From: an uncultured Gammaproteobacteria bacterium
Lineage (GTDB): Bacteria > Patescibacteriota > Patescibacteriia > UBA10025 > JAHIVO01
Length of the DNA stretch: 59,194 nucleotides
Reading direction: 5' to 3'
Assembly: GCA_964628855.1 (NCBI GenBank)
Contig: CAZVMV010000007.1
Coordinates: 1-59,194, forward strand
In this document: piece by piece, positions 1-59,194 of the stretch
Layout of the letters: the number at the start of each line of letters is the position of its first letter
Position numbering within the stretch: the stretch's first letter is position 1
Made by a program: the position numbers and the translations under genes
The notes under the pieces: generated by a model
What the model saw: the letters and a program-made list of their open reading frames with translations, nothing else
What the model was told of the DNA's origin: nothing
The model's database searches: none

Positions 1-71
1 CCCAAGGGGATTTGAACCCCTGATCTCCTCCGTGACAGGGAGGCGTGTTAACCGGGCTACACCATGGGTCC
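1..71 (-). tRNA. tRNA-Asp(GTC); 3' end cut by the window edge
   Basis: Reverse complement GGACCCATGGTGTAGCCCGGTTAACACGCCTCCCTGTCACGGAGGAGATCAGGGGTTCAAATCCCCTTGGG. Acceptor GGACCCA/TGGG.., anticodon arm CTCCC-TGTCACG-GAGG with GTC, T-arm AGGGG-TTCAAAT-CCCCT. Confidence 0.95.
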
Positions 72-91
72 ACTTTGTGGTAAACTGGAGA

Positions 92-436
92 CTATTTTTT
101 TACTGTCTTTATGATTTCTTCAAAAATTTTCGGCTCGTGTTCCGCCAGATGAGCCAATGATTTACGATCCAGTGAAATGTTCGCCTTGTGTAACAATCCC
201 ATGAATTTGCTGTAAGATAGTCCATGAGCCCGTGCGGCAGCATTAATTTTTATCTGCCAGAGGTGGCGATATTCCATTTTCTTGACCTTGCGGCCACGGT
301 AGGCATGAACACCGGCCTTCAGCGCCGCGACACGGGCCAGTTTGATCTTGTTTTTCCGGCCCCAACGGAATCCTTTAGTTTTTTTAAATAAGTTTTTTCG
401 GCGCTTGACGTGCGCAGTTCCTCGTTTGACTCGCAT
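92..436 (-). CDS. rplT: 50S ribosomal protein bL20
   Basis: MRVKRG..KGFRWGR..RHLWQIKINAAARAHGLSYSKFM..LDRKSLAHLA signature; infC-rpmI-rplT order. Confidence 0.98.
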   Translation of the reverse strand: MRVKRGTAHVKRRKNLFKKTKGFRWGRKNKIKLARVAALKAGVHAYRGRKVKKMEYRHLWQIKINAAARAHGLSYSKFMGLLHKANISLDRKSLAHLAEHEPKIFEEIIKTVKK

Positions 437-437
437 A

Positions 438-635
438 TTATTGGTACGGTGTTAGTCTTTTAATGGTTTTATCGAAATGCCCTGAGGTACGTAGGTCGCG
501 GCGTTTTTTCATGGTGGTCGAACCAGCTTCACGGGAATTGAAATGGTCCTGGCCGGCTTTACGCCGCATCAGGCGCTTGCCGCTAGTATAACGGAAACGC
601 TTAGCTGTTGCTTTATGAGTCTTGACTTTTGGCAT
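438..635 (-). CDS. rpmI: 50S ribosomal protein bL35
   Basis: MPKVKTHKATAKRFRYTSG signature; lies between infC and rplT. Confidence 0.97.
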   Translation of the reverse strand: MPKVKTHKATAKRFRYTSGKRLMRRKAGQDHFNSREAGSTTMKKRRDLRTSGHFDKTIKRLTPYQ

Positions 636-719
636 AGTGTTTGGTTGTTATGTACCACGAATGTATGTCCGCACGTCTCACGAACGTGGTCAGCATTTTT
701 CGCGGGAAATAGTAATAAA

Positions 720-1235
720 TTATTTTTTTCCGATGATGGCAAATAGTTGTCCGCCCATACTACTGATGGGCTTGTCCAGCGTGACAGGGATTTCGGAATT
801 CAGATCGTCGACAAATTGCTGCATAATTTCCCTGGCTCGGCCCATGTGGGCGCGTTCACGGCCGCGCAAACGGATTTCCAGCTTGACCTTATCGCCTTTT
901 TCCAGGAATTTTTTTGATTGTTGGCGCCTGGTGGCCAGGTCGTGCGGGCCGATATTCAGGGACAGACGGAGGCCTTTGACTTCCACTTTACGTACCTTGG
1001 CTTTTTGTTTGCGTTCTTTCTTTTCCTGCTGGAACTGGTACGAACCATAGTTCATGATCCGGCAGACTGGCGGATTGGCGAGCGGGGAGACCTCTACTAG
1101 GTCCAGATCCCGTTCCCTGGCCATTTGCTGGGCACGATAGGTGTCTACGACGCCATGTTGATGGCCGGTTTCGTCGATGAGCATGATTTGCGGTACGCGG
1201 ATAGCCGCGTTGACGCGAAGATGTTTGCTACTAAT
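720..1235 (-). CDS. infC: Translation initiation factor IF-3; probable ATT start at 1235
   Basis: LDLVEVSPLANPPVCRIMNYG and GDKVK..RLRGRE motifs. The frame extends 17 codons upstream of the track ATG (ISSKHLRVNAAIRVPQIMLID, matching the IF-3 RIN..IR..EVRLI N-terminus) to an in-frame ATT, with a stop shortly upstream. Confidence 0.95.
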   Translation of the reverse strand: MSSKHLRVNAAIRVPQIMLIDETGHQHGVVDTYRAQQMARERDLDLVEVSPLANPPVCRIMNYGSYQFQQEKKERKQKAKVRKVEVKGLRLSLNIGPHDLATRRQQSKKFLEKGDKVKLEIRLRGRERAHMGRAREIMQQFVDDLNSEIPVTLDKPISSMGGQLFAIIGKK

Positions 1236-1246
1236 TGTTTTGGTGG

Positions 1247-1510
1247 TTAATGTTTAGATGATTTTTTTAGATTTTTTATCAAAATAAGTTTTTTCTTGCG
1301 GCTCCAGCTTTGGATTTCAGATTCCCGTTTTCTGGCCAGGCCGTAATTTCGCACTTTTTCGGAATACTTGAGGGCAACCGGCCGCCTGGCGCGCGTATAT
1401 TTTGCTCCCTGACCCCGGTTATGCCGATAAATCCGCGCCGTAAGATCGTTAGTACAGCCAGTATATAGGGATTTATCGGAACATTCAAGGATATAGACGT
1501 GCCATGGCAT
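1247..1510 (-). CDS. Stand-alone GIY-YIG nuclease (UPF0213/YhbQ-like), 87 aa
   Basis: [43 protein letters not shown] motif. Start moved to 1510 because the longer track ORF overlaps the tmRNA. Confidence 0.9.
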
Positions 1511-1522
1511 ACGATTTTGGAT

Positions 1523-1921
1523 TGGTGGAAGCGAGGGGTAGTGCGCCCCTGTCCAGTAAAACATCTCAAAAGTGTCTACGAACATAGCCCGCTCTGGTGT
1601 TTTGGGCCTAACGTATGGAACGGGCAAAACCGCCAAACCCTATCCTTTTATTGTTTAAGGCGCGCGTGAAGGCTAACAGCACGTCCGAGCCTGGAAAATG
1701 TCACCGTGTGGTCCATACCAGGCGTCTGGCACACGATGGCAGTTGGTTTTTTAGGCAACTGCGAGTGAAGGCATGGCGAATGCCGAAGCAAACGCGCTCT
1801 TCACTTTTGAAACAAATGTATTTGCATTTGTATGTGCAGGTAACCAGTTTAACGTCGTAGTACGAGCACAGGACGGTTCGCTACCTCTGAGGGAGTCCCA
1901 CTGTCGATTGTAAACGCTCCC
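1523..1921 (-). ncRNA. ssrA: tmRNA (one-piece), tag ANTFVSKVKSAFASAFAMPSLAVA
   Basis: 5' GGGAGCG pairs with 3' CGCTTCC-ACCA including the G3.U alanine determinant. TCGAC follows the D-loop, GGAC-AGGGG/CCCCT forms the T-stem, and an internal ORF CAAAT-GCA AAT...GCA GTT GCC TAA lies at 1825-1751. smpB is nearby. Confidence 0.93.
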
Positions 1922-1934
1922 AAGGATGGAAAAA

Positions 1935-2669
1935 TTACTTTTTTCCTCTTAATTGTTTAAGAACTTCTTCGCCCATATCAGCGGCATCCATTATCCTAAG
2001 TGCATCTGCGCCATCGCGTGTATTTGGTTGGATGCGCAGGTATGAGCCTACTAATTCAAACACTGCGTTTTCAAGTTGTTTTATTGATTTTGCTCCCAGG
2101 CATGCCTCTACCTTCAATTTTGCATTATTTTTCCAGGCAGGGTCCGACACTAAATTTCTAGCATCAACCCGACAAATATTCTGAAATATTTTTGTTAATA
2201 AACCATTGACATTCTCGCGTTTCATTTCTTGTGGACTCATTCTTTTTTTCTCATTTTTGACGGGCAGTTCATTTTCATTTTCCTGTGTTGAAAAATGTCT
2301 CTCAATACCCCGTGCAATCATCGATGCCTCATACATCAGCTCAAGTATTTGTTTATTCTTCGTGCTAGGCCAGATATTTAATTCGCTGTGAACGAGTTCC
2401 CATATTGATTCTTTTTTGCGGTTTTTAGTTTTGGCCGTCATACATTTTTCCAGCCTTTCTAGCGTTTGTATTTTCCATGACGGTCTATCTAATTCGTTTT
2501 CATCAATTGCATCAATTTTTTCTTTAATTTGTCCTAGTAAAGCATGATAATTAAATTCTGTGTTTTCAGTTTTTTCCGACTCCATAGCCTCACTGTCAGT
2601 TCGCATTCTTTCCCACATTTCTGACGAAAGCCGGTTTGCCTCGACACGACTTGGGATCCCTCTTGGCAT
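1935..2669 (-). CDS. Hypothetical protein with an internal two-fold repeat
   Basis: 244-aa AT-rich ORF tightly packed between smpB and ssrA; no recognisable family. Confidence 0.8.
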   Translation of the reverse strand: MPRGIPSRVEANRLSSEMWERMRTDSEAMESEKTENTEFNYHALLGQIKEKIDAIDENELDRPSWKIQTLERLEKCMTAKTKNRKKESIWELVHSELNIWPSTKNKQILELMYEASMIARGIERHFSTQENENELPVKNEKKRMSPQEMKRENVNGLLTKIFQNICRVDARNLVSDPAWKNNAKLKVEACLGAKSIKQLENAVFELVGSYLRIQPNTRDGADALRIMDAADMGEEVLKQLRGKK

Positions 2670-2684
2670 AATATTATTAATAAA

Positions 2685-3134
2685 TTATTTTTTAACTCGC
2701 AGTAGTCGTTGAAGCTGCCGATCGGTATCACGTTTTTTTATGACCTCCCGTTTATCGTACGCCTTTAGACCACGACAAACACCGATGCTCAACTTGATCA
2801 GGCTCCCCTTAGTATAGACAGAAATTGGGAGGACTGTCAACCCTTTAGCCTTCTGCTTGCCGACCAGCTCGGCCACTTCTTTGCGTTTCAAAAGCAGTTT
2901 TCGTTCGCGGTTTGGCGGGTAGTTTTCCCGGCCGGCGGCCGATGGATATGGCGAGATGTGGCAATTGATGAGCCATACTTCGTCACCGCGTACCGATATA
3001 TAACTACCGGCCAGATTGCAATGGCCGGTTTTTATCGATTTTACCTCTGCCCCGAACAATACCAGGCCTGCCTCGTATTTGTCGAGGATTTCGTATCCGT
3101 GCAAACCGCGTTTGTTGTGCGCGAGGGTGGGCAT
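2685..3134 (-). CDS. smpB: SsrA-binding protein SmpB
   Basis: YEILDKYEAGLVL.GAEVKSI..RERKLLLKRKE..G..KAYDKRE signature. Confidence 0.98.
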   Translation of the reverse strand: MPTLAHNKRGLHGYEILDKYEAGLVLFGAEVKSIKTGHCNLAGSYISVRGDEVWLINCHISPYPSAAGRENYPPNRERKLLLKRKEVAELVGKQKAKGLTVLPISVYTKGSLIKLSIGVCRGLKAYDKREVIKKRDTDRQLQRLLRVKK

Positions 3135-3166
3135 AGTGTCTGTATTATAGGCAATATCAGGGAAAT

Positions 3167-3199
3167 AAAAAACCCACCAAACACACGGCGGGTTTTTTT
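3167..3199 (-). terminator. Intrinsic terminator after the beta-propeller gene
   Basis: Minus strand ACCCGCC-GTGTGTTT-GGTGGGT followed by a T-run; the G.U pair works only on the minus strand. Confidence 0.7.
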
Positions 3200-3205
3200 A
3201 TGAAT

Positions 3206-5422
3206 TTATTTTAATTCGATGCTACCCTGATCAGCGAGGTCAGTCAGGTTGTTTATGCCGATTTTTTTCTGGGAAAGGGAATAGAGGCTCCCGTCGATGA
3301 AAAGGTTTCGGGTGATGGTCGTATTGCCGCCGCTGTAATAATACCCACTTTTTAACAGTGAGTCGTTGTTTTCAGCATGGGTAATGCGCCCCTTCAAGAC
3401 AAACCCTTCGGCCAGGGAAATATTGTAAACGTACGATCCCTGGAAGGTAAATTGTCCGTATTCGTTGCCTGTCCGGCTGGCAGCAGATTTTTGCTCATCC
3501 GTCAGTGTAGAAAGTGTAATCGGCAAGACGAGGAGATTTTTTTCTCTACTGAACAGAAAGGCCTTATGGTCCGTCAATGCGGGAGAGTCCGTACCGCGGT
3601 CGCCGATGATCGTTTTGTACATCTCCTTCGGATTTGCCACATCCGAAACGTCAAAGATGGCCATCTTTAATCCTTGGTACCAGGCAAAATTTCCCGTTTC
3701 TGATTCGACTGTATCTTTCCCTACGCCGATGATGTGCGTGTCGTCATATGGATGGAGATAGTCGGAGTAACCGGGGATTTTCAGCTGGCCAAGTACTTTC
3801 GGATTAGTCGGGTCCGACATGTCGACGGTAAACAGCGGGTCAACTTTTTTAAAGGTCACGAGGTATGCCCGGTCACCCATGAACCTTGTTGAATAAAATT
3901 TTTCTCCTGGCGCCAGGTCAGTCAAAGCGCCGACCTGTTTGAGGCCTTTGTCCAGCACATACACGCTATTTTTTGAATTCCCGCCCTGTTGGCTGACATA
4001 TCCGGTGGTGGTAGCGATACGGAAATAGTCTTTGTGTTCGTCCATAGAAAACTGGTTCAGGATAGTGCCCGGCACCTCCGTGGTACCCTGGTAGGTAATT
4101 TTGTCCTTTTCCAAATTGAATTTGTATATCGCGGTTTTTTCTGCCGGCTCGCGGTTGAGGACCTTATCGATAAATCCACCTTCATAAGCATCCCAGGTCG
4201 TATTGGCAATATACAAATTGGCGGTGGATGCGTAAACATTCTGTGATGATCCCAACACGACCTGTTTCGTAATTTCTTTCCCGTAGTCGTCGATCGGGAG
4301 CCCAATTACCGAGATGTACTGGCTGGACGAGATCGGGTTAATGTATTGGACATCCGCACACCCGACTATAGGCTCCGCAACAGGAACAGAACTTGCAGTT
4401 GTGGCTGAATAATCCCTGTACAACGGAACGGGCGTGGGATTTTTTTCTTCCAGCACGCGGTAATCCGGGTACGAATTTATTATGAAATATACGTATTTTC
4501 CGATCATGCGTGAGGTGCTGTAGTTTCCGTCAAATTCCAGTTTTCTTTTTTGGACAGGGTTGGCAGGGTCGGTGAGGTCGTAGATTTCGATAAAAGTAAT
4601 GTTGGTTGATCCGTAGTATGGGTAGATGTCCGGAACCGGCGCAACAGAGGGGGCCGTGCTTCCAGCAGATCCGGAGCTCGAACCGCTGCCGCTTTTTAAA
4701 TCGATGCCTTGCGGTGCAAAAGTTTCGTCATAGCGCTGGCCGAAAACCATCAGGTTTTTCCCGTCAATAAATAACTCCTGGGGCGTGCTTGAATTATTGT
4801 AGACTATTTTGCCGACTATTTTGGCGTCCGTGACTGGATATGCCCTGGCAATGTAAACGTTTTTTCCTGAAATTGTGTAAATGTTCGTTCCGTCAGTTTT
4901 TACCGTGTCGGCTTCATCGACGCCGGCCACCTGGATGTTAGTACCCGAATAATCTGCCGCATCTTCGGCTACCGGAGCGGCAGAAGGCGTGATGCCGCTG
5001 GATTTTTGGGTGACAGTGCCGAGTCCAAATGCCATATCTTCGCGAATTCCGTAAGTTGATTTATTCTGGTTCTCTTTCAGGGTATTCGTCAGATCCGAGC
5101 AAGAAGCAAAAGTTGGCAACGGGCTTGTTTTCGGTGTGGTATTGGCTTTCCCAAAGTGGGCTGGATCGCTGGGATTAATCAAAGCCGAGACAGCAAATGC
5201 CGCTACGAGAATAAGCATCGCCGCGCTACCGAAACCGAAAATAATTTTCCGATACGTAAAATCCATAAAACTTTTCCTTGTTGGGCGTTGGTCCTGCGCC
5301 CGTAATTGATTAAGTAATTTATTTTTTAATTCCTGGGAAAATTCCGGCAGCGGTCGTGAATTGGACGAAGCGTTGCGCAGGCGTTTTATCACCTTATATT
5401 CATTTAAATCGAAGTCATTCAT
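3206..5422 (-). CDS. Membrane-anchored beta-propeller domain protein (Beta_propel family), possible anti-sigma partner
   Basis: Cytoplasmic N-terminus, one TM segment (IIFGFGSAAMLILVAAFAVSAL), then DYSGTNIQVAGVDEADTVKTDG, LNQFSMDEH...FRIATT, YSTRFMGDRAYLVTF..VDPLF, LKIPGYSDYLHP. Overlaps the ECF stop codon (ATGA). Confidence 0.88.
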   Translation of the reverse strand: MNDFDLNEYKVIKRLRNASSNSRPLPEFSQELKNKLLNQLRAQDQRPTRKSFMDFTYRKIIFGFGSAAMLILVAAFAVSALINPSDPAHFGKANTTPKTSPLPTFASCSDLTNTLKENQNKSTYGIREDMAFGLGTVTQKSSGITPSAAPVAEDAADYSGTNIQVAGVDEADTVKTDGTNIYTISGKNVYIARAYPVTDAKIVGKIVYNNSSTPQELFIDGKNLMVFGQRYDETFAPQGIDLKSGSGSSSGSAGSTAPSVAPVPDIYPYYGSTNITFIEIYDLTDPANPVQKRKLEFDGNYSTSRMIGKYVYFIINSYPDYRVLEEKNPTPVPLYRDYSATTASSVPVAEPIVGCADVQYINPISSSQYISVIGLPIDDYGKEITKQVVLGSSQNVYASTANLYIANTTWDAYEGGFIDKVLNREPAEKTAIYKFNLEKDKITYQGTTEVPGTILNQFSMDEHKDYFRIATTTGYVSQQGGNSKNSVYVLDKGLKQVGALTDLAPGEKFYSTRFMGDRAYLVTFKKVDPLFTVDMSDPTNPKVLGQLKIPGYSDYLHPYDDTHIIGVGKDTVESETGNFAWYQGLKMAIFDVSDVANPKEMYKTIIGDRGTDSPALTDHKAFLFSREKNLLVLPITLSTLTDEQKSAASRTGNEYGQFTFQGSYVYNISLAEGFVLKGRITHAENNDSLLKSGYYYSGGNTTITRNLFIDGSLYSLSQKKIGINNLTDLADQGSIELK

Positions 5423-5982
5423 ATGATATTAAGTAATTGGGCGGCCTTTTTTAGGGCGCGATGCTGGAGCACTTTGATATTTTCCTCACTTTCATCCAGA
5501 ACATCGGCTGTTTCGGTAATGGACATGTTTTTTATGAAACGGCATTCCAGAACGGCGCGGTAGTTGATGGGCAGATTTTGAAGAATCGTTTCTACCTTCT
5601 GTTCGGTCATTGATGTCAGGGCGTCAATCTCTTGATCACTGTCAAAAAATGATTCATCTGGTTTGGCGCTGGCATAGTGTTCTTCCAGAGGCACGATCGG
5701 CGTGCGGTATTGCCGCCGCCAATAATCAGCTACCGTCCTTTTGGCTATGGCATAGAGCCAGTTTTTAAACGAGGACTGATGGCGGAACGAAGGCAATTGC
5801 CTCACCATTTTCATAAAGATTTCACTGGTCAGGTCTTCTGCCGTTTCCCGATGCCCGCACTGCACAAAACAGTATCGGTATATGAGTGGCAGGTAACCTT
5901 CATAAAGCCGGCATAGCGCGTTTTCATCGCCTTTTTGTGCGTCTTGGACAAGTCGCATGTCATTTTGTATTGGTTCGCCCAT
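5419..5982 (-). CDS. ECF (group 4) RNA polymerase sigma factor
   Basis: LYEGYLPLIYRY..AEDLTSEIFMK..FKNWLYAIAKR..DYWR (region 2) and LPINYRAVLECRF..SITETADVL...IKVLQHRALKK (region 4). Confidence 0.93.
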   Translation of the reverse strand: MGEPIQNDMRLVQDAQKGDENALCRLYEGYLPLIYRYCFVQCGHRETAEDLTSEIFMKMVRQLPSFRHQSSFKNWLYAIAKRTVADYWRRQYRTPIVPLEEHYASAKPDESFFDSDQEIDALTSMTEQKVETILQNLPINYRAVLECRFIKNMSITETADVLDESEENIKVLQHRALKKAAQLLNII

Positions 5983-6088
5983 TATATATAGTCGCTAACG
6001 GGTTACACTGGTATTATAGCGCTTTCTTTGGCAATAAAGTATGGGCTTCTTACTTTCCATAACCAATTTTTTTTTGTATACTTAAAAC

Positions 6089-7750
6089 ATGAATTTCAAG
6101 GAACAGCTCCAGAAAAAAATTTCAAAAATTATCTTAACAAAATGGCCGCAATTGCGTGAGGCGTCTTTTGCGTTCAGTGTTGATTATCCACCTGACCAGA
6201 AGTTCGGGGACTATTCAACGAATGTGGCGATGAAGTTGGCAGGCATATTGCATCTCAGTCCGATGGAAATCGCTGAACAAATCATGGGGGCGATGGGCAA
6301 AACCCAGGGCGTCCGGGAATTGCATGTGACAGCGCCTGGATTTGTAAATTTTTTCCTTGACGAACGTTGGTTGGCTAAACAAATCACTGAAATATTGAGG
6401 CTGAAAGGACGGTTTGGTCGATCGGACATTGGCGCCAACAAACGCGTGCTGGTTGAATTTGTTTCGGCCAACCCGACCGGCCCGCTGACACTTGGGAATG
6501 GACGGGCGGCTTTTGGCGGTGATGCCCTGTGCAATATTCTGCAGTTGTCAGGATTTCGTACGCATCGCGAGTACTACGTCAACGACATAGGCAACCAAGT
6601 GAATATCCTGGCCGAATCTGTCCTGCGCCGGTATTGGCAGCACCAGGGGATCAAGATGGAATTCCCTGAATACTGTTATCAAGGGGTCTATGTCGAGGAG
6701 TTGGCAAAGACTTTGTACCTGCCCAATTACAAACTGGCCAACATGCAAAAGCTTGAGGTGGTCCGGGACAAGATCAAAGGTAGAATTTTGGAAAAAATGA
6801 TCAGCGACATCAGGCGCGTACTGGTCAAAAAGGTAGGAGTAAAGTATGACAAGTGGTTTTCCGAAAAAACCCTTTATACGTCAGGTCTGGTGGACAAGAT
6901 GCTGGCAATGCTGAAGGAAAAAAAATTGTTATACAAAAATGAAGGGGCGATCTGGCTGAAAACCACAGAATATGGCGATGACAAAGACCGGGTACTGATC
7001 AAGGCGGATGGCGATCCCGTTTATTTCCTGTCAGATATCGCCCTTCGGTACCAGCGTTTTTTCAAGAGGAAATTCGACAAGGAGATTTTCCTGCTTGGCG
7101 CTGACCATCACGGGTACCAGGGCCGGATGCAGGCCGCGATGTCCATCCTTGGTCTGGCTGGGAAACTTGACATAGTCTTAATCCAACTGGTCAGGCTCCT
7201 GCGGTGCGGACAGGAGGTCAGGATGTCCAAACGTTCCGGGACTTTTGTCACCCTGGAGGAGTTAGTCGACGAAGTGGGCGTGGACGCGGCGAGGTATTTT
7301 TTCCTGATGTATGATTTCAACACGCATATGGACTTCAACCTGGATTTGGCCAAAAAAAAGACCAAAGACAACCCTGTGTATTACGTACAATACGCGCATG
7401 CCAGGATCTGTAGTATAATGAGAAAGCTCAATAAATTGAACGGCAAGAAATCGGCTGCCAAACCGAGCAAAAATGCCCGTCATGTACAGGAACCGGCTGA
7501 GACTAAACTAATGAAACAACTGCTCAGGTGGCCGGAACTTGTTTCCGACATCGCGCGTTCTTACCAGGTTCATAAATTGACGGCTTATGCTTCAGCGGTG
7601 GCGACTGATTTCCATAATTTTTATACCCAGTGCCGGGTCATATCAGGCAAGGAAGTGAATATGGACAGGGTAGTATTAATCAGGGCAACCCAACAGATCT
7701 TGCAGAATGTGTTCGTGACAATGGGCGTGAACGCGCCGGATAAAATGTAA
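6089..7750 (+). CDS. argS: Arginine--tRNA ligase
   Basis: FGDYSTNVAM, VEFVSANPTGPLTLGNGR, GADHHGY, MSKRSG, NPVYYVQYAHARICS. Confidence 0.97.
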   Translation: MNFKEQLQKKISKIILTKWPQLREASFAFSVDYPPDQKFGDYSTNVAMKLAGILHLSPMEIAEQIMGAMGKTQGVRELHVTAPGFVNFFLDERWLAKQITEILRLKGRFGRSDIGANKRVLVEFVSANPTGPLTLGNGRAAFGGDALCNILQLSGFRTHREYYVNDIGNQVNILAESVLRRYWQHQGIKMEFPEYCYQGVYVEELAKTLYLPNYKLANMQKLEVVRDKIKGRILEKMISDIRRVLVKKVGVKYDKWFSEKTLYTSGLVDKMLAMLKEKKLLYKNEGAIWLKTTEYGDDKDRVLIKADGDPVYFLSDIALRYQRFFKRKFDKEIFLLGADHHGYQGRMQAAMSILGLAGKLDIVLIQLVRLLRCGQEVRMSKRSGTFVTLEELVDEVGVDAARYFFLMYDFNTHMDFNLDLAKKKTKDNPVYYVQYAHARICSIMRKLNKLNGKKSAAKPSKNARHVQEPAETKLMKQLLRWPELVSDIARSYQVHKLTAYASAVATDFHNFYTQCRVISGKEVNMDRVVLIRATQQILQNVFVTMGVNAPDKM

Positions 7751-7767
7751 ACATATAAAGCATTCCT

Positions 7768-8907
7768 ATGAAGATTGGGATTGACTGTCGGACAATATTA
7801 AATCCAAAAGGTGGCGAGGGCGCCGGGGTAGGGCATTATACTTATTATTTGGTTCAGAGTTTGCTGCAGCTCGATCACAAAAATTCCTACATACTTTTTT
7901 TTGACCGAAGGCTCCCGGACATATCTTCATTCACGCGCCCGAATGTGAAAGTGAAGTATTTCCCTTTTTCCCAATACAACCGGTTCCTGCCGTTTGCTTA
8001 TTCGCATATGCTGATAACCGCCTTCCTCATGAAGGAAGGTTTGGACGTTTTCCATTCGCCGATTTCTTCCGTACCTTTGACTTACCCGAAAAAGACGGTG
8101 GTAACCGTCCATGATCTGGCGATTTACAAAAATCCCGCCTGGTTCCCTTCGCAGATTTTTTCCACTAAACTGCTGGTACCCCGCAGCCTGAAAACGGCTG
8201 ACCGCATCATAGCCGTTTCCGAAAGCACTAAGCATGATTTGCAAGAAATATTTAATGTGCCAAGCCGGAAAATTAAGGTCATTTATGAAGGCGTGGACGT
8301 GAAAAAAATACAACTGAAGAGTAAAAAAATTGACAGCGTTTCCTCTTTTAAAATCGGCAAACAGTACATTCTGTTCGTCGGGACAATCGAGCCGAGGAAA
8401 AACCTGGTAACCTTAGTCAGGGCTTATAAGAAACTTAACCAGTTAGGCGGTGGATTTGCGGGATATGAATTAGTAATTGCCGGCGCCAAGGGATACAAAC
8501 ATGAGGAGCTTTTTGCGGAAATCAAATCACTTGGTCTGTCGAAAAATGTAAAATACCTGGGTTATGTCACCCACAACCAAAAAATTGAATTGCTGAAACG
8601 GGCCAGTTGTTTCGTTTTCCCTTCAAGTTATGAGGGATTTGGCCTGCCGATTCTGGAGGCGATGGCCCTCGGGACACCTGTGGTGACTAGCAATATTTCT
8701 TCTTTACCAGAAGTTGCCGGCAAGGCTGCCGTCCTATTTGATCCTGAGAAGGAACAGACGATCGTCAATGCCCTGCGTAAGGTTTTGGGCGACAAACAAA
8801 CGCACGAAAGATTGAGTCAGATCGGATCTCGCCAGGCTGAGAAATTTTCCTGGGAAATCTGCGCGAGCGAGACGATCAAAGTATACGAGAGCTTGAAATC
8901 AAAATAA
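7768..8907 (+). CDS. Glycosyltransferase family 4 (GT-B)
   Basis: TVHDL, IIAVSESTK, FVGTIEPRKN, FPSSYEGFGLPILEAMALGTPV. Confidence 0.93.
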   Translation: MKIGIDCRTILNPKGGEGAGVGHYTYYLVQSLLQLDHKNSYILFFDRRLPDISSFTRPNVKVKYFPFSQYNRFLPFAYSHMLITAFLMKEGLDVFHSPISSVPLTYPKKTVVTVHDLAIYKNPAWFPSQIFSTKLLVPRSLKTADRIIAVSESTKHDLQEIFNVPSRKIKVIYEGVDVKKIQLKSKKIDSVSSFKIGKQYILFVGTIEPRKNLVTLVRAYKKLNQLGGGFAGYELVIAGAKGYKHEELFAEIKSLGLSKNVKYLGYVTHNQKIELLKRASCFVFPSSYEGFGLPILEAMALGTPVVTSNISSLPEVAGKAAVLFDPEKEQTIVNALRKVLGDKQTHERLSQIGSRQAEKFSWEICASETIKVYESLKSK

Positions 8908-8910
8908 TAA

Positions 8911-9189
8911 ATGTGGCATTACGAAAAAGACGGTGGCACGGTACTGCAGGTAAAGGTCATCCCGGGCGCCCGGAAATCGGGCGTGGTTGGCGTGCTTGGT
9001 GACTTTCTGAAAGTCAAAATAACTGCCAGTCCGCAGAAAGGGAGGGCTAACGACGCGTTAATTGAATTCTTTGCGAAACGGTTGAATGTCGCGCCATCGC
9101 AAATTCACATTATTCGAGGGCAGACACAGCCGCTGAAGCTGCTGTTTGTCCCCGTAGCTAGTGAAATTATCAAGTCATTAATAAAATAA
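8911..9189 (+). CDS. DUF167 / YggU family protein
   Basis: LQVKVIPGARKS...LKVKITASPQKGRANDALIEFFAK.L.V..SQI.IIRGQT. Confidence 0.9.
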   Translation: MWHYEKDGGTVLQVKVIPGARKSGVVGVLGDFLKVKITASPQKGRANDALIEFFAKRLNVAPSQIHIIRGQTQPLKLLFVPVASEIIKSLIK

Positions 9190-9217
9190 AAAGCCGCTGG
9201 TTTCATAACCAGTCGGC
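9183..9217 (-). terminator. Intrinsic terminator of the minus-strand orphan
   Basis: GCCG-CTGGT-loop-ACCAG-T-CGGC hairpin at 9193-9217, preceded on + by an A-run (U-tract on minus). Confidence 0.6.
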
Positions 9218-9238
9218 CAAATCTTTCCTCGAGAATCC

Positions 9239-9481
9239 TTACTGGTGCTGGACGATGTAATCCCCGCTGTGGTCGATGCGGAAAGTCTGACTGTCCATCC
9301 CCACGACACCTTCCTTTTCGGGCATGACCAACCAGGTGCTACTGCCGCCGACATGATGCGGCAGGGGATTTTTTCTTTCCATGAGGGTGATGACTTCATC
9401 CGCTTCTATTTGCACCGTGCCTACTATTTCCCCCTTTTGTACTTCCTGGAAGGTGATTGGTGAGATAATTCTAACGATCAT
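9239..9481 (-). CDS. Hypothetical protein, 80 aa (MIVRIISP...)
   Basis: AAGGAGG SD 5 nt before the ATG at 9481; TTGACG-17-TAGCCT promoter at 9571-9543; terminator downstream. Confidence 0.7.
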   Translation of the reverse strand: MIVRIISPITFQEVQKGEIVGTVQIEADEVITLMERKNPLPHHVGGSSTWLVMPEKEGVVGMDSQTFRIDHSGDYIVQHQ

Positions 9482-9656
9482 TAGTGCCTCCTTAAAGGGT
9501 TTGAAGGTGCCATAAAAATCAGCTTCATTCTGATAGTATTTCAGGCTATCACCGTAACTATTGTTCGTCAAGGGATTGCCACAAAACTTTAATTAAATAA
9601 CTGATGCATAACAAAATTTGTCGCTGACCCTTGCTTTATGGCCATAATATGTTAGT

Positions 9657-9828
9657 CTATTGGCACGAAGTTTGTCCCTGAAGCGATGGTTGCGTGGTTT
9701 CGGGTCGTTACCAGCCCATCCTCGCGGCGCATCGACGGGGGACGGACGGGAAAGCCGATGTCCGGACAGGCTTCCGACCTTGCCAGGACTTGCGGTTGGC
9801 CGCTGAGTATTTGCCAGCGGTCTTTTTT
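9657..9828 (+). ncRNA. Candidate structured small RNA (6S-like possible)
   Basis: TATAAT at 9645-9650; a GC-rich pairable island in AT-rich DNA; terminal stem GTCC(C)TG/CAGGAC; terminator CCGCTG/CAGCGG followed by TCTTTTTT. Confidence 0.5.
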
Positions 9829-9879
9829 ATTTGACGTAACATGTCGGAGTAATATACTTATTAAGTAAGGATTTTGCCA

Positions 9880-9963
9880 ATGGATATTATTATAAAAATC
9901 ATTTTGATGCCGGTTTGGTTGCTATTCAAGGTTTTCGGAATAGACATTTTTGACGATCATTAG
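9880..9963 (+). CDS. Small hydrophobic peptide, 27 aa: MDIIIKIILMPVWLLFKVFGIDIFDDH
   Basis: Below the track cutoff. TTGACG-16-TATACT promoter (9831-9858), AAGGA 8 nt before the ATG, single hydrophobic helix. Confidence 0.5.
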   Translation: MDIIIKIILMPVWLLFKVFGIDIFDDH

Positions 9964-10063
9964 GAGTTTGTCGATTTAGTTGAAACGACCGAAGTCCTTC
10001 ATTCTTGACTGATGGTTGGATCTGTTATAAAGTTGCTGAAATGCCCATTTAGAAGGAGGATTG

Positions 10064-10405
10064 ATGGAGAGTATGCTGTTGCTGTTGTTTGTTTTTTGCA
10101 TCGGGGGACTGGTTTATCTAAAGGTCAAGGATGAGCGCTCCGCTTGTTATAACCCAAAATCTTTTTTTGGGAGAGCGACCAACGCCGGTAAAAAATTCAA
10201 ATCCGGAGAATGTACGGTCGAACACCTTTTGAAGATCATCCCAAATACTGCCAATTACCGAGACAAGTATGTCAAGATATTGGCCAGGCGTGTATCATAT
10301 ACGAATATTCAACAGCTTGAACAAGTGCGCGCCAGCATAGCGGCGCACCGACCCCATTTGTTTGGGGAGATCCAGGCCGCTGACATCAATAAGCCGATCT
10401 TTTGA
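10064..10405 (+). CDS. Hypothetical protein with N-terminal membrane anchor
   Basis: AAGGAGG SD at 10053-10059; TTGACT-17-TAAAGT promoter; N-terminal hydrophobic stretch MLLLLFVFCIGGLVYL. Confidence 0.7.
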   Translation: MESMLLLLFVFCIGGLVYLKVKDERSACYNPKSFFGRATNAGKKFKSGECTVEHLLKIIPNTANYRDKYVKILARRVSYTNIQQLEQVRASIAAHRPHLFGEIQAADINKPIF

Positions 10406-10410
10406 TGAAA

Positions 10411-10444
10411 GGCTCCAGGAATTGGATTCCGGAGTTTTTTGTTT
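10411..10444 (+). terminator. Intrinsic terminator
   Basis: CTCC-A-GGAAT-TGG-ATTCC-GGAG followed by TTTTTGTTTT. Confidence 0.7.
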
Positions 10445-10502
10445 TCAGTAATGATACAACCTGGACAAAATCACGTTTTTTTTGTACAATCAGTACTACA
10501 TT

Positions 10503-13421
10503 ATGCCTGACAATATACAAAAGACACAAACACCTAAATCAATATTTCCGGGCATCGAAAAGGAAGTTTTGGAGTTTTGGGTCAAGGAAAACATATTTCA
10601 AAAGACGCTGGAACAGACGAAAAACGGCAAGCCGTTCGTTTTTTTTGAGGGCCCGCCGACTGCTAACGGCAAACCCGGCATTCATCATGTCTTAGCGCGT
10701 GCTTACAAAGACGTCATTGTCCGGTATAAGACGATGCGAGGTTTTTATGTCGAACGGAAAGCCGGCTGGGACACGCATGGCCTGCCTGTCGAAATCCAGG
10801 TAGAAAAAGAACTGGGCATATCAGGCAAACCGGAAATAGAAAAATTCGGGATCGAGGCGTTCAATAAGAAATGCCGAGAAAGCGTGTGGAAATATAAGGC
10901 TGATTTGGAGGAAATGACCAGGAAGATCGGTTTTTGGCTGGACATGGATCATCCGTACGTGACATATGAGAATTCTTATATCGAGTCATTGTGGTGGGTT
11001 ATCAGGCAGATTTGGGATAAAGGACTATTATACAAAGGCTACAAAGTTGTTCCGCACTGTCCGCGATGCGGTACGGCATTGTCTTCGCATGAAGTAGCGC
11101 AGGGGTATAAGTCAGTCGAGGATAATTCCGTCTACATAAAATTCAGAGTTGTCGGACAGGATAATACCTATATCTTGTCTTGGACCACGACACCATGGAC
11201 ATTACCCGGAAATGTCGCGCTTGCTGTCGGCAAGGATATTACATATAAAAAAATTAAAGACAATGATGATCATTTGATTTTGGCCGAAACAGCCGTTCAA
11301 AAACTTTTTCCTGACGCCGAAGTCGAAGAGACCGTGAAAGGAGATAGGCTTGTCGGCCTCGAATATGAACCGTTGTTTAATATCGACCAGTTACATACGG
11401 ACAAATCGTATCGCGTTTATGCCGCTGATTTCGTTTCCACGACCGATGGAACTGGCGTTGTGCATACGGCAGTCATGTATGGCGAGGACGATTACCAGTT
11501 AGGAGAGAGGTTTGGGTTGCCAAAACATCACACCGTTGATTTAAACGGTAATTTTACGGCCGAAGTTTCCAAATGGGCCGGCAGATTCGTGAAAGACAAG
11601 GAAGTAGAAAAGGGGATAGTCGCAGACCTAAAAGAGCGCGGGCTATTGCTGAAAGAGGAAATTTACCGTCATGACTACCCATTCTGCTGGAGATGCGGCA
11701 CGCCCCTGCTCTATTATGCAAAGGATTCCTGGTTTATCGCCATGAGCAAAGTGAAGGACCAATTGATAAAGAATAATGAAGCCATTAGTTGGGTGCCAGG
11801 CTACATTAAACATGGCCGGTTCGGCGAATGGCTGAATGAGGTGAAGGACTGGGCTTTTTCCCGAGAAAGATATTGGGGCACGCCGCTTCCGATCTGGGAG
11901 TGCGCTAAATGCCAGACACGGGAGTGTGTCGGTTCCCTTGAAGAACTGAAAAGTCATGGCGTTGAAACAAATTCTCTTGATCTGCATCGCCCGACTGTCG
12001 ACGGCATTACTTTTAACTGTACTTGTGGGGGCATCATGCATCGGGTGAAAGAGGTGGTTGACGTGTGGTTCGACTCCGGCTGTATGCCGTATGCCCAGTG
12101 GCATTATCCGTTTGAAAATAAGGAGCGTATCGACAATGGTGAGAGTTTCCCGGCTGATTTTATCGCCGAAGGGATCGACCAGACCCGCGGCTGGTTTTAT
12201 ACGCTTCTGGCCGTGGCTACGCTATTGGGCAAAGGAGCGCCGTACAAGAATGTCGTGTGCCTGAATTTGGTTTTTGATGCCAAGGGGCAGAAAATGTCCA
12301 AGTCGAAGGGAAATATAGTGGACCCATTTTATATCATCGATAAGTTCGGCGCTGATACTCTGCGTTGGTTCTTGTTCACCGTTAACCAGCCGGGCGACGC
12401 CAAACTGTTCGACGAAAAACAACTGGAAGAAGTGGTGAAAAAGCAATGGTTGATATTATGGAATATCCTGTCATTCTGGAAAATGTATGCCGGATCGGAA
12501 CCAAAGGATTTTCCGGTCGAAGTGCGTAGGTCAGCTCATGTGTTGGACAAATGGATTATCGCTAAATTGCACGATACGGTCAGTCAGGCGACGAACATGA
12601 TGGATACTTATGGCGCAACTGAAACAGGCAGGCTGATCGCCGATCTGATCACCGAACTGTCCACTTGGTATGTGCGCCGGTCGCGTGACCGGTTCAAAAA
12701 AGAAGGCGATGATAAGAAGGACGCATTGGCCGTCCTACGGTACGCCTTGGTCACGATTTCCCGGTTGTTGGCGCCATTCGCGCCTTTTATGGCAGAAGCG
12801 TTGTACCGCGAAGTTAGAATTGCCGCGGAACCAGCTAGCGTGCACCTGACCGGCTGGCCAAAAGGAACGGCCACATCGGAAGGAACGGTAATCATGAAAC
12901 AGATGTCCTTAGTCCGGCAGGCAGTAGAGCTGGGACACAGCGTACGTAAAGAGAAGCAGATTAAAGTTCGCCAACCTTTGTCCCAATTCATTATCATGGG
13001 GCCGGCTTTGGAACCGGATCTGAAAAAGGTAGTACAAGAAGAGGTAAATGTGAAAGAGGTCATTTCCGTGGAAAAGATGCCCCAGGGTTCAGAATTCGCG
13101 ATCAAGGAATCAGGCGGCTTGACCGTTGCCCTGGATACCACCATCACCGACGAGCTGAAATACGAAGGCATGGTCAGGGAAATGGTCAGACAGATCAATT
13201 CCATGCGCAAGGATGCGCATTTGACTATTGGTGACACGATCAGCCTGTATTATGAAATACCCGATGTTGAATTGGAAAAAATATTCCTGCATTATAAGAA
13301 TACTATTATCCATGACGTGATCGCCAGCATTTGCCTAAAAGGCTTGCCGGAAAATGTCGATTTGAAGACGGTGTTTGAAATTGCAGGTGTTCGCGTTACG
13401 TTCGGTATCAAGGGGAATTAA
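10503..13421 (+). CDS. ileS: Isoleucine--tRNA ligase, type 2 (eukaryote-like), GIHH motif
   Basis: EGPPTANGKPGIHH, GWDTHGLPVE, WTTTPWTLPGN, DW.FSRERYWGTP, EGIDQTRGWFY, KMSKS; no C-terminal Zn domain. Confidence 0.97.
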   Translation: MPDNIQKTQTPKSIFPGIEKEVLEFWVKENIFQKTLEQTKNGKPFVFFEGPPTANGKPGIHHVLARAYKDVIVRYKTMRGFYVERKAGWDTHGLPVEIQVEKELGISGKPEIEKFGIEAFNKKCRESVWKYKADLEEMTRKIGFWLDMDHPYVTYENSYIESLWWVIRQIWDKGLLYKGYKVVPHCPRCGTALSSHEVAQGYKSVEDNSVYIKFRVVGQDNTYILSWTTTPWTLPGNVALAVGKDITYKKIKDNDDHLILAETAVQKLFPDAEVEETVKGDRLVGLEYEPLFNIDQLHTDKSYRVYAADFVSTTDGTGVVHTAVMYGEDDYQLGERFGLPKHHTVDLNGNFTAEVSKWAGRFVKDKEVEKGIVADLKERGLLLKEEIYRHDYPFCWRCGTPLLYYAKDSWFIAMSKVKDQLIKNNEAISWVPGYIKHGRFGEWLNEVKDWAFSRERYWGTPLPIWECAKCQTRECVGSLEELKSHGVETNSLDLHRPTVDGITFNCTCGGIMHRVKEVVDVWFDSGCMPYAQWHYPFENKERIDNGESFPADFIAEGIDQTRGWFYTLLAVATLLGKGAPYKNVVCLNLVFDAKGQKMSKSKGNIVDPFYIIDKFGADTLRWFLFTVNQPGDAKLFDEKQLEEVVKKQWLILWNILSFWKMYAGSEPKDFPVEVRRSAHVLDKWIIAKLHDTVSQATNMMDTYGATETGRLIADLITELSTWYVRRSRDRFKKEGDDKKDALAVLRYALVTISRLLAPFAPFMAEALYREVRIAAEPASVHLTGWPKGTATSEGTVIMKQMSLVRQAVELGHSVRKEKQIKVRQPLSQFIIMGPALEPDLKKVVQEEVNVKEVISVEKMPQGSEFAIKESGGLTVALDTTITDELKYEGMVREMVRQINSMRKDAHLTIGDTISLYYEIPDVELEKIFLHYKNTIIHDVIASICLKGLPENVDLKTVFEIAGVRVTFGIKGN

Positions 13422-13426
13422 ATCCG

Positions 13427-14179
13427 ATGGGCACCTATGTGACAGAGGGGATCGTGCTCAAACATAGTCTGTGGCGGGAAGCCGACAGGACTATTGTGGT
13501 TTATACCCGCGACCGTGGTAAGGTAAGCGTCGTTGCCCGTGGCGCCAGGAAAATATTGAGCAAGTTGGCCGGCAGTGTCGAGCCCGTGACGTTGGTCCAA
13601 GTCGCTGCCGTTCACGGAAGAAAAAATGATACCCTGACCGGGTCAGAGGTCCTGTATTCCTTCCCGCTGTTGCATCAGAATGTTTCTGGTATGTCGATGG
13701 CCATGCTGATCGGCGAGGTGATCGACCGTTCAACTTATGCTAGCGACCACGATCCGAAAATATTTGAATTATTAGATGAATCATTACGAGAACTTGAGCT
13801 TGCCAGTACTCGTCCATACCCCGACGCTTTTGTTGTTTCTCTTAAGTTTGTCTGGCAGTTTTTAGCGGCAGTCGGCTACCATCCGGAGCTTTATAATTGT
13901 ATCGAATGTCACGCCTTGGTCAGGCAGGAAAAAAATTTTTTTGATTTCAAGAAAGGTGGGCTGATTTGTCCAAAATGCGGAATTAGCTCGTCTGAGAGGT
14001 TGGCAGTTAATCCAGAAATGATAAAAGTAGTGCGTTGGATGGTTGATCCTAGCCATGTCCAGGGCCGCTTGAGGGTAACTCCCGATTTAGCCGTCCTAAT
14101 CGGCAAGCTCACAAATACTTACTTAAATTACACCCATGAACATGGCCTGGATTTCGAGCCATTCCTGAGGTTGGCATGA
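13427..14179 (+). CDS. recO: DNA repair protein RecO
   Basis: TEGIVLK..WREADR.IVVYTRDRGKV..VARGARK OB-fold; GYHPELYNCIEC...GGLICPKC Zn finger. Confidence 0.95.
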   Translation: MGTYVTEGIVLKHSLWREADRTIVVYTRDRGKVSVVARGARKILSKLAGSVEPVTLVQVAAVHGRKNDTLTGSEVLYSFPLLHQNVSGMSMAMLIGEVIDRSTYASDHDPKIFELLDESLRELELASTRPYPDAFVVSLKFVWQFLAAVGYHPELYNCIECHALVRQEKNFFDFKKGGLICPKCGISSSERLAVNPEMIKVVRWMVDPSHVQGRLRVTPDLAVLIGKLTNTYLNYTHEHGLDFEPFLRLA

Positions 14180-14204
14180 TTTGGTATAATGTAGGAAACC
14201 GAGT

Positions 14205-16226
14205 ATGGCAAAAAAAATAAAATCAGACAGTAAAAACCCAACCGCAAGTACCGATGGAACAAGCCTTCAGTCGGATCGAGACGCAATCCGTAAGATTCTC
14301 GTATCTGATGATTCCGACGAAGTTACCAATACCGTAAAATCAAATTCACAGTCCAAGGATTTTGCGGCTTTGTACCAGGCAAAGGGCATCGCCAGGTCAG
14401 AAATGTTCACTATTGACCGGCGTGATCCCAACAAACGCAAGAAAATAATCGCGTGGGTTGTCTGCGGCTTGGCGTTAATCGTCGTGGTGACCCTCTCGGG
14501 GTTTTATTTTTTTGTGAACCGCCAGAAGCAATTCAAGGGTGAAAACATTTCTATACTTACCACCGCCCCGCCCTCAGTAGCCGCTGGCGCGGATAATAAT
14601 TTTTCCATTGAAGTAAGAAACGATGAAGCGGTTGATATAAAGAATGTCGAGTTAACTGTCCAATTTCCGGATGGTTTTATTTTCAAATCATCCTCGCCAA
14701 GCTCTGAGAACGACGCGCATAACGCCTGGTCATTGCAAACTATCGGCAGTGGCAAGAGTCGCACAGTCGAAATTGTCGGCCAACCATTTGGTGATATTGG
14801 CACGATGCAATCATTTTCCGTACTAGTTACGTACACGCCGGCAAATTTCAACTCGGAGTTCCAGAAATCAAGCACTTTCAATGTCACCCTGAGCAAATCT
14901 GCAATCAGCCTGAACATGGAGGTGCCGCTTAAGGTTGTCAGTGGACATGCGGCTGATTACCGCATTAAGTTTACCAATAATTCAAGGGACGTCTTCAATA
15001 ATGTGCGAATGTCGATTATTTGGCCGGAAGACGTTGTTGTCGGTAGCCTGAACCCTGCCCCAACTGACGCAGCTAAACAGATTTGGGAAATAGACCAGGT
15101 AGCCGCCGGCGCCAGTTATGAGGTTTCTTTTAAAGGCACCGTTTCCGGGGCTGAGGGAGCCATGCGAGAATTCAAGGCTGAAGTGGGCTATACTGATTCT
15201 GCTGGCCAGAATCACAAGCAGGCCGAAGGTTCTTCGATTGTGATTGTGGCAAATCCGCAATTATTGCTGAATTTATTAATAAACAACAGTGCAAATAACT
15301 CAGCCGTTGATTTCGGAAGCACGATTGATTATACGTTGAAATATCGCAATGACAGCCAGTCTGAAATCAAGGACATGGGCTTGCAACTCAAGGTGGAGAG
15401 CGGTTTGGTCGATTGGAATAATATTATTAACACAAATAATGGCAAAATTGTCGGTGGAACTGTCACGTGGGATAGTAATGGGCTGCCTGCGTTGAAATCG
15501 GTCAAGCCAGGTGATGAAGGCGAAGTCCAGATCCGGGTCAGCGTGAAAGAGCCGCCGTTGGCGAAAACAACCGGGGATAAAAATTATTCCATTATCAGCC
15601 AGGCCAAAGCGGTTTCTGCAAATGTTGTCGATCTGGAAGGTGGGTCATTGTCAGTCGATAGCAATAGCATTACGACTAAAATCAACAGTAAAATCTCACT
15701 CCGGTCAGAAGGCAGGTATTATTCCGACGAATATGCTGCAGTCGGATCGGGACCCTTGCCCCCACAGGTTGGGCAGAAAACAACATACGTTATATATTGG
15801 TACTTGGAAAACTCCGGCAATGAAGTCCAAAATATGGCTGTCACGACCGTATTGCCAGAGTGGGTTATCTGGCAAAACATTTCTAAAGTTACGGCAGGTT
15901 CGATCAGCTATGACAGCACAACCCGTACAGTAACGTGGTCGATAAATAAACTGCCTCCACAGGTCGGGCAACTGATCCCTGAGCTGGCGGCTAATTTTTC
16001 CATATCTGTTACTCCGACTAGTTCTGACGTCGGGAAGCTGCTGATCCTGACCGGGAAAAGCCTGGGTACAGGCGTTGATTCATTTACCGGCCAGACCCTG
16101 GCACCGAGCCAGGACATGATTACGTCTGATCTGATCCATGACCCCCAAGCAACTGGGAAAGGAATAGTCATAGATTCCACTACGATCAATACGAACATAG
16201 GAACAAATTCTAACGTTAATATATAA
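14205..16226 (+). CDS. Single-pass membrane protein with extracellular beta-sandwich (DUF11-like) repeats
   Basis: Charged N-terminus, TM (IIAWVVCGLALIVVVTLSGFYFFV), repeated Y.I.F.N/..V.LP/..W.I..L units; GSGPLPPQVGQKTTYVIYW. Confidence 0.8.
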   Translation: MAKKIKSDSKNPTASTDGTSLQSDRDAIRKILVSDDSDEVTNTVKSNSQSKDFAALYQAKGIARSEMFTIDRRDPNKRKKIIAWVVCGLALIVVVTLSGFYFFVNRQKQFKGENISILTTAPPSVAAGADNNFSIEVRNDEAVDIKNVELTVQFPDGFIFKSSSPSSENDAHNAWSLQTIGSGKSRTVEIVGQPFGDIGTMQSFSVLVTYTPANFNSEFQKSSTFNVTLSKSAISLNMEVPLKVVSGHAADYRIKFTNNSRDVFNNVRMSIIWPEDVVVGSLNPAPTDAAKQIWEIDQVAAGASYEVSFKGTVSGAEGAMREFKAEVGYTDSAGQNHKQAEGSSIVIVANPQLLLNLLINNSANNSAVDFGSTIDYTLKYRNDSQSEIKDMGLQLKVESGLVDWNNIINTNNGKIVGGTVTWDSNGLPALKSVKPGDEGEVQIRVSVKEPPLAKTTGDKNYSIISQAKAVSANVVDLEGGSLSVDSNSITTKINSKISLRSEGRYYSDEYAAVGSGPLPPQVGQKTTYVIYWYLENSGNEVQNMAVTTVLPEWVIWQNISKVTAGSISYDSTTRTVTWSINKLPPQVGQLIPELAANFSISVTPTSSDVGKLLILTGKSLGTGVDSFTGQTLAPSQDMITSDLIHDPQATGKGIVIDSTTINTNIGTNSNVNI

Positions 16227-16296
16227 GGAATATTAGAATAAGTATTATTTAGTGGCTAATTTTAGCCATTTTTTAATATGTTGTGAATATCTAATC

Positions 16297-16325
16297 TTGA
16301 CATGGGAAGCGCAATATCCTATACT
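16297..16325 (+). promoter_or_regulatory. Near-consensus sigma70 promoter
   Basis: TTGACA(16297-16302)-17 nt-TATACT(16320-16325); GGGAAG/CTTCCC inverted repeat overlaps it. Confidence 0.8.
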
Positions 16326-16329
16326 TCCC

Positions 16330-16710
16330 GGTTACGCTAATAAAACCACAATTTACCGGGTAATTCGCGCTGAAGGAGAGGGCAGCAAGATTACCCACAG
16401 ATTACTATTACTGAAGGTGCTCTCTCGAGGACCTTGTTTTTTTCCAGTGATTTGGAGGGAGGGCAAAAAGGTCGGCAGCGGTATCGCGATGGGTTTACTC
16501 ATCAAAGACATCTGCACCGACTGGCTAAAGTGGACTTCGGTCATAAGCTTTAGCACCGCATACTCTCCAAATCCGTGGGTAAAAGCTGGTACATTGAAAA
16601 CACGATACGAACACGAAAACACTTTTCTATTGTTTGGGAACAGCCTGTTGGCGGTTAAACCATTGACCACAACCGGCTGTTCTCAAACTAATCCATCGTT
16701 AGGATGATCA
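16330..16710 (+). ncRNA. Candidate large structured RNA or 5' leader of unknown family
   Basis: At least eight helices, including a 14-bp stem (16632-16645/16675-16688), a 9-bp perfect stem (16449-16457/16565-16573) and a cUUCGg tetraloop. All G.U wobbles are oriented for the + strand. Confidence 0.65.
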
Positions 16711-16752
16711 CAGTGATTGTCCTGCGGTGTACAAAATCGTAGGAGGTGTGTT

Positions 16753-17265
16753 ATGAAACGCATTCGTAGAAGCGTAAGTATTGAAGTCACTGTCAACTAT
16801 GACCGTGAAATCAGCGAATCAAACGAACATTGTGTTCGAAGGTCCCCACTTTCGGGCGAAAAGACTGTCGAAATTGAATTCATCAATTTTGGGCAAGAAG
16901 TCACCTGGTCCGAATTCGAAGAAGAATGCAGTCGTTTAAATGTACGGCCGGCAAATTTTTTCGAAAGGAAGGCGCTGCTTGAAGACTGTACTCAAAGACT
17001 AGCTTTTCATGAGAGTCTTCAATTCGGCCAACGCCATCGGATACCGCTTCAATTATTGCCGGCGAGCTTGCCGTCCCGCATCACCATTTGGTTTCTGGAA
17101 TCCTTCATCGTAAATGTAATGAAGGATGCCGATACCAATGAAGAGGTGTGGAGCGAAACCGCATTCTCGGGTCTGTATCGCAATGGTAATAACTTCGAAG
17201 AATTTTTCGACGAGCTGTGGGATGGTTTCTCTAGTGACTGCTGGTTTGCAGTAGTTGTTCGGTAG
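16753..17265 (+). CDS. Hypothetical protein, 170 aa
   Basis: AGGAGGT SD 5 nt before the ATG; acidic and aromatic-rich, ends WFAVVVR. Confidence 0.75.
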   Translation: MKRIRRSVSIEVTVNYDREISESNEHCVRRSPLSGEKTVEIEFINFGQEVTWSEFEEECSRLNVRPANFFERKALLEDCTQRLAFHESLQFGQRHRIPLQLLPASLPSRITIWFLESFIVNVMKDADTNEEVWSETAFSGLYRNGNNFEEFFDELWDGFSSDCWFAVVVR

Positions 17266-17421
17266 TCAACACACTCGGTATCCTTTTCTACCCGGATTGT
17301 TTTTCAGATGTAGTTTGCCGTTTAGTAGATTTAACGAGAATCATGAGACGTTCGTATCGGAAATCGTACTGACTATATTCAGTACGTAAGTAATATTCTC
17401 AATATTACTTTTCGCTCTTCC

Positions 17422-17460
17422 AAGACCTGCTCCCGTAACTGTTGCATAGGTCTTTTTCTT
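17422..17460 (+). terminator. Intrinsic terminator closing the 16.3-17.5 kb cassette
   Basis: AAGACCT(GC)...(GC)ATAGGTCTT followed by TTTCTTTT. Confidence 0.6.
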
Positions 17461-17521
17461 TTACGGTAATTATCGAGAATTGAGAGATAAGGGCATTTAC
17501 TGTATACTTCAAAGACATTGT

Positions 17522-18634
17522 ATGAGTATTTTTTCAGTTACAAAATATTCTAAAAAAAACAAGGCGCGTCTTGGGTTGTTGCAAACGGCGCATGGCGCGG
17601 TGGAGACGCCATTTTTCATGCCCATTGCCACGCGCGGTGCGGTGAAGACGCTAATTCCCGATGAAATACGCACAGCCGGCGCGCAGATAATATTATCCAA
17701 TACGTACCATCTATGGCAGCGGCCAGGACTTACAGTTATGAAAAAAGCCGGAGGGCTGCATCGGTTCATGGGATGGCCCGGACCGATTCTCACCGACTCC
17801 GGTGGTTATCAGGTTTTTTCATTAGCGCGGTCGAGGAAAATTTCTGAAAAGGGAGTACAATTTACTTCTGACATTGACGGTCAAAAATATCTATTGACCC
17901 CCGAGAAGGCGATTGACATTCAATATGCGCTGGGTTCAGATATTATTATGAGTCTAGACGAATGTCCGCCGTATCCGAGTACAAAAATTTATGCTAAACG
18001 CTCTTTGGAATTAACCACTCGGTGGGCGAAACGTGGTTTGAAACGGCTGGACGCTTTGAAATCGAAAAAGCAGTTATTATTCGGAATAGTCCAGGGATCG
18101 TCTTTCCGTGATTTACGTAAGCAAAGCGCAGAAGAGTTAGTCGAGCTGAATTTTGACGGTTATGCGATCGGCGGGCTGGCGGTGGGCGAGCCGACAGAAA
18201 AAATGTACCAAGCGATTGACTGGGTGGAGCCTCTGTTGCCGAAAAACAAACCCCGATATTTGATGGGCGTCGGATATCCTGAACAAATCGTCGAAGCGGT
18301 CAGGAGGGGTATTGATATGTTTGATTGCGTGTTGCCGACCCGAAATGCCAGGCACGGGTCCTTATTTGTTTTTACAAAAAATCAGTTTAGATTTACGGGA
18401 AAACAGTTTTATGAAGAATTATTAATTAAGCAGTCACGCTTCTCATCCGCGATTAAGCCAGTAGATCCAAATTGTAGTTGCTATACTTGCAAGCATTTTA
18501 CCCGAGCTTATCTGAGGCATCTGTTCATGTCCGGAGATCCTTTGTCCCAGCGATTAGCCACCATACATAATTTGAAATTTTATTTGCGATTAATGGCTTA
18601 TATTCGTGAGAACATCAAAAGGGGGAAATTGTGA
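17522..18634 (+). CDS. tgt: tRNA-guanine(34) transglycosylase
   Basis: TPFFMP.AT, SNTYHL, TDSGGYQVFSL, GGLAVGE, DMFDCVLPTRNARHG, CSCYTC..H Zn site. Confidence 0.97.
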   Translation: MSIFSVTKYSKKNKARLGLLQTAHGAVETPFFMPIATRGAVKTLIPDEIRTAGAQIILSNTYHLWQRPGLTVMKKAGGLHRFMGWPGPILTDSGGYQVFSLARSRKISEKGVQFTSDIDGQKYLLTPEKAIDIQYALGSDIIMSLDECPPYPSTKIYAKRSLELTTRWAKRGLKRLDALKSKKQLLFGIVQGSSFRDLRKQSAEELVELNFDGYAIGGLAVGEPTEKMYQAIDWVEPLLPKNKPRYLMGVGYPEQIVEAVRRGIDMFDCVLPTRNARHGSLFVFTKNQFRFTGKQFYEELLIKQSRFSSAIKPVDPNCSCYTCKHFTRAYLRHLFMSGDPLSQRLATIHNLKFYLRLMAYIRENIKRGKL

Positions 18635-18690
18635 GCCTTGTGCCCCCAGCGATATTCGTGTAGAATATATCCACAACTAAAAATAATTTT

Positions 18691-19410
18691 ATGGATATTC
18701 AAAATAACCAACCGATGACCAAGACCCAGCGGCGCGAGCTTCGTCGCCAGGAAATTATGGCCAGACGCGGCGGACAAGAGACTAAGTCAAAAATGACGAT
18801 TTGGGTAGTTAGTATTTCGATAATTTTGGTAATCGGCGGACTTATTGCCTGGGCAATATTTGGCGGCGGCCCATCGACGCCAATTACCGGCGCTAGCGAT
18901 GCGCCAGTTCTGGGTAGCGCAACTGCCAAAGTGGTTGTGATGGAATTTTCCGATCTTTCATGTCCGGCATGCGCCACGGCGGCGCCAATAGTAAGGCAAT
19001 TAGCTGATTTTTACAAAGAAAAGATAAAGATTGAGTTCAGGAGTTTTGATATCGGGCACCAGTGGTCAGGGAAGTCGCTGGAAGCGGGTCGTTGCGCCCA
19101 AGCCCAGGGAAAATTTTGGGAATTTTCTGATAAGGCCTTCGCCAGCCAGGGGGACTGGGAGACTGCCGACAATGCTATTGACCTGTTCAAATCTTATGCA
19201 AAGGATGCAGGCGTAAATGCAGACCAGTTTAATTCCTGTCTGGATTCTGGACAGATGGCCTCTGCCATCCAGGACGACATGAAGCTCGGGCGTAACAAAG
19301 GTGTAAATTCCACCCCAACTTTTTTTATCAATGACCAGAAATTTGTCGGAGTGCAGACCCTGGATGAGTTCAAGAAAAACATAGACGCAGAGATCGCAAA
19401 AACAAATTAA
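18691..19410 (+). CDS. Membrane-anchored DsbA-family thioredoxin-fold oxidoreductase
   Basis: N-terminal TM, EFSDLSCPAC active site, GVNSTPTFFIN cis-Pro loop. Confidence 0.9.
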   Translation: MDIQNNQPMTKTQRRELRRQEIMARRGGQETKSKMTIWVVSISIILVIGGLIAWAIFGGGPSTPITGASDAPVLGSATAKVVVMEFSDLSCPACATAAPIVRQLADFYKEKIKIEFRSFDIGHQWSGKSLEAGRCAQAQGKFWEFSDKAFASQGDWETADNAIDLFKSYAKDAGVNADQFNSCLDSGQMASAIQDDMKLGRNKGVNSTPTFFINDQKFVGVQTLDEFKKNIDAEIAKTN

Positions 19411-19420
19411 TAGAAATATC

Positions 19421-19897
19421 ATGGTAAGAGTAAAAAAAGCCGCCCTCAAGGATAGCGGGCTGGTATCTAGTCTACTCAAACAAAAATATAATTTTCGCAC
19501 TTTGGCTGACGCCGAGCGTGCATTCAAGAAGGAAATCCGTCAGCATCATCATGTCCGTGTTGCCTGGCTTGAAGATCATCCTGTGGGACTGATCAGCTGG
19601 CGAGCGCAAGGCGACGTACATCACGGGGTGGCAGAGTTGGTACGACTGGCTGTCCTGTCATCCGTCCCTGATCCGAGGGAGATAAAAGAGTCGTTGTTTG
19701 ATGTCATGTTGGCGGAAGCTGAAAGTTATTATCATGAACATGGTAGCAGGTTGCGCAAGGTTTTTTCGATGATTCATGCCGATAACCGCCATATCAGGGA
19801 TTTTTTCCAGGACAAGGGTATGCGGCAGGAGGCTGTTCTGAAAAATCATTTTTACCCCGGCCGTGATGAATTGGTTTTTTCTCTTTTTTTAGCGTAA
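19421..19897 (+). CDS. GNAT-fold protein, degenerate acetyl-CoA motif
   Basis: VAWLEDHPVGLISW..VAELVRLAV..DN....FFQDKGMRQEAVLKNHFYPGRDELV; no R/QxxGxG motif. Confidence 0.7.
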   Translation: MVRVKKAALKDSGLVSSLLKQKYNFRTLADAERAFKKEIRQHHHVRVAWLEDHPVGLISWRAQGDVHHGVAELVRLAVLSSVPDPREIKESLFDVMLAEAESYYHEHGSRLRKVFSMIHADNRHIRDFFQDKGMRQEAVLKNHFYPGRDELVFSLFLA

Positions 19898-20007
19898 ATT
19901 ATCGATAAAGACTTGTAGCCTATCAGGATACTGGTGGGAATTTTTTGCAGTGGACGAAAAATGATTTTTTTGGTAAGGTGGTACTATAATTACTCATCTT
20001 CTCAATC

Positions 20008-20952
20008 ATGAAACTAATCGTTTCTATACCAGCTTATAACGAAGAAAAGTCCATAGCCAATGTCATCCAAGGCATCCCATCTTCTCTGACTGGAGTTACA
20101 GAAATGAGAATTGTCGTTTTTGACGATGGATCGAAAGATCATACGGCGGAAATGGCGCGATCGGCCGGCGCTGAGGTAGTGAGCCGAAAAGAAAACCGGG
20201 GGTTGAGTCACACATTTCAAGACATTGTGCATGAAGCACTTAGACGCCAGGCTGATGTTTTGGTTAATATTGATGCTGATGGGCAGTTTAATCCAAATGA
20301 TATTTTTAAGTTAATCCAGCCGATCATGGAACAGAAAGCTGACGTTGTTACGGCCTCCCGTTTCATAGATGAAAGGTTGGTGCCGGCCATGCCTGCAATG
20401 AAGCGTTGGGGAAATGCCACCGTGGCCAGGCTAATTAGTTTCCTGACTGGCCAGAAATTTTATGATGTTTCTTGCGGTTACCGGGCATATTCGCGTGAGG
20501 CCCTTTTAAATTTGAATTTATTTAGTAAATATACTTATACCCATGAAACATTCCTGAACATCGCTTTTAAGGGCTTGCGAATCTGGGAGGTGCCAGTAGT
20601 GGTGCGCGGCGAGAGGGAATTCGGAAAATCAAAAGTAGCCCATAACCTGTGGCGATATGGCTATAATATGGTAAATACAATCTTCCGAACCATGCTGGAT
20701 TATAAGCCTTTGAAGTTTTTCGGGTGGGGGGGCAGCCTAGTTTTCTTGTTAGGTATAGCGTTTGATCTGTTTGTACTCATTCACTGGATTGCCAGGGGCG
20801 AGATAACGCCTTATAAGAGTTTCGGATTTGGCGGCCTCGCTTTGAACATTTTTGGATTATTGCTCCTCATAGTAGGTTTACTGGCTGACATGATAAATCG
20901 GGTGCGGTTAAGCCAAGAGAGAATCCTATACCTAATAAAAAAACAGCGTTGA
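20008..20952 (+). CDS. Glycosyltransferase family 2 (polyprenol-phosphate glycosyltransferase-like) with two C-terminal TMs
   Basis: IPAYNEEKSI, VVFDDGSKD, NIDADGQF, DVSCGYRAYSRE. Confidence 0.92.
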   Translation: MKLIVSIPAYNEEKSIANVIQGIPSSLTGVTEMRIVVFDDGSKDHTAEMARSAGAEVVSRKENRGLSHTFQDIVHEALRRQADVLVNIDADGQFNPNDIFKLIQPIMEQKADVVTASRFIDERLVPAMPAMKRWGNATVARLISFLTGQKFYDVSCGYRAYSREALLNLNLFSKYTYTHETFLNIAFKGLRIWEVPVVVRGEREFGKSKVAHNLWRYGYNMVNTIFRTMLDYKPLKFFGWGGSLVFLLGIAFDLFVLIHWIARGEITPYKSFGFGGLALNIFGLLLLIVGLLADMINRVRLSQERILYLIKKQR

Positions 20953-20987
20953 AGAGCGGGATTGTTTAACTGTTGTGAGATTTTCAC

Positions 20988-22082
20988 ATGATATATTTTG
21001 TCATTGGCACTAAAGCCCAAATAATCAAGATGGCCCCAGTCATTATGGCCGTAAAAACGGCTCGTTTTGGTTTTCGGGTAATATTTACTGGCCAACATAA
21101 AGAAACCGTGGATGAACTGATGGGGGATTTTGGTCTACCAAGCCCGGATTTTACATTATATGATGGACCTGATATCACGCGTACAGCTCAGATCGTGCCG
21201 TGGATGTTGAAAGTGATGTGGACCTTCTTTCGAATGAGAAAGCGCATCCTAGTAAAAAACGAACGCAATATTTTTTTAGTCCATGGTGATACAATCTCGA
21301 CGGTTTTGGGCGCAATCATGGGAAGATTGACCAGACAGACTGTCGGGCACCTAGAGTCTGGCTTGCGATCATTCAGGCTGTTCGATCCTTTTCCTGAGGA
21401 GTTGCAGCGGCTAGCAACCTTTGCACTGTCGCAGGTTTATTTTTGTCCTGGGCAATGGGCGCTCAATAATCTGAAAAAATATTCCGGTGAAAAAATTGAT
21501 ATCCGATACAACACCCTGATTGATTCTTTGCGTTTAGCAATGATGCGGGAAGACCTTAAAGCGCCGGACTTCCCCCAAAAGCCATTTTGCCTTGTTTCTA
21601 TCCACCGGTATGAAAATATCTCTCGCCGAAATTCTTTATTAAAAGTAATCAAACTGGTGGAAAAGATTGCTAATAGTTTCTTGGTTGTTTTTGTCCTGCA
21701 CCCTCCGACGATTGTCCATCTGAAAAAGTTTGGCTTATTGTCACGTCTAGAAAATAATCATAATATCGAGCTTCGGCCGAGATATTCTTATGTTCGTTTC
21801 ATTAAATTACTTGCCCAAAGTGAGTTTATTGTCACTGATGGGGGCAGTAACCAAGAAGAGTGTTCCTACCTCGGCCACCCATGTTTATTGATGCGGGCTG
21901 TTACCGAGCGGGTCGAAGGATTGAATAAGAACGTTGTGGTCTCCGATTTCCAATTGGGTACAGTTGATAGTTTTATTGCGCATTATTCTGATTATCGCCG
22001 CCCTGCTGTACAGGCTGCTGTATCTCCCAGTGAATTGGTATTGGAATATCTACGGAATAATAACTATACGCACCCGACATGA
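20988..22082 (+). CDS. UDP-N-acetylglucosamine 2-epimerase family (WecB/MnaA)
   Basis: GTKAQIIKMAPV, TGQH, VHGDT, HLESGLRS..PFPEE, HRYEN, TDGGSNQEE. Confidence 0.88.
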   Translation: MIYFVIGTKAQIIKMAPVIMAVKTARFGFRVIFTGQHKETVDELMGDFGLPSPDFTLYDGPDITRTAQIVPWMLKVMWTFFRMRKRILVKNERNIFLVHGDTISTVLGAIMGRLTRQTVGHLESGLRSFRLFDPFPEELQRLATFALSQVYFCPGQWALNNLKKYSGEKIDIRYNTLIDSLRLAMMREDLKAPDFPQKPFCLVSIHRYENISRRNSLLKVIKLVEKIANSFLVVFVLHPPTIVHLKKFGLLSRLENNHNIELRPRYSYVRFIKLLAQSEFIVTDGGSNQEECSYLGHPCLLMRAVTERVEGLNKNVVVSDFQLGTVDSFIAHYSDYRRPAVQAAVSPSELVLEYLRNNNYTHPT

Positions 22083-23245
22083 GTAGTCATATAAAAATCT
22101 GCGTCATCGGTGCACATGGTACGCCCAATATTGGCGACCAGTCGATATTGGTTGGTTTGTTGAGTATATTGGGTGTGGGGAAAAAACCAAAAACCATAAA
22201 TGTCATATCTCGCCACCCTCGAGTAATAAGTCACATAATAGATGGCGCTGCTTCAGTGCCAGCTTCTTCTTTGTTTTACTTAAGGACTTTTATTGCTGTT
22301 GTAACTTGCGACGTATTTATACTCGGAGGTGGCGGAATAATACAGGATCAGACAAGCATAGCTAACCTATTGTATTATTCCTTTTATACTTTATTAGCAT
22401 CGGCCTTGAATAAAAAAATCATGGCAATTGGTATTGGGGTCGGGCCGTTCAGTCATGCCATGAGCCGTTGGATTGTCCGTTTTATGTTTTTTAGGATTAA
22501 AAAAATTTATGTGCGGGATAATTATTCCCAGGCGGAATTGAAGTCTATAGTTGGCGAGTCGAGGCAAGTCAATATTTCACCGGATTTAGCGTTTCTGGCG
22601 AAACCCGATGAAGATGCTCAACTTCATATCACGAAGCCACAAGAAAAAAATCGATTTAGACTCGGGATAAACCTGAGGCCCTGGCTATTCAAAACCGGCG
22701 GCTTAATGCCCGTGTCCGGGAAAATACATAACCAGAGCTGGGAAAAAAGTTTTTCCGAGCTGATGGGCGAATTATCCGCTCAGCTTATAGGTTTCGGAAG
22801 GGAACATCCAACCACCCTGGTATTTTTACCTTTTGAGCCTGTCCAAGATAACCTGGCATTTTCAATACTATCGCGTAATTTACCGGAAGGCGTTTTTACT
22901 GTTGAACGTCCTGAATGCAAGAATCCCTCCGAAATGTTTAAGCTTTATGGAACTCTGGATGCGTGTGTCGGCATGAGATTCCATTGCTTGATTTTTTCTA
23001 TAATTTCACACAAACCTTTCATCGCACTAAATTATAATGCTAAGGTAAAGGCTCTGGTCCATGAGGTGGATATGGAGAATTTTTCTTTCACTTTGGACAA
23101 ATCGTCCTTGTCACACGTCGGCGATTCATTGCGCATGATTTACAGTGAATACAGGGACTTGCAACAGCGCCTTCTTGGGTATAGCCAACAATACCGATCC
23201 AGGCTTCTTGAAATTGGGTCTGATTTGGATAATGAATTAAAATAG
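22079..23245 (+). CDS. Polysaccharide pyruvyl transferase (CsaB-like)
   Basis: GAHGTPNIGDQSIL, GGGGIIQD.TS, GIGVGP, YVRD..S, PDLAF, GMRFHCLIFS. Confidence 0.88.
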   Translation: MSSHIKICVIGAHGTPNIGDQSILVGLLSILGVGKKPKTINVISRHPRVISHIIDGAASVPASSLFYLRTFIAVVTCDVFILGGGGIIQDQTSIANLLYYSFYTLLASALNKKIMAIGIGVGPFSHAMSRWIVRFMFFRIKKIYVRDNYSQAELKSIVGESRQVNISPDLAFLAKPDEDAQLHITKPQEKNRFRLGINLRPWLFKTGGLMPVSGKIHNQSWEKSFSELMGELSAQLIGFGREHPTTLVFLPFEPVQDNLAFSILSRNLPEGVFTVERPECKNPSEMFKLYGTLDACVGMRFHCLIFSIISHKPFIALNYNAKVKALVHEVDMENFSFTLDKSSLSHVGDSLRMIYSEYRDLQQRLLGYSQQYRSRLLEIGSDLDNELK

Positions 23246-23246
23246 T

Positions 23247-24194
23247 ATGAGGAAAAAAGCACTTGCCCAATATTTATTCCTGATAATCACCATTGTTTTC
23301 GTCATATATCTATTTAGGGGCAATTCCGATAAGCTTAAGAAGCTATTGGAAATATCCATTCCTAATTTGTTGTTGATCAGCCTGTTGGCGATCATCACCT
23401 TTGTCGGCAACGGAATAAAAAATGTGCTTTTACTCATACCATTCAAGGTACGGCTTAAGTTCACGGAATGGTTTGGTCTGTCGGTCATTAACAGTTTTTG
23501 GAATTACCTGCCATTTCAGGGCGGCCTTGTCGCCAAAGGTTTATACCTGAAACGCCAGCATAATTTCGCCTATACAGAATATGCCTCGACGGTAAGCGCC
23601 AGTTATTTGATCACTTTCTTTACTTTTGGCCTTGTCGGCTGTATCGGATTGGCGCTGGCGTTTTTCGCGAACCATGCTTTTGCACTTATGCCAGTATTGA
23701 TTTATGGCTTGCTGGTAATATCGCCACTTATCGGGGTATTGATTATTTACAGAGGCGCATCCTGGAATGTGAAGTTTCCGAGACTGGCCCGCTTTTTTAC
23801 TGGCGCTCGAATAATTTTTAAGGATAAAAAAACGGTTGCTAAGCTCATTCTACTGGATGTCGGCATGTTGGCTTTGTTTGTTGTACGGTTAGCTGCTTGT
23901 TTCTGGGCAACTGGACTACACGTGGATTTTTATTTCATCTTGCTCGTGACACCTATTGCCCTTTTGTCGATATTCGTCACCATCACTCCGGGCGGATTGG
24001 TTGTTCGTGAAGCGCTGATCGGCTTATTTGCCTTCTGGTACAGTCTGAATGTCAGTGATATCGTAGTCGCATCGTTATTGGACAGGGCAGTGCTGATGGT
24101 TTGGGTTTTTGTACTTGGGATAATATTCAATTATTACCTGTCGAAAAAAACTATCCTAGATCAGCCGAAAACTTCACAGTCGCTTCCTGTGTAG
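23247..24194 (+). CDS. Lysylphosphatidylglycerol synthase TM-region / UPF0104 flippase-like membrane protein
   Basis: About 8 TMs, NYLPFQGG, ITPGGLVVREA, LLDRAV. Confidence 0.8.
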   Translation: MRKKALAQYLFLIITIVFVIYLFRGNSDKLKKLLEISIPNLLLISLLAIITFVGNGIKNVLLLIPFKVRLKFTEWFGLSVINSFWNYLPFQGGLVAKGLYLKRQHNFAYTEYASTVSASYLITFFTFGLVGCIGLALAFFANHAFALMPVLIYGLLVISPLIGVLIIYRGASWNVKFPRLARFFTGARIIFKDKKTVAKLILLDVGMLALFVVRLAACFWATGLHVDFYFILLVTPIALLSIFVTITPGGLVVREALIGLFAFWYSLNVSDIVVASLLDRAVLMVWVFVLGIIFNYYLSKKTILDQPKTSQSLPV

Positions 24195-24274
24195 GAGTTA
24201 TTCATGGTTTCTCTTTAGTATTTAGAGAAAATAAACATGCCAGGCGCGGTATACCTGCCGGCTTTTTATTAGTA

Positions 24275-24970
24275 TCATATTTCAGGATTATCTTTTCGAA
24301 AAAATGCGGCTAAACACAAAACGATGCAGAGTGCGTTGATCAATAGCGTGGAGGCGATGAGTACTTGCCAGGTACCGGCATGGTTGAAGATGCCCGGTTT
24401 CGCATATGTCAGCCGCCGCATTAGCACTTGCCAGGCGTTTGAAGTTGAATATTGCCAATCAAGCACGAGCCGATGAGCGTCGTCTGTTTGTCCATTCAGG
24501 GTCAGCCTACCACCGTCATATCGATCTGGCCCGATGGTGTGGAACGAAAGTACATGCTCGCCGGTTGTTCCTTGTATCTGGTATATATAAGTTTTATGCG
24601 CCGAATCGGCGATAGGTTCAAAAACCCACTCCAATACCGTAGCAGATCCGGTGATGCGGGTAGAAATTTTATCACTGCGAAGCGGAGATTGTAATTCAGA
24701 ATCAAAGATTGAAACCGTGAGGTTGATCGGGTTTTGATTTTTAATATATAGGATAGTTTTCCCTAAATTATTTTGACTAGCCTTGATTTCCTGACGGAAT
24801 ATGAATTGTTGATTGGCGGCGATATTAATAAATTCCGGATCGCGGAAATAGATAACGCTGGCGCCTTCCTGGTCAATGTATTGAGTATTTGAATACTGCT
24901 TGGCGATGAGCGCTATGCCGGCACCTGTCAGGATAAATGATATGGCGCAAAATAGTAATATTTTTTTCAT
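24275..24970 (-). CDS. Hypothetical exported protein with N- and C-terminal hydrophobic segments
   Basis: Start moved to MKKILLFC at 24970 (ATGA overlap with the upstream gene's stop). Confidence 0.7.
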   Translation of the reverse strand: MKKILLFCAISFILTGAGIALIAKQYSNTQYIDQEGASVIYFRDPEFINIAANQQFIFRQEIKASQNNLGKTILYIKNQNPINLTVSIFDSELQSPLRSDKISTRITGSATVLEWVFEPIADSAHKTYIYQIQGTTGEHVLSFHTIGPDRYDGGRLTLNGQTDDAHRLVLDWQYSTSNAWQVLMRRLTYAKPGIFNHAGTWQVLIASTLLINALCIVLCLAAFFRKDNPEI

Positions 24971-26508
24971 AAATATAATTTTGGCCACATAGTTATAGCC
25001 AAAGCCAAAGCATTGGCGGTGAAGCCGTAAAGAACAAAAACTACATACCCGAATTTTTTCCATTTATATGGTAACATGCCGGTCAGACCGATCACCCAAG
25101 CGAGACAAAGTGGGAGGAGTACCGGAACGTAATATCGACCATCAATAGGGAAGCGCGCCTGACCATCCCGAAATAAGCGCTTGGTAAACAAGTAAAGGTA
25201 AAAGACTTCAAGCAATGCGACAGCAACAAGAAAAAGTAAGAATATGGCCCGTTGTTCCTGGCTGAGCGATTTTTTTCTAACAGCTATCAAGACGATTAAG
25301 CTGACTGCCGCTAGGATCCACAGTCCAGTCCCAGTAATAAAAAACCACATTGGCAGCATCATTTCTGTAGCAAAGCCAAAAGCAAAATTGAAGCTGGCAA
25401 AGGCATACATCCAGCGTTGGATGTAGAGACTGATGGCAAGTCGAGCAGTAACAATCGGTTGGTCGGCAGCTGTTACGGTCGCATGAGAACTGATGATGCC
25501 GTTGTGGTTCACGATTGCCCAAATATACCACCAGCCGGCGATGAGGATCGTGACCAATACACATACGGCAATGTAAATAATTGCAGTTTTAATTTTTACA
25601 TCCTTTTTGTAAAACAGGTGATAAAGTATGGGGATAATTATTAAAAATGGCACTACGATGAACTGGGGCTTGGTCAACATCCCCAAGCCGAAAACAATAC
25701 CCAGATAAATTATTTGACGCATCTCCAGCCGTTCGATTAGTTTGACTAAGTAATACAGAGACAGCGTGGTCAGGACAAAAAGGAGGGCGTCATTATTTAT
25801 CCCGGCCGACAAATGGCTAAAGACTGGCAACAGTCCGATGGTCAGAAGGACAGTAAGGCTCAAATTGAAATTTTTCGTTAATCGACGGGTGACGATGAAG
25901 CAGAGCCAATATCCCAACAAAAACAAGAATGAGGAGAATGCCCGCATGGCGTATTGGCGTATCAGGATGTCCTGGTTATAAAAGATGGCATAGGGGATGG
26001 ATTCCAGGACGTAATACAATGGCGGATAGATTGCGGCCGAATTCTGATAACTGTCTTTTGACGGCAGTTTGTAGTATATGTCAGTAAGTCCCGATGGGGC
26101 ATCGGACCTCACCAGTGGTTGACGAGGCAGATTTCGATATTGCTGGGCTAAGGTGTCATAGCGAAAAAAAGTTTCATTGAAACGCTGGTGGATCATCCGA
26201 AGTTCCTTGTTGTGTGCATTCATTAGCCGAGTGACGTCCGTAGCAATTTCTGAGGCGGCATATTCATGTGAGTATGACAGTGTCTTCGCCTCGAACGTTC
26301 CGGACTGGTTGGGCAATTTTTTTTCCTCGACTAGGAATTGGGTATACGAGAAATGCGCCGGCTCGTCATGGCCCTGCCAAGCGGGGACAGAAAACACGAA
26401 AAGCAATTGTTTTACCGCCAGGAAAACAAAAACAACTACTAGAGTAATTGTTTGGAATTTTTTTTTATCCGGCGGATTGTGCATTGACGGTTGATTTATT
26501 AAGTCCAT
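24967..26508 (-). CDS. GT-C-type integral membrane glycosyltransferase (DUF2142 / PMT-ArnT-like)
   Basis: PAWQGHDEPAHF.Y, YPPLYY, INNDAL..LT, GLGMLTKP; many TMs. Confidence 0.8.
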   Translation of the reverse strand: MDLINQPSMHNPPDKKKFQTITLVVVFVFLAVKQLLFVFSVPAWQGHDEPAHFSYTQFLVEEKKLPNQSGTFEAKTLSYSHEYAASEIATDVTRLMNAHNKELRMIHQRFNETFFRYDTLAQQYRNLPRQPLVRSDAPSGLTDIYYKLPSKDSYQNSAAIYPPLYYVLESIPYAIFYNQDILIRQYAMRAFSSFLFLLGYWLCFIVTRRLTKNFNLSLTVLLTIGLLPVFSHLSAGINNDALLFVLTTLSLYYLVKLIERLEMRQIIYLGIVFGLGMLTKPQFIVVPFLIIIPILYHLFYKKDVKIKTAIIYIAVCVLVTILIAGWWYIWAIVNHNGIISSHATVTAADQPIVTARLAISLYIQRWMYAFASFNFAFGFATEMMLPMWFFITGTGLWILAAVSLIVLIAVRKKSLSQEQRAIFLLFLVAVALLEVFYLYLFTKRLFRDGQARFPIDGRYYVPVLLPLCLAWVIGLTGMLPYKWKKFGYVVFVLYGFTANALALAITMWPKLYL

Positions 26509-26599
26509 TATAACCTTTTTTCGCAGTTTGTTCTAATTGTTAAGCTTTACAAAACCAAAAAAATATGTTACAATTAAGACATAATATCAAAATAAAATT

Positions 26600-26995
26600 A
26601 TGGCTGAAGGACGGATTATCCTGGCGCCCATCAAATACATTGCCATTGAAGTAATATGGGATGTCATCTATTTCCCGATCTGGTGGTACACCAAGGGTCT
26701 TATTCGTGTGGCTAAATACTGCACGACTAGCGCTTCGATCCATATCAACCGCCGGTTAGCGCTCGGCGTGTGGTTACGCAGCATGTTCAAGCCGATGTAC
26801 GGGGATTATACCAAAGAAGGCCGGATCATCAGTTTTTTCATGCGCATTGTTGTCTTATTCTATAAACTGGTGCTGACCGTGGTTTGGCTGGCTGTGTTGT
26901 GCCTGGTATTCGTTTTATGGGTCGTCCTGCCAATCGTGGTTATCTATTACATACTCTACCAAGTTTTCGGAGTATCTTTTATTTTATTTAAATAG
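26600..26995 (+). CDS. Small membrane protein coupled to the Clp ATPase
   Basis: DVIYFPIWWYTKG, MFKPMYGDY..GRIISFFMR, C-terminal TM hairpin; 5 nt upstream of the Clp gene. Confidence 0.8.
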   Translation: MAEGRIILAPIKYIAIEVIWDVIYFPIWWYTKGLIRVAKYCTTSASIHINRRLALGVWLRSMFKPMYGDYTKEGRIISFFMRIVVLFYKLVLTVVWLAVLCLVFVLWVVLPIVVIYYILYQVFGVSFILFK

Positions 26996-27000
26996 ATTCA

Positions 27001-29763
27001 ATGGCAAAGCCAGCCGGAAAAAATTTCGATTATTTAATCTGTCCGATTTGCCAAGGAACAGGGCAGGATTCGGGTAGTACCTGTAAACGCTGCAATGGCC
27101 GTGGGTCGTATGCCTGGCTGGAAGGGACGATATTGTATTGGGGTAGGACAGTGGACAGTTTGCATCTGTTTGAAGAAGAGATGGAACGGGCTGTCAAAGG
27201 GATCCTGAACGGATTTTTAATATTTTTTGGAATCGTCGGCATTGTGGCCTTAATCATGGCTTTGATGAACTTCAAGGATACAGAACATATCTGGAATATT
27301 TTCAAGGAGCAGAACAGGTTGATGGCCATTTTTTCCATTACATTATTGACAGACCTGTATACCTATTACCGTCTGCAAAGAGAGTCTTTTATTGACAAGG
27401 CAGTAAAATCAAAACCTTTCGATACGCTATTAACCGAAGAAGAGTCGTCTGTCTTGTTTGAAAAAGCTGCGGCAACAAACAAAAAACTGCAAGTTGAGGC
27501 GTCAATCACGTATTCCGTCCCGGCACACCGTTCTGTGGGACAAGCATGGCAGCTGGCCAAGCGTTTGGGTCACGCGAGTACTGAGCCGATCCATTTGTTG
27601 GCGACTCTGATCTCCTATCCACAAACTGGGGAAGTTTTGGCCAGACTTGGCGTTGACGGGAAATTGCTGGTAGAAAAGATAACGCGTAATGCCGCAAAAT
27701 TTCCCAGGGTACAAAAAGCATCTGCTGTAATTTCTCCTTCATTACGCGGCGTGCTTTTGGCAGCGTACGCCGAGGCCTATAATGGTCGCCAAGAGCATGT
27801 CGAGGTACAACACGTACTGGTTTCCATCATAAAAAATAATGAGATGTGCCGCGACATTTTTTATGACATGGAGATCGAGCAGGACCAGATCGTCAATGCT
27901 GTCGAGTGGCTGAATATCCAATCGCGCTTGTCGGAGGGTTACCGCCATTGGCGAAGTAAGGCTGCATATAAATCAAAAGGAGTGATGAACCGTGCCATGA
28001 CTTCTCAGGCAACACCGCTATTGGACCGGTTCAGTCACGATCTGACCAGTCTGGCGCGGCAGGGAGGTTTGGCGCCATGCATCGGACGCGACCGTGAAAT
28101 AGAGTCGGTGCTACGTATTATGGAAGGCGGCAAGAATGTCATTTTGTCCGGTTTTCCGGGTGTGGGTAAAACAAGCATCATTGAAGGTATTGCCGCACTC
28201 ATGGCAGCTGAAGACGTACCGGAAGTCCTGCGGGATCACCGGTTGATCAGCCTGTCGGTGGCGTCATTGGTTGGTGCTGCCGGACGGCAGGGTGAACTGG
28301 AGGGTCTGATCATGCAGTTGATAAATGAAATTGTCAGATCTGGCAACATCGTACTCTATATTGATAATATCCAGAATATGGTCGGCGTTTCGACCGAAGG
28401 TGCACAAAATTTGGATATTGCCGATATCATGGCCAACGCGCTTTCTAAGGGCTTGTTTTATGCCATCGCCACCACCACCCCGCTTGATTACCGGCGGTAT
28501 ATAGAGCCGAGCGGATCCTTGAATTCAGTATTCCAGAAAATCGAAGTAGCTGAACCTGACGTGAACGGGTCTATCTTGATCCTGGAGGGCAAGTCCGGTT
28601 CCGTCGAGGTGAAAAATCAAATATTTTTTTCGTATGCAGCCATTGAGCGGATCGTAAAATTGGCTGACAGATTTATCCATGACCGGTTCCAGCCGGAAAA
28701 ATCCATCGCCATCCTGGATGAAGTGGCTGTTTACGTGCGCAGGAAGAAAGGGAAGGGCAGCATGGTCACCGGAGAAGACGTGGCAGAGATTGTCTCCACC
28801 AAGACAAACGTGCCGGTCACGAAATTGACCGAGAAAGAGACGGAGAAGCTCTTGAATCTGGAAGACAAGATACATGAGAGGATGGTGAATCAAGAAGAGG
28901 CGGTGAAGGCTGTATCAACGGCATTACGCCGCGCACGCGCGGAATTGCGGGATATCCGCCGGCCAATTGTCAACCTGCTTTTCCTGGGACCGACCGGTGT
29001 CGGTAAAACCGAGCTGGCCAAAACCGTGGCGGAAGTTTATTTCGGCTCAGAAAAAAACATGATCCGTCTCGACATGTCGGAATATCAGGAACAGTCTTCA
29101 TTAGCCAGAATGATCGGCGCACCGCCGGGTTACAGCGGTTCGTCAGAGGGCGGTTATCTGACAGAAGCGGTCAGGCGCCAGCCGTTTTCACTGATATTGC
29201 TCGATGAAATCGAAAAAGCCCATCCCGACATCCTGAATATTTTCCTGCAGGTCATGGACGATGGCCGTCTGACAGATACGTTGGGCAGGACAATAGATTT
29301 TACGAACGTAATTTTGATCGCTACCTCCAATGCCGGGACAGCACTTATCCAGAAAAGGATGCAGGAAAACGCTACCCTGGCTGCCATAAAGGATGAGTTG
29401 ATGAATGAGGAGCTGAAACCATATTTTCGGCCGGAGTTTCTCAATCGTTTTGATAACATTATCGTCTTCAAACCTTTGTCATTTGAACATATCGTCCAAA
29501 TCGTCGGATTGATGCTGAAGCAGGTCAATCAGAGATTGGGCGCAAAAGGCATCCGACTGGAAGCGACTGACGAAGCCAAACAGGAGCTTGCTCAACAGGG
29601 ATTTGACCCGATCTTCGGTGCCCGTCCTCTTCGCCGTGCCATTCAGGATACAGTGGATAACGCCCTGGCTAATTATTTGCTCGAAGGCAAACTCGGCCGC
29701 CGTGACGTGGCCGTATTGGAAGCTGGCGGGAGAATTTCCGTCCGGCCAGCGCCGCCCCTGTAA
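27001..29763 (+). CDS. Atypical Clp/Hsp100 AAA+ ATPase with N-terminal CxxCxGxG Zn finger and two TMs
   Basis: CPICQGTG and CKRCNGRG, two hydrophobic helices, Clp-N repeats, NBD1 GFPGVGKT / LYIDNIQ, NBD2 GPTGVGKT / LLDEIEKAHP, RPEFLNRFD, GARPLRR. Confidence 0.92.
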   Translation: MAKPAGKNFDYLICPICQGTGQDSGSTCKRCNGRGSYAWLEGTILYWGRTVDSLHLFEEEMERAVKGILNGFLIFFGIVGIVALIMALMNFKDTEHIWNIFKEQNRLMAIFSITLLTDLYTYYRLQRESFIDKAVKSKPFDTLLTEEESSVLFEKAAATNKKLQVEASITYSVPAHRSVGQAWQLAKRLGHASTEPIHLLATLISYPQTGEVLARLGVDGKLLVEKITRNAAKFPRVQKASAVISPSLRGVLLAAYAEAYNGRQEHVEVQHVLVSIIKNNEMCRDIFYDMEIEQDQIVNAVEWLNIQSRLSEGYRHWRSKAAYKSKGVMNRAMTSQATPLLDRFSHDLTSLARQGGLAPCIGRDREIESVLRIMEGGKNVILSGFPGVGKTSIIEGIAALMAAEDVPEVLRDHRLISLSVASLVGAAGRQGELEGLIMQLINEIVRSGNIVLYIDNIQNMVGVSTEGAQNLDIADIMANALSKGLFYAIATTTPLDYRRYIEPSGSLNSVFQKIEVAEPDVNGSILILEGKSGSVEVKNQIFFSYAAIERIVKLADRFIHDRFQPEKSIAILDEVAVYVRRKKGKGSMVTGEDVAEIVSTKTNVPVTKLTEKETEKLLNLEDKIHERMVNQEEAVKAVSTALRRARAELRDIRRPIVNLLFLGPTGVGKTELAKTVAEVYFGSEKNMIRLDMSEYQEQSSLARMIGAPPGYSGSSEGGYLTEAVRRQPFSLILLDEIEKAHPDILNIFLQVMDDGRLTDTLGRTIDFTNVILIATSNAGTALIQKRMQENATLAAIKDELMNEELKPYFRPEFLNRFDNIIVFKPLSFEHIVQIVGLMLKQVNQRLGAKGIRLEATDEAKQELAQQGFDPIFGARPLRRAIQDTVDNALANYLLEGKLGRRDVAVLEAGGRISVRPAPPL

Positions 29764-29765
29764 AC

Positions 29766-29802
29766 AAAAAAATCCGCTCTGGTGATAAGAGCGTCTTTTT
29801 TT
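29766..29802. terminator. Bidirectional terminator between the Clp gene and the pilin gene
   Basis: A-run, CGCTCT-GGTGATA-AGAGCG, T-run. Confidence 0.75.
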
Positions 29803-29813
29803 ATTTGGAGAAA

Positions 29814-30215
29814 TTAGGTCGTGACGTTGTTAACCCGCGCTACCACGAATGTCACTAATGCCCAGGACAGCATGATAATGACCATGCCGATAATGGCCGA
29901 AGTCAGGATTGTTTTGGCTTTTTTTACCCGCTCTTCATTTCCTGCGGCCGTCATCCACATGAAGCCCCCGAGCATAATCATGACCAAAGCAACCAGACTC
30001 ATGAAACCAAGGACCCACTGGATTGTTCGGATGGTGATGTCGACTGGACTCTTGTCGGGCAGCTTGAGCTCGTTTTTGATCGTGCCTTGGGGGTCAAATT
30101 GGATGCTTTCGACAGCAAAGGCAGAGTGCCCAAGCATAACCAGTACTGGCAGTATTGCCGCCACGATGATTGCCATGGAAAAGATTTTTTTATTCTTCAA
30201 GCCGGAGTATTTCAT
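29814..30215 (-). CDS. CPR TrbC/VirB2-like pilin
   Basis: Signal ending AFA, two TM helices flanking GGFMWMTAAGNEERVKKAK..I..AIIG. Confidence 0.85.
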   Translation of the reverse strand: MKYSGLKNKKIFSMAIIVAAILPVLVMLGHSAFAVESIQFDPQGTIKNELKLPDKSPVDITIRTIQWVLGFMSLVALVMIMLGGFMWMTAAGNEERVKKAKTILTSAIIGMVIIMLSWALVTFVVARVNNVTT

Positions 30216-30221
30216 GTGCTA

Positions 30222-30292
30222 ATTATAAACTAATGCCATCTCCCATGTCAAAAGCTTTAGTCTTGACTTAGTGGTTGTTTTTGGCATAAGAT
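30222..30292. promoter_or_regulatory. Divergent sigma70 promoters (pilin gene and 30346 operon)
   Basis: Minus: TTGACA(30251-30246)-18-TATAAT(30227-30222), 6 nt before the pilin ATG. Plus: TTGACT(30263-30268)-18-TAAGAT(30287-30292). Confidence 0.7.
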
Positions 30293-30345
30293 GGAGCGAT
30301 TGAACGTTGACAATTGAATACAATTTTATCGAAAGGAGATTCGGC

Positions 30346-31545
30346 ATGAAACGCGAACCATTTGGCGGTGGGCGGAAAAGAACTGTCCGGCTGTCAAAAC
30401 AGAATAAGTTGGTGGAAGCACGCATTGGTTTGGCCGGCAGTCCGGTCGGAGTAATCACCGAGGGTGGATTGGCCGGCATGTTGGTCCACCCTTATTGGGG
30501 GCCTGCCCAGGTTGAAGGCATGGCGTCCAGCCATGGGTACCGTTTGGCGCGCGACCTCTATCTTGCCCTGAGGAAAGTCGGGCACATGCTGTCTACCTAC
30601 AATGAGTCCGGCGTCCTCAATGAGAAAGAAGCGATATATCGTTCGCTGGATGCGGCCTGGGAGCTGCATGATCTGTTGCTCGATGTGCGTGTGGCCACGG
30701 TTGATGCCCTGGAAACGCGGATCCGTTCGACGGCCAGGAAAATTTTTGAAGCAGTGGGAAACCGTCCCAATGACCCGATCAAGAGGGCTATCCATGATGC
30801 CGCCGTTACGCTGAACGAAGTGTATGACGGGCGTAAGCGGGTCAACCCTACAGTGAAACTGACCCAGCTCTTAGCTATCCGGCGGCGGCTTTACCGTCGG
30901 CTGATGGTCGTCCAGGCGATTGAGCCAAACTTGCACCGTTGGCGAGAGTCTTTTCTCGCCATGGTCGATGAGGCGGAACGGTTGTTCGGCGAAGTGACGG
31001 CATTCTTGGCGCCACGCATCGAGATGTTGTCAAAACTCAAACCCGGCAGCCGGCTGTCCATTGCTTCGCGCCGGAGACTGACGGTGCGCCTCGGTCATTA
31101 TGCTGATGAACTGGAACGACTGGACATCAATCCTTTTCGCCGGCCCTGCCGACGGATGGCGAATGAACTGCGCAAAGGCTCGGAGTATTTTTCCGCCGGT
31201 CGTTATCACGCTGCCGCGACTGTTCTGCAGCGGACACTGGAATCGCTCAAGCTGCGCGGCGTGAGGACAGACCTGGAAAAGTTCATCAACTACCTGACGG
31301 TACTGATGTACCATCCGTGTCGTACCCTGTCAAAGCGTGAACGGGGGATAATCATCAATGGTCTAATGAACATCCGCGAAAGACTCGGCCGTGTCGATGA
31401 GTACCGGTTTGTGCATCCGGTATGTCTGCAGGCAAGGGAGAATTTGCGGTTGGCTGCGGCAGTGTTCAAAGTGAATGCAGATAACCCGATTAGCGGGCTG
31501 TGGCATTTCAGAGAAGCGCTGAAAGTAGTGGCCCAACCGTTATAA
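30346..31545 (+). CDS. Hypothetical basic, helix-rich protein (~400 aa)
   Basis: AAGGAG SD before the ATG at 30346; long ORF; no recognised motif. Confidence 0.78.
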   Translation: MKREPFGGGRKRTVRLSKQNKLVEARIGLAGSPVGVITEGGLAGMLVHPYWGPAQVEGMASSHGYRLARDLYLALRKVGHMLSTYNESGVLNEKEAIYRSLDAAWELHDLLLDVRVATVDALETRIRSTARKIFEAVGNRPNDPIKRAIHDAAVTLNEVYDGRKRVNPTVKLTQLLAIRRRLYRRLMVVQAIEPNLHRWRESFLAMVDEAERLFGEVTAFLAPRIEMLSKLKPGSRLSIASRRRLTVRLGHYADELERLDINPFRRPCRRMANELRKGSEYFSAGRYHAAATVLQRTLESLKLRGVRTDLEKFINYLTVLMYHPCRTLSKRERGIIINGLMNIRERLGRVDEYRFVHPVCLQARENLRLAAAVFKVNADNPISGLWHFREALKVVAQPL

Positions 31546-31568
31546 CATCAATTCCAGAGGAGGATTAC

Positions 31569-32792
31569 ATGAAGTATCCGCGTTTGATCAGGCGAATGCT
31601 CCTCTGGTGCCGATTGGTATTTGAGGGGCTGAGCCGGCGCAAAGAAAAAGCGCTTTACGCTTTTTTCCAGCTACCCGTGGTGGCGCCCCTGTTCCGTTAT
31701 ATCACGCCAAATGATCTGTGTTATATGCGCATGTTTGCTGGCGTGATCCTGATTTTCCTGTACTTGCGGGGCTATTATGGCAGCTTGCTGCCGATATTTG
31801 CCGCCGCGGTAGTGCTGGATTTCATCGACGGACCATTAGCCCGTTTTTCCAAACGTGTCACCGAAGAGGGCAAGGTATTGGATGCCAATGCCGATAAGGT
31901 GCTGGTACTTATACCGCTGCTGCTCATTGGCTTTGACCGTCTGAACGGGCAGCTGGTAACCTGGCTGCTGGTAGTCGAACTGTTATTGTTTGTCGTGGCG
32001 AACTACCTCAAACCTATCCTACGCGGGCGGTATGGCATTCCGCTCGTGCCAGGTTCAAATGGTTTTGGGCAGATCAAAATGACGATTGAATCGGTCGCTA
32101 TCGGGATCGTGCTAGTTGATCCGTCCAGTACGGTTGTAGTTTTATGGGGACAGTGGCTGATTTTTTTGAGTATATGTTTCGGCATCCTGAGTTTCCTGCG
32201 CCATCTTTACCGCATGGAGCATGGGAATCGGCTGGATCCCCGCAAACGTCTGATAACCGTCCCTAATCTCATCACTCTGGCATCCCTATTCCTATTCATA
32301 CCGGCCGGGTTTGCCATTGCTAATGAGCAATGGGTAGATGCGGCTGTCTATATTGCCATCGTATTTATATCGGACGGGATCGACGGTCCGATCGCCAGGC
32401 GTTTGCACCAAGAGACATATTTCGGGGCAGCCCTGGACCCGTTCAGGGACTTCCTGGCTCGCAGTTTTCTGACCGGGTGGATGTTGGCCTTGTTGCCGCC
32501 AGTGGCCAAAGCGCTCCTGACCGCAGTGGTAATTGTGGAGATTTTTTCCGCAGTGATGAACGTCCGTACCTCGGTCCAGGTACGGCAATTGTCCGGGGTG
32601 ACTAAAGCAGGGAAGCGCCGCGGATTTGTCCATTACATATCCATCGGCGCATTGTATCTACATGTGGCTGGAGCGTACCACCTGCCATTAGTCGCAATCC
32701 TAGTAATTTTGGCGGCCATGTTGTCAGCTTCGTTGGTCGGACTGATATCGTACGTCAATAACCGCTCGCGTTTACTGGAGGCAAAACGCTAG
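31569..32792 (+). CDS. Tandem double-domain CDP-alcohol phosphatidyltransferase
   Basis: Two complete DxxDGxxAR...GxxxDxxxD motifs (DFIDGPLAR...GKVLDANAD; DGIDGPIAR...GAALDPFRD); GAGGAGG SD. Confidence 0.88.
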   Translation: MKYPRLIRRMLLWCRLVFEGLSRRKEKALYAFFQLPVVAPLFRYITPNDLCYMRMFAGVILIFLYLRGYYGSLLPIFAAAVVLDFIDGPLARFSKRVTEEGKVLDANADKVLVLIPLLLIGFDRLNGQLVTWLLVVELLLFVVANYLKPILRGRYGIPLVPGSNGFGQIKMTIESVAIGIVLVDPSSTVVVLWGQWLIFLSICFGILSFLRHLYRMEHGNRLDPRKRLITVPNLITLASLFLFIPAGFAIANEQWVDAAVYIAIVFISDGIDGPIARRLHQETYFGAALDPFRDFLARSFLTGWMLALLPPVAKALLTAVVIVEIFSAVMNVRTSVQVRQLSGVTKAGKRRGFVHYISIGALYLHVAGAYHLPLVAILVILAAMLSASLVGLISYVNNRSRLLEAKR

Positions 32793-32811
32793 CTAAAAAT
32801 TTTGTTCTTGA

Positions 32812-32843
32812 CCGCTCACTGGTTTCCGGTGAGCGGCTTTTTA
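32812..32843 (+). terminator. Intrinsic terminator
   Basis: CCGCTCACTGG-TTT-CCGGTGAGCGG followed by CTTTTTATTT. Confidence 0.8.
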
Positions 32844-32883
32844 TTTGCGAAAATCGGGGAAAATCGTTATAATTACCAAAACT

Positions 32884-34200
32884 ATGGCTAACCAAACTTC
32901 AATGGAAAAGATCACTTCCTTCGCCAAACGGCGGGGTTTTATTTTCCAATCCGGCGAGAAATACGGCGGACTGCAAGGTTTCTGGGATTTCGGGCCGCTG
33001 GGTGTGGAGTTGAAGAACAACATCAAGAAAGCCTGGTGGAAGCGTTTTGTCCAGCAGCGGGATGACGTAGTCGGTTTGGATTCGGCAATTGTCACCAATC
33101 CTAGGGTGTGGCAGAAAAGCGGCCACGTGCAGGGTTTTTCCGATGCGCTGGTCGAATGCAAGAAATGCCATCATCGGTTCAAGATGGATGACTTGGCCAA
33201 TACGAAAAAATGTCCGGACTGCGGTGGAGAGTTTACCGAGGAGCGGAAATTCAATACCATGTTCAAAACATTTGTCGGTCCGGTGGAAGATTCGTCTTCA
33301 AAAGCGTATTTACGTCCGGAAACGGCACAGAATATTTTCGTGAATTTCGACAATGTCCGCCAGTCCATGCGGCTGCGAGCGCCGTTCGGCATCGCCCAGG
33401 TCGGCAAAGCGTTCCGCAACGAGATCACGCCGGGGAATTTCATTTTCCGTTCGCGCGAGTTCGAGCAGATGGAGCTGGAATATTTCGTGAACCCGAAAGA
33501 AGATTCGAAATGGTTCAAGAAATGGGTGGAAGATTCTTACCAATGGTTTATTGATTTAGGCATCAAGAAAGAAAATCTCCGCAAGTACGAACAAAAAAAA
33601 GAGGAATTGGCCCATTATGCCAAAGAGACGGTGGACCTGGAATACCATTTTGGTTTTGAGAAAGGCTGGGCTGAATTGATGGGCATCGCCAACCGGACGG
33701 ATTTTGATCTGAAAGCGCATGGATTCACATACAAAGACGAAGTTACGAAAGAAGAATTTGTGCCGTATGTGATCGAGCCGTCAGCCGGTGTTGACCGGGC
33801 CGCGTTAGCGTTCTTGCTTGATGCGTATCACGAAATTGAAGGTGGCCGCACGACTACCACTGAAAGCAATAAGGAAGTGGAAGTCGTCTTACGTTTGCAT
33901 AAGGACTTGGCGCCGTATAAAGCCGCCGTCTTGCCATTGTCAAAAAAAGAACAGGTCAGCGGACCGGCATTGGATATTTATCATGATTTACAGAAGCATT
34001 TCATGGTGGATTATGATGACGTCGCATCAATCGGCCGGCGTTACCGACGGCAGGATGAGATCGGCACGCCGTATTGCATCACGTTTGATTTCGACAGCCT
34101 GGAGGACAAGAAAGTAACTGTCCGTGACCGCGACACCATGAAGCAGGACCGGGTGGATATCGGAGCGCTGATAGAATACCTCAAAAGTAAATTGGATTAA
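32884..34200 (+). CDS. glyQS: Glycine--tRNA ligase, alpha2 (eukaryote/archaea-like) type
   Basis: AKRRGFIFQS, YLRPETAQNIF, FRNEITPGNFIFRSREFEQMELEYF, VIEPSAGVDR, IGRRYRRQDEIGTP. Confidence 0.96.
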   Translation: MANQTSMEKITSFAKRRGFIFQSGEKYGGLQGFWDFGPLGVELKNNIKKAWWKRFVQQRDDVVGLDSAIVTNPRVWQKSGHVQGFSDALVECKKCHHRFKMDDLANTKKCPDCGGEFTEERKFNTMFKTFVGPVEDSSSKAYLRPETAQNIFVNFDNVRQSMRLRAPFGIAQVGKAFRNEITPGNFIFRSREFEQMELEYFVNPKEDSKWFKKWVEDSYQWFIDLGIKKENLRKYEQKKEELAHYAKETVDLEYHFGFEKGWAELMGIANRTDFDLKAHGFTYKDEVTKEEFVPYVIEPSAGVDRAALAFLLDAYHEIEGGRTTTTESNKEVEVVLRLHKDLAPYKAAVLPLSKKEQVSGPALDIYHDLQKHFMVDYDDVASIGRRYRRQDEIGTPYCITFDFDSLEDKKVTVRDRDTMKQDRVDIGALIEYLKSKLD

Positions 34201-34203
34201 TTA

Positions 34204-34533
34204 ATGAATTTCCGTAGTAAGTACCCAATAATGTATGGGATTTGGGGAATCGTACCTTCATTTATTGTCGGCGCATTTGTTGCGGGCGTGTTTATAGGTA
34301 TTTCCACCTTATTCACAGCGGACAGCGGTAAGTCATTTAGCTTCATCGAACCTGTAGGCTATTCGCTCGGAGGTTTGGCGTTTATCATAAGCCTGGCAAC
34401 GATTATCCGTTACGGCTACGGGAAGGGGGTAAAAAAAGAACAGGATGCGCAGGTACGTTTTCCGACCAAATTTTTAATCTGGAGTGCCATTGGCATGATT
34501 GCGTTCATCTTAATCTGGCTCATTAATGCATAG
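34204..34533 (+). CDS. Hypothetical 3-TM membrane protein
   Basis: Three hydrophobic segments; 3 nt after glyQS. Confidence 0.65.
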   Translation: MNFRSKYPIMYGIWGIVPSFIVGAFVAGVFIGISTLFTADSGKSFSFIEPVGYSLGGLAFIISLATIIRYGYGKGVKKEQDAQVRFPTKFLIWSAIGMIAFILIWLINA

Positions 34534-34556
34534 AAAAATAATCTAATTATAAATTT

Positions 34557-35480
34557 ATGCGTGAAGGATATCGACCGCATCCTGAGGGGATGGGGCAGGA
34601 AGAAGAAAAAAAGCACGACAAACAGCGGGGCATCGTTGACCGGATAAAATATGCCCTGAAAGTTGGGGCGATTGTCGGTGGCACCATGCTTGGAGCTGGC
34701 GCTATGCGCGGCGGTGAAGCGATGGCCGCTCCCGAAAAGGATAAGGTTGGGGATAAAGAACATAAATGGACTGAAGCGCAGGAAGCTCAGATCAAGCAGA
34801 TGTGGCACCGGACTAACGATAGGGTGATGGAATTGGATTCTGCATATTACCAGGCAAAAGGAGATAATATACCGACGGAAGTGGTTGATTTTTTTCAAAA
34901 GAAAGGAAATGAATATGCCGCAACGGTGGTCGAAGGCAACGGCACGATGGAAGATTTTGAAAAACAACTACAAGGCCTGTACGATGTTTTTTATAAGAAT
35001 TTAATTGGCAAGGATTCTTCGACAACTGAATCTGGCCGTGCCGGATCAACCACCGCTCAAGAGGCGGCCAAAAAGAAACAAGAGGCAGATGATGCGCTGC
35101 TCGCATCCGCAAAGCAACGCGTCGATTCTATACGCGCCGAGCGCATGCCTGCCGCTATTGAGCTGGCAAATAAATTAGCTGCCGAAGAATTGCCAACCGG
35201 GATGAAATTTACAGGGGAATGGATGCGGGCGAATCAAGGAAAAGCATTCCGTAACGGCGAGAAGCTGGTTACGGTGGTTTCCGCCCAGTCTCCTGATATG
35301 CAAACTGCCATCGATAAAACAGAGGGCACTGCTCAGTTTGCATTTGCGAGACTTCTAAATGTTGACCCGAATAATGTCATTGTATCTGAAATGGACAGTG
35401 AATCCGGTGTGTATAAAATTAATGGCATGTTCCATTCCTATAAGGTGTTCGAAACAGACCTCACCAATTACGTAAAGTAA
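34557..35480 (+). CDS. Hypothetical exported or anchored protein
   Basis: Charged N-terminus, then a signal-like segment (ALKVGAIVGGTMLGAGAMRGGEAMA). Confidence 0.75.
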   Translation: MREGYRPHPEGMGQEEEKKHDKQRGIVDRIKYALKVGAIVGGTMLGAGAMRGGEAMAAPEKDKVGDKEHKWTEAQEAQIKQMWHRTNDRVMELDSAYYQAKGDNIPTEVVDFFQKKGNEYAATVVEGNGTMEDFEKQLQGLYDVFYKNLIGKDSSTTESGRAGSTTAQEAAKKKQEADDALLASAKQRVDSIRAERMPAAIELANKLAAEELPTGMKFTGEWMRANQGKAFRNGEKLVTVVSAQSPDMQTAIDKTEGTAQFAFARLLNVDPNNVIVSEMDSESGVYKINGMFHSYKVFETDLTNYVK

Positions 35481-36125
35481 ATGGCGAAGCCGTACCATTA
35501 TTGGCAGAATATTTTTGTTAAGGAGCTGTATAGACTCTGGGATAACAGCCAGAAATTTTTAATGTGTCACGGGCCGGAACACCATATCCGCGTGTGGAAA
35601 ACAGCCGAACCATTCGGGAGGAAAAAAGGAGCAGATATGGAGGTGTTGGCGGCATGCTGTCTCTTGCATGACATTTCTGCGTTTAACAAAACAACTCCGA
35701 AAGGTCATGAGACTTTATCAGCCCGCATTGCAGCTAAAGTTTTAAAGAAACTTCGGTTTCCAAACGAGAAAATTCCTGCAGTGTTGCATGCCATTACCGA
35801 ACATCGCAGTGACAGTAAGGCAAAAAATCATCTGGAAGGGAGGATTTTCAAGGCATTTGATAAAATAGACGCGTTCGGTCCAATCGGTGTGTATAGGATA
35901 CTCTTGCCGTTGTCAGTGCGAGGTTATACGTTGCAAGATATTATCGGTTGGGCATTTGAACACCAGCGATTAAAGAAAAAGTGGAGTTCAGTGACTTTCC
36001 CTGAGTTACGCAAAAAATACCGTTCACGATATCTTTATACAGTCGATTATTTCCAGCGGCTACGCAGTCTTCTGGGCCTGAAAAAAGTAAAAACAGTTTA
36101 TTCGGAAAAAAAAGTATTCGCCTGA
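35481..36125 (+). CDS. HD-domain phosphohydrolase
   Basis: HGPEHHIRV, ACCLLHDI, AITEH, AFDKIDAFGPIG. Confidence 0.88.
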   Translation: MAKPYHYWQNIFVKELYRLWDNSQKFLMCHGPEHHIRVWKTAEPFGRKKGADMEVLAACCLLHDISAFNKTTPKGHETLSARIAAKVLKKLRFPNEKIPAVLHAITEHRSDSKAKNHLEGRIFKAFDKIDAFGPIGVYRILLPLSVRGYTLQDIIGWAFEHQRLKKKWSSVTFPELRKKYRSRYLYTVDYFQRLRSLLGLKKVKTVYSEKKVFA

Positions 36126-36130
36126 TAATT

Positions 36131-45184: not shown

Positions 45185-46105
45185 ATGAAAAATACGGTTG
45201 AACAATATTCCGGCCAGTTGGAGGTGGGGGATGTTTCGGTCAGGGAGCTGGATACGTTTGACAGCCGGATGGAGAGATTGCCAAACCGCATCAAAGAAAC
45301 GCTGGGGGAGGAGGAGCGCCGGATGTTGAGTGGAATCAGTGAAAAGCATGAAATCACTTTCGAGCATTCGCTCGGCGTAGCCACAACCGTTGATAAAGTA
45401 TGGCCGTCGTTTGCCAGCGACCTGGAGCGTGACGGGGTACGATATGAAGACATGGTGCGGTCAGCCTCGCTGCATGACGTGGGAAAAATTGCGTTGCCTG
45501 ACTGTATCCTGAAAAGCACCATGAAGGACGAGCAGTTGGCCGAGATATTTTTTGATTTCATCAAGCAGCAGCCGGACCGGGCGACGGAGCTGTTGCGGAA
45601 AAAGGGCCGCTTGTCCGAGAAACGCACGGTCGAAGATATGTCGACCGATGTTTTGGCGCACATGGACCACCGGGACGTGCTGCCGCTTGATTTTATGTAC
45701 CGGAATAACCCGGCGGCGATGGCTGAGATCATCCAATGCGGGATCGACCCGAAATTGAGCTTTATGGATGCGTTGCGTTTCCATGAGGCGAAGTCAGGGG
45801 AAATCATCAGGCAGAGCAACATTCCCAACCGTGAATTAATATCCGCCCTGGCGGGCGTCCATCATAATTATGATGCCCGGACCAGTGTCCAATATCAGCA
45901 AGGCGGCGAGACAAAGGCGTTGCCTGTAACGGCCGCAGAAGTCATTCATATAGCCGACGTATTCAATGCCATGACGGGCCGCGACCAATACCGTCCTACA
46001 GTCAGTGCGGAAGAAGCCCTCGTACAGTTGAATCAAATGGCTGACCAGGGCGTCTTCAACCGTGACGTTGCGAGGAGATTTACGGAGTCTGTCCGGGGGA
46101 GGTAA
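45185..46105 (+). CDS. HD-GYP-like HD-domain protein with an insertion
   Basis: TFEHSLGVA, SLHDVGK..LPD.IL, VHHNYD, IADVFNAMT...YR. Confidence 0.82.
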   Translation: MKNTVEQYSGQLEVGDVSVRELDTFDSRMERLPNRIKETLGEEERRMLSGISEKHEITFEHSLGVATTVDKVWPSFASDLERDGVRYEDMVRSASLHDVGKIALPDCILKSTMKDEQLAEIFFDFIKQQPDRATELLRKKGRLSEKRTVEDMSTDVLAHMDHRDVLPLDFMYRNNPAAMAEIIQCGIDPKLSFMDALRFHEAKSGEIIRQSNIPNRELISALAGVHHNYDARTSVQYQQGGETKALPVTAAEVIHIADVFNAMTGRDQYRPTVSAEEALVQLNQMADQGVFNRDVARRFTESVRGR

Positions 46106-46209
46106 TTAATATTGTACAGTGTTTATTTACGGGGTATAATTGTCATAGACGTGTTTTAAAATAATACCCGGAATCCCTAAATTTTTTATAATAAATTATA
46201 AATATTACT

Positions 46210-48495
46210 ATGAACAGGAAACGATTTTGGTATGTGTCCGGCGCCTTAGTTGGAATAGTGGCAACTTTGGGGTTTGCCGGTGCGCTCAATGCGCAGGGAA
46301 TAATTCCCAATGGCAGCGTACTGGGCCAGATAGTCCAGACCGCGACATTCGGGATATTTACGGACCATGACAGCAACCCAAGCGCTTGGGATTTTAATGC
46401 CGCTGGCTCTACGGTCAACATGGCCACTGGTCCTGGTTGTGGCGACGGGATTGTTCAGCCGGAGTTGGGTGAAACATGCGATGGCAATACGAATTATTGC
46501 GAGAAGGCGGGACACCCGGGCGTCCAACATTGTTTCATGGGCAGTACAAATCCGGCATACTCCGACCAACAAGCCTCCTGTACGTGGCGCTTTGAATGCT
46601 CATTATGCGGTGATGGTATAATCCAGCCGGAAGAAGGTGAGCAGTGCGATGGTGGCTACCGTTCTTGCACGACTGCTGGCGGACTCTCTGGACGACAATC
46701 ATGTTATATGGGCAATGCCAATCAGTGGTATTCTGATATTCAGGCCTCATGTACATGGGCATCGTCATGTGTCGCGTTGCCAACAATCAATTTTTCCTCA
46801 GCCACAGCTACAGGCAGTGAATCAACTGCCACGGTGGGGATTTCTGTGGTACTTGAATCCCAGCAATCGTACGATGCCTCCGCAACATACACAGTGATCG
46901 GCGGTACGTCCGGCAATAATGGAGTTGACTACACTCTCGCCAATGGGACCGTGACCATCCCCGCCGGCAGTACGACCGCCACGATTACTCTATCGATTGT
47001 AAATGATACTGAAATCGAACCGGACGAGAATATAATCATTGACTTATCATCGCCATCAAATGCCAGATTGGGGCAAAATTACCGTTTTACCTATACGATT
47101 ACAGACGACGACAGCCCTTCTCCCTATTGCAGTGACAGCGATGGCGGGAGAAGCTATAGCCGGTTAGGCGAGGTGCATTGGTACAATTATGACGACGGGG
47201 CTTACCAAAGGCAGTCGGATGTTTGCCGCGATACCCCGACGGGTGTAAATAAACGGTCAGGGCAATATCTCATGGAAGCAACATGTGAAGGGTATCAGGG
47301 CGTAAACCCGGCCGGTACCGGCTTGAAGGCAGTCGCATATAAGTGCCCTTATGGCTGCAGCAATGGCGCTTGTCTGCCTGCAGGATCAAAAGTGATTACG
47401 CCACCAGCTAATCTGCCGCCACCAGAATTGCCTGCGGGCTTGAACTTTTTTGCCTTCGCAAAAAATTTGAGAAAAGGAGTGACCCTGTCAGCCGGTAATA
47501 TCAGCGGAACTGATGCGGCGGAAATTATTGCCGGCACACCGCTCGGGCTCGCCCCCCAGGTCAGGGTTTTTGACAATAGCGGCAAAGTAGTCACGCAGTT
47601 TTTTGCCTATGACAGCGCGTTGAGGTTTGGCGTTGTGACCGCCAGTTGTGACCTGAACAGCGACGGGTATAACGAGATAATCACCGCACAAAACGCGGGT
47701 GGATGGCCGCTGATCAAGATTTTTACGAATAAGGGGAAAGTTTATAACAACGGTTTCTTGGCGCTCGACAAGAAATTTAAGGGCGGCCTGAATATCGCCT
47801 GCGGCGACGTATATGGCGACGGCGTTCCGGAAATCCTGGTCACCGCCCAGACCGGGGGAGGTCCGCAAGTAAATGTTTATACCCAGACCGGCAAGCAGGT
47901 GGCGAGTTTCACTCCTTTTGACAAGCGCACTTTCCGTGGCGGGGTCAATTTGGCCGTCGGTGATTTTGACAGTGACGGGATTGATGAAATAGTCGCCGCC
48001 CCTCAGATCGGGCCGCCAAATGTTGTGGTGGTGAAAATCCGACGGACTGGCGCGGTCAGATATGCAGCTCCGTTTACCGTCTTCGGCAAAAATTATCAGG
48101 GCGGAGTGGGGTTAGCCACTGGTGACGTGAACGGCGACGGATTGACCGAACTTTTAGTCACTGTTGGTCCGAATGAACGATCAATCGTTAAGGTCTATAG
48201 CAATACCTTCGGCGTCTTGCAGCAGTTTTACGCCTATCCAAAGACCTTCATGGGAGGAGTCGTCATGACGGCAGGCGATGTCGATAATAATGGAGTGGAT
48301 GAAGTGATAGTAGCACCGCGGTCCGCCGGCGGCCCACAGATCAGGACGATCAGCCTGCTGGACAGTGATTTTGACGGCCTGACTGACGCCCAGGAAAAAG
48401 CGTATGGCACAGACCGGCTGAACGCTGATACGGACAAGGATGGTTATGTTGACGGTGATGAGGTAGGGCTGGGGTATAATCCCAGAAAGAAATAG
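46210..48495 (+). CDS. Secreted mosaic surface protein (Cys-rich repeats, Calx-beta, FG-GAP propeller, Ca-binding tail)
   Basis: Signal peptide; two CGDGI.QPE.GE.CDG repeats; Calx-beta-like domain ending TITDDD; CSDSDGG...CPYGCSNGAC; D.NGDG..EI...GGGPQV repeats; DSDFDGLTD.QE...GTD....DTDKDG..DG.E. Confidence 0.88.
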   Translation: MNRKRFWYVSGALVGIVATLGFAGALNAQGIIPNGSVLGQIVQTATFGIFTDHDSNPSAWDFNAAGSTVNMATGPGCGDGIVQPELGETCDGNTNYCEKAGHPGVQHCFMGSTNPAYSDQQASCTWRFECSLCGDGIIQPEEGEQCDGGYRSCTTAGGLSGRQSCYMGNANQWYSDIQASCTWASSCVALPTINFSSATATGSESTATVGISVVLESQQSYDASATYTVIGGTSGNNGVDYTLANGTVTIPAGSTTATITLSIVNDTEIEPDENIIIDLSSPSNARLGQNYRFTYTITDDDSPSPYCSDSDGGRSYSRLGEVHWYNYDDGAYQRQSDVCRDTPTGVNKRSGQYLMEATCEGYQGVNPAGTGLKAVAYKCPYGCSNGACLPAGSKVITPPANLPPPELPAGLNFFAFAKNLRKGVTLSAGNISGTDAAEIIAGTPLGLAPQVRVFDNSGKVVTQFFAYDSALRFGVVTASCDLNSDGYNEIITAQNAGGWPLIKIFTNKGKVYNNGFLALDKKFKGGLNIACGDVYGDGVPEILVTAQTGGGPQVNVYTQTGKQVASFTPFDKRTFRGGVNLAVGDFDSDGIDEIVAAPQIGPPNVVVVKIRRTGAVRYAAPFTVFGKNYQGGVGLATGDVNGDGLTELLVTVGPNERSIVKVYSNTFGVLQQFYAYPKTFMGGVVMTAGDVDNNGVDEVIVAPRSAGGPQIRTISLLDSDFDGLTDAQEKAYGTDRLNADTDKDGYVDGDEVGLGYNPRKK
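46435..46770 (+). repeat. Two tandem ~57-codon Cys-rich repeats inside the surface-protein gene
   Basis: CGDGIVQPELGETCDG...YSDQQASCTW versus CGDGIIQPEEGEQCDG...YSDIQASCTW; coordinates approximate. Confidence 0.8.
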
Positions 48496-48520
48496 AGATT
48501 CTTCGTAATTATTCATTGAA

Positions 48521-48556
48521 AAAAATCGCCTCCGGACTGGGGGCGATTTTGTTTTT
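48521..48556. terminator. Bidirectional terminator
   Basis: AAAATCGCCTCC-GGACT-GGGGGCGATTTT flanked by A and T runs between convergent genes. Confidence 0.75.
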
Positions 48557-48571
48557 GGGCGTGCATTACAT

Positions 48572-49216
48572 TCAATGCGGTTCACAGCTGGCCTTGTTTG
48601 TTGGCAGGCAGATCGAGTCAGACGGTTTAGCTGGAATCGTGTCTGAGGCATTGAGCGGATAGGCCGACCAAAGGATAAAGCGCTGTTTGGCCGCACTGCC
48701 GTATGTCAGCAGTTCCACGCACTGAGATGTCTGGTTGTATTCCAGGGTACCGGTTTCCGTCTGGAATTCGTAAATCGTTTGTCCGTTTGTTAGGCAACGG
48801 CGGGCATTTACCATCGGCATGTCTGTCATGCGGGTGACGACATAAACACTGACATTCAGCGTCGGACAGGTGTCCAAATCCTGGGAGTGGGTCCGGCGGG
48901 AAAAATAGACCCGGCAATCTGGATTTGTGGTGATTGGCGTGTGCGGCAAACGGACACTGTGGATGGAATTGAATTCCGAAACTGTCATGCCGAGGTTCGC
49001 GAGCGAGGAGTGGGAATGATAGACAGTATCATCACCCGAGGCTGTGGACCAGGCTTGGCGCTGTTCGACTGCCAGGATGGAATCCAGAACCGCGAATTCG
49101 TCCATGATCTGGGCGGGGGTGATGTTTTCCTGCTGGCACCATGCCGTTAAATTAGTGTCAGACGTCCAGGATAACGGAAAGGCGAGCACGGATACAACCA
49201 AAATGGTAAAGAACAT
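48572..49216 (-). CDS. Hypothetical exported protein
   Basis: Start moved to MFFTILVVSVLAFPLSW (signal-like) after a purine-rich AGAAGGGA; TTGACA-17-TAGCAT promoter upstream. Confidence 0.68.
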   Translation of the reverse strand: MFFTILVVSVLAFPLSWTSDTNLTAWCQQENITPAQIMDEFAVLDSILAVEQRQAWSTASGDDTVYHSHSSLANLGMTVSEFNSIHSVRLPHTPITTNPDCRVYFSRRTHSQDLDTCPTLNVSVYVVTRMTDMPMVNARRCLTNGQTIYEFQTETGTLEYNQTSQCVELLTYGSAAKQRFILWSAYPLNASDTIPAKPSDSICLPTNKASCEPH

Positions 49217-49366
49217 TGTGAATCCCTTCTGTTTCTTTGGTGTTAATTTTTGTTTCTTTATGCTACTGCGCCTCCAGGGCGTTGTCAAACAATGCCTTGA
49301 CATCATGAACTTCAGGGAGCTAAGATCAGGCCAGAATGCATGTACTTTTCCAAAGGAGGTTTATCC

Positions 49367-49711
49367 GTGACAGTACAGGAGAGGATATTGTGCAGACTCG
49401 TGGGGGTCACCAGGCGCGTGAATAAAAATCCGCATGTCGGGTTTTACACCAGATTCGCAGATCTGAATTTGGGTGAAATGGATCCCTGCGAAATTTGCAT
49501 CAGTGTTGCGGTCAGCCTGAATATTCCGGATTTTCCGGAAACTTTCTGGACTGAAATCCCGACGATCGGGGATTTGCAGGACGAAATGCCGCCCCTGACC
49601 CCGGGTGCGCGGCGGCCAGCCCTTACGCTCCGCCAAATGAGCGTTAGCATGACGCTCTGGCTTTATAGAAAGCATCCTGACCAACATTCGCGTTTAGCCC
49701 AGGCCTCATGA
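49367..49711 (+). CDS. Acyl-carrier-protein-like protein lacking the phosphopantetheine serine
   Basis: GTG start after AAGGAGGT; TVQERI...FADLNLGEMDPCEI...IPTIGDL aligns with ACP TIEERV...F.DLG.DSLD..EL...I.TVGD. Confidence 0.6.
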   Translation: MTVQERILCRLVGVTRRVNKNPHVGFYTRFADLNLGEMDPCEICISVAVSLNIPDFPETFWTEIPTIGDLQDEMPPLTPGARRPALTLRQMSVSMTLWLYRKHPDQHSRLAQAS

Positions 49712-49726
49712 AGAGGCCTTTTTTAT
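49701..49726 (+). terminator. Intrinsic terminator
   Basis: AGGCCTC-ATGAA-GAGGCCT followed by TTTTT; stop codon lies in the loop. Confidence 0.8.
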
Positions 49727-49773
49727 TTTTTATTGAATATTAGCCAAATTACAAGCACTGAAAAAAATACCCC

Positions 49774-49802
49774 TTGATTAAAAGCCGGAAATACATTAGA
49801 AT
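49774..49802 (+). promoter_or_regulatory. Probable atp operon promoter
   Basis: TTGATT(49774-49779)-17-TAGAAT(49797-49802). Confidence 0.55.
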
Positions 49803-49978
49803 AGAGCCGCATTGTGGATATTTTTTGATTTCATTAATAAGAAAGACGAGGGTTAAAACAGCCTTTTTTCCGAGGGAAAACGGCTGCCAACAACATAATT
49901 TCCGGCCAACCGCCGTGTTGTTGTTTGGGCCCTGGGAGTATAGACTCTCCCGGAAAACTTTTAACGTACGTCAAATCT

Positions 49979-50266
49979 ATGGTCGACAAGCCAAAAACCG
50001 CCTGGTGGCAGCCCGCCCTCACGATATTCTCGGAGGTGACCGGGTGGATAGTGGCTCCGATCGTGGCTTCTCTGTTCATCGGCCGGGCGCTGGACAAGAA
50101 ATATGGCACAGAACCATGGTGGTTTCTCGGTCTGACAGCAGTGGCGTTTGTGATCACGACTGTCGGAATCGTTCGGGTGGCCACCAAGTATCTGAAACAG
50201 ATCGAGGATGAGGGCAAGAAGAAAAAAGAAGATAAAATAAATGAGCGAAACATCCAGCACAACTAA
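49979..50266 (+). CDS. AtpZ/AtpI-type small ATP synthase accessory protein
   Basis: Two TMs, IV.PIV.SLFIG..LDKKYGTEPW; first gene of the atp operon. Confidence 0.85.
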   Translation: MVDKPKTAWWQPALTIFSEVTGWIVAPIVASLFIGRALDKKYGTEPWWFLGLTAVAFVITTVGIVRVATKYLKQIEDEGKKKKEDKINERNIQHN

Positions 50267-51083
50267 TCCTACGGAACAGTCGTCTCAGGAAGTGAGTCAT
50301 GAAGTGACGCTATTTGCCGAGCCGGTTTTTAATGTCGGCAAACTTTCCGTGACAAACGCCCTGATCAATACTTGGGCGGTGGTTTTGATTATTATTATCG
50401 CTTCGTTGGTCATACGAAAAAAGATCGCAAAAATACCCCGAGGTATTCAGAACGCATTTGAGATAATTATCGAAGGGGCGATGAACATGGCCGATTCCGT
50501 AACCGGTGACCGGCGCAAGACGGAAAAAATTTTCCCGTTCGCTTTTTCCGCATTCCTTTTCATCCTCCTGAACAACTGGCTGGGCTTGCTGCCCGGAATC
50601 GGATCCATCGGCTGGCTTGAGGGCGGCCATACTTTTGTCCCGTGGTTCCGCGGCGGTACGGCTGACCTGAATACGACCCTGGCCCTGGCCTTGTTTGCGG
50701 TGATCGGATCAAACCTGTTCGGATTCATTACCGTGGGCATCTGGCGGCATACGAACAAATATCTAAATTTCAAGGCGTTGGCGGAAATACCGAAAAAGAT
50801 CCGTAAGGAGCCGACCATAATTTTTGTGAACATCATCAAGTTTTTCGTCGGCGTCATAGAGATCATCGGCGAGATAGCCAAAGTCGCGTCGCTGTCGTTC
50901 CGGTTATTCGGCAACATCTTTGCCGGTGAAGTCCTGCTGACCTCGATCGCCGTCATTTTCGCCTTTGTCCTGCCGATCCCGTTCATGTTCCTGGAAGTGA
51001 TCGTCGGCATCATCCAGGCGCTGATCTTTTCCATGCTGTTGCTGGTGTATTTCACCATTGCCTCCACGGCTGAGGAGCACTAA
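50241..51083 (+). CDS. atpB: ATP synthase Fo subunit a
   Basis: PRGIQN..E, NNWLGLLPG, PTADLN-like GTADLNTT, SLSFRLFGNIFAGEV, GIIQALIF. Confidence 0.96.
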   Translation: MSETSSTTNPTEQSSQEVSHEVTLFAEPVFNVGKLSVTNALINTWAVVLIIIIASLVIRKKIAKIPRGIQNAFEIIIEGAMNMADSVTGDRRKTEKIFPFAFSAFLFILLNNWLGLLPGIGSIGWLEGGHTFVPWFRGGTADLNTTLALALFAVIGSNLFGFITVGIWRHTNKYLNFKALAEIPKKIRKEPTIIFVNIIKFFVGVIEIIGEIAKVASLSFRLFGNIFAGEVLLTSIAVIFAFVLPIPFMFLEVIVGIIQALIFSMLLLVYFTIASTAEEH

Positions 51084-51179
51084 ATAATGGGTAGCGTTTG
51101 GGGTTGGCCAACGGCCAAAGCCAAACGTTAATCATTAATGCGGCACACCGCGTAAGCGACGACGTTAAACCCAACCTAA

Positions 51180-51434
<255 letters not shown>

Positions 51435-51500
51435 TTTATCTTCTGACGGACAGGTGCCGTTAAGGCGCCTGTGGCTAGAAGATTAACGAATAAATATCAT

Positions 51501-51998
51501 ATGGACGAATTAGTTAAAACATTTCACATCGACTGGAAATTGCTGATCGCACAGCTGATAAATTTCGGCATCGTGCTGGGCGTGCTCTGGTATTTTGCCC
51601 TGCGGCCGCTGATGAAGATGATGTCAAATCGCACCTCGGCAATAGACAAGAGCCTGAAAGAAGCTAAGGAAATCGAACAGAAGCTGCACGAGGCGGAACA
51701 GACCAAGCAGTCCATCGTAACCGAGGCGAAAAAGGAATCCGCCATTATCATGGAGAATGCCTATCAGGAGGCGGAGAAGGTCCGTGAACAGAAAATCAAG
51801 GAAACGCGGGACGAAATGGGCAAGCTGGCCGAGAAAGTGAAAGTTGAAATGGCGCTGGAAAAGGAAAAAATGGTGGCCGATGCCCGCCGCGAAGTGGCGG
51901 ATTTAGTTGTGGCAGCCGCCAGTAAAATCGTGGAAAAAAACCTGGACACCGCGGCAAACAAGCACCTGGTCGAGGAAACGATTAAACAGGCAAAATAA
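51501..51998 (+). CDS. atpF: ATP synthase Fo subunit b
   Basis: IDWKLLIAQLINF..L..F..RP.....R...I followed by a coiled coil. Confidence 0.95.
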   Translation: MDELVKTFHIDWKLLIAQLINFGIVLGVLWYFALRPLMKMMSNRTSAIDKSLKEAKEIEQKLHEAEQTKQSIVTEAKKESAIIMENAYQEAEKVREQKIKETRDEMGKLAEKVKVEMALEKEKMVADARREVADLVVAAASKIVEKNLDTAANKHLVEETIKQAK

Positions 51999-52004
51999 TC
52001 GACT

Positions 52005-52406
52005 ATGCAACGCATCAGCCCGAAAAAATACGCGACAATACTATACGAACTGGTAGCTTCGCAGTCTGATGATAAGGCGAAGGAATCGCTGTCATCATTC
52101 GTTAAATTGGTGGCTCGCAACAAGGATCTGGCCAAGATTGACCGGGTGATCCGGGCTTTCCAGAAATTGGCGGACCAGCAGGAGCGCATGACCGCCGTGA
52201 CGATGACCACCGCGCACCCCGTCGATCATGAGACGTTGCAGGCAGTAACGCATGAATTGAAAAAAGTGCTCGGTACGGATGTGCGGCTAACTCACAGTCT
52301 CGACCAACGGCTGATCGGCGGCGCCGTCCTGCGTTATGGCGACATCGTCGTGGATGGCAGTGTCCGCAAGCGGATTGAGCTGCTCGGGAAAACAATCGCT
52401 AAATAA
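52005..52406 (+). CDS. atpH: ATP synthase F1 subunit delta (shortened)
   Basis: KKYATILYEL, VTMTTA.P, LDQRLIGGAVLRYGDIVVDGSVR. Confidence 0.9.
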   Translation: MQRISPKKYATILYELVASQSDDKAKESLSSFVKLVARNKDLAKIDRVIRAFQKLADQQERMTAVTMTTAHPVDHETLQAVTHELKKVLGTDVRLTHSLDQRLIGGAVLRYGDIVVDGSVRKRIELLGKTIAK

Positions 52407-52436
52407 TTTTATTAATCATTACTTACGAATAAAAGT

Positions 52437-53960
52437 ATGCCAACGACAGAGTACATAATCAATGAGCTAAAAAAGCAGATCGGCGATTTCAAAACAGCGG
52501 TAGCGAAAGAACATGTCGGCACCGTGGAAGAAGTCGGCGACGGTATTGCCCGCCTGTCCGGACTCTCCGGGGTATTGGCCATGGAAATGCTTGAATTCAA
52601 GGACGGAGTTTATGGTGTGGCCCTGAACCTCGAGGAAGATTCGGTCGGCGCCATCATTCTGGGAGATTATACCGGCATCAAGGAAGGCGATGAAGTGAAG
52701 AGTACCGGCAAAGTGTTGCAAGTGCCGGTGGGGAAAAGCCTGGTCGGCCGCGTGGTCAGCCCGTTGGGTGAAGCCCTGGACGGCAAAGGCCCAATCGCCT
52801 CGGAATCAAGTTATCCGGTCGAGAAAATCGCGCCACGCGTCATTACCCGTGAAAAGGTCAAAACCCCTTTGCAGACCGGAATCAAGGCAATTGATTCCAT
52901 GATCCCGATCGGCCGCGGACAGCGTGAATTGATCATCGGCGACAGGCAAACCGGCAAAACCACATTGACCCTGGACACCATCATCAACCAGAAGGGTAAA
53001 GGCGTCACCTGCATTTACGTGGCCATCGGCCAGAAAGAGTCTAAGATTGCGAAGATTGTCGCCGAGTTCGAGAAGTACGGCGCGATGGACCATACTGTTG
53101 TCGTGGTCGCCGGCGCGTCTGACCCCGCATCGCTCGCGTATATCGCGCCTTATGCCGGCTGCGCCATGGGAGAATTTTTCATGGATAACGGCGGCGACGT
53201 ACTGGTCGTTTATGACGATTTGTCAAAACATGCCTGGGCTTACCGTGAAATATCACTTTTGCTCCGCCGCCCGCCAGGCCGCGAAGCGTATCCCGGAGAC
53301 GTGTTTTACCTGCACTCACGACTGCTCGAACGGGCCGCAAAACTCAACAAGAATTACGGCGGCGGTTCGTTGACCGCATTACCGATTATTGAAACGCAAG
53401 CAGGCGATATTTCCGCCTACATCCCGACCAATGTCATTTCTATCACCGACGGTCAGATATATTTGGAGTCGGATTTATTCTACCAGGGCATCCGCCCGGC
53501 GCTTAACGTCGGCTTATCCGTGTCCCGCGTCGGGTCTTCTGCGCAGACCAAGGCCATGAAAAAAGTGGCCGGAAAATTGCGTTTGGACCTGGCCCAGTAC
53601 CGCGAACTGGCCGCGTTCGCCCAGTTTGGTTCTGATTTGGACGAGTCCACCCGCAAGCAGCTTGACCGAGGCATGCGGTTGACCGAAGTGCTGAAACAGG
53701 TCCAGTACCAGCCGATGCCGGTCGAAAATCAGGTGGCGATATTATACACGGCGGTCAACGGCTATCTGGATGACGTGCCGGTCAGCAAGGTCAAGGAGTT
53801 TGAGGCCGCTTTCCATAAATTCCTGCAAACCAGCCACCAGGAGGTGCTGAAAAACATCCTGACGGTAGGGGACCTGACCGAAGAGGTTGAAGGCGACCTG
53901 AAAAAGGCCATCGAGGATTTCAAGAAGACCACCAATTTTACTGATAAAGAATCCAAATAA
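52437..53960 (+). CDS. atpA: ATP synthase F1 subunit alpha
   Basis: [45 protein letters not shown]. Confidence 0.99.
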
Positions 53961-53963
53961 ACC

Positions 53964-54872
53964 ATGGCAGTAGCTACCCGAGAAATAAAACGGCGCATCC
54001 GCTCCATCACCAATACCAGGAAAATCACCAAGGCGATGGAACTGGTGGCTGCGTCGAAAATGCAGAAAGCGGTTCGTGCCGTGCTGGCGACCCGGGCGTA
54101 TGCCCATGCCGCCTGGCAGATCGTGAAAGATTTGGCCAGCCGGACAAACCCGGAGCTTCATCCAATCCTGCAGTCCCGGCCACAGACGCGGAAGATCGGC
54201 GTAGTGATGATCACCTCAAACCGTGGTTTGTGCGGCGGGTTCAACCGCGAAGTGATCGACCGGGTGGCGACTTTCATCAGGAACCACAAGCAGTCCAATG
54301 TCAACATCGAGGCGGAAGTGCTGTTGATGGGCAAACGTGGGCGGGACATCATGTTCCGTCACGGCCATGAGATTGTGGCAGAATTTACCAAAGTGGACGT
54401 GGCGACCCGCGTGTCGGAAATTACCCCGATGGCGAAAATGGTCATCAGTGACTATATAAAAGGAAAATATGACAAGGTTGTTGTCGCCTATACGGATTAT
54501 TATTCGGCCATCAAACAGAAGCCGCGTATCAGGACCCTGTTGCCGCTAGGCTCCGAGGATGCGGAATTAGGGTCGGTTATCGGTGTCCAGCCAGAACGCA
54601 CCGAACCGGATGACGCAGAATACCTTTTTGAACCGTCCGCAGACGCCGTACTGGACCAGATGCTGGAGCGTTTGATCGAATTGCAGCTGTACCAGGCCCT
54701 GCTCGAGTCGAACGCGTCGGAGCATTCAGCGCGCATGATGTCCATGCGCAATGCCTCTGACGCCGCCTCGGACATGATCAGGGACCTGACCCTGTCATTC
54801 AACCAGGCGCGCCAACAGATGATCACTTCCGAACTGGCAGACATTTCTGCCGGCAGCGCTGCCGTCACATAA
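53964..54872 (+). CDS. atpG: ATP synthase F1 subunit gamma
   Basis: KITKAMELVAASK, SNRGLCGGFN, SEHSARMMSMRNASD, NQARQQMITSEL. Confidence 0.98.
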   Translation: MAVATREIKRRIRSITNTRKITKAMELVAASKMQKAVRAVLATRAYAHAAWQIVKDLASRTNPELHPILQSRPQTRKIGVVMITSNRGLCGGFNREVIDRVATFIRNHKQSNVNIEAEVLLMGKRGRDIMFRHGHEIVAEFTKVDVATRVSEITPMAKMVISDYIKGKYDKVVVAYTDYYSAIKQKPRIRTLLPLGSEDAELGSVIGVQPERTEPDDAEYLFEPSADAVLDQMLERLIELQLYQALLESNASEHSARMMSMRNASDAASDMIRDLTLSFNQARQQMITSELADISAGSAAVT

Positions 54873-54888
54873 ATTTATAAATTATTAA

Positions 54889-56295
<1,407 letters not shown>

Positions 56296-56313
56296 TCTAT
56301 CGTAAGTTTATTT

Positions 56314-56754
56314 ATGCCTGACAAGATCAAATTCCAAATCACCACACCCGAACGCGTTGTTTTTGATGACGAGGTGGACGAGGTTATCTTGCCCACCCAA
56401 AACGGCGAGATCGGTATTTTGCCCCACCATATCCCGCTGGTATCGCTATTGGCGGCCGGTGAAATCCGTATCCGCAAAGGGCAGGACATGACGTTCATGG
56501 CAGTCTCCGGCGGTTTTATCCAGGTCAAGCAAAAACAGGTGATCGTCCTGGCTGACACGGCCGAGCGTGAGGATGAGATAGACGAACAACGGGCCGAGGA
56601 GGCGCGCCAGAAGGCGAAGGAATTATTGACGACCAAGCATGCGGAGGCTGCCGATTTTGCCGCCGTGACCGCCAAACTGGAAAAAGAGTTGGCCAGGCTC
56701 AAAGTGGCCAAACGCCGCCGGACACCTAGGGAGCCGCGTCTGCCTCAATCGTAA
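56314..56754 (+). CDS. atpC: ATP synthase F1 subunit epsilon
   Basis: ITTPERVVF...GEIGILPHH.PL, AVSGGF, VLADTAE. Confidence 0.96.
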   Translation: MPDKIKFQITTPERVVFDDEVDEVILPTQNGEIGILPHHIPLVSLLAAGEIRIRKGQDMTFMAVSGGFIQVKQKQVIVLADTAEREDEIDEQRAEEARQKAKELLTTKHAEAADFAAVTAKLEKELARLKVAKRRRTPREPRLPQS

Positions 56755-56821
56755 TAATATTACGGTCGGAAAGTCTGTTGTTGCCTTTACAATAGGTATA
56801 TAATTATTGTAAAGGAATTTT

Positions 56822-58060
56822 TTGAGTACGTATCAAGTCACCCGTATGCCTTATCTTAGCCAGATCATAAACTCGAAGGTCAGGGACAGTGCCGATATGG
56901 CCGTTGGGAAGCTGGTCGATATCCTGATCATGCCACGGCCAGGCAGTTACCCGCCGCTTGAGTACCTGAAAATCAAAGTCCGACGCAACAATAAAAATAT
57001 TTTTATTCCTTACCGTTACGTGCAGCTGCTCGGCAAGCATGACGTCGTCCTGTCCACGATGCTGGAAAAGATCCAGACACAGGAAACGGTGCCTAATGAG
57101 CTGGTCGGGCTGCAGTATAATGTCCTCGACCAGCAAATAGTCGACGTGGCGGGCATCCGCGTGGTCAGGGTGAATGACGTGCGGTTCGGGACCTTTGAGA
57201 ACCGCATGTGCGTGGTCGGTATCGACGTGAGTTTCCAGGGCTTACTGAGGCGGCTGGGTCTGGAGTGGCTGGATATTTTCGGTTTATTGAAGGCCAACCT
57301 GATCGACTGGCGCCAGGCCAAACTGGTCCATGGCCTGCTGAAATTGAAAACTGAACGTTTGGACATTAACGCGCTCCATCCGGCGGACCTGGCCAATATC
57401 GTGGAGGACCTGAACGTGAAACACGGCAGCCGCCTGATGATCTCCATGGATTCAGAATCTGCCGCCAAGGTTTTTGAGGAGGTTGATCCGCATTTGCAGG
57501 GCATCCTGATGAAATACCTGGACCCGGACCAGTCGGCTAAGATCCTTGAAAAAATGTCAGTCGATGAGATTGTCGACCTGGTGAAGATGATGCCGGCACA
57601 CGAAGCCAAGGCGCTGATGTCTTACCTGCAGGAGACGCAGCGGAGTACCATAAATAAATTATTGCGCTATAAGAGCGACACCGCCGGCGGCCTGATGACC
57701 GTCGAGTATGTCACCGTCCGGCCGGACTGGACCGTGGAACAGGTGATAGAGGAAGTGAAAAAATCCTCGCCAGCCATGACCAATGTCATGTATTTCTACA
57801 TTACCGCTGACGACGGGCATTATTACGGCAAAGCCTCGCTGCGCTGGCTGATAAAGTCTCCACCGGACCAAAAGGTGAAGGATCTACTGGAGCATTATCC
57901 GCCTTCGCCCTCGCTGCGCACTGACATGGAGATCGAGGAAATCGCCAGGATCATGACCAAATATAACTTATTGACTGTGCCGGTTTTGGACGGTGACCGG
58001 CGATTGATTGGTGTCGTAACGATTGATGACGTGATCAGGCGGCTGGTGCCTGACGCTTAA
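56822..58060 (+). CDS. Soluble MgtE-like protein (PRC barrel, MgtE N-terminal domain, CBS pair); no TM domain
   Basis: LDQQIVDVAG.RVVRVNDV, LHPADLANIVEDL, Y..DTAGGLMT.EY, KYNLLTVPV.D....L.GVVTIDDV. TTG start after AAGGA, or ATG at 56846. Confidence 0.88.
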   Translation: MSTYQVTRMPYLSQIINSKVRDSADMAVGKLVDILIMPRPGSYPPLEYLKIKVRRNNKNIFIPYRYVQLLGKHDVVLSTMLEKIQTQETVPNELVGLQYNVLDQQIVDVAGIRVVRVNDVRFGTFENRMCVVGIDVSFQGLLRRLGLEWLDIFGLLKANLIDWRQAKLVHGLLKLKTERLDINALHPADLANIVEDLNVKHGSRLMISMDSESAAKVFEEVDPHLQGILMKYLDPDQSAKILEKMSVDEIVDLVKMMPAHEAKALMSYLQETQRSTINKLLRYKSDTAGGLMTVEYVTVRPDWTVEQVIEEVKKSSPAMTNVMYFYITADDGHYYGKASLRWLIKSPPDQKVKDLLEHYPPSPSLRTDMEIEEIARIMTKYNLLTVPVLDGDRRLIGVVTIDDVIRRLVPDA

Positions 58061-58072
58061 AGGAATTCATCT

Positions 58073-59194
58073 ATGAGGGATAAGTGGCTAATGTGGTGGA
58101 AAAGAATTGTCTTTTTTTTCGGCGTGGTAGGCCCGGGCATCATCTCCGCCAATGCTGATAATGACGCTGGAGGTATTACGACCTACTCCGTCGTCGGCGC
58201 CCATTACGGCACGTCCATGCTGTGGGTGCTGCTTTTGATCACTGTTTCGTTGGCCATCACCCAGGAAATGGGCGTGCGTATCGGCCTGGTTACCCGGCAG
58301 GGACTGGGCGGCGTCATCCGCGAACATTTTGGCGTTCGCTGGACAACATTCGCCATGTTGGGAATGCTGATAGCAAACCTGGGCACCATTACGGCGGAAT
58401 TTGCCGGTGTGGCCGCGGCTTTTTCCATCATCGGGGTTAATAAGTTCATCGCCGTACCCTTGGCCGCGCTGATAGTCTGGTTCGTACTGTACAAGGGTTC
58501 TTTCAAGACTACCCAAAAGATTTTCCTGGTTTTTTCGGCATTCTACATCGTGTACATCATCAACGGTTTTGTCATTAATCCCGAATACGGCCTGGCCCTG
58601 AAACACATGGTGACACCTACGCTACATTGGAATACCACTTTTTTAATAACCATGATCGCCCTGATCGGTACCACTATCACCCCCTGGGGTCAGTTTTTTA
58701 TCCAATCGTACGTAGTCGACAAGGGGCTGAAGATCAGGCACTACCGGGCGGAGAAGGCGGAGGTTTACATCGGCGCTTTCATCACCAACATCGTCAGTTT
58801 TTTCATCATCATCTGCACCGCCGCCACACTGTACAAATATGGGATACAGATTGCCGACGCGAAGGATGCGGCCCTGGCCCTGAAACCTCTTGTGGGAAAT
58901 TTCGCGCAGTCGCTTTTCGCCTTCGGCCTCTTCAGCGCCTCCATGCTCGGGGCTTTTATTTTGCCGACCACCACGTCATACGCCCTGTGCGAAGCTTTCG
59001 GTTGGGAATCCGGATTTGATACCAACTGGAAAAATGGCCGGACATTCTACAGCATCATCTTGGCCTGCATCATCCTGCCGGCGATCGCCGTGCTGGTCCC
59101 GACCATTCCGCTGGTGAAGATCATGATTTTTTCCCAGGACATCAACGGCATCCTGCTGCCCATTATCCTGATTTTCGTCATGCTGATCATCAAC
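58073..59194 (+). CDS. Nramp-family divalent cation transporter, Mg2+-type (NrmT-like); 3' partial, absent from the ORF track
   Basis: Translated by hand: MRDKWLMWWKRIVFFFGVVGPGIISANADNDAGGITTYS..G..YG..MLW...QEMGVRIG.VT..GL; later GTTITPWGQFF; frame open to the window end. Confidence 0.9.
   Translation, partial: MRDKWLMWWKRIVFFFGVVGPGIISANADNDAGGITTYSVVGAHYGTSMLWVLLLITVSLAITQEMGVRIGLVTRQGLGGVIREHFGVRWTTFAMLGMLIANLGTITAEFAGVAAAFSIIGVNKFIAVPLAALIVWFVLYKGSFKTTQKIFLVFSAFYIVYIINGFVINPEYGLALKHMVTPTLHWNTTFLITMIALIGTTITPWGQFFIQSYVVDKGLKIRHYRAEKAEVYIGAFITNIVSFFIIICTAATLYKYGIQIADAKDAALALKPLVGNFAQSLFAFGLFSASMLGAFILPTTTSYALCEAFGWESGFDTNWKNGRTFYSIILACIILPAIAVLVPTIPLVKIMIFSQDINGILLPIILIFVMLIIN

What the first reader, a model, noticed from the sequence alone, without database searches (positions are those of the whole stretch)
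16330..16710. ~380-nt multi-domain structured RNA behind a consensus promoter, with no family I recognise
About 420 nt separate TTGACA-17-TATACT from the next ATG. Domain A: GAGAGGGCA 16376-84/TGCTCTCTC 16418-26. Domain B: closing stem GATTTGGAG 16449-57/CTCCAAATC 16565-73, enclosing GTCGG-CAG/CTG-CCGAC, GATGGG-TTTA-CTCATC (16488-16503) and GCTAAAG/CTTTAGC (16524-30/16548-54) capped by GAC-TTCG-GTC. Domain C: a ~24-bp hairpin, GTTTGGGAACAGCC 16632-45/GGCTGTTCTCAAAC 16675-88 plus GTTG/CAAC and GGTTAA/TTGACC. Four separate helices contain G.U pairs that work only on the + strand, which argues for selection at the RNA level. It could be a new riboswitch or leader, a ribozyme, or an independent ncRNA acting with the downstream protein.
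Basis: partly seen in the sequence, partly recalled or inferred. Interest (0 to 1): 0.8.

Follow-up and report, generated by a model that had tools for sequence, protein, structure and literature searches.

The report
Modular structured mRNA leader in CPR
The 420 bases behind the promoter are a real folded RNA leader built from three separately conserved modules, none of them in Rfam, that most likely control whether a small accessory gene of this ultra-small (Patescibacteria) bacterium is transcribed and translated.

Summary
Every helix is at the stated coordinates. The + strand folds far better than shuffles (z = -8.2; - strand -3.45). No Rfam 15 family matches.

The RNA is not one unit. It is a composite 5' leader of three modules.
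- A (16331-16446) follows the promoter. A hairpin loop (AAGGAGAGGGCA) is complementary to the 5' half of a terminator hairpin with a U7 tract. This pairing is present in all 11 copies compared.
- B (16449-16573) belongs to a family that my model finds in 25 of 401 genomes of the same class and in 0 of 400 others across the phylum. Copies often sit in tandem. Of 31 pairs, 28 show compensatory changes. The closing helix is an SD-like/anti-SD-like duplex.
- C (16632-16688) is followed by a three-part SD switch (16694-16746).

Downstream genes differ at every locus and match no Pfam family. The 1.29-kb block holding the leader and its 170-aa orphan gene is absent from a same-genus genome.

My reading is a cis-acting attenuator plus translational gate whose trigger is unknown.

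The parts
16251..16270 (+). Hairpin/palindrome GGCTAATTTTAGCC followed by a T-run. It is either the terminator of the upstream 673-aa gene, a conserved upstream element of the cassette, or both.
   Evidence: Terminator scan. The palindrome GGCTAAnnTTAGCC, in one or two copies, precedes the promoter in 10 of 12 leader loci from several families, at variable distance.
16297..16325 (+). Sigma-70-type promoter TTGACA-17-TATACT. Transcription probably starts near the GTTA at 16331.
   Evidence: 11 of 12 matches. The same promoter sits at the same place in every homologous leader. GTTA after the -10 is a general promoter feature of this genome.
16331..16446 (+). Module A, the promoter-proximal attenuator. 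P1 is 16358-64/16390-96. P2 is 16369-72/16383-86, with purine loop AAGGAGAGGG at 16373-82. The terminator hairpin is 16414-16435 and the U7 tract is 16437-16443. The alternative helix 16376-84/16418-26 (antiterminator or H-type pseudoknot) excludes the terminator.
   Evidence: Models R1 and R3 find it in 13 of 401 class genomes, including a second copy in the window's own genome (C9:9410-9526). P2 and the terminator show compensatory changes. The antiterminator pairing is kept in all 11 copies at -13 to -16 kcal/mol, against -6 to -13 for the terminator.
16449..16573 (+). Module B, a multi-helix motif. P1 is 16449-57/16565-73 (GGAG/CUCC clamp). P2 is 16471-75/16519-23 (16470/16524 adds a G.U pair). 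The internal loop is CGGUAUCGC / AAAGACAU around P3 (16488-93/16498-503, which has a conserved G.U). P4 is 16524-31/16547-54, enclosing hairpin GAC-UUCG-GUC plus a UAA bulge. An outer CCAG 16444-47/CUGG 16586-89 helix encloses it.
   Evidence: Model R2 gives 95.8 bits here and finds 41 copies in 25 of 401 class genomes and 0 of 400 elsewhere in the phylum. 90.2% of cells are paired, 28 of 31 pairs show compensatory change, and the covariation score is 0.558 against 0.155 shuffled and at most 0.091 slid. P1, P4 and P5 were recovered independently by MAFFT+RNAalifold.
16594..16612 (+). Conserved single-stranded linker UUGAAAACACGAUACGAAC.
   Evidence: TTGAAAA and GATACGAAC are invariant in the window, G009 and G016. 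A related UUGACAAUUC follows B copies in other families.
16632..16688 (+). Module C, a hairpin of about 24 bp in three segments (14 + 4 + 6 bp).
   Evidence: It is conserved in G009 and G016 with C-G to U-A and G.U to A-U / G-C exchanges.
16694..16746 (+). Three-part translational switch. The decoy SD UAGGAUGAUC (16700-09) pairs with the anti-SD strand GAUUGUCCU (16715-23). Alternatively, UCCUGCG (16720-26) pairs with CGUAGGA (16738-44) and buries the real SD AGGAGG (16741-46).
   Evidence: The two folds are -21.6 and -18.7 kcal/mol. Both pairings are kept with compensatory and G.U changes in G009 and G016.
16753..17265 (+). Controlled gene, a 170-aa orphan protein.
   Evidence: It has no Pfam match, only itself in 5.8 billion proteins, only two weak partial matches in 1.84 billion representatives, and an AlphaFold pLDDT of 34.
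16227..17521 (+). 1.29-kb accessory block holding the hairpin, promoter, leader, orphan gene and a new promoter for tgt. It is absent from a same-genus genome.
   Evidence: In G001 the stop of the 673-aa gene homolog overlaps the tgt start (TAATG) with no intergenic DNA.

Best explanation
Region 16331-16752 is the cis-acting 5' leader of the mRNA for a 170-aa orphan gene. It is assembled from reusable RNA modules and controls expression at two levels.

Level 1, transcription. Module A can fold in two mutually exclusive ways. In one, the P1/P2 hairpin forms together with an intrinsic terminator (hairpin 16414-35 plus U7), which stops RNA polymerase about 110 nt into the transcript. In the other, the purine loop (16376-84) pairs with the 5' half of the terminator (16418-26). 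With P1 this forms an H-type pseudoknot that lets polymerase read through.

Level 2, translation. Near the start codon an anti-SD strand (GAUUGUCCU) pairs either with an upstream decoy SD or with the real SD AGGAGG.

Module B is a conserved multi-helix fold whose closing helix is itself an SD-like (GGAGG) / anti-SD-like (CACCUCC) duplex. At other loci this duplex sits 41-47 nt before the start codon and can swap onto the gene's SD. B is the best candidate for the part that binds the trigger, which could be a small molecule or a protein. Module C is a rigid spacer or processing hairpin.

What is shown: the promoter, the helices, their conservation and covariation, the competing pairings, and the modularity. 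What is inferred: that termination and SD masking actually occur, and that something switches them. The trigger is unknown.
For: - Strand-specific stability is far beyond shuffles.
- The promoter sits directly upstream in every copy.
- All 11 compared A copies have a hairpin followed by a U-rich tract, and keep a 7-9 bp alternative pairing of comparable or greater stability.
- A occurs alone about 70 nt before a different SD-led gene in the same genome. This argues for action in cis.
- B shows strong covariation, including a G.U kept in 24 of 28 sequences. That pair would be C.A on the other strand.
- B always lies on the same strand, downstream of A and upstream of an SD-led ORF, often as 2-3 tandem copies.
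- When the 5' strand of P1 is left out, the CACCUCC strand folds onto the downstream SD in 5 of 8 loci tested (L052, L054, L049, L067, L069); in L053 the overlapping CUCAC pairs GUGAG instead.
- The window's SD region has two near-isoenergetic folds, and both pairings are conserved in G009 and G016.
- The genome is SD-poor, with about 6% of crude ORFs carrying a 5-mer SD against 2% background. The leader-controlled genes all carry strong GGAGG-type SDs.
Against: - Termination, read-through and the transcript ends are unverified.
- The antiterminator pairing is almost invariant in sequence, so it has no covariation support. Its conservation could instead reflect a protein-binding or DNA-level role.
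- Downstream genes share no function, so no ligand can be inferred. This heterogeneity is unusual for metabolite riboswitches.
- In the window, B's 3' strand reads CUCUCC rather than CCUCC and lies 180 nt from the SD, so its role here is unclear.
- The P2/P3 half of B varies or is missing in some subgroups and was not recovered in the model-independent alignment.
- The CM alignments were fitted to my structure, and two models were built from cores with lineage-specific insertions trimmed.
Confidence: 0.6

Rival explanations
1. Structural insulator or processing modules without any sensor. B and C would be constitutive folded elements, such as 5' stabilisers or RNase processing sites, that standardise stability and translation of interchangeable gene cassettes. 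A's terminator would merely damp a very strong promoter.
For: B copies also lie between genes inside operons (third copies in L049 and L052). Module C is a duplex of about 24 bp, long enough for RNase III. An earlier AI note on another genome named RNase III stems as the closest known thing. The heterogeneous cargo genes fit a generic device.
Against: B's P1 is only about 10 bp in most copies. B has a multi-helix junction with near-invariant unpaired nucleotides (CGGUAUCGC, AAAGACA, CAAA bulge), which a plain stabiliser does not need. Mutually exclusive pairings are conserved at both A and the SD.
Confidence: 0.15
2. Leader of a toxic-gene mRNA of the type I toxin-antitoxin kind. The layered repression would keep a harmful small protein silent until an antisense RNA is lost or the mRNA is processed.
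For: About half of the SD-led first ORFs behind B copies are 38-120-aa hydrophobic peptides, and several others are signal-peptide proteins. SD sequestration by upstream CU-rich strands is typical of such mRNAs (established knowledge of hok and aapA1).
Against: The window's own cargo is a 170-aa soluble-looking protein. The C9, G009 and G016 cargos are 323, 174 and 288 aa. No antisense promoter was found inside the leader. The RNA motif is far more conserved than the ORFs.
Confidence: 0.1
3. Module A, possibly with B, is an independent small RNA gene with its own promoter and terminator that acts in trans. The downstream ORF would be expressed only by leak-through.
For: A has a consensus promoter and ends in a terminator, giving a discrete RNA of about 110 nt. 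Its purine loop and CU-rich stretch are sequence-invariant, as seed regions often are.
Against: Every copy examined in detail is followed on the same strand by an SD-led ORF with no second promoter found. The antiterminator partner lies inside the same RNA.
Confidence: 0.1
4. B is a DNA-level mobile repeat (MITE-like, with terminal inverted repeats GATTTGGAG/CTCCAAATC), or the region encodes the 151-aa ORF.
For: B is absent from the closest homologous leaders (G009, G016) and looks inserted. An open frame spans 16252-16707.
Against: There is a single B copy in the window's own genome. Compensatory changes and strand-specific G.U pairs are present. Orientation relative to promoter and genes is fixed. 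The ORF has no Pfam match, is not conserved, and the module indels are not multiples of three.
Confidence: 0.03

Closest known systems
Pseudoknot-type transcriptional riboswitches and attenuators (for example the fluoride, preQ1 and SAM-II style architectures)
   Same: Promoter-proximal hairpin whose loop pairs with downstream sequence to form an H-type pseudoknot. That pairing competes with an intrinsic terminator hairpin plus U-tract.
   Different: No sequence or structure match to any Rfam family. The paired blocks are invariant purine/pyrimidine runs. No ligand is suggested, because the controlled genes are unrelated.
Tandem aptamer arrangements and second-messenger riboswitches such as c-di-GMP-I (GEMM)
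   Same: Aptamer-like multi-helix modules occur in 2-3 tandem copies in one leader. The downstream genes are heterogeneous and are often membrane, secreted or unknown proteins.
   Different: This is resemblance in layout only. GEMM and the other families were searched and did not match. The closing helix here has a conserved SD/anti-SD sequence, which those aptamers lack.
5' UTRs of type I toxin mRNAs (hok, aapA1, tisB)
   Same: Long, highly folded leaders in which upstream CU-rich anti-SD strands mask the SD, often before small hydrophobic ORFs.
   Different: Here the RNA modules are conserved across bacterial families while the ORFs are not. No antisense partner was seen. The window's cargo is not a small hydrophobic peptide.
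RNase III processing stems (rRNA operon flanks, phage T7 R sites)
   Same: Long irregular duplex (module C, about 24 bp) and clamped modules lying between cistrons.
   Different: B's clamp is about 10 bp and encloses a conserved junction. No cleavage data exist.
Unpublished AI note of this scan on another CPR genome (e1-766137)
   Same: It describes copies of a conserved folded RNA with no Rfam match, clamped by an SD:anti-SD-like helix, in front of fast-changing small-protein genes. This is evidently the same family as module B.
   Different: That locus has a 21-bp clamp and three copies in one operon. It is not independent evidence.

Membership tests
Any Rfam 15 family (4227 models) | Covariance-model score at or near the family's gathering threshold | tested here: not met
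   Whole window at gathering score: only a tRNA at 1-71. Region 16200-16800 at E <= 10: two chance hits of 13.3 and 11.6 bits. Same result for the G361 locus and 14 related loci.
Riboswitch (generic) | Conserved, covarying aptamer-like fold in a 5' UTR | tested here: met
   Module B has 28 of 31 pairs with compensatory change and 90% of cells paired. P1, P4 and P5 were recovered independently. It lies between a promoter and an SD-led ORF.
Riboswitch (generic) | Expression platform with mutually exclusive structures | tested here: met
   Terminator against antiterminator in 11 of 11 A copies. Anti-SD/SD against decoy/anti-SD in the window, G009 and G016. P1 against SD pairing at other loci.
Riboswitch (generic) | Coherent set of controlled genes pointing to a ligand | tested here: not met
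   Downstream proteins are unrelated orphans, small membrane peptides and secreted proteins with no Pfam family.
Riboswitch (generic) | Direct, selective ligand binding | not testable with these tools
   Needs in-line probing or ITC.
Intrinsic-terminator attenuator | Hairpin immediately followed by a U-tract, within the leader | tested here: met
   Hairpin 16414-35 plus T7 at 16437-43. A U-rich tract follows the hairpin in all 11 copies. The hairpin is GC-poor (-9.7 kcal/mol) and the simple scan did not list it.
Intrinsic-terminator attenuator | Observed premature 3' ends or conditional read-through | not testable with these tools
Type I toxin-antitoxin mRNA | Small hydrophobic toxin ORF plus a cis- or trans-encoded antisense RNA | tested here: not met
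   The window cargo is a 170-aa non-hydrophobic protein. No antisense promoter lies in the leader. Many other loci do carry small hydrophobic ORFs.
RNase III substrate | About 20 bp or more of near-continuous duplex | tested here: inconclusive
   B's P1 is 9-10 bp, so not met. Module C is 24 bp with two small interruptions, so possible.
MITE / DNA repeat | Many dispersed copies, either orientation, no RNA-level constraint | tested here: not met
   One B copy and two A copies in the 0.98-Mb assembly. Orientation is fixed and G.U pairs are strand-specific.

The most novel reading that the evidence does not exclude
Module B is a new class of sensing RNA (riboswitch or factor-binding switch) built around an internal copy of the Shine-Dalgarno:anti-Shine-Dalgarno duplex. 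Its 3' strand CUCACCUCC copies eight bases of the 16S rRNA tail. In an SD-poor CPR lineage it would gate the few strongly SD-led accessory genes. Together with module A it would form an interchangeable set of leader parts that moves laterally with orphan gene cassettes. The window's B is 83% identical to one in a different bacterial family and is absent from its own family, and the whole cassette is missing in a congener.
Probability: 0.25. Interest if true: 0.85.

Novelty: new variant of a known kind. Interest (0 to 1): 0.62.

Why it matters
CPR/Patescibacteria make up a large share of bacterial diversity, and almost nothing is known about how they regulate genes. This leader provides three things.

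1. Two or three RNA motifs, one with strong and two with partial covariation support, that are absent from Rfam 15 and that I did not find in three full-text literature searches.
2. A clear, testable two-level switch design: pseudoknot against terminator, and decoy-SD / anti-SD / SD.
3. Evidence that leader modules are shuffled like parts and travel with fast-evolving orphan genes, many of them small membrane or secreted proteins that may mediate host contact.

If module B binds a signal, it would give an entry point into CPR signalling. The SD:anti-SD clamp in an SD-poor genome also bears on how such organisms select mRNAs for translation.

Tried and rejected
- Known RNAs. Rfam at gathering score and at E <= 10 on the window, on a distant homolog and on 14 related loci gave nothing. 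RNase P RNA was considered because of the size of the element. RF00010 is not found in this 79%-complete assembly, but the element has none of the RNase P conserved blocks and is modular, so I dropped the idea.
- Exact-pattern scans for module A in genome contigs, viral contigs and metagenome contigs returned only the two known CPR genomes plus one near-identical metagenome contig (L035). The other hits failed the covariance model.
- Cargo gene. There is no homolog by word search. An exhaustive HMMER search gave only two weak partial matches to giant proteins. There is no Pfam match. The single-sequence AlphaFold model was useless at pLDDT 34, so no fold search was run. The C9 cargo has no PDB relative.
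- A 10-nt 5'UTR/3'UTR complementarity (16603-12 / 17350-59) looked like a hok-style long-distance lock. It is not conserved in G009 or G016, and about one such match is expected by chance.
- Literature searches for CPR structured RNAs and SD usage found no description of the motif. TIGR arrays surfaced, but their reported units (about 36 nt, as I recall them; the paper was not opened) are much shorter and unlike these modules.
- The upstream palindrome as a fixed-position activator site: its spacing to the -35 varies from 10 to 29 nt, so I left it as 'terminator and/or conserved cassette element'.

Full report
**Observation**

The promoter TTGACA-17-TATACT is at 16297-16325. The next plausible start is the ATG at 16753, preceded by AGGAGG. 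As RNA, 16330-16753 folds to -153.3 kcal/mol on the + strand. Dinucleotide shuffles give -112.8 +/- 4.9 (z = -8.2). The reverse complement reaches only -123.3 kcal/mol (z = -3.45), which is the asymmetry expected when G.U pairs matter. Rfam 15 gives nothing at gathering score or at E <= 10.

**The RNA is modular**

BLAST of the region against 60 relatives did not return one homolog. It returned pieces.
- Query bases 1-114 recur in the window's own genome on another contig (C9:9418-9526) and in G009.
- Bases 265-422 recur in G009 and G016.
- Bases 115-264 match nothing in those leaders.

Reading the loci shows the same consensus promoter in each, followed by module A. After A come only 22 nt (G009) or 47 nt (G016) of linker, then module C, an SD-masking hairpin and an ORF. 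The C9 copy has A alone, about 70 nt before a different ORF. The ORFs are unrelated (170, 323, 174 and 288 aa). Their only Pfam signal is a weak cold-shock domain in one of them.

**Module A (16331-16446)**

Alignment of the copies shows three elements.
- A helix, P1/P2, closing a purine loop of consensus AARGAGAGRGC. P2 covaries: GCUG/CAGC, ACUG/CAGU, GCCG/CGGC, UUUG/CAGA.
- A linker of variable length.
- A hairpin GGUGCUCUCUC...GAGGACC followed by a U-rich tract. In the window the hairpin is 16414-16435 and the tract is T7 at 16437-43.

It is therefore an antiterminator, and with P1 it forms an H-type pseudoknot. Another first-stage note also saw the pseudoknot. In all 11 copies compared, the pairing is 7-9 bp and worth -13 to -16 kcal/mol as a duplex, while the terminator hairpin is worth -6 to -13 kcal/mol. 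Both blocks are nearly invariant, so there is conservation but no covariation for this helix. Covariance models R1 and R3 find A in 13 of 401 genomes of the class, mostly in two families. By eye, expanded versions head the loci of further families.

**Module B (16449-16573)**

A weak R1 hit in a different family (G361, L045) proved decisive. There, A is followed by two tandem elements that share GCGGTATCGCG, CAAAGACA and GGGCTTCGGTCC with the window's 'inserted' domain. I built model R2 from the window copy and these two copies, with lineage-specific insertions trimmed.

R2 finds 25 of 401 genomes of the class with hits, often 2-3 per locus. It finds none in 400 genomes drawn across the phylum. 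Apart from the window, no genome of the window's own family has it.

On the 41-sequence alignment:
- 90.2% of cells pair.
- 28 of 31 pairs show changes on both sides.
- The covariation score is 0.558, against 0.155 for shuffles (0 of 500 reach it) and at most 0.091 for slid partners.
- One P3 pair is G.U in 24 of 28 sequences, which fixes the strand.

That alignment is fitted to my model, so I repeated the test with plain MAFFT plus RNAalifold on 16 copies. P1, P4 and the inner UUCG hairpin were recovered, with 14 of 19 pairs compensated. The variable P2/P3 half was not recovered. It does show clear compensation between the window and its 83%-identical counterpart in G274: C-G to U-A in P2, and A-U/U-A to G-C/C-G in P3.

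The consensus has three parts.
- A sequence-conserved closing helix, 5' GAYAUGGAGGGG / 3' CUCACCUCCAGAUC. This is an SD-like strand clamped to an anti-SD-like strand.
- A near-invariant GRGC-UUCG-GYYC-AAA hairpin inside P4.
- In the window's subgroup, an internal loop CGGUAUCGC / AAAGACAY around P3.

No Rfam family matches the G361 locus or 14 other loci.

**Module C and the ribosome-binding region**

The 24-bp hairpin 16632-88 and the linker TTGAAAA..GATACGAAC are conserved in G009 and G016, with a few compensatory and wobble exchanges.

Downstream, the strand GAUUGUCCU(GCG) can pair in two ways. It can pair with an upstream decoy UAGGAUGAUC, giving a local fold of -21.6 kcal/mol. Or it can pair with CGUAGGA of the real SD, giving -18.7 kcal/mol. 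Both pairings survive sequence change in G009 (GGAGCAGUC / GAUUGUUCU, and CUGUGAUG / CAUUACAG) and in G016.

At loci where B directly precedes the gene, its CACCUCC strand lies 41-47 nt before the AUG in five loci. It folds onto the SD once its P1 partner is removed. The logic is therefore the same at both kinds of locus: anti-anti-SD, anti-SD, SD.

**Context**

The organism is a Patescibacteria/CPR bacterium (record titles).

In the same-genus genome G001, the homolog of the upstream 673-aa gene ends in TAATG, overlapping the tgt start. So the 1.29 kb from 16227 to 17521 is an accessory block present in this genome and absent there. The block holds the hairpin, promoter, leader, orphan gene and a fresh tgt promoter.

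The cargo protein is an orphan. Across loci the first SD-led ORFs are mostly 38-120-aa hydrophobic peptides or signal-peptide proteins, all without Pfam families.

A palindrome GGCTAAnnTTAGCC plus a T-run precedes the promoter in most loci, at variable spacing.

A crude count suggests the genome rarely uses SDs: 66 of 1098 ORFs have a 5-mer core, against 2% at random positions. This makes the strong SDs of these cassettes stand out.

**Interpretation**

The best-supported reading is a cis-acting composite leader with two controls: a conditional terminator in A, and SD gating at the 3' end. B is the likeliest receptor for an unknown signal.

I hold this at about 0.6. The key antiterminator helix lacks covariation. 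The heterogeneous cargo gives no clue to a ligand.

The rivals are a non-sensing insulator or processing module, a toxic-gene leader of the type I kind, a trans-acting sRNA, and a DNA repeat or coding region. The last is essentially excluded.

**Novelty**

The operating logic (attenuation and SD masking) is classical. The motifs themselves are not in Rfam 15, and I did not find them described in the searchable literature. An earlier AI note of this scan met the B family in another CPR genome. That is a lead, not independent evidence. I file the finding as a new variant of a known kind.

Noticed in passing
window 1-71 (-): A tRNA gene cut by the window edge (56 bits).
   Followed up: no
window 16227-17521 vs L093 (G001:C6): In the congener the 673-aa surface-protein gene and tgt overlap (TAATG). 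Here they are split by a 1.29-kb cassette, and tgt has acquired its own promoter-like site TTGAGA-17-TATACT at 17480-17508.
   Followed up: partly
whole genome G000: The genome appears SD-poor. Only about 6% of crude ORFs of at least 120 aa have an SD 5-mer upstream, against 2% at random positions. Many promoters read TTGACA-17-TAnnnT followed 3-9 nt later by GTTA, which looks like a general initiation context.
   Followed up: partly
whole genome G000: Bacterial RNase P RNA (RF00010) was not detected in the assembly, which is 79% complete. The gene may be missing from the bin or divergent.
   Followed up: no
window 16391-16403 and 16570-16582: A 13-nt, 92% complementary pair links the 3' strand of module A's P1 (UUACCCACAGAUU) to the sequence just after module B (AAUCCGUGGGUAA). 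The counterpart flank in G274 (AAAUCUGUGGAUA) finds no match in that locus's module A, so the pairing is unexplained.
   Followed up: partly
L006 (C9), L005 (G009): transcript 5' end vs post-terminator segment: The 5'-terminal GUUACGC is complementary (7 bp) to the conserved GCGUAAY a few bases after the terminator U-tract in C9 and G009. This could close module A in read-through transcripts. It is weaker in the window and in G016.
   Followed up: no
window 16603-16612 and 17350-17359: A perfect 10-nt complementarity links the conserved leader motif CGAUACGAAC to the 3' UTR of the cargo gene. It is not conserved in G009 or G016 and is expected about once by chance.
   Followed up: yes
L005 (G009:C2) 470-2898: The homologous cassette in G009 lies between two tRNA genes (739-810, 2829-2898) and next to a small GIY-YIG-like ORF. 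This setting is typical of laterally acquired DNA.
   Followed up: no
L052 (G274:C2), L049 (G299:C1): These operons contain further repeated intergenic units (for example ...CTTAAACTCTGCTTTCGTCCCGA...) before additional small membrane ORFs and a third B copy. A conserved UUGACAAUUC linker follows the first B copy in several families.
   Followed up: no
window 9657-9828: Another first-stage note proposes a 170-nt 6S-like RNA here. The whole-window Rfam scan at gathering score gave no hit there.
   Followed up: no

What the first reader, a model, noticed from the sequence alone, without database searches (positions are those of the whole stretch)
26600..29763. Membrane-anchored Clp/Hsp100 with a DnaJ-type Zn finger, degenerate NBD1, no M-domain and no ClpP loop
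Architecture: two CxxCxGxG repeats, two TM helices, Clp-N repeats, NBD1 and NBD2. The NBD1 Walker B reads LYIDN (Asn in place of the catalytic Glu, 28366-68) while NBD2 is canonical. The linker between the rings is short (no ClpB/ClpC coiled coil) and I see no IGF/LGF loop after the NBD2 TSN motif. It therefore fits neither protease partner nor DnaK-dependent disaggregase. A small membrane protein is encoded 5 nt upstream and a pilin converges downstream. Hypothesis: a membrane-tethered unfoldase or translocase, for example for pilus or host-protein handling.
Basis: partly seen in the sequence, partly recalled or inferred. Interest (0 to 1): 0.66.

Follow-up and report, generated by a model that had tools for sequence, protein, structure and literature searches.

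The report
Membrane-anchored Clp-like ATPase with partner
This gene encodes a membrane-tethered relative of the Clp/Hsp100 protein-unfolding motors, with one dead and one live ATPase ring and no way to dock the ClpP protease; across many Patescibacteria (CPR) it is encoded right after, or fused to, a small uncharacterised membrane protein, so the two probably form an undescribed membrane machine.

Summary
ORF 27001-29763 (920 aa) reads: two CxxCxGxG motifs, a two-helix membrane hairpin, a Clp_N domain, a degenerate NBD1, no M-domain, a canonical NBD2 and no ClpP-docking loop. It lacks the Walker-B Glu, the pore-loop Tyr and both Arg fingers, but keeps the Walker-A Lys. These traits hold across the family: 0 of 114 homologues and 0 of 68 species-level orthologues have the NBD1 Glu.

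The 131-aa upstream gene is a conserved partner with no Pfam family. It lies immediately upstream in 38 of 41 sampled genomes and 74 of 80 species loci. In other CPR lineages (for example WWE3) it is fused to the ATPase.

All partner-linked ATPases form one clade (support 100), separate from ClpA, ClpB and ClpC. The genome also has a canonical ClpC, ClpP and FtsH, and most class relatives also keep a true ClpB.

The pilin link is lineage-specific synteny (13 of 80 loci) in a separate transcription unit.

Most likely this is a ClpP-independent, two-protein membrane AAA+ machine driven by NBD2. The client is unknown. The NBD2 pore Tyr is kept here but lost in most orthologues, so canonical threading is uncertain.

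The parts
26546..26574 (+). promoter-like site upstream of the two-gene unit (TTTACA-17-TACAAT with TG extension, 10/12)
   Evidence: consensus match only, not evidence of function
26600..26995 (+). partner gene: 131-aa helical membrane protein with no Pfam family. Invariant residues are P26 W28 W29 Y30 G33 (FPxWWYxxG) and P65 M66 G74 S78 R82 (KPMYGDY..GRxISFxxR)
   Evidence: AF2 pLDDT 89.5, all-helical. No structural neighbour in the PDB. 643 representative clusters.
27001..29763 (+). membrane-anchored Clp/Hsp100-like double-AAA+ ATPase, 920 aa
27040..27105 (+). zinc-ribbon module, res 14-35: CPICQGTG ... CKRCNGRG (two DnaJ-type CxxCxGxG motifs, enough for one predicted Zn site)
   Evidence: All four Cys are present in 85/114 homologues and 62/68 species orthologues. 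The profile of this region also hits the zinc fingers of DnaJ-sized ORFs in about 55 genomes.
27199..27270 (+). TM helix 1 (res ~67-90)
   Evidence: KD mean up to 2.76; part of AF2 helix 53-90
27316..27375 (+). TM helix 2 (res ~106-125), marginally hydrophobic, with the conserved SLLTDLYxYYR motif (Asp118 in 82/114)
   Evidence: The homologous segment is strongly hydrophobic in related subfamilies.
27517..27960 (+). Clp_N domain (two four-helix repeats), followed by a family-specific helix and the conserved KPKGxMNRAMT linker
28024..28755 (+). NBD1 (D1). Walker A GFPGVGKTS is kept. Pore loop AAGRQGELEG has no aromatic residue. Walker B is LYIDN (Asn456 = nt 28366-28368). Arg fingers are replaced (LNSVFQ). 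Inferred to bind nucleotide but not hydrolyse it.
28858..29700 (+). NBD2 (D2, AAA_2) plus the D2-small domain, with all catalytic motifs canonical. Pore loop is GAPPGYSGS. No ClpP-docking loop after TSN.
29775..29793 (.). bidirectional terminator-like hairpin between the ATPase gene and the convergent pilin gene

Best explanation
The two genes 26600-26995 and 27001-29763 encode a two-protein, membrane-embedded AAA+ machine that is specific to Patescibacteria.

Proposed model:
- The ATPase is an Hsp100 derivative, presumably a hexamer like its relatives. It is held at the cytoplasmic face of the membrane by an N-terminal hairpin of two TM helices. A small zinc ribbon on the cytoplasmic side precedes the hairpin.
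- The anchor is N-terminal and is followed by the Clp_N domain, so the N-domain/D1 face of the ring should point towards the membrane.
- D1 binds nucleotide but cannot hydrolyse it. It has no catalytic Glu, no Arg fingers and no pore-loop aromatic residue. It would serve as an assembly or scaffold ring.
- D2 is the only motor.
- The complex does not feed ClpP (no docking loop) and is not coupled to DnaK through an M-domain.
- It works together with the small helical membrane protein encoded upstream, probably as a stoichiometric membrane collar. It acts on a membrane-embedded or membrane-proximal client by pulling on it or remodelling it from the cytoplasmic side.

Shown: domain architecture, motif states, their conservation, gene pairing and fusion, monophyly, and co-existence with ClpC, ClpP, FtsH and (in relatives) ClpB.

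Inferred: hexamer, topology, ring orientation, physical complex with the partner, and the kind of work done. The client is unknown.
For: - Architecture and motif states.
- Family-wide conservation. D1 Walker-A Lys 111/114. D1 Walker-B Glu 0/114 and 0/68. D1 pore aromatic 2/114 and 0/68. D2 Walker A/B, sensor 1, Arg finger and sensor 2 present in 111/111 alignable homologues and 67-68/68 species orthologues. No M-domain and no ClpP loop in 68/68.
- Partner linkage. 8/8 contigs. 38/41 genomes with the partner immediately upstream on the same strand. 74/80 species loci. Gaps are mostly -17 to +12 nt.
- The partner is fused to the ATPase in 26-29 of 118 partner-positive genomes. This was verified in L012-L017 and is widespread in candidate division WWE3.
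- One clade. All 45 partner-linked ATPases group with SH-aLRT 100 on a stem of 0.45, apart from ClpA, ClpB and ClpC, including this genome's own ClpC.
- A distinct function is implied. The same ~1-Mb genome has a canonical ClpC with M-domain and IGF loop, plus ClpP and FtsH. In addition, 16 of 21 module-positive genomes of the class also carry a ClpB-grade gene.
- Operon signals: one promoter-like site upstream of the partner, a 5-nt gap, and a terminator after the ATPase gene.
Against:
- TM2 is only marginally hydrophobic in this protein, and no dedicated topology predictor could be run.
- The complex could not be modelled; only single chains can be predicted here.
- The D2 pore-loop aromatic residue, needed for threading in characterised Hsp100s, is absent in 45/68 orthologues and in 18/18 of the wider clade, with at least 6 changes on the tree. 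'Pulling on a polypeptide' may therefore not describe the conserved activity.
- 4-5 of 80 partner genes are not next to an ATPase gene.
Confidence: 0.6

Rival explanations
1. Canonical threading extractase. The complex works like FtsH without its protease, or like Msp1. It grabs cytoplasmic tails or loops of membrane proteins, threads them D1 to D2 with the D2 pore Tyr, and releases them unfolded into the cytoplasm for refolding or for hand-off to FtsH or ClpCP. This is a more specific version of the best explanation.
For: This protein keeps GAPPGYSGS in D2 with all D2 catalytic residues. It has an N-terminal two-TM anchor like FtsH, and FtsH, ClpC and ClpP are present in the genome. The D1-D2 core superposes on substrate-bound ClpC and ClpB hexamer subunits (TM-score 0.81-0.86, rmsd ~4 A).
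Against: Orthologues at 67-70% identity in the same operon have V, M or H, or a shortened loop, in place of the Tyr (P0005, P0008, P0016, P0019). Only 23/68 species orthologues and 0/18 of the wider clade have an aromatic residue there. D1 has no aromatic pore loop at all, so a client tail would have to cross a passive ring before it is gripped.
Confidence: 0.3
2. Non-threading remodeller. The Hsp100 ring has given up processive polypeptide translocation. It uses D2 ATP hydrolysis to drive conformational changes in the partner's transmembrane assembly (gating, assembly/disassembly or membrane remodelling). This would be comparable in logic to Torsin with its membrane cofactors.
For: Both pore loops are eroded across the clade while the D2 ATPase site is invariant. 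The partner is obligate and fused in other lineages. The D1 pore loop is conserved in sequence (AAGRQGELEG) within the subfamily but is non-aromatic.
Against: This particular protein and about a third of orthologues retain the D2 Tyr. The Clp_N domain, a substrate/adaptor platform in relatives, is retained. Unlike Torsin, the D2 Arg finger is intact (R816 in 111/111 alignable homologues and 68/68 species orthologues), so the partner need not complete the active site.
Confidence: 0.25
3. Export or pilus motor. The ATPase unfolds pilins or effectors and pushes them through a channel formed by the partner, in the way PTEX uses HSP101.
For: A T4SS_pilin gene converges downstream here and in the closest relatives. 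In one distant locus an N_methyl pilin-like gene follows. The partner is a multi-helix membrane protein.
Against: Pilin adjacency occurs in only 13/80 species loci, all close relatives, and in a separate transcription unit. The flanking synteny (TGT ... HisRS) is conserved too, so adjacency reflects shared ancestry. The anchor is at the N-terminal, substrate-entry side, whereas an export motor would need the D2 exit face at the membrane. The pore loops are eroded.
Confidence: 0.07
4. Membrane-tethered general disaggregase that replaces ClpB in reduced genomes, acting stand-alone like ClpG/ClpK with the zinc finger as an aggregate-binding element.
For: No ClpB was found in this 79%-complete assembly. 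DnaK and DnaJ are present. The DnaJ-type zinc motif is a client-binding element in DnaJ (established knowledge).
Against: 20 of 24 class relatives have a ClpB-grade gene (1217-1296 bits), and 16 of them also carry the module. Phylum-wide there is no negative association: 34/118 partner-positive against 57/283 partner-negative genomes have ClpB. ClpG and ClpK models score 522-537 bits against a cut-off of 1900. There is no M-domain, the pore loops are eroded, and the zinc finger is lost in some members and in all fused forms.
Confidence: 0.05
5. Anti-phage defence module (AAA+ ATPase plus membrane effector).
For: Weak. PADLOC candidate-system ATPases PDC-M37B and DolB match the D2 domain (135 and 110 bits).
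Against: The matches cover only D2 (res ~597-787), and the partner has no PADLOC hit. The module sits at a conserved syntenic position, occurs in 21 of 25 genomes of the class and is vertically inherited. This is unlike mobile defence islands.
Confidence: 0.03

Closest known systems
ClpC (Bacillus subtilis, Staphylococcus aureus) and ClpC1 (Mycobacterium)
   Same: It is the best sequence match (521 bits to 3j3t) and the best fold match (TM-score 0.81-0.86 over the D1-D2 core). It shares the Clp_N domain, two AAA+ modules and the D2-small domain.
   Different: It has no M-domain (no MecA/adaptor site), no VGF/IGF ClpP loop and a dead D1, and it has an N-terminal zinc ribbon and a TM hairpin. 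It forms a separate clade from ClpC, including this genome's own ClpC.
ClpB / Hsp104
   Same: It is a ClpP-independent class-I Hsp100, and the region after TSN is short as in ClpB.
   Different: It lacks the long coiled-coil M-domain needed for Hsp70 coupling. TIGR03346 scores 661 bits against a cut-off of 1232. It co-exists with a true ClpB in most class relatives. It is membrane-anchored.
ClpA
   Same: There is no M-domain, and the match to the ClpA model is a single collinear stretch (res 176-899).
   Different: ClpA has the IGL ClpP loop, an active D1 and pore-loop Tyr residues, and is soluble. TIGR02639 scores 564 bits against 993. E. coli ClpA lies outside the clade.
FtsH
   Same: It shares the N-terminal two-TM anchor that places an AAA+ ring at the cytoplasmic membrane face, entry side towards the membrane. 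This is a topological analogy based on established knowledge of FtsH.
   Different: FtsH has one AAA module, an aromatic pore loop and a fused M41 protease. A genuine FtsH is encoded elsewhere in this genome (815 bits).
Torsin with LAP1/LULL1
   Same: It is an AAA+ of the Clp-D2 lineage without pore-loop aromatic residues (in most clade members) that depends on a membrane partner. The comparison rests on the literature, e.g. PMC5425593 and PMC4358337, listed but not read in full.
   Different: Torsin has a single ring, lies in the ER lumen and lacks its own Arg finger. Here the D2 Arg finger is invariant and a second, dead ring is present.
ClpE and ClpX N-terminal zinc-binding domains; DnaJ cysteine-rich domain
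   Same: It has a Cys4 zinc module at the N-terminus of a Clp ATPase (ClpE and ClpX, from established knowledge). The motif spelling is CxxCxGxG as in DnaJ.
   Different: It has only two of DnaJ's four repeats and scores below the Pfam cut-off. It is followed by TM helices. It is lost in some family members.

Membership tests
Clp/Hsp100 class I (two AAA+ modules) | Clp_N domain, D1 AAA+ with lid (AAA_lid_9), D2 AAA_2, ClpB_D2-small | tested here: met
   Pfam hits: Clp_N E 1.2e-7, AAA_lid_9 6.5e-11, AAA_2 6e-62, ClpB_D2-small 8e-25. The fold matches ClpC and ClpB.
Clp/Hsp100 class I (two AAA+ modules) | Catalytically competent D1 (Walker B DE, Arg fingers, pore-loop Tyr) | tested here: not met
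   The motifs read LYIDN, LNSVFQ and AAGRQGELEG. Glu is absent in 0/114 and 0/68.
ClpP-partner unfoldases (ClpA, ClpC, ClpE, ClpX) | IGF/IGL/VGF docking loop in the last AAA+ module | tested here: not met
   ClpC 'KYVGFN' aligns to a gap. The segment is 23 residues in 68/68 orthologues, against 35-46 with GF in ClpC.
ClpC | Short coiled-coil M-domain (adaptor and resting-state control) | tested here: not met
   ClpC residues 407-461 have no counterpart. The linker is 56 aa against 115 aa.
ClpB/Hsp104 disaggregase | Long M-domain coiled coil; score above the TIGR03346 cut-off | tested here: not met
   The linker is 56 aa against 179 aa. The score is 661 bits against 1232.
ClpV / TssH | Score above the TIGR03345 cut-off; association with T6SS sheath genes | tested here: not met
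   The score is 513.5 bits against 884.95. No T6SS gene was seen among the Pfam-scanned ORFs of 17.5-35.5 kb in the window. T6SS genes were not searched genome-wide.
ClpG / ClpK stand-alone disaggregases | Score above the NF033607 / NF033606 cut-offs (1900 bits) | tested here: not met
   The scores are 522 and 537 bits.
DnaJ cysteine-rich (CR) domain | Four CxxCxGxG repeats forming two zinc centres; Pfam PF00684 above the gathering score | tested here: not met
   Only two repeats are present. The score is 22.5 bits against 32.7 and covers 26/65 model positions. The motif type is the same.
FtsH | Single AAA module plus M41 zinc protease | tested here: not met
   There is no Peptidase_M41 hit. 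A true FtsH is encoded elsewhere in the genome.
New CPR clade: partner-linked membrane Hsp100 | Partner protein or domain (FPxWWY ... PMYGDY ... GRxISFxxR) encoded immediately upstream of, or fused to, an Hsp100-like ATPase with an invariant D2 site, no ClpP loop and no M-domain | tested here: met
   Window. Clade.
New CPR clade: partner-linked membrane Hsp100 | Physical complex of partner and ATPase in the membrane | not testable with these tools
   This is inferred from gene fusion and tight operon coupling only. No multimer prediction or experiment was possible.

The most novel reading that the evidence does not exclude
The cassette encodes a new kind of bacterial membrane machine in which an Hsp100-derived double ring no longer threads polypeptides. 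D1 is a permanently nucleotide-bound scaffold. D2 hydrolysis is transmitted through the N-terminal hairpin, or through the fused partner domain, to a ring of partner transmembrane helices. The work done would be in or on the membrane: gating, assembly or disassembly of a membrane complex, or remodelling of the envelope. It would be a prokaryotic counterpart in logic to Torsin and its cofactors.
Probability: 0.25. Interest if true: 0.85.

Novelty: new variant of a known kind. Interest (0 to 1): 0.7.

Why it matters
Hsp100/Clp ATPases are among the best-studied protein machines. All characterised bacterial members known to me are soluble, and they either feed ClpP or act as disaggregases or T6SS recyclers.

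This is a monophyletic branch restricted, as far as named records show, to Patescibacteria. It is membrane-embedded, has an obligate and sometimes fused membrane partner of unknown fold family, has a dead first ring, and has largely lost the pore-loop aromatic residues thought to be essential for the family's mechanism.

About 29% of sampled Patescibacteria species carry the partner, and genomes of about 1 Mb keep the module alongside ClpC, ClpP, FtsH and often ClpB. This argues for an important, distinct role, possibly connected with the unusual envelope or the episymbiotic lifestyle of these organisms.

The module is small (two genes) and easy to express, so the question of what an Hsp100 ring without pore-loop tyrosines does at a membrane is directly testable. 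I found no paper on it in four full-text searches.

Tried and rejected
1. Pilus or T4SS link. I built an HMM of the downstream pilin and searched 84 loci. It hit only 13, all close relatives. I rejected the pilin as part of the module.
2. ClpB replacement. I searched the ClpB equivalog in 401 genomes of the phylum. ClpB co-occurs with the module. Rejected.
3. Defence system. PADLOC gives only D2-level matches and nothing for the partner. Rejected.
4. Intramembrane salt bridge between Asp118 of TM2 and the invariant Arg82 of the partner. Arg82 is also invariant in fused forms that lack the hairpin, and Asp118 is present in only 37/68 orthologues. No support, so I dropped it.
5. Fold search of the partner model against the PDB. 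No match below E = 1.
6. Pfam and NCBIfam for the partner, even at E <= 10. Nothing credible.
7. Partner topology from the fused proteins. The number of TM helices after the conserved loop (two or three) could not be decided from hydropathy alone. Left open.
9. Literature. Four full-text searches found no description of this family. A 2026 preprint on a CPR pilus system does not mention Clp or AAA+.
10. ClpX. The weak AAA_2 hit at C1:9426-9692 is a RarA-type ATPase, not ClpX.


Full report
**What is in the sequence**

The finding's coordinates hold two same-strand ORFs. One is a 131-aa ORF at 26600..26995. The other is a 920-aa ORF at 27001..29763. They are separated by 5 nt.

The large protein is a class-I Clp/Hsp100. 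Pfam gives Clp_N (184-227), AAA_lid_9 (523-602), AAA_2 (654-820, E 6e-62) and ClpB_D2-small (826-900). No NCBIfam equivalog is reached:
- ClpB: 661 bits against a cut-off of 1232.
- ClpA: 564 against 993.
- ClpV: 513 against 885.
- ClpG and ClpK: 522 and 537 against 1900.

- The D1 Walker A is intact (GFPGVGKTS).
- The D1 pore loop KYRGEFE is AGRQGELE.
- The D1 Walker B FIDE is YIDN. Asn456 is nt 28366-28368.
- The Arg fingers LERRFQ are LNSVFQ.
- ClpC residues 407-461 (the M-domain) have no counterpart.
- The ClpC loop KYVGFN that docks ClpP falls in a gap.
- D2 is fully canonical, including the pore loop GAPPGYSGS.

The N-terminus carries CPICQGTG and CKRCNGRG. The best Pfam family is DnaJ_CXXCXGXG, but it scores below threshold and matches about half the domain: two repeats, enough for one zinc site.

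TM1 (res 67-90) is strongly hydrophobic. TM2 (res 106-125) is marginal here. AlphaFold2 models it as the second of two long helices with pLDDT 80-90 (whole model pLDDT 85.6). The homologous segment is clearly hydrophobic in sister subfamilies. I therefore accept a two-helix hairpin with both the zinc ribbon and the AAA+ rings in the cytoplasm. No dedicated topology predictor was available.

**A family, not a one-off**

A search of 5.8 billion proteins returns about 110 clusters of full-length homologues (42-87% identity, about 890-935 aa). All that carry names come from Patescibacteria, such as Kerfeldbacteria, Buchananbacteria and Parcubacteria. Their annotation is only 'AAA family ATPase' or 'Clp protease ATP-binding subunit'.

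Motif states in 114 homologues:

| Feature | Result |
|---|---|
| D1 Walker-A Lys | 111/114 |
| D1 Walker-B Glu | 0/114 (N 73, D 31, G 6, S 2, H 2) |
| Aromatic residue in D1 pore loop | 2/114 |
| D1 Arg-finger pair | mostly S-V |
| Inter-ring linker of 56 aa | 111 sequences (ClpC 115 aa, ClpB-type 179 aa) |
| ClpP loop | none |
| D2 Walker A/B, sensor 1, Arg finger, sensor 2 | invariant |

An independent sample of 68 species-representative orthologues gives the same picture.

One result was unexpected. The D2 pore-loop aromatic residue is not conserved. It is present in 64/114 homologues and only 23/68 species orthologues, with at least six changes on the tree. Orthologues at 67-70% identity to this protein already have V, M or H there. 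The window's protein keeps Tyr711.

**The upstream gene is an obligate partner**

The 131-aa protein has no Pfam, NCBIfam or PADLOC family. Its confident all-helical model (pLDDT 89.5) has no neighbour in the PDB.

It is nevertheless a well-conserved family. There are 98 clusters in the word-indexed search and 643 representative clusters by full HMMER. The invariant residues are P26 W28 W29 Y30 G33 P65 M66 G74 S78 R82.

Linkage to the ATPase:
- It precedes the ATPase gene in 8 of 8 contigs fetched for homologues of 43-70% identity.
- In 401 evenly drawn genomes of the phylum, the zinc-ribbon/hairpin module of the ATPase is found in 41. The hits to ~370-aa ORFs are DnaJ zinc fingers. In 38 of the 41 the partner lies immediately upstream on the same strand.
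- In the window's own class the module is present in 21 of 25 genomes.
- A scan of 185,579 species genomes with partner-specific peptide patterns found 562 loci. Among the best 80, 74 have the Clp-like gene directly downstream. Gaps are mostly -17 to +12 nt. There are 4-5 genuine exceptions, where RuvA or a YrdC-like gene follows.

The partner profile is found in more genomes (118/401) than the hairpin module. In 26-29 of these it lies inside an open frame of 800-910 aa. I fetched 18 such loci. In every one the partner domain is fused to, or directly followed by, an Hsp100-like ATPase of 813-910 aa with the D2 Walker A GPTGVGKT (or a one-residue variant of it). The fused form is the rule in candidate division WWE3.

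Gene fusion in one lineage and tight operon pairing in another is classical evidence that two proteins act as one unit.

**One clade, distinct from the known Clp types**

I built a maximum-likelihood tree of 54 sequences. It places all 45 partner-linked ATPases (zinc-finger type, other split types and fused types) in one clade with SH-aLRT 100 on a long stem (0.45). This clade is separate from E. coli ClpA and ClpB, Firmicutes ClpC and ClpB-type proteins, and this genome's own ClpC.

Across the wider clade:
- D2 is invariant.
- The ClpP loop and M-domain are absent.
- The D1 pore loop is never aromatic, and the canonical D1 Arg-finger pair (RR) is absent in all 18.
- None of the 18 wider-clade members has the D2 Tyr.
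- Some basal fused members still have D-E in D1.

**Genomic setting**

The assembly has 984 kb in 18 contigs and is 79% complete. It also encodes:
- A canonical ClpC of 831 aa, with IYRGEFE, FIDELH, LERRFQ, an M-domain and an IGF loop.
- ClpP.
- FtsH (815 bits against a cut-off of 600).
- DnaJ, and a DnaK-like protein identified by motif.

No second AAA_2 protein beyond ClpC and this one was found.

A ClpB-grade gene is missing from this assembly but present in 20 of 24 class relatives, and 16 of those also carry the module. Phylum-wide there is no negative association. The module is therefore not a substitute for ClpB or ClpC. These ~1-Mb genomes often keep three Hsp100 paralogues.

A promoter-like site (10/12, extended -10) precedes the partner gene. 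A bidirectional terminator hairpin follows the ATPase gene. The convergent T4SS_pilin gene has its own perfect promoter.

The pilin is found downstream in only 13 of 80 species loci, all among the closest relatives. The surrounding backbone (TGT, DsbA-like protein ... HisRS) is syntenic as well. Pilin adjacency is therefore shared ancestry, not a functional module.

**How it most likely works**

Shown:
- The architecture, the motif states and their conservation.
- The pairing and fusion with the partner.
- Monophyly of the clade.
- Co-existence with the canonical proteostasis set.

Inferred:
- The protein forms a hexamer like its relatives. The D1-D2 core superposes on ClpC and ClpB hexamer subunits at TM-score 0.81-0.86.
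- D1 binds nucleotide but cannot hydrolyse it. It acts as an assembly ring, as degenerate rings do in other double-ring AAA+ proteins.
- D2 is the sole motor.
- The anchor is N-terminal and is followed after about 45 residues by the Clp_N domain, so the N-domain/D1 face points to the membrane. This is the geometry of FtsH, not that of an export motor such as PTEX HSP101.
- The partner's helices, together with the 12 hairpin helices of a hexamer, would form a membrane collar.

I commit to a ClpP-independent, DnaK-independent, two-protein membrane AAA+ machine that acts from the cytoplasmic face on a membrane-embedded or membrane-proximal client (confidence 0.6).

Within that model, two readings compete:
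- Threading extraction of membrane proteins fits this protein, which keeps Tyr711.
- The repeated loss of that residue in orthologues of the same operon means the conserved activity may be a non-threading remodelling of the partner assembly.

The client is unknown. Nothing in the neighbourhood beyond the partner is conserved.

**Novelty**

Four full-text searches found no description of this family.

Two earlier notes of this scan flagged homologues in other genomes. One follow-up reached a similar reading. I treated these as leads and re-derived each point here.

I class this as a new variant of a known kind: a distinct, membrane-embedded Hsp100 clade with a new partner family.

**Limits**

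- No TM-topology predictor was available.
- No multimer model could be made.
- The number of TM helices in the partner is unresolved.
- Some public record titles for related loci name non-CPR taxa. These are probably submitter labels, and I did not check them.

Noticed in passing
window 20008-26508: A block of envelope and glycosylation genes sits between the DsbA-like gene (18691-19410) and the partner gene: GT2 glycosyltransferase, UDP-GlcNAc 2-epimerase, polysaccharide pyruvyl transferase, an LPG_synthase_TM-like protein, and a DUF2142/PMT_2 membrane glycosyltransferase on the minus strand. In relatives L006 and L007 the DsbA-like gene lies 1.0-1.2 kb upstream of the partner, so this block looks like a lineage-specific insertion.
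   Followed up: partly
window 29814-30215 (-): The T4SS_pilin (PF18895) gene has a perfect sigma-70-type promoter match (TTGACA-18-TATAAT, 30251-30222) and shares a bidirectional terminator with the ATPase gene. The motif GGFMWMTAAGNEE is conserved in the pilins of the closest relatives.
   Followed up: partly
window 30307-31545 (+): A 412-aa ORF (TTG start) has no Pfam family. It lies in a stretch of higher G+C (0.51-0.53, against 0.42-0.47 in most of the preceding 20 kb) and overlaps the start of the next ORF by 46 nt.
   Followed up: no
window 31500-32792 (+): A 430-aa protein matches CDP-alcohol phosphatidyltransferase in two stretches, an apparent tandem duplication of the domain.
   Followed up: no
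L052 3471-4412; L055 3393-4451 (Jacksonbacteria record): In a few species the partner homologue is followed 3-4 nt downstream by a RuvA-like gene instead of the ATPase gene. In L094 a YrdC/Sua5-like gene follows, and in L071 a convergent glycosyltransferase-like gene. I did not check whether the ATPase is elsewhere in those genomes.
   Followed up: partly
own genome G000 (all contigs): No ClpB-grade and no ClpX-type gene was found in this 79%-complete assembly, although 20 of 24 class relatives have ClpB. The weak AAA_2 hit at C1:9426-9692 is a RarA-type ATPase.
   Followed up: partly
L038-L041, L051, L057, L076, L089 and other loci: Many public records that carry this CPR-specific gene pair are titled 'uncultured Gammaproteobacteria bacterium' (binchicken and SRP co-assemblies), Acutalibacteraceae, Lysobacteraceae or Udaeobacter. 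These are probably placeholder or wrong organism labels.
   Followed up: no
window 27880-28020 (res ~294-340 of the ATPase): A family-specific extra helix and a conserved, low-confidence loop (W303, KPKGxMNRAMT, T334 invariant) lie between the Clp_N domain and D1. They are about 12 residues longer than the ClpC linker, and their role is unknown.
   Followed up: no
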